Source: a virus
Virus record (IMG/VR): IMGVR_UViG_3300045988_180981
Location: 1 to 37,188 of that record
Direction: 5' to 3' (one strand)
Length of the DNA: 37,188 nt
Made by a program: the position numbers and the translations under genes. Below, in pieces: positions 1 to 37,188 of this stretch. Positions within the stretch are counted from its first letter, which is position 1, and each line of letters begins with the position of its first letter. The notes under the pieces are model-generated. The model was given only the letters and a program-made list of their open reading frames with translations, ran no database searches and had not been told where the DNA came from.

Positions 1-119
1 CCAACATCGCACGCGCACACGGGCGATTTGGGATTTACGAAGTAAAGCCCATGAAAGTAATGCCACCGCGGAAAAAAGGGAAAAAAATTCGAAGGGGTTG
101 GGTAGCCCCGAAAAAAAGG
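1..119. repeat. Left copy of a 119-bp exact direct terminal repeat; identical to 37070-37188
   Basis: Base-by-base comparison of the two window ends (ccaacatcgcacgcgcacacggg ... ccccgaaaaaaagg). Confidence 0.9.
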
Positions 120-360
120 AGAAAAAATGCGAGGGGGGAATCCCGACATACCCCCGAAATTTCGAGGGGGTGTGTAGGGGGGGCTATAAGGGGGGTTATT
201 TTCTTTTTATTCCATGAAGATAGATTGACAAGGAAGAACCCCTTTCTTTTAGGGTGGGAAGAAGGGACGGGGGGATAGAGAAAAAGGGGGAAAGAAACTC
301 GAAGGGATAGGGGAAGAAGAAAAGAGGGGAAAGAACCGGCAAGGGGAAAGGAAGGTGTTC
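80..360 (+). repeat. Polypurine (G/A-rich) tract on the plus strand, dense in G4-G7 runs; G-quadruplex or triplex-prone
   Basis: Runs GGGGGG, GGGGG, GGGGGGG, GGGGGG, GGGGGG, GGGGG, GGGG x3 separated by short A-rich spacers. Almost no pyrimidines across ~250 nt. Confidence 0.6.
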
Positions 361-436
361 AAGCTGCTAGAGACCCATAAAAAAGGAATAGGTATAAATG
401 AGTCCATTTGATCCATGGGATACCGTTTTAAGTGTA

Positions 437-545
437 AAGTAAAAGTACTTAACACTAGGGGAAATAGGGGAAAAAATAAATCGGGAAAAAATTATTGTTT
501 TGTGCACTCTGCACAATTCCCCTGTCAAGTAAAACTGCTTAACAC
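437..545. repeat. Two ~19-bp direct repeats, AAGTAAAAGTACTTAACAC (437-455) and AAGTAAAACTGCTTAACAC (527-545); candidate protein-binding sites in the terminal non-coding region
   Basis: Seen by eye; 17/19 identity, about 90 bp apart. Confidence 0.5.
500..516. promoter_or_regulatory. Inverted repeat TTGTGCA-ctc-TGCACAA
   Basis: Perfect 7-bp arms with a 3-nt spacer. Confidence 0.4.
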
Positions 546-558
546 CCCCACGCGTAAC

Positions 559-572
559 GTTTCACGTGAAAC
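559..572. promoter_or_regulatory. Perfect 14-bp palindrome GTTTCACGTGAAAC with a CACGTG core; candidate dimeric protein-binding site
   Basis: Self-complementary on inspection. Confidence 0.5.
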
Positions 573-971
573 ATAAAACCGTTTAAATCCTCTTCCCATG
601 AACCAAAAAATACCCAATGCCCCCAGAAGCCCTAGAAACCCCTATAATTTCAACGAAAAGAATTTCCTAGGGTAAATATTCAAACTTTCATCAAATTCGC
701 TTCTATCGCGAAATGGGCTTTTCATCGATACTTTTTGCTATGCCATTTTTAAGCAATTTTCATATCCATATCGAAAAAAAAGGATCTCTTCCCTATTCCA
801 TCGTTTCCCATTCTTGAGCGATAGAGCGAAAAGCCTAGAACGCCTCTAAAACCCTTTTAAAGCCATCTAGAAGCCTTTTACCGTGTCGGTTGGGGAATTT
901 ATCCATCTAAACAATTAAAACGCTTCTAAGAGCCTAAAAATGGCTTTGTGTTGGAAATGACGGGAAATAGG

Positions 972-1004
972 CAAAATAAAAAGAGGGGAGCAGCTCGCCC
1001 CCCT
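972..1004 (-). terminator. Rho-independent terminator closing the early operon
   Basis: Minus strand reads GGGGGGCGAGCUGCUCCCCUC followed by UUUUUAUUUU, immediately 3' of the stop codon of gene 1021-1644. Confidence 0.5.
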
Positions 1005-1020
1005 GATTATTGAACGCTTT

Positions 1021-1644
1021 TCAATAGTTATACCATTTAGACCTTTTGGACTCGCTATAGGAATCTTCTAATAATTTAAGCTCTTTAGCGTTTTTCCGCG
1101 GCTTTCCCTTAAATTCGTGGACGATTGAATAGTTATACACTTTTTTATCTTTTTGCCATCCCTTCGTGATTATGGCAGCTTTGCCTTTTATTTTGGCTAA
1201 AAAGTTTTGCTGGCATTCGTAGATTCTCGCCCACTTTTTAGATCCCCTATTTTCGGTCCAATAATAAGTTATAATCGCGTATTTGTCGGAACATTTAGCA
1301 ATTTTCGCTTCTTCCATTTTTGACCTCGTCCATCTATCGATTTGGTCGAGGTCGTCAAGGTTGATTTTAGAGAAATCGTCTACTACATCGTAGAAATCAG
1401 TTTCATTGTAATACTTGCCGGTGTGATGCCAACTAGTCTTTTTCAAAAAAGCGTGTTTTACCGTTTTAGCAGATAGCCGCTTAATCCTTTTCATATCCTC
1501 GTCACTAGATTCAAGATCTCCCGAGTCAATTAGCTTCTGCAAGCGCTCGATAATCTCGCTTTTCGTCCATTTCGAAAAAGGGCGCTCGCCCATGTCATAG
1601 GCTTCTGCCGCCCTCTCGCTCATCCTTTGCCCAATGTATCCCAT
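1021..1644 (-). CDS. Hypothetical protein (207 aa); last gene of the early operon
   Basis: ORF with AAGGAG 13 nt upstream of the ATG; no motif recognised. Confidence 0.6.
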   Translation of the reverse strand: MGYIGQRMSERAAEAYDMGERPFSKWTKSEIIERLQKLIDSGDLESSDEDMKRIKRLSAKTVKHAFLKKTSWHHTGKYYNETDFYDVVDDFSKINLDDLDQIDRWTRSKMEEAKIAKCSDKYAIITYYWTENRGSKKWARIYECQQNFLAKIKGKAAIITKGWQKDKKVYNYSIVHEFKGKPRKNAKELKLLEDSYSESKRSKWYNY

Positions 1645-1668
1645 AATCTTATTTTTCTCCTTTTTTAT

Positions 1669-1694
1669 CGCCCCCTTTTGTGAGGGTGGGGGCG
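1669..1694 (-). promoter_or_regulatory. Copy A of a 29-bp exact repeat forming a GC-rich hairpin (CGCCCCC-12 nt-GGGGGCG) directly 5' of the SD and ATG of gene 1021-1644
   Basis: GCCCCCTTTTGTGAGGGTGGGGGCGAACC is identical at 1670-1698 and 2056-2084. Confidence 0.6.
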
Positions 1695-1705
1695 AACCCT
1701 GTTTT

Positions 1706-2035
1706 TTATTGATTGTCGATTATCGCCTTGATGATGTCCGCGGTGCTCATGCAATCCGCGTTCTTTTCTAGGTATTTGCAAATGTCGTACTTGATGGTTT
1801 CTCCTACTAAGTTTCGGTAGCCAGTCGTCAATACGATGGGGTGCGCTCCTTTTTCATCGGTAATTAGGTAGCAATCGAAGTTCCATCCATAATAACCGCA
1901 ATTGTAGCCGATTTGCTGGACACATCCGCGAGAATGGAGCGCGTTAATCGTGTATTGAAGCGAGCAATACGAGGCGGAGCGGTGCGTTCCGCAAATGTCG
2001 TTCAAGGCTTCTTTTTTCGTTAATTTTAAGTTCAT
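1706..2035 (-). CDS. Small papain-like (C39-like) cysteine peptidase domain protein (~110 aa)
   Basis: Cys motif CGTHRSASYCSLQY (CG..S....L.Y) and His motif HPIVLTTGY (resembles the HYVVL.G of C39 peptidases). AAAGGAG 8 nt before the ATG at 2035. The track ORF extends to 2149 across the hairpin repeat, so it was truncated. Confidence 0.35.
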   Translation of the reverse strand: MNLKLTKKEALNDICGTHRSASYCSLQYTINALHSRGCVQQIGYNCGYYGWNFDCYLITDEKGAHPIVLTTGYRNLVGETIKYDICKYLEKNADCMSTADIIKAIIDNQ

Positions 2036-2055
2036 TTTTTTTACTCCTTTATGAA

Positions 2056-2079
2056 GCCCCCTTTTGTGAGGGTGGGGGC
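2056..2079 (-). promoter_or_regulatory. Copy B of the 29-bp hairpin repeat, directly 5' of the SD and ATG of gene 1706-2035
   Basis: Same 29-mer as copy A, in the same position relative to AAAGGAG and the ATG. Confidence 0.6.
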
Positions 2080-2141
2080 GAACCATGTTTTTAGTCCTCG
2101 TCTTCTTCGTTTTCGTCTTCTTTTCCTCCTTGCCTTTCGGC

Positions 2142-2180
2142 GCTATCATAGTAGCCCTAAGAGCAATCGTAAGTCAACAA
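2142..2180 (-). promoter_or_regulatory. Promoter-like motif TTGACT...TTGCTCTTAGGGCTACTATGAT, related to the AGGGCT family; hexamer spacing is non-canonical
   Basis: Sequence similarity to P3 and P4; resembles CCAAGGGCTATGATAGTGG at 36707-36725 on the plus strand. Confidence 0.25.
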
Positions 2181-2314
2181 GAAAAAGCAAAAATTTTGAA
2201 ACTTTTTTGATCTTCTTTTTTCGTTGACGCTCTTCTTTTAGGCGAGATCTCTCTATGCCGCGCCCCCCCCTATTTTTCGCCCTTTTTCTCGCGATCTCCC
2301 CGAACCCCCTTACG

Positions 2315-2380
2315 CACGCATAATGCGCCCATTCGCGCAATTCGCGCCATGCCCGTGCGCATAATGAGCACCCATAGCGC
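2315..2380. promoter_or_regulatory. Two copies, 40 bp apart, of a near-palindromic GC-rich site: CGCATAATGCG in copy 1 (perfect 11-bp odd palindrome) and GCGCATAATGAGC in copy 2 (one-mismatch variant of GCGCATAATGCGC)
   Basis: Copy 1 is a perfect 11-bp odd palindrome; copy 2 has one mismatch in the flanking arms. Confidence 0.35.
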
Positions 2381-2399
2381 CCGTATGCACGAAAAAAGC

Positions 2400-2640
2400 C
2401 GTCAAACCAACGGGTTCAACGGCTAATCCAACGGTCAACGGTGACGGCCAACGGTGGTTTCAACGGCAACGGCAACGGTGACGGCCAACGGTGACGGCTA
2501 ACGGTGACGGCCAACGGCAACCGCTAACGGTAACGGCCAACGGCTACAGCAAACGGGTGGGGTAAACGGGAACGGCCAACGGTGGTTTTCTTTCCTCGTA
2601 CGGATAAAAGCAACGGCACGACCTAACGGTGACAACAACG
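2400..2640. repeat. Iteron-like array: about 20 copies of the pentamer AACGG, including four tandem 13-bp units AACGGTGACGGCC
   Basis: Counted by eye at 6-13-nt spacing. The distal part overlaps the 3' end of the rusA ORF. Confidence 0.7.
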
Positions 2641-3062
2641 GAGGGTGTCAAATCGTAGTGCTTCGCCATGCAAACATTAACCACTTGGGAATCGTCAACA
2701 AAGGCAATCCCATTCAATCCATCCAAAACGGCTTTCAAAACGTTGTCCAAGTCGGGCTTCTTCGTGGGCAATTCCTCACCGCTCAACTTCGCCAAGCCAT
2801 GCTTGTTCGGTTGCCCCTTCGAGTTGTAATCCGCCTTCTTCAAGCCGAACCACGCCATGACTTCCACCGCGATAGGCCCTGTGAGTGGCTTCGCCTCGGG
2901 GTACTTCTCCTTGAACTCATGGGCGAACCTCGCTTCGTAAGAGAGCGTTTTCGATGGGGTGTAAATGTGCGTGTGCCCCCCGAAGGAGGTTGCCCTAGGC
3001 CTTTGCTTTCCCATCGGCTCTCCCAAAACGTTAATCGTGTACTTAAATTCTTCTTCTGCCAT
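2544..3062 (-). CDS. rusA: RusA-family Holliday junction resolvase
   Basis: GKQRPR near the N-terminus and KPDLDNVLKAVLDGLNGIAFVDDSQV, which are RusA hallmarks. GAGGAG 10 nt upstream of the ATG at 3062. The C-terminus runs into the AACGG repeats, so the 3' extent is uncertain. Confidence 0.75.
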   Translation of the reverse strand: MAEEEFKYTINVLGEPMGKQRPRATSFGGHTHIYTPSKTLSYEARFAHEFKEKYPEAKPLTGPIAVEVMAWFGLKKADYNSKGQPNKHGLAKLSGEELPTKKPDLDNVLKAVLDGLNGIAFVDDSQVVNVCMAKHYDLTPSVVVTVRSCRCFYPYEERKPPLAVPVYPTRLL

Positions 3063-3076
3063 ATCTTCAAAACTCC

Positions 3077-3367
3077 TCAATAGCATTTATAACGCATTAT
3101 GTGGTTTTTATTCTCGTCCAAACCCTTCGATTCAAACCTTTCGAGCAATGTTGATTCTTTGATATTTCCTCGTGAGGTGTTTCGCACATCTTCGACTTTC
3201 AACAACTCAATGATTCCTTTGAACCCAGTGCTCATTTCCTGCTCGCACGTCTTGACGAAGCATAGGCTGGCGCCATCGCGGTCTTGCTCCTCATACTCGG
3301 TTACTTTGGTGAAGTCCGCGTATTCGGAAGTTGAGCGCACTATGTAATAAGGTACTTTCATTTCCAT
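3077..3367 (-). CDS. Hypothetical protein (~96 aa)
   Basis: AAGGAG 9 nt upstream of ATGGAAATG; start taken at the internal Met of track ORF 3077-3391. Confidence 0.55.
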   Translation of the reverse strand: MEMKVPYYIVRSTSEYADFTKVTEYEEQDRDGASLCFVKTCEQEMSTGFKGIIELLKVEDVRNTSRGNIKESTLLERFESKGLDENKNHIMRYKCY

Positions 3368-3486
3368 TTTGTTTATCTCCTTTTTAGACAATTAGAGGGC
3401 TTTCTTTCAATCAATCGAACAATTTGCCATGGGAAGCGACAATTCGCCTCCATGAGCCTAGAAATGGCTTTTAATGGCATTGTGGG

Positions 3487-3945
3487 CTATTCCTTCCGCT
3501 CATTGCGCATGAGTTCATCCCAAACTTCTTGGTCGAACGTGTCGATGGACTTCACCGCCTTGGTTAGATTCCCATTGCGGATGTCGCCAATAGCACCGCT
3601 TTCCATCAATTCCCTCAAAGTCATTTTCGATGGCTTGTTGAAGATGAAGATAGGGCAATCTTTGTTGCACGCTATTCCCATGACGAACTCGCCCACGTTG
3701 CAAATCCCGATGTTGTGGCTACCCATGTTGTCATGGCCGATATTTCCATCGCCAACGTTGTAATCGCCAACGTTGTTCGATCCATAGTTGCCATTGCCTT
3801 TGTTTTGGCTTCCGTGGTTGCAATCGCCATGGTTGCAATCCCCAACGTTGAAGTCTCCCTCGTTCCAAGAGCCGTGGTTGCAATTGCCTCGGTTCTCAAC
3901 GCCCTTGTTGAGAGCGCCTAAGTTGTTGTCTCTAGTCTTGCTCAT
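3487..3945 (-). CDS. Pentapeptide-type beta-solenoid repeat protein: 17 consecutive N-x-G-x-x pentads; candidate DNA-mimic (Qnr/MfpA-like) protein
   Basis: Gly at residues 10,15,...,90 and Asn at 8,13,...,83 without a break. The 15-nt periodicity is also visible in the DNA. Start overlaps the upstream stop (ATGA at 3942-3945). Confidence 0.7.
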   Translation of the reverse strand: MSKTRDNNLGALNKGVENRGNCNHGSWNEGDFNVGDCNHGDCNHGSQNKGNGNYGSNNVGDYNVGDGNIGHDNMGSHNIGICNVGEFVMGIACNKDCPIFIFNKPSKMTLRELMESGAIGDIRNGNLTKAVKSIDTFDQEVWDELMRNERKE

Positions 3946-4427
3946 GCTTTTGAATCCTCCTCAATCGCTTTTTTCTCGCTCATCATTTTCTGGATTCTCC
4001 TCAATAAATCGGGGTGGGTGACAATCACCTCGTCAAAGTCTTCCGCTTCCGCTATCGCGAAGAAGATAGTCCTTGAGCTCAATTGCCTTCCCCATTCTCC
4101 TTCTTTCGGCAAATCCTCGAAATCGACACCTTCCCATTGTGTTGGGTCAAAATCAATGATGGCATGGGTTTTCAAGGTAACTGCTTCGATTGTCCTATCT
4201 TCGTTTCCTCTTTCGTCCGTAGATACGAAAACTTCAGCAATTTTAGTGGAATATGCCCTCATCAAAACGCTTCCATTATTCGCTTTCATGTTTCCCTTAA
4301 CCGTTTCCGCAATGTTGGATTCCGCCTCTTTTGCGAGTTCAAGGGATTCATATTCCCCTTCGAAGAAAGGCTTTTTCGCTCGGCTAATCATATCGCAAGC
4401 GGTCAATACGTATTTGTACATTTTCAA
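3942..4427 (-). CDS. Hypothetical acidic protein (161 aa)
   Basis: Minus-strand ORF, translationally coupled to the pentapeptide-repeat gene. Confidence 0.55.
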   Translation of the reverse strand: MKMYKYVLTACDMISRAKKPFFEGEYESLELAKEAESNIAETVKGNMKANNGSVLMRAYSTKIAEVFVSTDERGNEDRTIEAVTLKTHAIIDFDPTQWEGVDFEDLPKEGEWGRQLSSRTIFFAIAEAEDFDEVIVTHPDLLRRIQKMMSEKKAIEEDSKA

Positions 4428-4432
4428 TTCTC

Positions 4433-4693
4433 CTATAAAGTTTCCTTTTTAGTCCACTTTCTCATTCGGTATCCATTTTGGCAAAGTGTAATGCTCTTCA
4501 ATTCACTTTTTGGGCATAATGCCGACTTTTCAATCAACGAAAGAGCCATATTGTGGATTCCTTCGTAATCATAATCCTCAATCACTACTCTTTTTTCTCC
4601 TTTAAAATCGAGAACTAATGAAAAATATTCCATTTTGTGCAATGCGTCCTCTGCGTCACACGTGCTACTAACTTCCCATAAATCTTCTTTCAC
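4433..4693 (-). CDS. Hypothetical protein (~87 aa); start set at the GTG preceded by AGGAG. An alternative ATG lies at 4720.
   Basis: Track ORF 4433-4774 read in frame. The AGGAG overlaps the stop of the upstream acidic ORF. Confidence 0.45.
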   Translation of the reverse strand: MKEDLWEVSSTCDAEDALHKMEYFSLVLDFKGEKRVVIEDYDYEGIHNMALSLIEKSALCPKSELKSITLCQNGYRMRKWTKKETL

Positions 4694-4704
4694 TTTCAAT
4701 TCTC

Positions 4705-4869
4705 CTATTCGTCTTCCCATAGTTTCGAGTCTCGCCACTCTTCGTATTTGGCATCCTCGTATGGATCTTCCCAATCCTCAAGTTGCGTTCCAAAATCTTC
4801 TTCGTCTTCGTCTTCTTCGTCTAGCAATTCTTCGTCTTCGTCCAACAATTCTTCATCTTTCTTCGGCAT
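4705..4869 (-). CDS. Unannotated 54-aa hyper-acidic protein MPKKDEELLDEDEELLDEEDEDEEDFGTQLEDWEDPYEDAKYEEWRDSKLWEDE; candidate DNA-mimic anti-defence protein
   Basis: Translated by hand from the minus strand. AAGGAGG 8 nt before the ATG at 4869, TAG stop at 4705-4707. Absent from the ORF track because it is under 60 aa. Confidence 0.6.
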   Translation of the reverse strand: MPKKDEELLDEDEELLDEEDEDEEDFGTQLEDWEDPYEDAKYEEWRDSKLWEDE

Positions 4870-4892
4870 TTTCTTGCCTCCTTTTCGATACC

Positions 4893-4917
4893 ATTATAAT
4901 AAGCCCTTAGAGCAAGT
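4893..4917 (-). promoter_or_regulatory. Promoter-like element CTAAGGGCTTATTATAAT: a TATAAT -10 hexamer preceded by the conserved AGGGCT motif; -35 is weak
   Basis: Lies between the methyltransferase stop and the acidic ORF's SD. Confidence 0.4.
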
Positions 4918-4933
4918 GCATCTAATGGATTTT

Positions 4934-6379
4934 TCACAACAATTCTTTGAATATGTCCATCAGCACGTCCACAACGATGGAATCACCGGCGCAATGGTAT
5001 ATGGCAGAATCGCTCATCCCGATGGCGCGCATGGCTTGCTCGTCCTTGTCATTGAACCCCATGAGCCTCATGCATTCCAATGGGGTGAGTTTGCGAAGCT
5101 TCCCTTCGGATTGCGTGACAATGTCGATGGTTGTTTTAATCGTCTGGCTCATTCCGCTTTGCACGGTTCCGCGGTGGTATTGCATTCTCGTTCCACAATC
5201 GATTCCATCCCCTTCCTCGGCTTCTAGGTAACCCTTCTTGGTTGCGTTGCGGACGAGGATCTTCCCCATGAAGAACGGGGAAGTTGTGACACACGTGGAC
5301 AATCCGCCATCGCTGTAAACGCGATTGCCGAGCGATGGCTGCTTTCCATTCACCTTGGGGTTCAGGCATTCGGTGACAACCGTCCACCCAGAATCGAAAG
5401 AACCTTTGGCTTTTAATGTCCTTGCAACTCCCTTCTTCCCCGATTCTATGGAATTTTCGAAATCGCCTTTTCGGTCGAACCCCTTGGAATCTCCATAAAG
5501 CATGGTCTCAATAATTCTTGGGGATAGATTGTATTTTTGATCGGGGTTTTCCTCCAAAAGGTCGCGAAGCCTCTTGACGAGTTTCCTCTTCTTCGGGAAG
5601 TGGTATCCATATTCACCGAGAATGGAGACCATGAACACGCGGAGGCGGTTTTGGGGGATTCCATGGTCTTTGGCATTCACCTTCGCCCAATAGGAAGAAT
5701 ACCCAAGTTCCTCCAAGCGGTCTAGCCACTCGTTCCAAGGCTTGAGGTTTCTATCTCCGCAAACTCCGGGGACGTTCTCCATCAAGAGCACATCTGGCCT
5801 CTGCCCTGCTTCCTTAAGCTCACCGAGAAGCCTTTCGACCTCCCAAAGCAATCCCGACCTTGTGCCGCTACCCTTTTCCATGCCGGCCAATTTCCCCGCT
5901 TGGGAAAGGTCTTGGCATGGAAATGAATAAGTGAGAACGTAGCAATGCTGCCTATCTCCCTCCTTCTCGATGGATAAGCCGCTAGGGTGAATCTCCGAAA
6001 CGTTGGGGCAAAAGTCATTGCACGCGTCCATTGCTCCGCAAAGTTCCTCCAAAGCTTTTCTCCCCAATTTTTCCCTTTCTTCTTCCGATAGTGGGGAATT
6101 GTAATCCTTGGAAACACCGCAAGTTCTTTTTAAAAGTTCTTCCATTGGCGCTTCTTCCCACTTGCCTTTCTCGCACCTCCAGCCATTGTGGATTGCTGCG
6201 TAAGATCTAATGGAGGGAATTGCCCACTCGCACAAGCGCCATCTTTCAAAATCGGCATTGATGTTTTCCAAAGCTTTCGCTTGCGAACCAATACCACCGA
6301 ATAATTCGATGAGGCGGATTGGCTTGTTGATTTTGTATTCTCTTCTGCTTTGGGCGAACAGATTCAATTGCTCGTTCAT
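4934..6379 (-). CDS. DNA (cytosine-5) methyltransferase (orphan MTase, ~481 aa)
   Basis: Motif I LFGGIGS, motif IV SFPCQDLSQAG, motif VI LLMENVPG, motif VIII QNRLRVF, a long variable (TRD) region, then motif IX LTPLECMRLMGF and motif X GDSIVVDVL. Start at MNEQ, with GGAG upstream. Confidence 0.9.
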   Translation of the reverse strand: MNEQLNLFAQSRREYKINKPIRLIELFGGIGSQAKALENINADFERWRLCEWAIPSIRSYAAIHNGWRCEKGKWEEAPMEELLKRTCGVSKDYNSPLSEEEREKLGRKALEELCGAMDACNDFCPNVSEIHPSGLSIEKEGDRQHCYVLTYSFPCQDLSQAGKLAGMEKGSGTRSGLLWEVERLLGELKEAGQRPDVLLMENVPGVCGDRNLKPWNEWLDRLEELGYSSYWAKVNAKDHGIPQNRLRVFMVSILGEYGYHFPKKRKLVKRLRDLLEENPDQKYNLSPRIIETMLYGDSKGFDRKGDFENSIESGKKGVARTLKAKGSFDSGWTVVTECLNPKVNGKQPSLGNRVYSDGGLSTCVTTSPFFMGKILVRNATKKGYLEAEEGDGIDCGTRMQYHRGTVQSGMSQTIKTTIDIVTQSEGKLRKLTPLECMRLMGFNDKDEQAMRAIGMSDSAIYHCAGDSIVVDVLMDIFKELL

Positions 6380-6380
6380 T

Positions 6381-6659
6381 TTACTTGTCTCCAAAATCCC
6401 CGAAATATTCATCGACCCATGTTTTCAATCCCTTTATGATTTCGCGCTTTTTCCTAGCTATTTCCTCATAAGAGCCATTCCCTTTGTTTCCTTGAGGAAC
6501 ATAACTATATTCGGCAAGGCTTTCAATCATCATGTCAATCATGTTGCTAAGCAAATCCAAGTTCTTCACGCTCTCGGAATCATGGTTCGTTTCTCCCCAC
6601 CACGAAGTGTCGGGTATAAGCCTCTTTAAGGCCTCTAGAACAAATTCTTTGTCATTCAT
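6381..6659 (-). CDS. Hypothetical protein (92 aa)
   Basis: Minus-strand ORF packed against its neighbours. Confidence 0.5.
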   Translation of the reverse strand: MNDKEFVLEALKRLIPDTSWWGETNHDSESVKNLDLLSNMIDMMIESLAEYSYVPQGNKGNGSYEEIARKKREIIKGLKTWVDEYFGDFGDK

Positions 6660-6672
6660 TTCCTTTCCTCCT

Positions 6673-7302
6673 TTAAATAAGTCCTACTAATATCATTACG
6701 AAGAATGCAAGGGAAACGGGGCATTCTATCAACGCGATTATCCCGATGATGGAGTTAGGCCTTGGACCTAAGTCAGCGCTTAGGAGAAGTATTCCGCTTG
6801 CCATTGCACATATCCACGTATTGCCAAGTGCCAGAGACGAATCGTGTGTCAATACCGCGGTGACTATTAGCGCAGGGCTTACCAAGAACGTGATGGCGTA
6901 GAGCACCGCGCAAAACACGAAGAACTCCCTTTGCTCCGAATCATCAATGCTCTCCATGAGCACCTTCTTCCTCGCTTCTTGCACTTCCGATAATGTCATG
7001 GTTTTCCAATGGTGCTTCTTCTTCCAACGTTCCAAATAGGGGCGGTAGTCGATCCATGATGGGTAAAACACGTACAATCCCTCGAAAGCGTTCTCAGTAA
7101 TGAGGATGGCTTTGTATACTTGCCACCCACCTCCGCTCAATGGGCACTTGATGTATATCCCCTCTTCCTCTTGGTTCGGGAATACCTTGCACCCATCAAC
7201 GTTCAATCCGAATGCTTTTACGTAATCATCTCTGGTGCGAAGGATTCTTTTGCTTCTCAATATGCGGACTTCCTCACCGAACCTGTTCATTCTCTCTTCC
7301 AT
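6673..7302 (-). CDS. Membrane-anchored hypothetical protein (209 aa): soluble N-terminal domain and about 3 C-terminal TM helices
   Basis: C-terminal hydrophobic stretches; no motif recognised. Confidence 0.5.
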   Translation of the reverse strand: MEERMNRFGEEVRILRSKRILRTRDDYVKAFGLNVDGCKVFPNQEEEGIYIKCPLSGGGWQVYKAILITENAFEGLYVFYPSWIDYRPYLERWKKKHHWKTMTLSEVQEARKKVLMESIDDSEQREFFVFCAVLYAITFLVSPALIVTAVLTHDSSLALGNTWICAMASGILLLSADLGPRPNSIIGIIALIECPVSLAFFVMILVGLI

Positions 7303-7311
7303 TGGTTATTC

Positions 7312-7605
7312 CTATTCTCTTTCGACCGTATATGATTTTGTTAGCGTTCCATCATTCATGATGAATATCTTTTCGATTGTATAACCAGAGCTTTTTAAGC
7401 AATCAGCGATTTCGGAAATTTTTTCTTCCCTTTCTTTTTTTATTTCCGATTCGCTACCAAAAAACAATCCACCGGTAATAACTTCAACAGAAATTTCGTT
7501 TAACTTTTTAAATATTTCGTCTCCAAATTCTTTTATCTCGTTGTTTTGGATGTAGTAGTAATCCAATCCACATGGGTAATCATAAGTTTCAATCAATAGG
7601 TTCAT
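7312..7605 (-). CDS. Hypothetical protein (~97 aa)
   Basis: AAAGGAG 8 nt upstream of the ATG at 7605. Confidence 0.55.
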   Translation of the reverse strand: MNLLIETYDYPCGLDYYYIQNNEIKEFGDEIFKKLNEISVEVITGGLFFGSESEIKKEREEKISEIADCLKSSGYTIEKIFIMNDGTLTKSYTVERE

Positions 7606-7618
7606 TTTGATTACTCCT

Positions 7619-7714
7619 TTAATGTTTCCATGTGTAGTACCACAAGATAGTAGCCACAACCACTACCGCCAAGGTAAGACCGGCGACCGTCCAAACAAGC
7701 TTCATTTCTTCCAT
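7619..7714 (-). CDS. Possible 31-aa single-TM peptide MEEMKLVWTVAGLTLAVVVVATILWYYTWKH
   Basis: GAGGAG 8 nt upstream of the ATG at 7714; hydrophobic core. Confidence 0.3.
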   Translation of the reverse strand: MEEMKLVWTVAGLTLAVVVVATILWYYTWKH

Positions 7715-8145
7715 AGGCGCAACTCCTCTATCGTGTATTCGCGGTTGATTTCTAGTTTTGCGTACATTTTCCCCTTCTTGAAGGGGGGGAGGTATATCCA
7801 ATCATCGTAGGTGTGGATAGCGAGCGCCACGTAGTCTATTTTCTCAATGCGGTACTCCAACGCGATTCCCTCAACTTCATTCCTGAATGGCGCTAGGAAG
7901 TTCCTCAAATACTTCCTCTCGGCTTTGTCCAAGAGGTGTTCTTTCTTTAGGTTCCCCTCTTTGAATAGCCTTTTGTTGTGCTTCTTTGCGATTTTGTTCC
8001 AACCGCCTACCGACAACGCGCTTTTGTGCTCCACCGACTTGCTCATGCGGTAGGTGACGATAACCTTGTCCTTCTTGTCGCCTTTGAGAATGGGCCACTT
8101 GTTTTCATCGTTGAACCCATTCATTTCGATTTCGGTTTTCTTCAT
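7702..8145 (-). CDS. Hypothetical protein (~147 aa)
   Basis: AAGGAG upstream of the ATG at 8145. Confidence 0.55.
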   Translation of the reverse strand: MKKTEIEMNGFNDENKWPILKGDKKDKVIVTYRMSKSVEHKSALSVGGWNKIAKKHNKRLFKEGNLKKEHLLDKAERKYLRNFLAPFRNEVEGIALEYRIEKIDYVALAIHTYDDWIYLPPFKKGKMYAKLEINREYTIEELRLWKK

Positions 8146-8378
8146 TGTTGCTCCTTGTATCCGCATTCGTGCCAGATGATTTTCCATTTGTTGTCCTCCG
8201 TCCATTCGTAGATGGTTGAGGACACGTTCGACTTTTCGCTGATCTCCAACATTTTGTCTCTAGCGTGGATTATTGCGGTGTCCTTGTCATGAAATACTTT
8301 TGTCAAAGAATCTTCGTAGGTGATTTTGACGATGTAGCGCCTATTCCCCTTGTTCGGGTTCACTTGGTAGGATTCCAT
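8142..8378 (-). CDS. Hypothetical protein (~78 aa)
   Basis: GAGGAG 6 nt upstream; TAATG overlap with the upstream gene. Confidence 0.5.
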   Translation of the reverse strand: MESYQVNPNKGNRRYIVKITYEDSLTKVFHDKDTAIIHARDKMLEISEKSNVSSTIYEWTEDNKWKIIWHECGYKEQQ

Positions 8379-8725
8379 TAGAACTCCTCTCCGAAGCCCA
8401 TCGTGGATAGGATATCCACCATGTCGCATTGCGCTTGTTCCATGACTTCTCGAATGCGGTTTAGTTGTAGTTCGCCGGCGCTCATGAGTTTGAATGATTC
8501 CACATCGAATTTAATGTCCTTCGCGGTGATTGGGTCTCCATAGATGTTGCAGATGGAATCGTCCATCGTGTTCCAATGGATCATAACGCTCCCGACAACC
8601 TCACCGTCCAATTCGTAGTCTTTATAGGCAAAGGCGAACTCCATGCCATCGCTTTCGTACACATCGTATCCCGCTTCTTTCATCGCTTTTAAGGTGTTAA
8701 GCGTAACCAGTCTTTTTTTGTTCAT
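8378..8725 (-). CDS. Hypothetical protein (~115 aa); first gene downstream of promoter P1
   Basis: GGAGG 9 nt upstream of the ATG at 8725. Confidence 0.55.
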   Translation of the reverse strand: MNKKRLVTLNTLKAMKEAGYDVYESDGMEFAFAYKDYELDGEVVGSVMIHWNTMDDSICNIYGDPITAKDIKFDVESFKLMSAGELQLNRIREVMEQAQCDMVDILSTMGFGEEF

Positions 8726-8746
8726 TACTTGAACCTCCATGCCACC

Positions 8747-8774
8747 ATTATACTAGCCCCTAGAACGATTGCAA
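8747..8774 (-). promoter_or_regulatory. Sigma-70/sigma-A-like promoter P1: TTGCAA-16 nt-TATAAT, spacer contains CTAGGGGCTAG
   Basis: Read from the reverse complement of 8747-8774. Confidence 0.65.
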
Positions 8775-8783
8775 TAGCATTTT

Positions 8784-8813
8784 GAAAAAATAAAAAAGAG
8801 GGCCGAAGCCCCC
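8784..8813 (-). terminator. Rho-independent terminator
   Basis: Minus strand GGGGGC-UUCG-GCCCUC hairpin followed by UUUUUUAUUUUUU. Confidence 0.6.
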
Positions 8814-8830
8814 AACGAGTATCTCTCTCG

Positions 8831-9025
8831 TCACCTGCGTTTATAATAATCGAGCAAGGCTTTTATGGCAACCATAATCCAATGGGTTAATATGCCAATG
8901 CAAAGCCAGAATGAACAACTCATGAGAACCAATGCCACGATTTGTAATGCCCCTTGTTGTGTGAGCATTATAGACAGGCAACACAAGCATAAAAGAGCCG
9001 ATAGGAAGAATGAAACAATCGTCAT
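8831..9025 (-). CDS. Small membrane protein (64 aa, 2 TM helices)
   Basis: Hydrophobic ORF followed by a terminator. Confidence 0.45.
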   Translation of the reverse strand: MTIVSFFLSALLCLCCLSIMLTQQGALQIVALVLMSCSFWLCIGILTHWIMVAIKALLDYYKRR

Positions 9026-9028
9026 TTG

Positions 9029-9505
9029 CTATTCCTTCTTAGATTCTCCAATCACTCTAGGTTTAATAAATTCTCCGTAATCCTCCTCCTTCTTTGTTTG
9101 CTCTTTTTCTTTTTCATTCTCTTCTCCCATTTCGGTTAAGATTTTAATGCACATTTTTATGTATGCACGGATGTTCATGTAGTCCGTATCAAGGAACATA
9201 TAATGAGCACTTTTCATTCTTTTGTACTCGTGCTCATCATAAAACCTTTCGTCAATTTCTTCCCATTCCTCTTTTCGGTGGTTTTTGCTTGCTACGGCTT
9301 GGCTCAATAGCCTTACCAATTCTCGCAAATCCTTCAAATCGGATTCATTCTTTTTCATCATGTTGTGTCGCTCGATTCCCTTCTTGTCGATATGCACCTC
9401 ATACTTCTCAACTTTATCTCCATCGTAGTTATAAACCAAAATAGGCCTTATCCGCTTGGGATACTTTAGGCTTGGCATTAAAGAATATTTTCTTTCAAAT
9501 TTCAT
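9029..9505 (-). CDS. Hypothetical protein (158 aa)
   Basis: Minus-strand ORF, coupled to its neighbours. Confidence 0.5.
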   Translation of the reverse strand: MKFERKYSLMPSLKYPKRIRPILVYNYDGDKVEKYEVHIDKKGIERHNMMKKNESDLKDLRELVRLLSQAVASKNHRKEEWEEIDERFYDEHEYKRMKSAHYMFLDTDYMNIRAYIKMCIKILTEMGEENEKEKEQTKKEEDYGEFIKPRVIGESKKE

Positions 9506-9852
9506 ACCATAATCTCCCGTAATGTATTGAGCGAACGCGATTGCCCCAGAATAACCGTTCTAGGCTCTTTGAGCGCGTTCGTGGGCAATAACTCCACTAA
9601 TGAGCCGTTTAAGCGCGTAGAGGGGCTTTTAAGGGTTTTCCAAGCCGTTCCGCCATCGTCTCGCACAATCTCCAACACGTTGAATTGCGTGTAATCGTCT
9701 CGAATGGTATCGACCGTGCACAAAGCCACGAACGCTCCTCCCATTGACTTTTGCTTCATGGTTTGGGCTTTGGCCACAAGGAAGTATCGCCCTGCGGTGC
9801 TATCGAACATGGTCTTTCCAGACAAGGCGATTCGATGGAACTCCCTTAGCAC
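9502..9852 (-). CDS. Hypothetical protein (116 aa)
   Basis: ATGA-type overlap with the downstream gene. Confidence 0.5.
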   Translation of the reverse strand: MLREFHRIALSGKTMFDSTAGRYFLVAKAQTMKQKSMGGAFVALCTVDTIRDDYTQFNVLEIVRDDGGTAWKTLKSPSTRLNGSLVELLPTNALKEPRTVILGQSRSLNTLREIMV

Positions 9853-10202
9853 GGTCTAGCCCTCTTAACGCTTGGGGCTTTTTGCTCAAGGATCTTAATC
9901 CTCTTATTGCCAACTATGTGGTAATGGATTGGCCACTTGGGTGGAATCCCGTGCCCCTTGAACGAAACCGTGCCCAACGGGAATAGGAGAATCGTCTTTG
10001 GGGTCATTTGGATGATTTCCGCATCATAGACCACGTAGCCGGACATTGGGCTTTTTGGACTTGTTCCCATGGACATTCGTACCGCAATCTTGATATATGG
10101 GCTTGTGAGGTCTTTTGGGCCAATGGAAGGAAGGGACTCGAACTCATCGTAAGCTTCTTGCTCAATCCCTTCCCTTTTCGCTCTATCAAATCCCATAGGC
10201 AT
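9846..10202 (-). CDS. Hypothetical protein (118 aa)
   Basis: Minus-strand ORF in operon context. Confidence 0.5.
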   Translation of the reverse strand: MPMGFDRAKREGIEQEAYDEFESLPSIGPKDLTSPYIKIAVRMSMGTSPKSPMSGYVVYDAEIIQMTPKTILLFPLGTVSFKGHGIPPKWPIHYHIVGNKRIKILEQKAPSVKRARPC

Positions 10203-10404
10203 CGAACCCCAGTAAATCTTTGAGAGCTTTGCGCAGAGGGCCGCTCATTTTGAAAACGCTTTTGTCACCATGCTCCAAATGGGTATAGTGGGAAATGGAA
10301 ACCCCAACGGCCTCCGCCACTTGCTCTTGGGTCATTCCCTTTTTTCTACGGGCTTCGGCCAAAGCCTTTCCCCCAAGTTTGTTTTTCTCTTGCAATCCGA
10401 TCAT
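10186..10404 (-). CDS. XRE-family helix-turn-helix transcriptional regulator (72 aa)
   Basis: MTQEQVAEAVGVSISHYTHLEHG is a classic HTH_3 signature; GAGGTGA SD. Confidence 0.8.
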   Translation of the reverse strand: MIGLQEKNKLGGKALAEARRKKGMTQEQVAEAVGVSISHYTHLEHGDKSVFKMSGPLRKALKDLLGFDAYGI

Positions 10405-10422
10405 ATTATCACCTCACTTTGT

Positions 10423-10905
10423 TTAGAATGGCAAATCATCTTCCGACAATTCCTCAATGGCTTGCGAGCGCATATTCGGAATGGTTCTCTCTTGCGGTTT
10501 CGTTGGCGCTCTGGATACAAATTGCGCGGTCTCGATGGCTGGCGCGTAAGAGAGCGGTTGTTGTTCTTGCGGTTGCGGTTTGGCCTCGCCTTTTGGTTGC
10601 GCATGGCATAGGCACTCGACCCTATCCGCGTAGACCTTCACGCCCAATCGCTTCGAGCCGTCTTTTCCTTGGTATGGGTGAACCGACAAGCGACCGTCAA
10701 CGAGAATCAAGTCTCCCGTTTTTAGATACTTAATGCAATAGTCTCCCGTAGTGCCCATGGCGGTGCAATCGAGAAACATCGTCTCCTCCGCACCGTCTTT
10801 CGTCTTGTAGGATTGAGCGACCGTGAAAGCCACCCATCTATTTTGGTTTCCTGCCATTTCTGGCGCTTTGGTCAATCGACCTTCGTAGATAACTTTGTTA
10901 TACAT
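10423..10905 (-). CDS. ssb: Single-stranded DNA-binding protein
   Basis: N-terminal NKVIYEGRLTKAPEM OB-fold start, Gln/Pro-rich linker and the acidic C-terminal tip DDLPF. Confidence 0.85.
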   Translation of the reverse strand: MYNKVIYEGRLTKAPEMAGNQNRWVAFTVAQSYKTKDGAEETMFLDCTAMGTTGDYCIKYLKTGDLILVDGRLSVHPYQGKDGSKRLGVKVYADRVECLCHAQPKGEAKPQPQEQQPLSYAPAIETAQFVSRAPTKPQERTIPNMRSQAIEELSEDDLPF

Positions 10906-10922
10906 TTGATATATACCTTCTT

Positions 10923-10960
10923 ATATATTTTGATAACCCGACTTACGCTTTTATGCAAAT
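10923..10960. promoter_or_regulatory. 10-bp perfect inverted repeat GATAACCCGA...TCGGGTTATC with an 18-nt loop, between sak and ssb
   Basis: Seen in sequence. No U-tract follows on the minus strand; the plus strand has TTTTTC after it. Confidence 0.45.
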
Positions 10961-10988
10961 CGGGTTATCTTTTTCAATAACTTTCTTC

Positions 10989-11813
10989 CTAAAAGGGCAT
11001 TTCGTCCTCCGTGACGAATTTGTTCGGCTGCTCGGCAGGTTTAGTCTCTGCTGGCTTTTGCACCTCGTAGGAAGCCTCGTACAATCCTTGTTGAGTGGGT
11101 TGCGGTTGATAGGACTTCTTAATCCCTTGCAATAGCATGATAGCCTTTTGAGCGTTCTCGAAGGTGTCGATGGGATTGTATTTGTATTTATCCACGAAGT
11201 CATTCAAGTTAAGCCCCCTCTCGCTCAATAGGCGGTTGATGAACGCCACTTGCTTGTCGGTTGCTTTCCCGTAAGTGTGGGAAGCAGGTCTAACCGCATA
11301 CCCTGCGTTGGCGGTGTACGGGTTCGGCTCTTTAGCTTCGGCTTCCTCAAACTTCGTTCCCTTGGGGGCTTCTAGTTTGCCCTCGTAGATATACAAGCCA
11401 ACTCCGAAGCGAGCCACGCATTTGGTTAGACCGCGCTGGATGGAATCGTTGATGTCTCTTCCATCGATTTTGTCCATTGGCATGGAATCGTTTCTATTGT
11501 CCATGATGGGGAAGGTTTCAACGCGCTCGACACCGAGAGCCGACACCGCGCATTTCACGAACCCAAACCCATTCACGTTCCACACGGGGTTGCCTAACGC
11601 GTCCTCGATAATGCGGAAGTTCGCGTCCGGGTAGATCTCGAGCATTGCCCTCCAAGCGACCGCCCAATTCAAGTAGGCTAGTTGGACGGTGACCGTTTTA
11701 CCGCTTTTCGTGTTGTATTTGATTTCCTTCCAATCGATGTCTTCTTTCGAAGCCCTCCAAGCACTTGCCTTGGCGAACTTATCGGCCAATAAATCCAAAT
11801 ATTCTTTATCCAT
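10989..11813 (-). CDS. Rad52/Sak-like single-strand annealing protein with an SSB-like acidic C-terminal tip (DEMPF)
   Basis: VQLAYLNWAVAWRAML resembles the LxWA.AW motif of phage Sak (DUF1071) proteins. Placed between a DUF1351-like gene and ssb. Confidence 0.55.
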   Translation of the reverse strand: MDKEYLDLLADKFAKASAWRASKEDIDWKEIKYNTKSGKTVTVQLAYLNWAVAWRAMLEIYPDANFRIIEDALGNPVWNVNGFGFVKCAVSALGVERVETFPIMDNRNDSMPMDKIDGRDINDSIQRGLTKCVARFGVGLYIYEGKLEAPKGTKFEEAEAKEPNPYTANAGYAVRPASHTYGKATDKQVAFINRLLSERGLNLNDFVDKYKYNPIDTFENAQKAIMLLQGIKKSYQPQPTQQGLYEASYEVQKPAETKPAEQPNKFVTEDEMPF

Positions 11814-11829
11814 TGTACAAATTCTCCTT

Positions 11830-12414
11830 TTATTCTTTTAACGTCCAATCGATTTTTAGGCTTTGAGCGTATTGCCTTAGTTGTAGCAATGCGTTGCGAG
11901 AGCCTTTGAGTTCCACGTTGGCGGTGGTCTTTTGGGCCAATTCCAACGCGTTCTCAATGTAGTGGTGAATCGTCTCCTTGGAAGCCGATTGCGGAATCTC
12001 CAAGTAAATCGAATCGAAGCTCGGGATTTCCGCGTAGGGCATTTCCCCGTCCTCGTTTGGCGCGATTAGCGAATCGTAGTAGCACTTGGCTTCCTTGTAG
12101 CGCTTCGCTTTCTTCACTTCGAGAATCTTCGCGGAGAAGTCCTTGTTTTCGAGTTCAAGGGGCTTTATTGCTTCCAGAACCTTTTGCTCCACCGCGGTGA
12201 ATGGCTCTAGAAACGCTTCCTTGGCTTCCTTAAGCGAATCTTTCGTTCCCTTGATGAATTTGTTGGCTTGCGTGCGCAAGTCCTCCAACGAGGTCGCGTT
12301 GTCCTCGGTGATGGCTAGGGCATTTAGATGTCCTGCCATTTCCAATGCCTTGTCCGAGATGGCTTGCAAGTCCACTTGGGGCAATTGGTTTTCAATCGTC
12401 TTAATTAGTTCCAT
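11830..12414 (-). CDS. DUF1351-like phage protein (194 aa), the usual partner gene upstream of Sak in Firmicutes siphophages
   Basis: Helical, acidic protein; assignment by position and composition only. Confidence 0.35.
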   Translation of the reverse strand: MELIKTIENQLPQVDLQAISDKALEMAGHLNALAITEDNATSLEDLRTQANKFIKGTKDSLKEAKEAFLEPFTAVEQKVLEAIKPLELENKDFSAKILEVKKAKRYKEAKCYYDSLIAPNEDGEMPYAEIPSFDSIYLEIPQSASKETIHHYIENALELAQKTTANVELKGSRNALLQLRQYAQSLKIDWTLKE

Positions 12415-12425
12415 TTTAGAACCTC

Positions 12426-12454
12426 CTTCCCCATAACTATACTAGCCCCTTGGA
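12426..12454 (-). promoter_or_regulatory. Sigma-A-like promoter P2: TTGCAA-17 nt-TATAGT, spacer contains CAAGGGGCTAG
   Basis: Reverse complement of 12426-12454; the -35 hexamer abuts the upstream stop codon. Confidence 0.6.
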
Positions 12455-12901
12455 CTAGTTGCAAGGGCTATTTTCCAAGTTTTCCACAAAGGAATCCACA
12501 AAGCGCTTGGCGAGCAATTCGCCCTCTTCGGCATTGTCCGCCATAATCCCTTGCCCGTCCTTGCGGATTTTCTTCGTAATGCAAGATACCTTCACCAAGG
12601 CTTTCATGGCTTTGTCTTTGAGGGTCTTGCGGTAGGCTAGCGTTTCCTCCAAGTTGCCCATGTGGTAGGTGAAGTTGTCGATGATTATTACTTTGTCCGC
12701 TCCCCAATCGCAATTGATGGCGGTTACATCGCTCCAGATTTGAAAGCATTTGTCATGCACCTTTGGGTTGTCGGAGTAATTGTAACCGTCCGAATAGGTC
12801 GCTTTCTGGTAGTTCGACACGATTTCCTCTTGGGTGGTGACTTTGCCTTGAAGAGAGTTTTTCAAGATGAGGTTGTAGGTCGCTAATTGTCTATTTGTCA
12901 T
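12455..12901 (-). CDS. Hypothetical protein (148 aa)
   Basis: Minus-strand ORF. Confidence 0.5.
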   Translation of the reverse strand: MTNRQLATYNLILKNSLQGKVTTQEEIVSNYQKATYSDGYNYSDNPKVHDKCFQIWSDVTAINCDWGADKVIIIDNFTYHMGNLEETLAYRKTLKDKAMKALVKVSCITKKIRKDGQGIMADNAEEGELLAKRFVDSFVENLENSPCN

Positions 12902-13448
12902 TTTCGTTCACCATTATCTTTTCGCCATCGGGCGTTTTCACCCAAATGGGCTTATCGTCTTTCAACATCACAATGTATTTCTCAACTGGCGGATAATATG
13001 GCATTGTTATCGGGAACATCTTGTTCACCAATCTCGAACCAACCGAGGAAATGAATGGTATTTTCTTGGGGTCTTCTTCGTCATAGCAAACAACCCTATC
13101 GACATCGTTGTAAGTCACTTTCCCATCAAGTGTTTCCCTTCTGAAAACGGAACACATCCTATTGCAAGAAAGATCGGATTTGAGACCCTGTTCTTTTAGG
13201 TAGCGTGGGTCTTCTTGCGTTATCCCCTCTTGGTCTAAAAAGTCTTCATCGACAATCGGGGTGAGGGGTAAGTCATTCAACAATCTCGTGAGAAGATGAG
13301 TAGTAATATTCCAACTAAATCCGCTATGGCTGTCTTTTGCCATCGACATAAACGCTCTTAAGGCGCTATCCGCACACATTTGTCCGTAAATGTCTTGTTT
13401 TTTCTTAAAGAGTTCGACTTCTCTTTTCGCTTCTTCGCTCATTGTCAT
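12891..13448 (-). CDS. Hypothetical protein (185 aa)
   Basis: AAAGGAG 8 nt upstream of ATGACAATG. Confidence 0.55.
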   Translation of the reverse strand: MTMSEEAKREVELFKKKQDIYGQMCADSALRAFMSMAKDSHSGFSWNITTHLLTRLLNDLPLTPIVDEDFLDQEGITQEDPRYLKEQGLKSDLSCNRMCSVFRRETLDGKVTYNDVDRVVCYDEEDPKKIPFISSVGSRLVNKMFPITMPYYPPVEKYIVMLKDDKPIWVKTPDGEKIMVNENDK

Positions 13449-13462
13449 TTTAATTTTCTCCT

Positions 13463-13993
13463 TTAATAGAATTTGATTTCGGCATTTTTTAGATTCTTCT
13501 TCACTTGCGATTCATCGTAAGGCAATGGATCGGCGAATTTTTGATAGTGCTCAATTTCTTTGTAACTCATTGGAACTAAGAACAATCTAGGGTTCATCGT
13601 CTCGCGGTGGCTCGCGATGAAGTCCAAGATTTCCTCTCCGGTGCACCGTTTCTTCCACGCTTCGCTCAAATGGGTGGTGAACTTAGGCCTTCTCCACAAA
13701 GCTTGCGCTTGTTGCATGAGGAAACCGCTTTTTGACGGTATGTGCATATCAACCACGTAAATCACCCAAAGGCAAGTCAATCCATCGTATTCTGGCTTGA
13801 ATCCGTAACCCTTGTCAAAGAGGGGGTTCAAGTATCCTTTCCGCTCTCCACGGTTCATCGTCCTCTTTTGAGGGAGGGAAGCGGTAGGCTCGTACAATTT
13901 CTTTTGCGGCTCGATTGGTAGGGAAGCTTCCCCAGTTTCCAAAGCCCTCTTTTGAGCATCTTCCAACGCTTTCTTTTCTTCTTCGGTTTTCAT
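13463..13993 (-). CDS. Hypothetical protein (176 aa)
   Basis: Minus-strand ORF. Confidence 0.5.
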   Translation of the reverse strand: MKTEEEKKALEDAQKRALETGEASLPIEPQKKLYEPTASLPQKRTMNRGERKGYLNPLFDKGYGFKPEYDGLTCLWVIYVVDMHIPSKSGFLMQQAQALWRRPKFTTHLSEAWKKRCTGEEILDFIASHRETMNPRLFLVPMSYKEIEHYQKFADPLPYDESQVKKNLKNAEIKFY

Positions 13994-13997
13994 GTTA

Positions 13998-14636
13998 TTA
14001 TCCTAAATAAACGTAGGATTGCGGAACTCCCTTCAATCCGTATTCCTCAATGCCGATCGGCTCGGGGAATCTCATTGGTTTGCTGAGAACGTATGCGTAT
14101 GCCACGTCCGCCCCGTTGAAGTACTCAATGTAATCTTCCAACGATATTCCCGAATGGTCTTTGGTTCTTTCATAAAGATTGTATGGCGAGTCTTTTATTA
14201 CTTTTAATACGTTTACTTCGCCAACAACCTTTTTCACTGGAGCAGTCTCGTAAATGACGATTTTGGACACATGGTGGTTCGGCAATTTCCTACGATATTC
14301 GAACCACTTCTTATCGTCTAGGATTTTCTCCGCATATTCAGGTTTGATTGGGAGGATGATTTTGCTTCCGCATTGTACTTGATTACGTTCCGAGGCTAAC
14401 AGCAAATCGCCCTTGTACTTTAAAAAGCACAACGAATACCGTTTTCCGTCCCGTTCATTGAACCTCTCGGTTTCAAAGAACTCCTCTGCCTCTTCGCGAT
14501 CGGTGAAATATCCAATCGTATATGGTAAGCGGTCTTCTTCTTTGATGAGTTCCACTTCGTAGTACGTTGGCAACATTTTGTTTTCGGAAATGCACTTATC
14601 GCAGTAATTCAATAATTCGAGTTTAGTCATTTTCAT
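13998..14636 (-). CDS. Hypothetical protein with a possible ASCH/PUA-like C-terminal domain (212 aa)
   Basis: The C-terminal half (KIILPIKPEYAEKILDDKKWFEYRR ... VAYAYVLSKP) has an ASCH-like pattern; this is a weak call. Confidence 0.3.
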   Translation of the reverse strand: MKMTKLELLNYCDKCISENKMLPTYYEVELIKEEDRLPYTIGYFTDREEAEEFFETERFNERDGKRYSLCFLKYKGDLLLASERNQVQCGSKIILPIKPEYAEKILDDKKWFEYRRKLPNHHVSKIVIYETAPVKKVVGEVNVLKVIKDSPYNLYERTKDHSGISLEDYIEYFNGADVAYAYVLSKPMRFPEPIGIEEYGLKGVPQSYVYLG

Positions 14637-14648
14637 TTTCTTTCTCCT

Positions 14649-15308
14649 TCAATCCTTTATATATTCGTAAGTTCCGGTCTCTTTGTTAAAGCGGAATTCG
14701 TTGGCATTTCCCCATAGTTTGAACGAGAGTTCGTAAGCCTCTTTTGAATCCGCAACGAATTGCTCAAAGGATACGCACGTTCCGTTTTTGTATTCGGCTC
14801 TTCCAGTGACACGTCCATTGTCTTCGTCCGCCCATTCATGCTCGAACGAGAAATCTTTGTGCATTTCCGCAAGTTTTTGAATAATGGGGGTAGGCGGTGT
14901 CCAAGCGGTGAGAAGCTCAATCGTGTCGCCATCGATTTTCGTTTCCCCTGCGTTCCATTTACATCCCCAATGATGAATACTCCAATCGAACCAAGTGGCG
15001 AATCCGTATTTTTGGAGATTCTCGAACGCGCGTTTTCCAAGTTTAATGGTGTCTTCCAAATTCCCTTCGTTTCTCTTTTTCAATTCTTCGACTTTGTGTT
15101 CATCAATTATCTTTTCTGGAGAGGTGATGGAAGCGATATATAACTTAAGCCCGTCTCTCGTTCTAGGGCCACATTCTATTCTCAAATCATCGGGCATTGT
15201 CTCAATGGTATTGAAGTCGAAGTCGCCATCGTTGTCGAGGTGCTTTTGGATTATTGATTTGGCGTTCTTTCCTTTTATGGTCAATCTATTTTTGATGAAA
15301 TTCGGCAT
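14649..15308 (-). CDS. Hypothetical protein (219 aa) with a conserved W.DW..HHWGCKWNA motif
   Basis: Motif seen; the family could not be named with confidence. Confidence 0.45.
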   Translation of the reverse strand: MPNFIKNRLTIKGKNAKSIIQKHLDNDGDFDFNTIETMPDDLRIECGPRTRDGLKLYIASITSPEKIIDEHKVEELKKRNEGNLEDTIKLGKRAFENLQKYGFATWFDWSIHHWGCKWNAGETKIDGDTIELLTAWTPPTPIIQKLAEMHKDFSFEHEWADEDNGRVTGRAEYKNGTCVSFEQFVADSKEAYELSFKLWGNANEFRFNKETGTYEYIKD

Positions 15309-15319
15309 TTTGTTTCTCC

Positions 15320-15505
15320 TTAGCGACTCTTAACGGTCACGATAAACAACCCTTCTTTTGGGGTGATTAAATAGACTTCTTTTTCTGCTACTTCGTTGTA
15401 GCAGAGTTCGCTCGAATCGCCTTCTGCAAGGGTGCGACCAGCAAAGTCGATAACGCGCATTTTTTTGTAACCGTTCACGTAGTTAAGAAAATGTTTTATT
15501 TTCAT
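15320..15505 (-). CDS. Small hypothetical protein (61 aa)
   Basis: Minus-strand ORF, first after P3. Confidence 0.4.
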   Translation of the reverse strand: MKIKHFLNYVNGYKKMRVIDFAGRTLAEGDSSELCYNEVAEKEVYLITPKEGLFIVTVKSR

Positions 15506-15530
15506 TTTTAGTTCCTCCTTAAGAACTGGA

Positions 15531-15563
15531 TATATTATATAACTAGCCCTTAGGGATTGTCAA
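15531..15563 (-). promoter_or_regulatory. Sigma-A-like promoter P3: TTGACA-16/18 nt-TATATA/TATAAT, spacer contains CTAAGGGCTAG
   Basis: Reverse complement of 15531-15563. Confidence 0.6.
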
Positions 15564-15574
15564 ATAGGGAAGTG

Positions 15575-15616
15575 AAAAAAATTTTAAAAAACAAAAAGCG
15601 CCCATGTTGAGCGCTA
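15575..15616 (-). terminator. Rho-independent terminator overlapping the stop codon of gene 15614-16645
   Basis: AGCGC-9 nt-GCGCU hairpin followed by UUUUUGUUUUUUAAAAUUUUUUU on the minus strand. Confidence 0.5.
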
Positions 15617-16645
15617 TTTCATTTCAATCCCAATGGCTTCAGATTCGGGGATTACCACATTCTTTATGGCTTCCTCCCTCGCCTTTTCCTCGGCTTCGTA
15701 TTGAGCCTTTGCCAACTCTTCGTAGGTTTTTGGAGTGAACTCTTTCTTGTCGATACACGATTGGAATCCACGAAGAATCTCGGTCTTGTTTTCGAGCACT
15801 TGAGCGCGGATTTTAACGTCAATCACGCTCGTTGCCCAACCAGAGCAAAATGAGGTCACGAACGCGGTCAAACGGGCTATGAGGTTCAACCACGCTTGCG
15901 CATTGTTTCCGCTCATGAACTCTCGGACGGTCATGGTAGACCACAAGAACGAGATGAAGAGGGAAGCGACAATCTTCAAGGCTCGGTTCACTCCCTTGTT
16001 GATTTTGATTTCTTTCGCAAAGGCTTTCGGTTGCTCGAGAATATCGCGGTTGCTCGCCTTGCCGTGCGCGGATAGGTAATACACGTAGGAAGGGGCTTCG
16101 AGTTTCAAAGACCCGTCAAACACGTATTTCAATACCTTGGCTTGGCGCTCGGTCACCTTCTTGATGATTGTGCCATCGTCTTTGCGGATGGATTGGACTT
16201 CTAGCATGGGGAGTTCCCCTTCTTCGAGATGGTCAACTATTGCGTGCGCCCATTCCTCATCGAACCCCTCGTCCACCAAGAAGTTGATTTTCTTAATGTA
16301 TGCTCGCTTCTCCTTGTACCATTGGTAGAATTGGGGGAAATAGATTTCGATCGGCTCAATCGAGCGCCTAACCGCCATGTATTCTCCCAAGTTGGTTTGA
16401 TAGATTCCGCCCACTTTTTCGAGTTGCCTATCCTCGCCAACGCTTTCGCCCATAACCAAGCCAAAGACCATGATTCCGACAAGGATCAATGAGTTACAAA
16501 TGTATTCCTTGAGATTGAGCTTTCCGGTGTCGAAGGTGATGTTCGCCACCGTCATGAACACGATGAGAGCAATGCCCATCACGATGGTGAAGCCCTTCAT
16601 GGCTTTCTTGAGGTTGAAGTTCTTTTTGAGATTGTCTTTGTTCAT
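15614..16645 (-). CDS. Polytopic membrane protein (343 aa); second gene of the early operon; candidate superinfection-exclusion or abortive-infection-like protein
   Basis: Two N-terminal and about two C-terminal hydrophobic helices; no motif recognised. Confidence 0.5.
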   Translation of the reverse strand: MNKDNLKKNFNLKKAMKGFTIVMGIALIVFMTVANITFDTGKLNLKEYICNSLILVGIMVFGLVMGESVGEDRQLEKVGGIYQTNLGEYMAVRRSIEPIEIYFPQFYQWYKEKRAYIKKINFLVDEGFDEEWAHAIVDHLEEGELPMLEVQSIRKDDGTIIKKVTERQAKVLKYVFDGSLKLEAPSYVYYLSAHGKASNRDILEQPKAFAKEIKINKGVNRALKIVASLFISFLWSTMTVREFMSGNNAQAWLNLIARLTAFVTSFCSGWATSVIDVKIRAQVLENKTEILRGFQSCIDKKEFTPKTYEELAKAQYEAEEKAREEAIKNVVIPESEAIGIEMK

Positions 16646-16911
16646 ATATCAACGCTCCTATCCACCCACCAAAGGATGAAAGCCCCCATGCCATAGAGAC
16701 CTAACGCAACGTAGGCCAAGATTGCGTAATCGCTCGTGAACCACTTTAAGACGGCTTCCCAACCATCGAGAAGCCCATAGCCCACCACGAAGCAAGCAAG
16801 GCCGAATATTAGGAAGCACCCCGTTGCTAGGTACGCTATCCATTTTTTCTTTTTGCTTTCCATATTGGCTATGATAGCCCCTAGGCTTTCCCGTTGCAAG
16901 TTTTCTCCCAT
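16642..16911 (-). CDS. Small membrane protein (89 aa, 2 TM helices); first early gene
   Basis: ATGA overlap with the downstream gene; hydrophobic. Confidence 0.5.
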   Translation of the reverse strand: MGENLQRESLGAIIANMESKKKKWIAYLATGCFLIFGLACFVVGYGLLDGWEAVLKWFTSDYAILAYVALGLYGMGAFILWWVDRSVDI

Positions 16912-17220
16912 TTGGTTTCCCCTAGGACAAAAGCACTCTCCCTTAATGGTTTTCTAGGGGAAAGAAAAAAGAGAACGAAAAGAAGGTTCTCTTAAGAATC
17001 TTTTAAGAATAAGTTAGAGTGTTTAATTGAACAATACTTACTCATATATGCAATTGCTTACTATGAACGCAATTAAAAAAGAAATCCGTTACTTTCTTTA
17101 ATCGTGCGCGAAAAAAGCCGTATCCTTTCCAATTCATGAGCAGGAGCGGAGTTGCCCCTTACGGGGCAAAGAACGAACGCGCACGGAAAAAAGAATTTTC
17201 TAACGGACTTTCATGTGGTA

Positions 17221-17302
17221 GTTTTCCACTTTTCCACAAAAGTTTTCCACTTTTCCACATTGAATCAAAAAGTTTTCCACAATAACCAAAAGTTTTCCAC
17301 AT
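17221..17302 (+). promoter_or_regulatory. Cluster of six direct DnaA-box-like 9-mers: TTTTCCACA x4 (match TTATCCACA/TT[AT]TNCACA) and TTTTCCACT x2; candidate origin of replication
   Basis: Copies at 17222-17230, 17230-17238, 17243-17251, 17251-17259, 17273-17281 and 17293-17301. A degenerate GGTTTTCCAT lies at 17337. An adjacent AT-rich stretch (16980-17100) is a possible DNA-unwinding element. Confidence 0.6.
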
Positions 17303-17508
17303 TTGCAAAAATAGTCTCTAGGGGGTCATAGAGAAGGTTTTCCATCACTTGTATTTTCTGGGAAGCCTTTTCGATTTACGGAGGTTGTTTTTAGGGGCGG
17401 TAGCGTTCTTCCGAATGGAATAGTCCTCCATTGATTGAGCGCAAATGCCCAAGAAAGCGTTTTAACGGCCCGTTGAAGCGTTTCGTGACTTCGATGGACA
17501 AATTCCCC

Positions 17509-17542
17509 GTACAAAAGAAAAAGAGGGCTTAAATCGCCCTCT
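17509..17542 (-). terminator. Rho-independent terminator ending the late operon
   Basis: AGAGGGC-7 nt-GCCCUCU (7-bp stem) followed by UUUUUCUUUUU on the minus strand, right after the stop at 17551. Confidence 0.7.
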
Positions 17543-17550
17543 AGAAGGTT

Positions 17551-18108
17551 TTAGTCCACGGGGTGGTATGTTTGCTCTTGGAACTCCTCTTGGACTTTCT
17601 TTTGAATATCGTCTTTGACTTTGTCCTTGATGGTGTCTTTGGTCACCTCTTTGATGGCTTCGTCATAGAGGTCGGCTTTTTCCTTCATGTTTTGGGAAGC
17701 TACGTTGAGGCCTAGCGCCCCGAAGATTCCTAGCGCACCGCAAATCATAATCATGGCAATATCGCCCAAGATGGACGATAGCATGAAGAACACGAACCCA
17801 ACGGCAAGCCACCCAAGGCCGAGAGTTAGCAAACCCGAAGTCTTGGGATTATCATCGTCCTTCTTCTTGCCGATAAGCCAAATCGTCATGCCCATGAGCG
17901 CCATGGCGATAGTTCCGCCCGTGCCAACTTTCCATCCTTCGGGGTTGTAGACGAAGTATTCATCGAAGTTCACCGCCCCGATTACGATGTAGGGGGCGAA
18001 GATTGAGATGAACTCGCTTCCGAAGAGGGTGTACTGCAAAGCGCGGTACTTCCTCTTTTCTTGGCTAGCCGTTAATGGCTTCTTCTGCTTTTTCTGCTTC
18101 TTTTCCAT
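17551..18108 (-). CDS. Polytopic membrane protein (about 4 TM helices, ~185 aa) with a basic N-terminus; holin-like candidate
   Basis: GAGGAGG 9 nt upstream of the ATG at 18108; last late gene. Confidence 0.45.
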   Translation of the reverse strand: MEKKQKKQKKPLTASQEKRKYRALQYTLFGSEFISIFAPYIVIGAVNFDEYFVYNPEGWKVGTGGTIAMALMGMTIWLIGKKKDDDNPKTSGLLTLGLGWLAVGFVFFMLSSILGDIAMIMICGALGIFGALGLNVASQNMKEKADLYDEAIKEVTKDTIKDKVKDDIQKKVQEEFQEQTYHPVD

Positions 18109-18616
18109 TATCGGTCGCCTCCTCTTCAACGGGTTCTTCCTTGCGCTTATCGGCTTCGTTCAAAGCGTTCTTCACGTTCTTATTTCGAGAGTTCGCGCAA
18201 ACGATTTCAAGCGCGCTTCGGAGGTTTTGAATATCTTCTTGGCTATCCGCGAGTTGCTTCTTCAAGGCTTCGTTCTCGGCTCGGTACTCGTCAAGGGCTT
18301 TCCCCGTGTCGGCCTTGGTTTGCTCAAAGGCATCGTTCATCTTCTTCAAGGCTTTCTTTCCCACGGAAGTGGTGGTTAGGAAGCGCCAAAGGAAGATGAT
18401 TACCGCGATGAGCGAGAACCCGACAATCGGAAGGGGTTGGTTCATCCACTCCCAAGCCTTTTGAATCCAATCGGCTACTGGTTGGACGGACGGGGGAATG
18501 GCAATCCCCTCGGAGGAGGAAACGGCTTCCCCAACGGAACTCATATCGGAGGTGATTTCGCTCGTGATTTCCGAAGTGAGTTCGCTTGAAATGGTAGAGA
18601 TTGCTTCTAATAGCAT
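18065..18616 (-). CDS. Membrane protein with one TM helix and a C-terminal coiled coil (holin, spanin-like or tail-associated)
   Basis: GGAGG 7 nt upstream of the ATG at 18616; SEITSEITSD repeat near the N-terminus. Confidence 0.4.
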   Translation of the reverse strand: MLLEAISTISSELTSEITSEITSDMSSVGEAVSSSEGIAIPPSVQPVADWIQKAWEWMNQPLPIVGFSLIAVIIFLWRFLTTTSVGKKALKKMNDAFEQTKADTGKALDEYRAENEALKKQLADSQEDIQNLRSALEIVCANSRNKNVKNALNEADKRKEEPVEEEATDNGKEAEKAEEAING

Positions 18617-18618
18617 AA

Positions 18619-18993
18619 TCAATCCTCCTTAAGCGCGTTGTAGGGCACTAGGAACTCTTCGGGCATGGAGGTTGGGTCAATGCCCCACCCCGTGCCGAAA
18701 GCCGTCTCAAATGCCTCGTATTGCTCTTCCGTCATGGTCACCGTTCCGTTCGCCAAAGCGTTCTCGAGCCACAAACGTGAAATCCAAGCGGATTGGGCAT
18801 TGTGGCGTAGTTTGGCTTCGTTCTCCTTTTGGAGTGCTTTTTGCTCGGCTTGCCTCAAACGCTCATCGCGCTTTTTTGCATTGCCTGCGCATAGGGCTTT
18901 GAACGGCTCTACGCTATCGTCTCGGAACTCGCGCACGTCCGTCAATTTGACGGGGTTTCCGAGTTCATCGTATTCGACTATCGCTCTTTTCAT
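18619..18993 (-). CDS. Hypothetical protein (124 aa)
   Basis: ATG with a GAGGT SD. Confidence 0.5.
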   Translation of the reverse strand: MKRAIVEYDELGNPVKLTDVREFRDDSVEPFKALCAGNAKKRDERLRQAEQKALQKENEAKLRHNAQSAWISRLWLENALANGTVTMTEEQYEAFETAFGTGWGIDPTSMPEEFLVPYNALKED

Positions 18994-19004
18994 TTTCTAT
19001 TACC

Positions 19005-19457
19005 TCATTTCGGCAAGCACACGGAATCGGCAATGGTCAATCCAACGAATTGGTCTAGGTTGATGGAGACCAACGCCAACGGGTCGTCCCCCGTTCCCAC
19101 GTAGTAGGCGATGTTGTCGGTGTTGATTCCTCCACCGTGCAAATCAAGGTACTTCGTGTCTCGCACCGTGCCATCGACAATCACCTTCCCGTGTAGTTCG
19201 AGGGTCTCGCCCCCGAACAATTTCGTCAGTTTTTCGTAGGTTGTCACTGGCTCGTTCGAGGAGTTGTACCCCGTGAAGAGCGCGGAGAGTTTTTTGACAC
19301 CTGCTTCTTCAAACGATAGGTTCACCACGTGCTTGTAGCGTGCCGTGGAATCGGGGGTCAGATACAATTCGTTCTCGTTCTTCGTGGCGATTGCGTCATA
19401 TTGGGCTTGGGTCAAGTAGTTTATAACCAAGTTATTCAATTTCGTGTCGGTCGGCAT
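19005..19457 (-). CDS. Hypothetical virion or assembly protein (150 aa)
   Basis: GGAGGAG SD. Confidence 0.5.
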   Translation of the reverse strand: MPTDTKLNNLVINYLTQAQYDAIATKNENELYLTPDSTARYKHVVNLSFEEAGVKKLSALFTGYNSSNEPVTTYEKLTKLFGGETLELHGKVIVDGTVRDTKYLDLHGGGINTDNIAYYVGTGDDPLALVSINLDQFVGLTIADSVCLPK

Positions 19458-19653
19458 TTTCCTTCTCCTCCTGCTCTTTCAAAAGAGCGTTGTATTCTTC
19501 CATCGTGATTTCCTCGAAGTCGCTCGGCTTCGAGAACTTCCCGATGAAGATTTCGTAGTCGGAGAGCAATTCCCCGTCCTTCGATTTGAGGGCATAGCCC
19601 TCTTTGGGGGCTAACCCCCTAGTCTTTTCGTTGTAAATCATGCCAATGTCCAT
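19432..19653 (-). CDS. Small hypothetical protein (73 aa)
   Basis: ORF in operon context; SD is weak. Confidence 0.35.
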   Translation of the reverse strand: MDIGMIYNEKTRGLAPKEGYALKSKDGELLSDYEIFIGKFSKPSDFEEITMEEYNALLKEQEEKENADRHEIE

Positions 19654-20330
19654 CCTTTGTTCGTGGCTATAGCCTTGTCCTCGTCCGTGAGTTTGTCGAG
19701 GTTCGTAGAACCCATTTTTAGGGTTTTCGTTCCGCTCGTTTGTGCTTTGAGGTTGCCGATGATTTCGAGCAGAGCCTCACGGGTGAATTTGGTGGAATAG
19801 TGAATGTCGAGCTGCGCGTTGATGTTAACCATGTGGATTGCTTCTAGTTTTTTGCAAGAATTGAACATGGAATTCAGGTTCGTAACGTTCGATGCGTCGA
19901 ATCGCGGAACGGTTGTGAGGCTGGAGCAATAGTAGAACATACTATTCATGTTCTCCACTTTCGATGTATCGAACAATGGAACGGTGGTGAGGTTTGAGCA
20001 ACTATTGAACATGTAAGACATGTTCGTCACTTTCGATGTGTCGAACAAAGGTACGGTGGTGAGTTTGAAGCAATAATTGAACATGGAATTCATGTTCTCC
20101 ACTTTCGATGTATCGAACAATGGAACGGTGGTGAGGTTTGAGCAATTAATGAACATGGAACTCATGTCCGTCACATTAGCGGTATCGTCATACTTCCAGC
20201 ACCCTTCAAATGAGGAGGCTAAACTTTGCGCGCACTTACCCCCAGCCTCGAAGAAAGCCTTCATCGATGTGATTTGCTTCTCAACGGTGTTCGTCACCGC
20301 GACTTTTTTGCTTCCTAAGTACAATGCCAT
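19638..20330 (-). CDS. BspA/DUF285-type leucine-rich-repeat protein; five ~23-aa repeats (FDTSKVTNMSYMFNSCSNLTTVPL); receptor-binding accessory candidate
   Basis: Repeat consensus D.S.V.NM..MF..C..LTTVP; AGGAGGTG SD before the ATG at 20330. Confidence 0.7.
   Translation of the reverse strand: MALYLGSKKVAVTNTVEKQITSMKAFFEAGGKCAQSLASSFEGCWKYDDTANVTDMSSMFINCSNLTTVPLFDTSKVENMNSMFNYCFKLTTVPLFDTSKVTNMSYMFNSCSNLTTVPLFDTSKVENMNSMFYYCSSLTTVPRFDASNVTNLNSMFNSCKKLEAIHMVNINAQLDIHYSTKFTREALLEIIGNLKAQTSGTKTLKMGSTNLDKLTDEDKAIATNKGWTLA
19850..20160. repeat. About 4.5 tandem 69-bp nucleotide repeats (75-100% identical) encoding the LRR units
   Basis: The 55-nt stretch CATGTTCTCCACTTTCGATGTATCGAACAATGGAACGGTGGTGAGGTTTGAGCAA is identical at 19955-20009 and 20093-20147. 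Confidence 0.7.
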
Positions 20331-20332
20331 AA

Positions 20333-22225
20333 TCACCACCTCCTAATGGTAACGGAAGAACCGCTCTCGGGAATATCGCTCCACGATGGTGCTCCGTCCA
20401 CTACGGAGAGGAATTTTCCGTTTTGCGTAGAATCGGCTGCAAGCAAAAAACCAGTTGGCAAAGCAATTACCGAACCGCTTTTAGTTGTTCCTTCAATCAT
20501 AACAACATAACTTATAGCGCCTGAAAAAATGAATCCTGCGTACAATTTCGTCTCTGAGGCGAAAACGGTCATTAAAATTTTTCCAAGGTCTGGAATATTC
20601 AAAAAGAAAATCTCATCATTTGGCTCTGACCCAATGCTAAAGTCGGTTTGATTTCCACTAGTGCTTGTAATAGTAGCGTCAATCGTCTTGATTTTGCCTT
20701 CGTATTCCTTGTCCGCGTATGCCTTCGTGATGAGTTCGTAATTCAACACGTGAGCGATTTCGGGGTCTTCGCTCACTTGGGAAGAACGACCGTAAATCGC
20801 CCCATTATCTGCCCTGATGGGAATGGAATTTCCGATATTTTGAAGGCTCGCTTGGATGAACTTGTCAGCGTAAGACGATTCCGCGCCCCCTGCTTCGCAA
20901 GCGTAAACAAGGGTTTCGGGAGTAACCGAAAGCCCAGATTTCCTATTTAATTTCTCCGATTGAAGAGCGGTGATGTTGTCCGCGTTCCTCTTGCCCTTAT
21001 CGCCTGCGTAAGCGGTCTCGGAGGTTTCGCCCAACGCTAGGGAAGAGCCGATTTCAACGTAGACCGTTCCGCCCCAACGATAGGTTTTGTTCGTGTCCAA
21101 TGCGATGTAAATCTTGTTCACTTCGCCCGTGGTTGGGAAATCGTTGAAGGTTGGAAATTCCAAAACGTCCGACACGTAGGACGGAAGTTGGGAAGTGGGG
21201 ATTTTGCCGTCAAAGTCCAAGGAAGCGACACCCCTGCCTCCTCTTTGCCCAAGCAATCGCGAAGTGAGGAAAATTTCCCCTGATACTGGCATATAACTAT
21301 CGGCCACCCAACGTATTAGGTTGTTGTTGAGCGAAAGCCCGTCCAAAGTGAATACCGCGGAAGTAGCCATAGCCGAGGGACTTCTTCCATTGAACGTGAT
21401 TTTCGGAGAATTGATGAAGGAACGCAACGTTAAATTTGCAGGGCCAACATAGTTCCCCTCAAACTTGAATATCGGCTCGAATTGCTCAACTCCTGCGACT
21501 TCTTGCATTTGCTTAAGCGTTTCGGAATATAGCGTGAAATCAACGGGCGCTCCCTCACCTTTGGCATACCATGCGAAAGAGCCTTCGCCTTCCGCGTTTT
21601 TCTTTCTAAGGAACTTGTCCACCGCCAATCCATCGAGCGAAACCCCTTCGAGTTTGTCTCCGATTTTTTGGAAAACGGAACTCGTCTCGCTGTCCGCGGT
21701 TTCCTTCGCAAGAATCATTTGCCCCTCGGATAGGTTTGGCAAGTCCTCGGTCGCTTCCGCGAGCGTATCGTAGGAGCGCATATTCGAGCGAGCGTATTGG
21801 AGTTGGTAGTCCGCCATCATCGCCCGAAGAGCCTCGTATTGGTCTTGGGTGATGGGGTCTCCTCCCCTCCCCGTTGTCTCGTTTACGTATAGCGTTACGG
21901 GGTAGGTGAATAGCGTGGTCTTGTCCGAGTTGAAAACTTGGATGGAAAGAGCCACGTCTCCTTGGTATTCCGTAACCACCGCGGTTATGGTGATTCGGTA
22001 GCCCTCATAGACCCCCGTTGATGTCTTTATTTTGTTGGTGAAAGCTCCCGTTAGGGAAACAACTTCGTTGTTGGGCAATTTGAAGTTCCCGTCCGCGGTG
22101 TATTCGTCCACGCTTTTGCCAACAATGGAAACGTCAATGAAATTGACACCATCCGAATGTTGGTTTATGTAGTCCGTCAACTGGCTTTCGGAAACCGATC
22201 CGTCTTTATTGAAGATAATGTACAT
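20333..22225 (-). CDS. Tail fibre / receptor-binding protein candidate (630 aa)
   Basis: Beta-rich, Gly/Ser/Thr-rich; sits in the tail module directly upstream of the LRR protein. Confidence 0.4.
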   Translation of the reverse strand: MYIIFNKDGSVSESQLTDYINQHSDGVNFIDVSIVGKSVDEYTADGNFKLPNNEVVSLTGAFTNKIKTSTGVYEGYRITITAVVTEYQGDVALSIQVFNSDKTTLFTYPVTLYVNETTGRGGDPITQDQYEALRAMMADYQLQYARSNMRSYDTLAEATEDLPNLSEGQMILAKETADSETSSVFQKIGDKLEGVSLDGLAVDKFLRKKNAEGEGSFAWYAKGEGAPVDFTLYSETLKQMQEVAGVEQFEPIFKFEGNYVGPANLTLRSFINSPKITFNGRSPSAMATSAVFTLDGLSLNNNLIRWVADSYMPVSGEIFLTSRLLGQRGGRGVASLDFDGKIPTSQLPSYVSDVLEFPTFNDFPTTGEVNKIYIALDTNKTYRWGGTVYVEIGSSLALGETSETAYAGDKGKRNADNITALQSEKLNRKSGLSVTPETLVYACEAGGAESSYADKFIQASLQNIGNSIPIRADNGAIYGRSSQVSEDPEIAHVLNYELITKAYADKEYEGKIKTIDATITSTSGNQTDFSIGSEPNDEIFFLNIPDLGKILMTVFASETKLYAGFIFSGAISYVVMIEGTTKSGSVIALPTGFLLAADSTQNGKFLSVVDGAPSWSDIPESGSSVTIRRW

Positions 22226-22242
22226 ATTACTACCTCACTTCC

Positions 22243-25200
22243 CTATTGTATGCGTTCGGAATCGATTTTGAAATGCAAACATGGCACAACGGCTTCATGA
22301 GACAACAAATTATCCCAATTGCACGCAACCAAGATATTTTGGTTCTCGTCCGCGATGGCGAATGAGGTGAACACCGGTGGAACTCCTTGCATTGCCAAAG
22401 CCGACAACTTGAACTCGATAACAACGTCTTTGGACTTTCCATCATCCGCCAAATCGCTTTCCCGATAGGAAATGTCCAGCGGAGAGGGAATCCTATGCCC
22501 CTTTGCTTTCGTATCCATCGGGGTGTACTTATGGGAATCTTCTCCGCCAAACCACACAAAGCACTTGTGGTTTGGCTTTTGCTCCTTGAACATATCCATG
22601 AAGGTTTTTCCAAAGAAAACCTCTTTATCGCCATGGAAACGGCTCAAAAGGGCAATCTCATAATTGAGCGCGAATATCTCGTTCGGCATTTTGCGGAATT
22701 TGAGGTCTTTCAGCGTTCCGACTTTGGTGGTGTTGCGGTCATAGACAATCGGGAACTCATGCGAGAACGTAGCATTGTCACCCATCACGTAGTCTATAGA
22801 AACCGTTTCGGCATAACCTTCCGAATCTGCGCATTTAACATCTTTTCCGAAGTATTGCTTCGTGCCCGTGGCGGTTTGAAGCCCCTTCCACCACTTGTCA
22901 TTCTCGCTATCCGACTTCACTTCCATTTTGATTCCAGCGGAGATTGGACTATCAAAGGCGGTCTCGAAGCAAATGCAATTCCCAGCGCCATAAACGGATA
23001 GTGGAATGTAAATGTCGCGAACTCCGCTCGTTGAAGGCTCTAGGTAATATCTAGCGAAATCCACGTTCTTGGATTCGCCAGAATAAGCGCTTCCGAATCC
23101 CTTCATCATGATTCCGCCAAAGGCAATCCCCGTGAATGGGGTTTTCTTTTCATCGTTGAAGCCACTATCGGCTTTGGTTGAAATGGATGGGTAGAATGTC
23201 GCGTAGTTCATGACGATAGCTTCGCATTTCTCCACGATGGATTCCGAGATGTTCGAGAAGCGCTTGTTTTGGTCTAAGGCGATTCTTTGGGAAAGACCGT
23301 TGAAGTCTCTCGTGAACTCGATCGTTCCCTTGATGATTCCATCCCCGATGGTTTGGTAGTCGCATTTGTTCGCCACCCACGTGTGCCCGAATCTCTCGGT
23401 GGTTTGCCCTTTGAGGATTCGTTTTTCCCACGTGCTCATCACTTGGTTGCAAGTCATGGTTGGAACTCCCGTGCGCATGGAAATTCCGAGCATATTCACG
23501 CCCAACTTCCCCAAATCGATGGAAGCGCCACTAGCGGAAACATTCATTTCCCCATCGGCTTTCGCAACGGGGCTTTCAACGCGGACGCGCCCGTCCAAAT
23601 CGGAAGCGTATTCGCAACGATAGAAGATTTCAGAGTAGTCTCCTTGGCTTGGGTATTCGAACGTCAAGAACGGGTCTACAACTTGATCATCGGTCGGGCA
23701 ATTCTGCGCGTGCTCGCCAAACTTTCTATAGGAAGCGTCTTGCCAACACCGCCAAAAAGTCAAATAAACGCGATTCCATTGGTTGGTTTGCTTGTTGCCC
23801 AAGTCAATGTACTTAGAACCCTTGATGAAATGCAAGCAATTCATTTGCAAGCGGATATTGTGGTTAGGCGAAGGATATTGCCCTTGGTCGCTCAAAGCGC
23901 TTGAATAAACGCTTTCCTCGAAGGTGAATGGGGAAACGTCAATGGGCATTTGCACGAAGCAATCGCCTCGGTAGCACTCTTCATCCCAAGATGGGTTCTC
24001 TTTGGGCCAAACTCCCAAAAAGCCCACTTTGGTTTTCACTTCCAAGCGCTTTATGTACTTGATGGGTTTGTCCATCGTCATGGCGAAGTCCTGCAATTCT
24101 GGAACTCCATAGGTTTTTAGGCGAACCCCAACGTAATTGTCATTCCCATTGCTGAATGTTGGGAAAGTCCTAACGAGTTCCGCACGTTGATAGTTCGACA
24201 CCAAGCCGTTCACGTATTTGCTTTCGGAGAAGCCAGAAGTGTAGCCAGCAACGATGGGAGAGGTAATCTTCTCTCCCCTCTCGTTCAAGTAGTCGATTTT
24301 CAAAGTGTTCGTTGTTGATCCGTCCGCGTTTTGCGTGGTGACGAACTCTGGAAGCGCGTCAATTGTTGATAGCACTTGCGAGACCGCCTCGAACACTGTT
24401 TGGTTCGTGAAGGTGAACTCGGGGCTTTCCACGCTCGTTAGCGTATCGTAATCCGCTCCGCTGGTCGGCAATTTGAAAAGGGGTTTCTTGTTCCCTTGCG
24501 AATATTCGCATTGTTGCCTGTCTATGATTCTTTGGAGCGTATCGTATAGGAAAGTTCTCTTATAGGTGAAAACCAACTCCATGCTCAACATGGTCTTTTG
24601 GTATCCGTTCTTCTTGTATTCGTCCACATCGGTGAACAATCGATCATAGAGCTTAGCGTAGAAGGTCGCGGGGGCACTTGCGGTTGCGCCAAAAGCGCTC
24701 GGAACTTGCCCGACAACCTTGGTTTTCAGGTCAATGCAAATATAGCCATCTTCATAGGAATTGATTGTGTCAATCGTTGCTTGGTTCAAGGCGATTTCCA
24801 TGTATTCGCCCTTCCAAGAGGTTGTGGTTAAATCATAGGTGGCTATTTCTACTCGATCTTGGATTTTCCCATCATCATCGATTTGCGAAACGTTCGTGGG
24901 AGTGTGGTAGATTTCAATGTATGGTTGAAGCCATGAGGGAGACTTGAACGTTCTTTTCATGTTGACGATTTCGCCCGTCAAATTGGAATCAACGCCCCTT
25001 CCCGTGATATGCAAGGCGGAAAAGCGAAGCCTTAAGACCGCTTTCTCCACTTTCTCGTTCTTCGAGCAAGCGTAAGGCTCTTCCCAATATCGAGAACCGG
25101 TGCTTCTTGCGCGTGGGGTGATTGGCGAACCCTCGTTGTACGCGTAATCGTTCGACAAGAAGCCGTTCCACGTGTCAACGCTAGTTGTTGGCTTGGTCGC

Positions 25201-25584
25201 GGATGTGTAGTGCGCGATATTCAAGGTGTTCGTGGTTGAGAAATAAACGCGCTCCGTTTTCTCCCTAGGCTTTGTGATTACCATGTTCGGGAGGATATGG
25301 TGAGACAATTCCCTTGTGGTTTGGATGAGGGAAAGAGCGTGTTTGTACGTCAAAGGGGTAAGCGAAAAGGCGGAAACCATGTCCGTTCCCGTGTAGAAGT
25401 ATTTCGTAGTTCCCTTCTCGATGATTTTGCAAGGCGTGCGAGATGGGTACGCTTCCGCCCTATCGTCCGCAAGGATGTTCAAGGAAGCGGTGTCCAACGT
25501 TTCGTCTTTCACGTCCTCTTGTACGGCTAAAAGGTTGACTTTCTTCTCAACCCATTGCCCTTTTAGGTAAATGTAGAACCTCAT
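22243..25584 (-). CDS. Large virion structural protein (1113 aa), beta-rich. It does not look like a tape-measure protein and may be a host-specificity, baseplate or internal-core protein.
   Basis: Size and position only. No coiled-coil or Ala/Lys/Glu-rich character. Confidence 0.4.
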   Translation of the reverse strand: MRFYIYLKGQWVEKKVNLLAVQEDVKDETLDTASLNILADDRAEAYPSRTPCKIIEKGTTKYFYTGTDMVSAFSLTPLTYKHALSLIQTTRELSHHILPNMVITKPREKTERVYFSTTNTLNIAHYTSATKPTTSVDTWNGFLSNDYAYNEGSPITPRARSTGSRYWEEPYACSKNEKVEKAVLRLRFSALHITGRGVDSNLTGEIVNMKRTFKSPSWLQPYIEIYHTPTNVSQIDDDGKIQDRVEIATYDLTTTSWKGEYMEIALNQATIDTINSYEDGYICIDLKTKVVGQVPSAFGATASAPATFYAKLYDRLFTDVDEYKKNGYQKTMLSMELVFTYKRTFLYDTLQRIIDRQQCEYSQGNKKPLFKLPTSGADYDTLTSVESPEFTFTNQTVFEAVSQVLSTIDALPEFVTTQNADGSTTNTLKIDYLNERGEKITSPIVAGYTSGFSESKYVNGLVSNYQRAELVRTFPTFSNGNDNYVGVRLKTYGVPELQDFAMTMDKPIKYIKRLEVKTKVGFLGVWPKENPSWDEECYRGDCFVQMPIDVSPFTFEESVYSSALSDQGQYPSPNHNIRLQMNCLHFIKGSKYIDLGNKQTNQWNRVYLTFWRCWQDASYRKFGEHAQNCPTDDQVVDPFLTFEYPSQGDYSEIFYRCEYASDLDGRVRVESPVAKADGEMNVSASGASIDLGKLGVNMLGISMRTGVPTMTCNQVMSTWEKRILKGQTTERFGHTWVANKCDYQTIGDGIIKGTIEFTRDFNGLSQRIALDQNKRFSNISESIVEKCEAIVMNYATFYPSISTKADSGFNDEKKTPFTGIAFGGIMMKGFGSAYSGESKNVDFARYYLEPSTSGVRDIYIPLSVYGAGNCICFETAFDSPISAGIKMEVKSDSENDKWWKGLQTATGTKQYFGKDVKCADSEGYAETVSIDYVMGDNATFSHEFPIVYDRNTTKVGTLKDLKFRKMPNEIFALNYEIALLSRFHGDKEVFFGKTFMDMFKEQKPNHKCFVWFGGEDSHKYTPMDTKAKGHRIPSPLDISYRESDLADDGKSKDVVIEFKLSALAMQGVPPVFTSFAIADENQNILVACNWDNLLSHEAVVPCLHFKIDSERIQ

Positions 25585-25585
25585 G

Positions 25586-26101
25586 TCACACCCCCTTCGT
25601 CAAAGTGTTGATTTGCGTATCGCCCAAAAGGGTTCGTTGCTCGTCCTTCGCCATATTGCTTCTCTCCCACGCTTCTTGCGTTAGAAACGCGTTGATGGAC
25701 GAAGAGATTGGGTGAATCACGTTTTTGATTCCCCTATCCAAGTTATCCCATTTCAATTTGGAGGAATAATCGCCAGTTTGAACCGACACGTAATTGTTGA
25801 TTGCCGTGGTGGTTTGTTCCGCTATTTGTAGGGTTTTGGCAAGTATTGCAACGCTGATGGAAGCCTTTACAAAAGCGCTCGTTCCATTTGAAAACAATTT
25901 GCCTACCGTATTCATTTGGCTCGAATACGGAACAAAGGAAGGAACGCGTTTGCCTCCTCCATCATTGGGTGGAGTTGGCTTCGTTCCGCCATTTCCCTTG
26001 TCGGAATCTCCGCCATAATCGGACGGGGCTTTCGGAGTGGTTTTCTTATTCTCTTGCTTTACGTTTTTGATGTAAATGTAGTAGGAACTATTGCTAGCCA
26101 T
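25586..26101 (-). CDS. Hypothetical structural protein (171 aa) with a Gly/Pro-rich N-terminal region
   Basis: Coupled to its neighbours. Confidence 0.45.
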   Translation of the reverse strand: MASNSSYYIYIKNVKQENKKTTPKAPSDYGGDSDKGNGGTKPTPPNDGGGKRVPSFVPYSSQMNTVGKLFSNGTSAFVKASISVAILAKTLQIAEQTTTAINNYVSVQTGDYSSKLKWDNLDRGIKNVIHPISSSINAFLTQEAWERSNMAKDEQRTLLGDTQINTLTKGV

Positions 26102-27122
26102 TGTTCACCACCGCCTTTTTAACCAAGTTGAATGTCGCGCTCAAGGGGCTTCCCAAGGAAATCGGCATTCGGAAATCGACAATCGTTACTTCCATATAGA
26201 AATTCAATCCCGTTAAGGTAGTTCCGTTACGCGATTTCACCTCTAGGGTAGCAGGAACGCTTGATAGTTTCCCAGTTGAGTACATGGAAAGAAGGTAATT
26301 CCAAAAATCGTTGTCCTTGATAACGGCTTCAAAGCCCGTTCCGCGAGCGTTCGTGACAGGCAAGGAAGAACTTTCGCTATCCGCCTTGCCACCGATTTCA
26401 AATCCTTGTTGGGAGGAAGTCGAAGCGGTGTAAGTGAGATTGATGGTATCCGTTTTCACTTCCTCGGACAAATCCTCCAAAGTTCCGTCCGATTTCTTCC
26501 TCGTGATGGTCAAAACTTCTTTGAACGCGTTCCCGTAAACGTATCCGTCTTTCGCGTTTGCGTTCTTCATCGTGGACACGTATAGCGTGAAATTAAGGCT
26601 AATCCACGGCTCCATCGTGTTGACGGGCAACTTGTATTGCTCGGAAATGTAAGCGTTTAGTTGCTTCAATAGGGATTGCCCGTATTGATCCAAATCCAAA
26701 TCGGTGATTTCCCCAAGTTCAAAGGCGGAAATGTTGGTCACCGCGCCTTGCTTATATGCGATTTTTCCATCGTCTCCGTAAACGGAGAACAAAGGGTTTT
26801 GCCCAACGAAGCACTTTACGAGATATTCTTGCATTGCAAGCATTTTGTCTTTGAAACGGACGGGGAAATAGATGGAAACGGGGAACGAATAATCCACTTG
26901 CTCCAAATCTTTTATCGGGTTGAACTCGCCCGTTCCGTTCTCCATGAAAACGGGGAAGAAGTTGGATTTCGTTTTCGGGTCATAAACGTGGTCTAGGTGA
27001 TAGCCCGAAGTCTTAACGGAAAACACCCCGTCAAAAGGACGGGTTGCTTCTTCTGGGATGTTTGGCGAAGTTCCATTGAGGATGGAATCAAGTTCCTTAG
27101 CGATTTCCTTTACGGTCAACAT
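26094..27122 (-). CDS. Virion structural protein (342 aa); possible major tail or tail-tube protein
   Basis: Position after the connector genes; no motif. Confidence 0.3.
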   Translation of the reverse strand: MLTVKEIAKELDSILNGTSPNIPEEATRPFDGVFSVKTSGYHLDHVYDPKTKSNFFPVFMENGTGEFNPIKDLEQVDYSFPVSIYFPVRFKDKMLAMQEYLVKCFVGQNPLFSVYGDDGKIAYKQGAVTNISAFELGEITDLDLDQYGQSLLKQLNAYISEQYKLPVNTMEPWISLNFTLYVSTMKNANAKDGYVYGNAFKEVLTITRKKSDGTLEDLSEEVKTDTINLTYTASTSSQQGFEIGGKADSESSSLPVTNARGTGFEAVIKDNDFWNYLLSMYSTGKLSSVPATLEVKSRNGTTLTGLNFYMEVTIVDFRMPISLGSPLSATFNLVKKAVVNNG

Positions 27123-27414
27123 TTCCGATTACCCCCATTATATTTCCTGCAAACGAAGTGACGATAGCGCCCAAACCAAAGCAACAAGCCTTAACCGCGG
27201 ATGAATAAACTCCCGTCAGTTTAAGAGCCAAAATGAAGTCTTGCGTAGTTACGGGAACGCTAAAATCTGTTTGAGATCGAACGTAATCGCTTATCACATT
27301 CAAGTCCGCCTTTGAAAAAGCGGTAGCTACGAAAGCAAGGGCAACAATGCCCAAAACCATTGAGCAAACGTGCAAGATGATGGTAAACGTTTTAAATAAT
27401 TTGTTAGAAACCAT
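27097..27414 (-). CDS. Small membrane-associated protein (~105 aa)
   Basis: AAAGGAAG SD before the ATG at 27414; hydrophobic segment. Confidence 0.4.
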   Translation of the reverse strand: MVSNKLFKTFTIILHVCSMVLGIVALAFVATAFSKADLNVISDYVRSQTDFSVPVTTQDFILALKLTGVYSSAVKACCFGLGAIVTSFAGNIMGVIGNVDRKGNR

Positions 27415-27820
27415 GCCTACTTCCTTTCGTTTTGTAAATTTTCGCCCCATAGTTACGCTCGAAATAATTCAAAGCGTAACCGATTACGGTGTTATCCCTA
27501 GAATCATCGTCAACGAACCCAACCCATTTTCTAGAACCAGGGTGGAACTTTCCATTGAACCTTCCGCCAATGCCAAATTCTGGACCTTTGTTGAAAGAGT
27601 TCGGAATATCGTGTGGTGTAGTTCCGGTGTTCAAATAGTATGCATATGGCGCTATGAAGTCAGAAATGGTCAAACAATACAAGTTGTTGTTCAAAAAAAT
27701 GCCATAAGTGGCATTGTTCGCCAAATTTCCCGAAGCAAAAGGCATACAACCGCCTTTGAAAAACGGTCTTTTAACGTGCGTTGTGATATTTCGGCAATCC
27801 CTTTTGAAGTTGTAACTCAT
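27404..27820 (-). CDS. Hypothetical structural protein (~138 aa)
   Basis: ATGA overlap with the upstream gene at 27817-27820. Confidence 0.45.
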   Translation of the reverse strand: MSYNFKRDCRNITTHVKRPFFKGGCMPFASGNLANNATYGIFLNNNLYCLTISDFIAPYAYYLNTGTTPHDIPNSFNKGPEFGIGGRFNGKFHPGSRKWVGFVDDDSRDNTVIGYALNYFERNYGAKIYKTKGSRHGF

Positions 27821-28170
27821 TTCAACGTGATTCCCTTCGGGCATTTAGCCATCAATTTGCCGGAATCCATGATTCCTGCGTTCACGAAGCGCCCTTGCTC
27901 GAAATACACGCCAACGCTCGTGACGCTCCACAATTTACCAAGGAACTCGATTCTATCGCCATCGGAAATATCCTCGGGCATATTGCTTGAAAAAATGTAG
28001 GTATCATCGGAACCGTTGACGATTCCCCTTGAGAACGTGTAGGAATTTTTCTCCAATGGCTTCGCTGGGCGACCACGAAAAGTTGCTGAGGGAACGTCCT
28101 CGTATTCGTAAGAGGAGTTTTTAACCCTCTTGTATAGTTTTAAAACGTAAGTTTCACCCCTTGAGACCAT
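27817..28170 (-). CDS. Head-tail joining protein candidate (117 aa)
   Basis: Position downstream of the major capsid protein and connector genes. Confidence 0.35.
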   Translation of the reverse strand: MVSRGETYVLKLYKRVKNSSYEYEDVPSATFRGRPAKPLEKNSYTFSRGIVNGSDDTYIFSSNMPEDISDGDRIEFLGKLWSVTSVGVYFEQGRFVNAGIMDSGKLMAKCPKGITLK

Positions 28171-28642
28171 GAATTATTGCCCTTATGTTCCACGGATAAT
28201 AAAACGAAGTAAAGATATTGAAATGGAAGTACATGGATGAGTTGTCCAAAATCATTTCTGCGCTAGGGCACAAAATGTTGATTCGAATCGCGTTCCTGTC
28301 GATCACTTGCCCATTTGCCATGTTGATGGGGGAGGTAACTCCCAAATCGTTGTAACCGTTTTGGATGTCCGCTTCCATTTGCTCCGTCAAAACGTCTTTG
28401 ATGAACTTTCTACCAGAGTCGGTTTCGTTAATCAAATACAAGCCCATTTGTACGTTATTCGAGTTTAACTTGTCTCGAATCGCGTTGTAAACAACCCTTG
28501 AGTTCTTCACTCTCCGCTTATCTAGCGTTCCATCGTCTCGGTATGCAATGTCAAAATGTTGCTTGCAATAAGCGCGCGTTAGAACGAATTGCTCTCCGTT
28601 CCATTCCAGTTCTTCATCGGTTTTTGGCTCTAAATATTTCAT
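28154..28642 (-). CDS. Head-tail connector/adaptor candidate (~162 aa)
   Basis: First gene after the terminator that follows the major capsid protein; start at MKYLEPK. Confidence 0.35.
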   Translation of the reverse strand: MKYLEPKTDEELEWNGEQFVLTRAYCKQHFDIAYRDDGTLDKRRVKNSRVVYNAIRDKLNSNNVQMGLYLINETDSGRKFIKDVLTEQMEADIQNGYNDLGVTSPINMANGQVIDRNAIRINILCPSAEMILDNSSMYFHFNIFTSFYYPWNIRAIIHGLKG

Positions 28643-28655
28643 AGAAACATAATAG

Positions 28656-28686
28656 CACGAAAAAACCCCTATTTGCATAGGGGCTT
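28656..28686 (-). terminator. Rho-independent terminator directly after the major capsid gene
   Basis: GCCCCUAU-GCAA-AUAGGGG followed by UUUUUU on the minus strand. Confidence 0.7.
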
Positions 28687-28704
28687 TCTCAAAGGGGGTT
28701 AACC

Positions 28705-30150
28705 TTAAGCGGTGGCTTTGACGGAGGTCAAGGCAACAGAGCCATCATCGGAAATGACTAAGACGTTGATGAACTTGCTAGCCGTGATGGTGGAAGCGGT
28801 GGTCGCTCCTCCATTCAAGTAGGTCAAATCATCGTTGACATCATTGGCTTTGCAAGCCTTGTAGAAGTCCTCAACGGTTTCCACTGGAGCGTCGGTTTGG
28901 ACGTAGTGCCCAAGCATGACGTGGTTGGAATTAGCATCATCCATGGCGGTGGCGGTGACTTTGATTCCGCTCGTTTTGGAAGCGGTGACCGCTCCAAAGA
29001 CCGGGAAGAGACGGCTACCAGCGCCCTTCAATTTGAAGGAAATTCCGTTGAACTCACTATTCTTCTTTTCGAAGATGGTTTTGAGTTCGGAAAGGAATCC
29101 AACTTTGTCCGCGTTGCCGCGATACATAAGCGCGTTGCCGAGAGGATACCAAGACTTCACACCGAATTTGGTGAACGGTTGAAGGATGAATCCCTGCCCT
29201 GCGATAGCGTCAACGATTTTGGTGCTTTCAATCATGGAAACACCGCGAGCGGTGGCATAGTCGGAGGCAATGTAGCCAACGAAAGAGCCTTTCTTGAGTT
29301 CGGTGGACGGCATACCCAAGAACTCGGAAGCGTGGCGGAGGGATTCGTTGGAGATTCCGTGGCACGGAACTCCATCGATGTCACCCCAATATCCGTTCTC
29401 GGAAGTGGTGTCGCGAGCGCCTTCCGCGAGGGAACGTCCCTTCAAGATGGCTTGCGCGTAGTTAGAACCGCCAATTGATAGGATACCGGCCGCTTTCAAG
29501 ATGGGGCGGAAACCCATTTTGAATACCGCGATACGACCATTTTCGGGGAAAATGTCGATTCCGTGCGCATCGTCTCCTTCGTCCAAGAGGGAGTTTAGCT
29601 CGATGAAGCGTTGGGCAACATTTTTTTCCTTGATATCATCTTCGGAAATGTTGATTGCATTGTAGCCAGTTCCTTTAGCTTCGCCTTCCCAAGCACTTAA
29701 GAGGTGAGCTCCTGCGGTAGCGCCATTGATAACGGTGTTCAAATAGCGACCGTGTACGTCAACTTCCTTAGCGAGCATATCCACCTTGATGGTGTCTTGG
29801 CGAGCTCTCGGAACGAAGATGGGATCGTCCAAAACTTGGAGAATGTCGATACCAACTGTTTCAGTTTGGACGAAATGCTGGTCTTGGGAGAAAGAACCGC
29901 CATTTTTGGTAGCGCCCATTTCACGGGGCTTCATTTTGATCGGAACAATGCGGTTGACGAAGATTTGGGCGTTGGTGTTCGCTTCCTCTTCGGTCACGTA
30001 TTTGTCATTGACACCGCGACCCGCGGTCTCAATCAAGCCTTGGAACATATTTTCCAAAAGGGCTTGGGAAATTTTCGCTTCGGCACGAACGCGGTTAATG
30101 GAAGGCGCGTTATCGGGAGCGAGAATCTGTTGGATTACTTCGATAGCCAT
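28705..30150 (-). CDS. Major capsid protein candidate (481 aa), possibly with a C-terminal Ig-like decoration domain
   Basis: Sits after the scaffold gene and is followed by a terminator. Size and Gly/Ala-rich composition fit; no search was run. Confidence 0.55.
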   Translation of the reverse strand: MAIEVIQQILAPDNAPSINRVRAEAKISQALLENMFQGLIETAGRGVNDKYVTEEEANTNAQIFVNRIVPIKMKPREMGATKNGGSFSQDQHFVQTETVGIDILQVLDDPIFVPRARQDTIKVDMLAKEVDVHGRYLNTVINGATAGAHLLSAWEGEAKGTGYNAINISEDDIKEKNVAQRFIELNSLLDEGDDAHGIDIFPENGRIAVFKMGFRPILKAAGILSIGGSNYAQAILKGRSLAEGARDTTSENGYWGDIDGVPCHGISNESLRHASEFLGMPSTELKKGSFVGYIASDYATARGVSMIESTKIVDAIAGQGFILQPFTKFGVKSWYPLGNALMYRGNADKVGFLSELKTIFEKKNSEFNGISFKLKGAGSRLFPVFGAVTASKTSGIKVTATAMDDANSNHVMLGHYVQTDAPVETVEDFYKACKANDVNDDLTYLNGGATTASTITASKFINVLVISDDGSVALTSVKATA

Positions 30151-30169
30151 AATTTTATCCTACTTTCGT

Positions 30170-30727
30170 TTATCTCCTTCCGCGATTTAGTTTGTCGAGG
30201 GTTCTCGCAATTCCCTCATTCGTTCCGACTGATGGCGCGGAAGATCCACTCAAGCCAATGTCTTGGCCCTCATCGGTTTTGTCGCGAAGCACATTCGCGT
30301 CTCTCAACGCGGTGCGCAACGCTTCGTTTTCTTTCGCCATTCCGTCCAACGCTTTAGACAAAGATTCGATTTTGGTCATGACGGCCTCCATCGACACTGC
30401 GTTCTCGGGATTTCCAGCCTCAATTGTCGCTTCGGGGGTGACTGGTGTCGGAGCGCCCCCTGCTTCGGGGGTCTTATCTTCGGCTACGGGTGCTTCCGTT
30501 GCGGTCGGGGTTGGGGCGTTTTCGGTCGGCTCGGCTTCTTTGCCTTTCGCGCCTTCGGCTACTTCCGCTTGTGCGTTTTCATCCATTGGCTGGGCTTTTT
30601 CGGCTTTGCCTTCCATCGGGTCTTCGTCTTCATCGGGGGCGAAGAACGTTGCGAGTTCGTCTTCGGAAATGCCACCCTTCTCGATGAGTTTCCCGATTTT
30701 GCTTAGAAATTTTTCCTTGTTGTTCAT
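30170..30727 (-). CDS. Scaffolding protein candidate (185 aa): acidic, Pro/Ala/Glu-rich middle, helical C-terminus
   Basis: Composition and position directly upstream of the capsid gene. Confidence 0.45.
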   Translation of the reverse strand: MNNKEKFLSKIGKLIEKGGISEDELATFFAPDEDEDPMEGKAEKAQPMDENAQAEVAEGAKGKEAEPTENAPTPTATEAPVAEDKTPEAGGAPTPVTPEATIEAGNPENAVSMEAVMTKIESLSKALDGMAKENEALRTALRDANVLRDKTDEGQDIGLSGSSAPSVGTNEGIARTLDKLNRGRR

Positions 30728-30793
30728 GGAACAGCCTTTCTAACAAATGATTTTCGGCAGTCGCGCTTGGCGAGACCACCTATTGCCACGTGT

Positions 30794-30822
30794 ATTATAC
30801 ACTTTTTTAGACAATGCAACAA
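30794..30822 (-). promoter_or_regulatory. Promoter-like element TTGTTG-17 nt-TGTATAAT overlapping a 13-bp palindrome GTGTATTATACAC, immediately 3' of a terminator
   Basis: Reverse complement of 30794-30822. Confidence 0.4.
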
Positions 30823-30857
30823 AAAACCCGTTCTCCTGTGCAAGAACGGGCTTTTTC
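30821..30857 (-). terminator. Strong rho-independent terminator flanked by an A-tract and a T-tract, so it is formally bidirectional
   Basis: CCCGTTCT-8 nt-AGAACGGG (8-bp stem); UUUUUUGUU follows on the minus strand. Confidence 0.75.
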
Positions 30858-31089
30858 GCCATTCATCGGGTTGCAAATCCGACTTGTGGCTTCCCACCAA
30901 CGCGCCATGCGGAGGAAACAAAATAAAACTCAACATCGCGTTCAATGGGGTTTGTTGGCTTCGAGTCATGAGTATTGCGACTTTTTTTATGAACAAGACA
31001 TACAAGTTAAGAAAGGAGGTGGCGCTCCCGAAGCCAACGCTCATTAAGGAGATATTAGAACCACGTAGGTTGACTAGGCCTACAAGGAA

Positions 31090-31118
31090 ATAATATATCC
31101 TTAAAGGATATATTGCAA
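31090..31118 (-). promoter_or_regulatory. Sigma-A-like promoter TTGCAA-17 nt-TATTAT whose spacer is a perfect 23-bp palindrome AATATATCCTTAAAGGATATATT (31092-31114); operator-controlled promoter
   Basis: Read from the reverse complement; the palindrome was checked arm by arm. Confidence 0.55.
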
Positions 31119-31122
31119 CGCT

Positions 31123-31395
31123 TTATTGGTCGTCTTTCGCGGAAGCCCCGTATTTATTGACCGCTTCCTTGAAACCAACGGAGTTGTCCTTCGGCATTGG
31201 TTCGGCAAGTTGCCGTTCTTGGACGTGCTCCAACGGTCCAACGATTTGGATGGTTTGCCCATTGTATTCCACGGTCACAACCGCTTTCTTGGTCTCCGCA
31301 ACCTGCCGAGGTTGGGCTTTGTTGCCACTACCGAATTTCCCCGTGGAGGGGTCATAAGTTTGGAGTTTTCCTTTTCCACCGACTTTAACTGGCAT
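31123..31395 (-). CDS. Small hypothetical protein (90 aa)
   Basis: AGAGGTG SD. Confidence 0.5.
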   Translation of the reverse strand: MPVKVGGKGKLQTYDPSTGKFGSGNKAQPRQVAETKKAVVTVEYNGQTIQIVGPLEHVQERQLAEPMPKDNSVGFKEAVNKYGASAKDDQ

Positions 31396-31399
31396 AATT

Positions 31400-32320
31400 T
31401 CACACCTCTATTCTGTAGGAGTGCCATTGGTAGCCGTGCTTCTTGGCGAACGCTTTGTAGCGCTTCGTGGCTTCCTTGGCTTTGTTGGCATAGGTTTCCG
31501 CCAACTTCCTATCGATGTCATTATACAACTTTGCCATGCGCTTCAAATAGCGGATTTGCCGTTCCATCTCGCGCAACTTTGCTTCGATTTTCCGTTCCCT
31601 CTCCATTTCCTCGTCCGTGTAGGCCCTCGGTGGCTTAGAACCTTTCGTGTAGGGAATCAAATGGTGACGGCAATTGAAGCCGTTGATGATGTTGTTGTGG
31701 TATCCGTACTTATCGGTTTGAGCCATGATGGAAGGAAGCGAATACACCTCGTTCCCATCGACTTTCCTCCCCATCTTGAAGGACGGGTCTTTCGATTTAT
31801 TGCGGATGTCCACCAACTTTCCTTGCCACGGGGCGCAACGCTTCGAGCAATTCACGTGGGATGAGAGCCAACAAAGCGTATATCCGTGCTTCAATAGCGC
31901 GTCCAACTTCTTTTGTTGCTCCTCGGCCCTCAAATCGATTTCGGATTTCGCGAAAATGGAGATTTGGCGCTTCCCTTCCTCTTTGTGCGTGGGGTCTTTC
32001 ATCGCCTCCTCTTTGATTCTCTCGCGCAATTTCTTAGCGTAGGCCTTGCAATTCGGGTTTTGAACCAACTTTCGGTGCTTGGAAGCCTCCATAACGTTGT
32101 GGAACTCGGTCTTATTGAAATTGTCGATGAACTCTTTGGGGTTAGAAATTCCGTGCATTGCTTCCTTTTCGTCCTCTTTGAGTTTCTTGAAGTCCTTTTT
32201 GAGTGCTTTCACCTCCTCCAAGTCTTCAAAACCACCGCTACGAAGCCCTAAAACGAACCCTTTTCCGTCCTCGTAGGACAATCCAAGCCACTTTTCGGGG
32301 TTCGCGAGCAATGCGTTCAT
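31400..32320 (-). CDS. Minor head (head-morphogenesis) protein, SPP1 gp7 / Mu F-like, placed by position. Start uncertain; the ORF stays open to 32596.
   Basis: Basic, helical protein directly downstream of the portal gene with a Cys/His-containing core (NCRHHLIPY). Confidence 0.4.
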   Translation of the reverse strand: MNALLANPEKWLGLSYEDGKGFVLGLRSGGFEDLEEVKALKKDFKKLKEDEKEAMHGISNPKEFIDNFNKTEFHNVMEASKHRKLVQNPNCKAYAKKLRERIKEEAMKDPTHKEEGKRQISIFAKSEIDLRAEEQQKKLDALLKHGYTLCWLSSHVNCSKRCAPWQGKLVDIRNKSKDPSFKMGRKVDGNEVYSLPSIMAQTDKYGYHNNIINGFNCRHHLIPYTKGSKPPRAYTDEEMERERKIEAKLREMERQIRYLKRMAKLYNDIDRKLAETYANKAKEATKRYKAFAKKHGYQWHSYRIEV

Positions 32321-32417
32321 TTTACGGGTGAAGAAAAATCTCGATTTTAGGTATAGCAAGCAAAAAAGAGCCAAGAGCAAAATCTCGGTTCTTTTTTTAG
32401 AAGATCTTTCTATGGTC

Positions 32418-34202
32418 TCAGTTGAATATTTCTGGCTTTCCTTGCTTTTGCGTAGGGAAGGTGCTTCCGCGTAAATTGTTTCCGCCATTGTCGTCCTCGT
32501 TGTCATTGAAAATCGAATCCAAATTCGGGCCATCTTCGAGTTGGTTGCCTTGATCGGCTTCCTTTTGCATGGCGCTTTCGTCCATGATTCCGCCAAATTC
32601 GGCTTGGCGCTTCATCGCCTTGTCGATTTTTGCCCTCAAGGAAACCTCGTCCAAGTCGGGGTTCACCTCGCGTACGGCTTCCTCTAGGTCAATCAATCCC
32701 ATTTCGTATTCTTTCTCAACACGTGCGAGCAAGCGGTCTTTGTTCACCAAGGATGGATTGCCGAAGGTGAGAACCGCGTTGGCTTCTACTCCCAAGAAAT
32801 TTAGGGTGGTGTCGAGCAAGCGGTTGAACGGCTCAACGAAATAGGAGCGCTCTTGCTGGATGAACGCGATGGACATATCGTCCTCGGAATCGATTTGCGT
32901 TGCGGTTTGCTGGGCTTCCCCTTGCGACAAGTAAGAGGAGAGTGCTTTCGGGGTAGTTCCCCATTTCGTTGCGATGGCTTTTAGCGAATCGTCAATCATC
33001 TTTTGCCATTCAGTGGTTCGCAATTCGAATTGCTTCACGATGGCTTGTTGGGATTCCGCGTCCATGCCCTTCATGAGTTCAACGGGGGAATCCGGCAATC
33101 CGCCATACACGTTGGGCCGAACCATTGGGTTCGCTCCAACCAAGTCACCCATGCTCATGGATTTCGGCAAATATAGAGTGCCTTTCCCGAGGTAAGCGTC
33201 TCGCAGGCGGTACGCGTTCGCGATTTCGTAGTTGATTAAATCGCTTTGCACATCGATGATTTTCGATTTCCCGAAGCATTGGGCGGTAGGAACGGAAATG
33301 TCAATTTCACCGTCACGGCACACCTCAACTCCAAGATTCAAGAACGGAAGCGGTCTAGGCTCGTTCAAGCGGATAGCGCCGTAATCATTTCGGATTGCGT
33401 TCCGCAAGAATTTCGGCATTTCCGCCCATGGTACGCTAGCGCTCAAATCAGCATTGATCGGACCGTCCGTTTTGTTCAGCGTTTGCCCAGATGAGCGAAA
33501 CACTTTGTACGCAACCATTGGGATTTTCTCACCGACTTTGCGCACAACGCGGAGAGTTCCATCTGGCAATTCCTCGATTTTCCCCTCTTTCTCGGTCTCG
33601 TAGAAGCGCTTTTCGATGAGGTAATAGGAAGCCCGTTGACCGTCTCCCGTTGCCCTTGTGTCCGCGTAGTTGCGGATGAAAAAGGAAGCCTCTTGCACGC
33701 AACCGCGAAAATCGGTTGTGAAATAGCAATTGTCCAAGCGGACGGCTTCCCACCACGGCTTTCCATAGGCGGTTGAGTTCAATTTGATGAGGGAAGTCCC
33801 CGTGGTCATGGCGAAGGATACCGCCCCGTACATGGCTTTTCGGAACTCGCCTTCTTTGGAGATTTTGTCGCAAATCGCAACCGCGCTGTCTCCAACGTGG
33901 CATGGGTTCGTTCCCTTGTTCTTGAATATTGGCTTCTCACCGACCACTTGCTTCGCCATTCCCGATATGAGGGAAGTGGCGATACGCGTGGAAACGATTC
34001 CAAAGCCGTCTCCATGAAGCGCAGGCACGTATCCGTCCACCCATTGGCAACACGGAAGGACGTACTTTTGCGCGTAATCCTTCAAGTGGGACGGAACGAG
34101 CGCGCAAAAAAGATTCGATTGGTTGTTATACGAATAGGTGTTGTTAATCGCGAGTTGAAGGGAATTTTGGAACGTTCCCCATCCGCTTTTTTCTTCTTCC
34201 AT
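32418..34202 (-). CDS. Portal protein candidate (594 aa)
   Basis: Size, position after the large terminase gene, and an acidic C-terminal tail; AGGAG SD. Confidence 0.6.
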   Translation of the reverse strand: MEEEKSGWGTFQNSLQLAINNTYSYNNQSNLFCALVPSHLKDYAQKYVLPCCQWVDGYVPALHGDGFGIVSTRIATSLISGMAKQVVGEKPIFKNKGTNPCHVGDSAVAICDKISKEGEFRKAMYGAVSFAMTTGTSLIKLNSTAYGKPWWEAVRLDNCYFTTDFRGCVQEASFFIRNYADTRATGDGQRASYYLIEKRFYETEKEGKIEELPDGTLRVVRKVGEKIPMVAYKVFRSSGQTLNKTDGPINADLSASVPWAEMPKFLRNAIRNDYGAIRLNEPRPLPFLNLGVEVCRDGEIDISVPTAQCFGKSKIIDVQSDLINYEIANAYRLRDAYLGKGTLYLPKSMSMGDLVGANPMVRPNVYGGLPDSPVELMKGMDAESQQAIVKQFELRTTEWQKMIDDSLKAIATKWGTTPKALSSYLSQGEAQQTATQIDSEDDMSIAFIQQERSYFVEPFNRLLDTTLNFLGVEANAVLTFGNPSLVNKDRLLARVEKEYEMGLIDLEEAVREVNPDLDEVSLRAKIDKAMKRQAEFGGIMDESAMQKEADQGNQLEDGPNLDSIFNDNEDDNGGNNLRGSTFPTQKQGKPEIFN

Positions 34203-34256
34203 GCTTCGCTCCTAGATAATTTCACGCCCATTATAAGGCAAAGGAATCGAAATGCG

Positions 34257-34685
34257 TTACGCTTTTCTCTTTTTCGCGAGTTCTTTTGCTTGCTTTTGGA
34301 TTTCCTCGCAAAGTTCGTCCAACTCGCCAACAACGTCCTTCGTGCCCATTTTCTTGAGCACGAGCATCAGGAGGCGCTGGATGTCCACGAGGGATTGATT
34401 CATGCTGTCGAGCACCGCGCATTGTGCCACCGTGAACTTGTATACGAGTTGGCGGTAGGCTTTCACGGACAAATTGCGCACGTCAATCTCGCGAGCGCCC
34501 ATTTGGATGTCCTCGTCCTTCAACTCAATCGGCATATTCATCTTTTCCATGAAAGCCTTGATTTTCTCCTCGTCTTTCGGGGAGATGGTGGTGGTTTCCT
34601 TCTTCACCGCGTCCGCGAACTTCTCGTAGTCCGCATCGGCTTCGGCTTTCGCCTCTTTCTTTTCTTTTTCGTCCATGTGAATCAT
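34257..34685 (-). CDS. Hypothetical acidic helical protein (142 aa) between the large terminase and portal genes
   Basis: ORF in operon context. Confidence 0.45.
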   Translation of the reverse strand: MIHMDEKEKKEAKAEADADYEKFADAVKKETTTISPKDEEKIKAFMEKMNMPIELKDEDIQMGAREIDVRNLSVKAYRQLVYKFTVAQCAVLDSMNQSLVDIQRLLMLVLKKMGTKDVVGELDELCEEIQKQAKELAKKRKA

Positions 34686-34709
34686 TTTCCTTTCCGCCCT
34701 TATGGGCTA

Positions 34710-36158
34710 TCACCTGACGGTTTTCGCGTTTCTAGTGAAATCGTAAATCTTCTCGCTTGAGGTTCGGATGTTGAACCATTGCATATTCTCGATTCGCCCA
34801 TACCATGCGTTCACCGCGTAGGTGAAGGCATCGCAATCATCGTTTGGAAGGGCTGGGTCATATCCAGTGCCAGAATCGTTCCACAGCAGGTTTTGTAGCT
34901 GATGGTGCAACGGGTTCACAGCGTTCACCCAAGTTTGGCGCACGTAATCGTAGTAGCCCCCATAGTCGATGATGTTCACCATATCGTTGGATAGGGCGCT
35001 TTGCACCACCGCGACCATTTGGGGGATTCGGTTCTTTTTGATCGGCTTCACCAAGGCTCGCGGAGAGAAGAAGTAGTTGCACGCTTGGCGCAAGTCCGCG
35101 GAAGCCTCGTCAATCACCATAAGTATCGGTATTTGCCTAAGATAAGGGGTCTCGTACAATTCCTTGCGAGTTCCCAATGCCCAAGCCTTGCACAACTCAT
35201 CGAACCATTTCTGCAAAAAGTTATCCGCCAATTTCTGCGAGCCGAACACCCCGTCCACCGTGGGGTCGTGGTGGAATATCGGCCCAACGAAGGATTGCCC
35301 GTTGCTCATGATGATGAGCGGAACGAATGATGTGCAGTCTCGCGTTACCGCGCCATCGCCTCCAATCACGCAACCAACGGGGTAAACGCCCTTGATTTCC
35401 ATGAAGTGGCGCACCTGATCTAGCGTGTATTTGTGGCGGTTCTCGTTGTACATGATGTAGACGCTACCAAGCGAAGCGGACGGGTGTCCCATGTAGAACC
35501 ACTCGTAGTACTCTCGGTTCGTGTATTTGCACTTGAGGATTTCCTTGATGTCATAATCGTTCAAGAATGGGATGATGTCCTCCCAAGTAAATTCGAGTTC
35601 GAGCCAATCGCGGTCTCTGGCTTTCTCCTCTTTGAGCTGGTTGAACCAATGCGCCTTTTGGGGAGGTGGGTTTCCAAGGATCAATACTTTTGCGTCTCTC
35701 CCGAAGTTTCTCCGGAAAGAGGCGAGCGTTTGGTCGAAGTGCAAACGGGAGGGCAATTCTTGGGCTTCTTCCATCACCACGATCTTGATGGGGTGGTCGG
35801 GCTTGAAGCCCTTCGTTCGGTCGAGGTTCGAGCCACCGATTCCCATGAAATAGATTTTGTTGAGGTTTCCGCGCTCGAAGCGCAGAGGGGAGCGCCTCTC
35901 GGAGAACTCGTTCCCCAAGCCGTTTGGGAGAGAGTCCAGCGCGTCTTTGTATTCCGCGAAGCACGAATCCGCCATCGAGCCGTATGAAGCTCGGCAATAG
36001 ATTTGGTCGGTGTTCGGGAATTGGAACGCGAACAAAGTCGATATGATGGCCGCGGTTTTCGTCTTTCCTCCGATTCGTCCGCCCGTTATCAGGTTGTAGA
36101 TTTTGTCGGAGGAGAGAAGCGCTTTGGCTTTCGAGGTCAATTTGATCGTTTCCGCCAT
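34710..36158 (-). CDS. terL: Terminase large subunit
   Basis: Walker A LITGGRIGGKTKT near the N-terminus; size ~480 aa; follows the small terminase gene with a stop/start overlap. Confidence 0.8.
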   Translation of the reverse strand: MAETIKLTSKAKALLSSDKIYNLITGGRIGGKTKTAAIISTLFAFQFPNTDQIYCRASYGSMADSCFAEYKDALDSLPNGLGNEFSERRSPLRFERGNLNKIYFMGIGGSNLDRTKGFKPDHPIKIVVMEEAQELPSRLHFDQTLASFRRNFGRDAKVLILGNPPPQKAHWFNQLKEEKARDRDWLELEFTWEDIIPFLNDYDIKEILKCKYTNREYYEWFYMGHPSASLGSVYIMYNENRHKYTLDQVRHFMEIKGVYPVGCVIGGDGAVTRDCTSFVPLIIMSNGQSFVGPIFHHDPTVDGVFGSQKLADNFLQKWFDELCKAWALGTRKELYETPYLRQIPILMVIDEASADLRQACNYFFSPRALVKPIKKNRIPQMVAVVQSALSNDMVNIIDYGGYYDYVRQTWVNAVNPLHHQLQNLLWNDSGTGYDPALPNDDCDAFTYAVNAWYGRIENMQWFNIRTSSEKIYDFTRNAKTVR

Positions 36159-36160
36159 CT

Positions 36161-36700
36161 TCACTTCTCCATGACCTTGCCATCGATTTCCGCAATCGTC
36201 TCCCGTTCAAGTTTGAGCATTCTCTCGGAATCGGATTCCGGATTTACCAACTCGATTTTGATGGAAGGAGCTTCGGGTGCTTCTGGCCTAATGGGCGGAA
36301 GTTCCCTCTTCGCGTACATCTCTGGCATACGTCTTTCGAGAAGCCACGCGGCCGCCTTCCAATCGCCCATCTCCGCGGATTTGAGTATCACCCCGACTTG
36401 GTTGCGCTCGAACTCCATGAGAGACCCCTTGGCCTCGCAATAGAACTCCGCCATCGCCATTTCCCTCTCATTTCGTTGCTTGTATGGCATGAGCAGACAA
36501 CGATAGCCCTCTTTGAGCGCCCTATCGTATTCGGGTTTGGAGATTCCCAAGGCTTCGCACGTCACTTTGGGGTCGCGACCCTCTCGGAGGCCGTCCATGA
36601 GTTGGGTTCTTTTCTCATCGTCCAACCAAAACTCCGTGTCTTCCAATCGTCTTTGGATTTCGTGTTTCTTCGGTTCAATCGCTTTCGGCATATAGACCAT
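36161..36700 (-). CDS. terS: Terminase small subunit candidate (~180 aa). The N-terminal 93 codons of track ORF 36161-36979 are treated as non-coding.
   Basis: HTH-like segment VTCEALGISKPEYDRALKEG; sits immediately upstream of the large terminase gene. The start at MVYMPK has no clear SD, so the 5' end is uncertain. Confidence 0.5.
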   Translation of the reverse strand: MVYMPKAIEPKKHEIQRRLEDTEFWLDDEKRTQLMDGLREGRDPKVTCEALGISKPEYDRALKEGYRCLLMPYKQRNEREMAMAEFYCEAKGSLMEFERNQVGVILKSAEMGDWKAAAWLLERRMPEMYAKRELPPIRPEAPEAPSIKIELVNPESDSERMLKLERETIAEIDGKVMEK

Positions 36701-36913
36701 TATATCCCAAGGGCTATGATAGTGGAAGAGAGAAGCCGTGGAAGCCCGTTCCGCGCACGAATCACGCACAAGTGAGCACGATATTGCCCATCTTTGATTG
36801 TTCATAAGCGAGATGGATGGGCGATGAGAGAATGGCTTCATCGCGTAGCGCGCCTCCCCATAAACAATCCGTAGAAAGAGGAATGGGCAAGACCGTTTTA
36901 CCGATAAACCGCT

Positions 36914-36950
36914 ATTGTTCATATAAAAGAATATTTTTTTATAGAACAAT
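36914..36950. promoter_or_regulatory. 37-bp imperfect palindrome ATTGTTCATATAAAAGAATATTTTTTTATAGAACAAT about 215 bp upstream of terS; candidate late-operator or packaging-protein site
   Basis: The outer arms ATTGTTC / GAACAAT are exact; the inner A/T arms are offset by 1 nt. Confidence 0.45.
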
Positions 36951-37069
36951 CTCGCGCACCCCCGTAGCGAATAGTTCATTTATTGAACAATCTATAACGC
37001 GTATGCGCACATATGCTCGCACGGGGCTAGGCGGAGTTATCTAGGGAATGGGAATTACTTAAGGAAATA

Positions 37070-37188
37070 CCAACATCGCACGCGCACACGGGCGATTTGG
37101 GATTTACGAAGTAAAGCCCATGAAAGTAATGCCACCGCGGAAAAAAGGGAAAAAAATTCGAAGGGGTTGGGTAGCCCCGAAAAAAAGG
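37070..37188. repeat. Right copy of the 119-bp direct terminal repeat. Either genuine terminal redundancy or overlap from a circular or circularly permuted assembly.
   Basis: Identical to 1-119. The window stops where the repeat stops, so the true repeat could be longer. Confidence 0.9.

Follow-up and report, generated by a model that had tools for sequence, protein, structure and literature searches.

Results

Organization of the locus

The analysed window is the whole 37,188-nt stretch of IMG/VR virus record IMGVR_UViG_3300045988_180981, which comes from an uncultured gut phage. In gene order, terS, terL, portal, MuF and p90 are followed by a cassette made up of a promoter-like site (P1), a predicted RNA and a terminator, with all elements on the minus strand. 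The cassette separates the portal/MuF genes from the scaffold/capsid genes, midway through the morphogenesis module and not ahead of terS. The features of the locus are given below in window coordinates.

31123-31395, minus strand: p90, a 90-aa protein from the ORF list, last gene of the terS-terL-portal-MuF block
31090-31118, minus strand: predicted promoter P1, TTGCAA (31118-31113), 17 nt, TATTAT (31095-31090), from a hexamer scan
31092-31114, no strand assigned: perfect palindrome of 23 bp, AATATATCCTT-T-AAGGATATATT, across the P1 spacer
30821-31083, minus strand: predicted non-coding RNA of ~263 nt, from the putative P1 start site to the terminator U-tract
30821-30856, minus strand: intrinsic terminator with an 8-bp G+C-rich stem (30850-30827), an 8-nt loop, T6 and an A5/U6 extension
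30794-30822, minus strand: predicted promoter P2 of the scaffold/capsid operon, TTGTTG-17-TATAAT, from a genome pattern match
30751-30784, minus strand: 5'UTR element, AAUAGG-(hairpin closed by GG:CC)-CCGAAAA
30725-30740, minus strand: scaffold gene start, with SD GAAAGG (30740-30735) and ATG (30727), from the ORF list

The p90 protein showed no Pfam or PHROG family match. Homologues of 79-90 aa occupy the same position in relatives, with 47-51% identity in L032 and L061. A regulatory role for p90 was considered and dropped, as none but close homologues could be retrieved and much of the sequence looks unstructured. The annotated genes of the phage include no integrase and no other marker of lysogeny. 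No GenBank phage has a TerL more than 25% identical to this one, and the clade has no cultured relative. The host group is probably Firmicutes. An archaeal host was suggested by a 2.6-kb contig, binned as Methanobrevibacter, that carries a capsid homologue; such a host was rejected because of the G+C content (41-53% per kb) and the bacterial promoters, SDs and intrinsic terminators found throughout the window; that contig was probably mis-binned.

Close relatives comprised 12 further metagenome sequences (13 with the window) whose capsid proteins are 87-97% identical, and the entire cassette is kept in all of them. A blastn search of positions 30000-32000 against 50,697 phage records gave no match, and an exact-pattern scan of IMG/VR with an invariant 19-mer of the RNA returned one contig only, which was already known.

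The predicted promoter P1 carries a perfect palindrome and is conserved in close relatives

The P1 hexamers taken alone are at chance level, with 9 of 12 matches; 11 kb contained 10 such sites, and 9.4 were expected. However, the hexamers and the spacer were invariant across the 12 aligned close relatives, except for the central base of the palindrome, and this conservation lifts the whole unit well above chance. Moreover, consensus-grade promoters stand in for P1 at the same place in L031 (TTGACA-17-TATAAT) and L056 (TTGACT-17-TACAAT), and L030 carries TTGCTT-16-TATAAT there. We infer that transcription from P1 starts near G31083.

The palindrome consists of two 11-nt arms separated by 1 nt and 100% complementary. 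The window has no longer perfect palindrome, and this one was matched in 0 of 100 and 0 of 2000 shuffles. The earlier note had described a TTGCAA-17-TATTAT promoter with a perfect 23-bp palindrome as its spacer. This promoter-like site was recovered on the minus strand and the palindrome is indeed perfect over 23 bp, although its equation with the spacer is only roughly right, since it also extends 2 nt into the -35 and 4 nt into the -10. Among close relatives it varies at the central base only, which is T or A, and as RNA it would form a weak hairpin (-8.9 kcal/mol). A spacer palindrome shared by all relatives was considered and dropped, because such palindromes were significant only in the close relatives and L031. 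A search for a second copy, as expected of a possible regulon, found none in the genome even when 3 mismatches were allowed. As a candidate operator, the palindrome might plausibly be bound by a dimeric DNA-binding protein; a 72-aa HTH_3 protein at 10186-10404 was the one HTH protein seen.

An intrinsic terminator closes the cassette

The terminator is composed of CCCGTTCT (30850-30843), the loop TGCACAGG, AGAACGGG (30834-30827) and T6 (30826-30821). With five G:C pairs, the hairpin has a predicted energy of -15.6 kcal/mol, or -21.0 kcal/mol including the A/U extension. An 8-bp-stem terminator with a U6 tail had been proposed here, and the element found at 30850-30821 has the properties of an intrinsic terminator. 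Relatives retain the stem with a freely varying loop, and B-, C- and D-type relatives carry an unrelated canonical terminator at the same place. Because of the A-tract upstream of the stem, the element also reads as a plus-strand terminator. Terminator-plus-promoter pairs were also present elsewhere in the same genome, at 15615-15534 and 8813-8747.

In the window, no G+C-rich terminator was found between p90 and P1, nor between p90 and the 30821-30850 hairpin, so transcripts from upstream must cross the region. The terminator would end both the P1 RNA and the packaging/portal operon.

The scaffold/capsid operon is predicted to have its own promoter

The earlier note had placed a second promoter-like element overlapping another palindrome directly after the terminator. 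Both exist, but the promoter assignment, TTGCAT with a 14-nt spacer, gives way to a better one, TTGTTG-17-TATAAT (P2). The P2 pattern has a single match in the genome against 0.01 expected, and its -35 overlaps the terminator T-tract by 2 nt. P2 is conserved as TTGTTG/TTGTTT plus TATAAT/TACAAT in L031, L032 and L061, with TTGACA-17-TAACAT as the counterpart in L030 and L035. The second palindrome, GTGTATAATACAC, occurs in the window and in close relatives and is not kept in the distant L031 and L032.

Between P2 and the scaffold gene, beyond the stretch that the earlier note covered, lies the 5'UTR element, which recurs ahead of the scaffold gene in relatives whose capsid identity is as low as 44-49%. 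The sequence of its hairpin differs by lineage, and the fold is kept in 13 of the 14 sequences tested, L015 being the exception. In a MAFFT alignment of the 5'UTR, 71% of cells pair, compared with 33-48% when the partners are slid. In L016 and L013, P2 and the 5'UTR are preceded by a terminator alone; in L061 and L062 they follow protein genes, and in L032 an insertion of 60 nt lies between the terminator and P2. Because P2 and the 5'UTR persist in relatives lacking the RNA unit, the scaffold/capsid operon is predicted to be driven by its own promoter, P2. These elements, P2 and the AAUAGG-hairpin-CCGAA 5'UTR, define the scaffold/capsid expression signals, which are conserved across very diverged relatives.

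The conserved P2 and 5'UTR bear directly on the lambda pR'-6S-tR' model put forward in the earlier note, in which a phage factor (a Q-type protein or a put-like leader RNA) would let the P1 polymerase read through into the scaffold, capsid and tail genes. The order of promoter, short non-coding transcript and strong terminator directly before late genes does resemble pR'-tR', and the leader is structured and conserved. In addition, the palindrome between the P1 -35 and -10 looks like a protein-binding site, and lambda Q binds between the -35 and -10 at pR'. Nevertheless, since the conserved P2 and 5'UTR follow the terminator and persist without the upstream unit, late-gene expression need not pass the terminator. 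The position of the cassette within the late module, rather than ahead of terS, also argues against this model, as does a leader sequence that is conserved no further than close relatives and matches no Rfam family. The earlier note had recognised no Q-like protein, and searches of p90 and 48 other ORFs with PHROGs, Pfam or both gave the same result, with no Q, N, sigma or ArpU/RinA-type protein among them; many ORFs had no match at all, and as most early proteins are unannotated, an unrecognised factor is conceivable. By inspection, the first 25 nt of the transcript contained no convincing -10-like pause element. The lambda-like model is therefore not upheld, and a switch of this kind appears improbable; a new, Q-independent antitermination device is a novel reading of low probability.

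The P1 transcript is predicted to be structured and non-coding

The predicted RNA contains the following elements.

31065-31083, minus strand: 5'-terminal hairpin GUAGG-CCUAGUCAA-CCUAC at the putative start site, with an invariant stem
31027-31038, minus strand: helix H2, 5' strand GUUGGCUUCGGG, long-range, pairing with 30954-30965 and enclosing the loop domain
31010-31021, minus strand: CACCUCCUUUCU, located in a loop of ~39 nt and matching exactly the 12 nt that end the Bacillus/Clostridium-type 16S rRNA tail
30954-30965, minus strand: helix H2, 3' strand CUCGAAGCCAAC, from the consensus structure
30893-30949, minus strand: hairpin H4, 19 pairs with a U-rich apical loop, 100% of cells paired
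30858-30890, minus strand: hairpin H5 (GCCAC...GGC), in which one pair is seen as CG, UA and AU

A stretch of ~260 nt with no SD-led ORF had been reported, and this held for ORFs of at least 10 aa except for two with TTG starts, whose 'SD' falls inside the terminator stem. Among close relatives, indels of 1, 2 and 4 nt would break any reading frame. A small protein could be encoded by a 106-aa minus-strand ORF (30724-31044) or by plus-strand ORFs (30767-31093 and 30814-31047). These ORFs exist, and the TGA of the minus-strand ORF overlaps the scaffold ATG (ATGA) in a manner resembling translational coupling; this overlap is automatic, because the scaffold protein begins with Met-Asn (ATGAAC). 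On the other hand, the ATG at 31044 has no SD, the ORF would cross the terminator hairpin and P2, the indels in close relatives shift or destroy the frames, and the ORFs have no Pfam or PHROG match. Coding on either strand was therefore rejected as very improbable. A tblastn comparison with the accessory slot genes of relatives gave no match in 30728-31122, and the possibility of a pseudogene of these genes was also dismissed.

The unit had a substitution rate of 0.046-0.13, whereas four-fold sites in the p90, scaffold and capsid genes gave 0.095-0.28. Taken over all 395 nt, the rate was 2-3 times below that of four-fold sites in the same genomes, and the RNA unit is under purifying selection. 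The G+C content of the unit is the same as that of its surroundings.

Folding of the single sequence gave -85.1 kcal/mol (z = -2.55). The consensus structure has 66 pairs, with 98.6% of cells paired compared with 39-49% when partners were slid. H2 contributes 10 pairs, with 100% of cells paired and two compensated pairs (GC to AU; AU/GC/GU). The apical stem of H4 occurs in three pairing versions: AUGUUGAG/CUCCGCAU, GUGUUGAG/CUCAACAC and AUGUUGG/CCAACAU. Compensatory changes amounted to 12 cells in five pairs with double changes, on a basis of about five lineages from one narrow clade and with the structure predicted on the same alignment. None of 500 shuffles matched that many double-change cells or the covariation score, whereas the number of covarying pairs was reached in 50 of 500 and is within the shuffle range. 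Furthermore, 23 of 132 paired columns were variable compared with 65 of 140 unpaired columns (p = 3e-7), and gaps fell in one paired and 16 unpaired columns. Variation is thus concentrated in the loops, and the helices are invariant or compensated. Taken together, the alignment, although of modest depth, indicates that the RNA is structured and non-coding, with a conserved secondary structure.

The region might instead hold no functional RNA, being only the 3'UTR and terminator of the packaging/portal operon plus DNA signals, with conservation due to recent ancestry or DNA-binding sites. This reading agrees with the upstream transcripts that must cross the region, and with the most invariant block being P1, the palindrome and the 5' hairpin; moreover, the close relatives form a narrow clade, and the support for the structure comes from few independent changes. 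However, the reduced substitution rate over the full 395 nt and the changes that avoid helices or compensate inside them speak against it. B- and C-type relatives also have a separate terminator ahead of P1, so their units cannot be 3'UTRs. Hence, we regard the absence of a functional RNA as quite unlikely.

Searches for known RNA families were negative. At gathering thresholds, Rfam gave no match in the whole window; at E up to 10, the 30650-31250 region gave terminator-driven matches only, with 14-21 bits against cut-offs of 40-80. A tRNA/tmRNA scan found none.

The cassette occupies a variable slot upstream of the scaffold/capsid signals

Among more distant relatives, L016 and L013 have an empty slot, L011 and L014 lack it, L061 and L062 carry one to two protein genes in it, and L030, L031, L035 and L056 carry unalignable RNA units there. 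Analogous units, consisting of a promoter, a 5' hairpin, 100-370 nt of non-coding sequence, a terminator and P2, were seen in L030, L035, L057, L031, L056 and L062, and probably also in L015. A hairpin starting 4-7 nt after the -10 was found in L030, L035, L031 and L056 as well. An nhmmer profile of the close-relative RNA, searched against 69 fetched loci, matched close relatives only; therefore the B-, C- and D-type units are not callable as homologous, and by sequence the cassettes of distant relatives are positional analogues only.

The recurrence of unalignable units at one position counts against an RNA acting in trans, since their function could be tied to the site, that is, cis-acting. 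One such possibility is an attenuator or riboswitch-like leader, whose fold would sense a ligand, a protein or temperature and determine if transcripts from P1 end at the terminator or supplement the expression driven by P2, the short RNA being a by-product. Promoter, structured leader of ~230 nt, terminator and gene form the classic layout of such a device, analogous units at exactly this position in diverged relatives fit a site-tied role, and abundant prematurely terminated 5'UTR RNAs are known in phages (PMC10914365). However, inspection showed no segment that could pair with the 5' arm of the terminator as an alternative antiterminator: the most complementary upstream stretch matches at 6 of 9 nt and is locked in the 19-bp H4. 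No riboswitch, T-box or leader family matched at E up to 10 beyond terminator-driven noise, and a T-box or riboswitch was rejected for want of both a model match and an antiterminator alternative. In addition, the slot is filled by protein genes in some relatives, and the presence of P2 makes attenuator control of the scaffold gene unnecessary. We consider such a leader unlikely.

An invariant loop resembles the 16S rRNA 3' tail

The loop enclosed by H2 contains CCUCCUUUCU, which is predicted to be unpaired and is invariant in all close relatives while the remainder of the loop varies. The Bacillus/Clostridium-type 16S rRNA 3' tail (anti-Shine-Dalgarno) has the sequence GAUCACCUCCUUUCU (PMC5732282, PMC3025663), and the match of the loop to this tail suggests pairing with Shine-Dalgarno regions. 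The 10-mer is the sole copy in the genome on both strands; the match was noticed after the fact, and one copy somewhere in the genome occurred in 20% of shuffles. L035 has CCUCCUUUCUA in a hairpin loop, the motif is lost from that loop in L057 (a B-type variant), and C-type RNAs have only CCUCC, which is not significant.

Duplex prediction with the whole RNA against phage start regions performed no better than a random background, and prediction with the loop alone returned generically strong SDs only, such as those of the genes starting at 26101 and 20339. Pairing of the loop with the scaffold ribosome-binding site was also considered; ~10 bp with a bulge can form in the window, and this candidate was rejected as no co-variation was seen in L035 by inspection.

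A further idea is that the RNA is a phage-made mimic of the 16S rRNA 3' tail that, if abundant, could compete with ribosomes throughout the cell for Shine-Dalgarno sequences, or a decoy, which could bind a host factor or a defence nuclease recognising the 16S tail. Both forms are speculative and have a low probability. If the mimic were real, translation would be skewed in favour of strongly SD-led messages or against them, resulting in host shut-off or a temporal switch.

Discussion

The present analysis suggests that the cassette most likely represents a new small-RNA gene of a phage rather than an antitermination switch of the lambda type. On balance, we think it probable that it is an autonomous, moron-like non-coding RNA gene in a variable slot upstream of the scaffold/capsid signals. 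A stable small RNA with its own promoter and terminator had been the second option of the earlier note, and it is favoured here, as the unit is conserved, non-coding and structurally constrained.

According to the small-RNA model, host sigma-A-type RNA polymerase would start near 31083 and stop at 30821-30826, producing a discrete RNA that the 5'-terminal hairpin and the terminator hairpin would make stable. The same terminator would close the terS-to-p90 operon and insulate P2, and a dimeric DNA-binding protein would control the timing of P1 by way of the palindrome as its operator. The RNA would act in trans by base pairing, with the loop displaying the invariant CCUCCUUUCU, extended to CACCUCCUUUCU in the window; this loop might occlude ribosome-binding sites of host or phage mRNAs, as do the C-rich loops of Firmicutes sRNAs.

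To our knowledge, small RNAs of phages infecting Gram-positive gut bacteria are almost unexplored. The cassette offers a concrete candidate whose ends are defined by prediction, whose fold is conserved and which has candidates for both an operator and a seed. Should the 16S-tail-like loop prove functional, the cassette would provide a phage RNA acting on translation initiation; if it does not, the analysis still corrects the reading of the locus as a lambda-like late switch.

Several known systems can be compared with the cassette. By definition, a moron has a promoter and a terminator of its own (PMC3594210), and prophage sRNAs such as AsxR and AgvB of EHEC lambdoid prophages are located at moron sites (PMC4104026). 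The cassette likewise has its own P1 and terminator, is replaced or missing in some relatives and, like HK97 gene 15, AsxR and AgvB, is an independent unit between conserved genes. As with morons, the same slot holds different cargo in related phages, the cargo here being a non-coding RNA. In contrast, the EHEC anti-sRNAs are 51-60 nt long and have no sequence relationship to the RNA of ~263 nt described here, and this phage, unlike those prophages, has no annotated integrase or lysogeny marker. Atypical G+C content, which is often cited for morons, is not seen in the cassette.

Compared with lambda pR'-6S-tR', the cassette shares a promoter, a terminated non-coding transcript of ~200-260 nt, late genes downstream and a possible protein site at the promoter. 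It differs in having no Q homologue, a promoter after the terminator, a mid-module position and no identified pause-inducing element.

Terminator-ended short RNAs have been described by ONT-cappable-seq in the 5'UTRs of Pseudomonas phages, and one of them precedes the major head gene of YuA (PMC10914365). These RNAs resemble the present case in the combination of a promoter, a short structured transcript and a terminator just upstream of head genes, and in being conserved among close relatives only. However, in Pseudomonas phages the same promoter drives the downstream gene via read-through, whereas here a separate conserved P2 follows the terminator. Moreover, the Pseudomonas phage RNAs were experimentally observed and the RNA here is predicted, and the sequences and host groups are unrelated.

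Finally, the Firmicutes sRNAs RsaE/RoxS, RNAIII and LhrC use C-rich loops to pair with Shine-Dalgarno regions. They have no homology to the RNA described here, which is phage-encoded, and they carry UCCC or C-runs in several copies, whereas this RNA has one strong 10-12-nt copy of the 16S tail. Both share a C-rich, anti-SD-like motif displayed in the loop of an RNA that ends in an intrinsic terminator.

Genome organization

The window ends in an exact 119-bp direct repeat (1–119 and 37070–37188), indicating that the whole phage genome was assembled as a closed circle, with 37,069 unique bases. Essentially all genes are carried by the minus strand. TerL shares no more than 25% identity with its counterpart in any GenBank phage, with Firmicutes phages as the closest records, and relatives are known solely from metagenomes (gut, rumen and similar). 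The region from terS onward is arranged as follows, in transcription order.

36979–36161, minus: terS, first in the region
36164–34710, minus: terL
34202–32418, minus: portal
end at 31400, minus: MuF/minor-capsid-2 protein
31395–31123, minus: p90, a 90-aa ORF
between p90 and the scaffold-like gene: gap of 395 nt
31118–31090, minus: cassette promoter P1, TTGCAA-17-TATTAT
30850–30827, minus: terminator, 8-bp stem with 8-nt loop, T6 tail at 30826–30821
30822–30794, minus: promoter P2, TTGTTG-17-TATAAT, directly after the terminator
30751–30784, minus: 5'UTR element AAUAGG-hairpin-CCGAA(A), between P2 and the scaffold Shine-Dalgarno (SD) sequence
30727–30170, minus: scaffold-like gene
30150–28705, minus: capsid gene, 481 aa
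after the capsid gene: head-tail and tail genes

The longest MuF ORF starts with the TTG at 32596 and shares 179 nt (32418–32596) with the portal gene; because the relatives' gene calls begin later (273–324 aa), its true start is probably downstream of 32596. The presumed major capsid protein (481 aa; 28705–30150, minus) has no Pfam or PHROG match; its metagenomic homologues number over 300, and its place after the scaffold-like gene is conserved. One homologue (50% identity; locus L005, NZ_JAZNAN010000036.1, 2.6 kb) lies on a contig binned in a Methanobrevibacter MAG, an assignment that is probably a binning artefact, the phage group having bacterial-type promoters, SDs and terminators.

Elsewhere on the minus strand, a hairpin at 15615–15597 is followed by a perfect TTGACA-18-TATAAT (the pair spans 15534–15615) and another at 8813–8798 by TTGCAA-16-TATAAT (8747–8813), with further promoter-like sites directly upstream of the latter hairpin (8898–8843). 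Transcription of the genome appears to be divided among several sigma-A-type units. Between the terminator of the last early gene (1004–984) and terS lie ~1.1 kb without convincing ORFs (1–1020 and 36980–37069), with long pyrimidine-rich tracts and repeated TTCCCC-like runs on the minus strand (121–420 is 69% purine on the plus strand); this region could contain the packaging site or origin, or a further non-coding transcript. A 185-aa protein of the early region (12891–13448, minus) matches Pfam Tad3, a type I Thoeris inhibitor (E = 6e-15), and is likely, by this match, an anti-defence protein. A 152-aa pentapeptide-repeat protein (3487–3945, minus; Pfam Pentapeptide_2, E = 3e-19) is encoded near a DNA methyltransferase (4934–6412) and a RusA-like resolvase (2544–3086).

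The P1–RNA–terminator unit is under purifying selection

All elements listed in the earlier note, namely P1, its palindrome, a leader with no SD-led ORF, the terminator and a second promoter, are present in the sequence; the last is correctly read as TTGTTG-17-TATAAT (30822–30794). The perfect palindrome (31092–31114; 11-nt arms, 1 nt between) covers the spacer and the edges of both P1 hexamers. No perfect palindrome of the genome is longer; this one never arose in shuffles, and no second copy of it was found in the genome, even at three mismatches. Just one DNA-binding regulator could be recognised in the genome, a 72-aa HTH_3 (Cro/XRE-type) protein (10186–10404, minus), which is a candidate binder of this unique site. 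No SD-led ORF of at least 10 codons occurs in the ~260 nt after P1, and the terminator stem is extended by an upstream A-tract (−15.6 to −21 kcal/mol).

The P1 hexamers alone are at chance level, and it is conservation that supports P1. Capsid homologues yielded 69 loci, and the close relatives comprise 12 further sequences with 87–97% capsid identity and the same intergenic unit. Substitution rates in the unit against three of these were 0.046, 0.066 and 0.13, below those at four-fold degenerate sites in p90, scaffold and capsid against the same relatives (0.095–0.28), indicating purifying selection. No variation is seen in P1, the palindrome and the first hairpin apart from the palindrome's central base (T/A). 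The RNA body contains scattered indels of 1, 2 and 4 nt, which exclude coding readings (a 106-aa minus-strand ORF and plus-strand ORFs).

A conserved fold is predicted for the putative RNA

The predicted folding energy of the window RNA is −85.1 kcal/mol (z = −2.55). RNAalifold analysis of ten distinct close-relative sequences gave the following consensus elements.

5'-terminal hairpin
long-range helix of GUUGGCUUCGGG with CUCGAAGCCAAC, closing a domain with a ~39-nt loop
19-pair hairpin
smaller hairpin
terminator

In this consensus 98.6% of cells were paired, compared with 39–49% when partners were slid, with structure and statistics both taken from one alignment of about five independent lineages. 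Compensatory changes occurred in five pairs, a number not beyond shuffles, and the observed covariation score was reached in 0 of 500 shuffles. The apical stem of the 19-pair hairpin exists in three different versions, each fully paired. Variable columns were fewer among paired than unpaired positions (23/132 vs. 65/140, p = 3e-7), as were gapped columns (1 vs. 16).

The large loop carries CACCUCCUUUCU (31021–31010), identical to the last 12 nt of the B. subtilis/clostridial mature 16S rRNA tail, GAUCACCUCCUUUCU (PMC5732282; PMC3025663). Within it, every close relative keeps CCUCCUUUCU unchanged in an otherwise variable loop, and this 10-mer is single-copy in the genome. A counterpoint is that 20% of shuffles also contain one copy at some genome position. 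Among more distant relatives, a hairpin loop of the B-type locus L035 presents CCUCCUUUCUA, L057 has lost the motif from that loop, and C-type RNAs contain CCUCC only. Duplex prediction picked generically strong SDs and nothing specific. That the RNA mimics the 16S tail is an unlikely reading.

Analogous units recur at the same site

A promoter lies at the same place in L030, L035, L037, L057, L031 (TTGACA-17-TATAAT), L056 (TTGACT-17-TACAAT) and L062, and L015 probably has such a unit as well. In these units a hairpin begins 4–7 nt after the −10; then come 100–370 nt that are non-coding and highly structured, a canonical terminator and P2. In B- and C-type relatives a separate G+C-rich terminator precedes the unit promoter, after the p90 homologue, indicating that the unit is clearly autonomous there. 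A significant spacer palindrome was found in the close relatives and L031 only. The close-relative RNA profile matched none of these units, which at the sequence level are positional analogues without demonstrable homology. Their recurrence at one site is the sole point in favour of a riboswitch-like attenuator, which we consider unlikely; no alternative pairing and no family match was found.

P2 and the 5'UTR element serve the scaffold/capsid operon independently

TTGTTG-17-TATAAT has a single genome match (0.01 expected). In distant relatives (59–72% capsid identity) the RNA body is hardly similar, and strong similarity begins after the terminator, comprising the −10 (GTGTATAAT), the −35 (TTGTTG/TTGTTT) and the 5'UTR element ahead of the SD. 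This element also occurs in L013, L015, L016, L030–L032, L035, L056, L061 and L062, persisting down to 44–49% capsid identity (L013, L015, L016, L062). Its hairpin is lineage-specific in sequence, with a GG:CC closing pair in 13 of 14 tested (exception L015); in an alignment made without regard to structure, pairing holds for 71% of cells, compared with 33–48% in slid controls. It has no Rfam match and is probably a 5'/mRNA stabiliser or a protein-binding site.

P2 and the UTR also occur in loci with only a terminator ahead of them (L016, L013) or with one or two protein genes in the slot (L061, L062), indicating that scaffold/capsid transcription is independent of terminator read-through. In L032 a 60-nt insertion separates terminator from P2, and in L011 and L014 the gap is missing altogether. 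From this comparison of loci, the P1–RNA–terminator unit is an optional addition at a variable slot.

The earlier note had proposed a lambda-like Q switch. Two defining features fail: no Q-family protein was found when p90 and 48 other ORFs were scanned with PHROGs, Pfam or both, and the stretch after the terminator is not promoter-free but contains P2. The cassette is, furthermore, wrongly placed for a master late switch. We regard such a switch, which would rest on an unrecognised factor or a put-like RNA, as unlikely.

Discussion

The evidence best supports a moron-type reading of the cassette, as an autonomous gene for a non-coding RNA. A dimeric DNA-binding protein would probably time P1 through the palindrome, a putative operator, and P1 would produce a discrete RNA of ~263 nt (predicted), capped by the 5' and terminator hairpins. 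The same terminator would end the packaging/portal operon and insulate P2, which would drive the scaffold/capsid operon via the conserved 5'UTR hairpin. In trans, the anti-SD loop would pair with ribosome-binding sites. The upside of the finding is the 16S-tail-mimic reading, if true.

The kind of unit is already known, and the sequence family of this RNA is unannotated. A moron is by definition a unit carrying a promoter and a terminator of its own (PMC3594210). Moron sites host prophage sRNAs (PMC4104026), and terminator-ended short RNAs lie upstream of phage genes, one of them a major head gene (PMC10914365).
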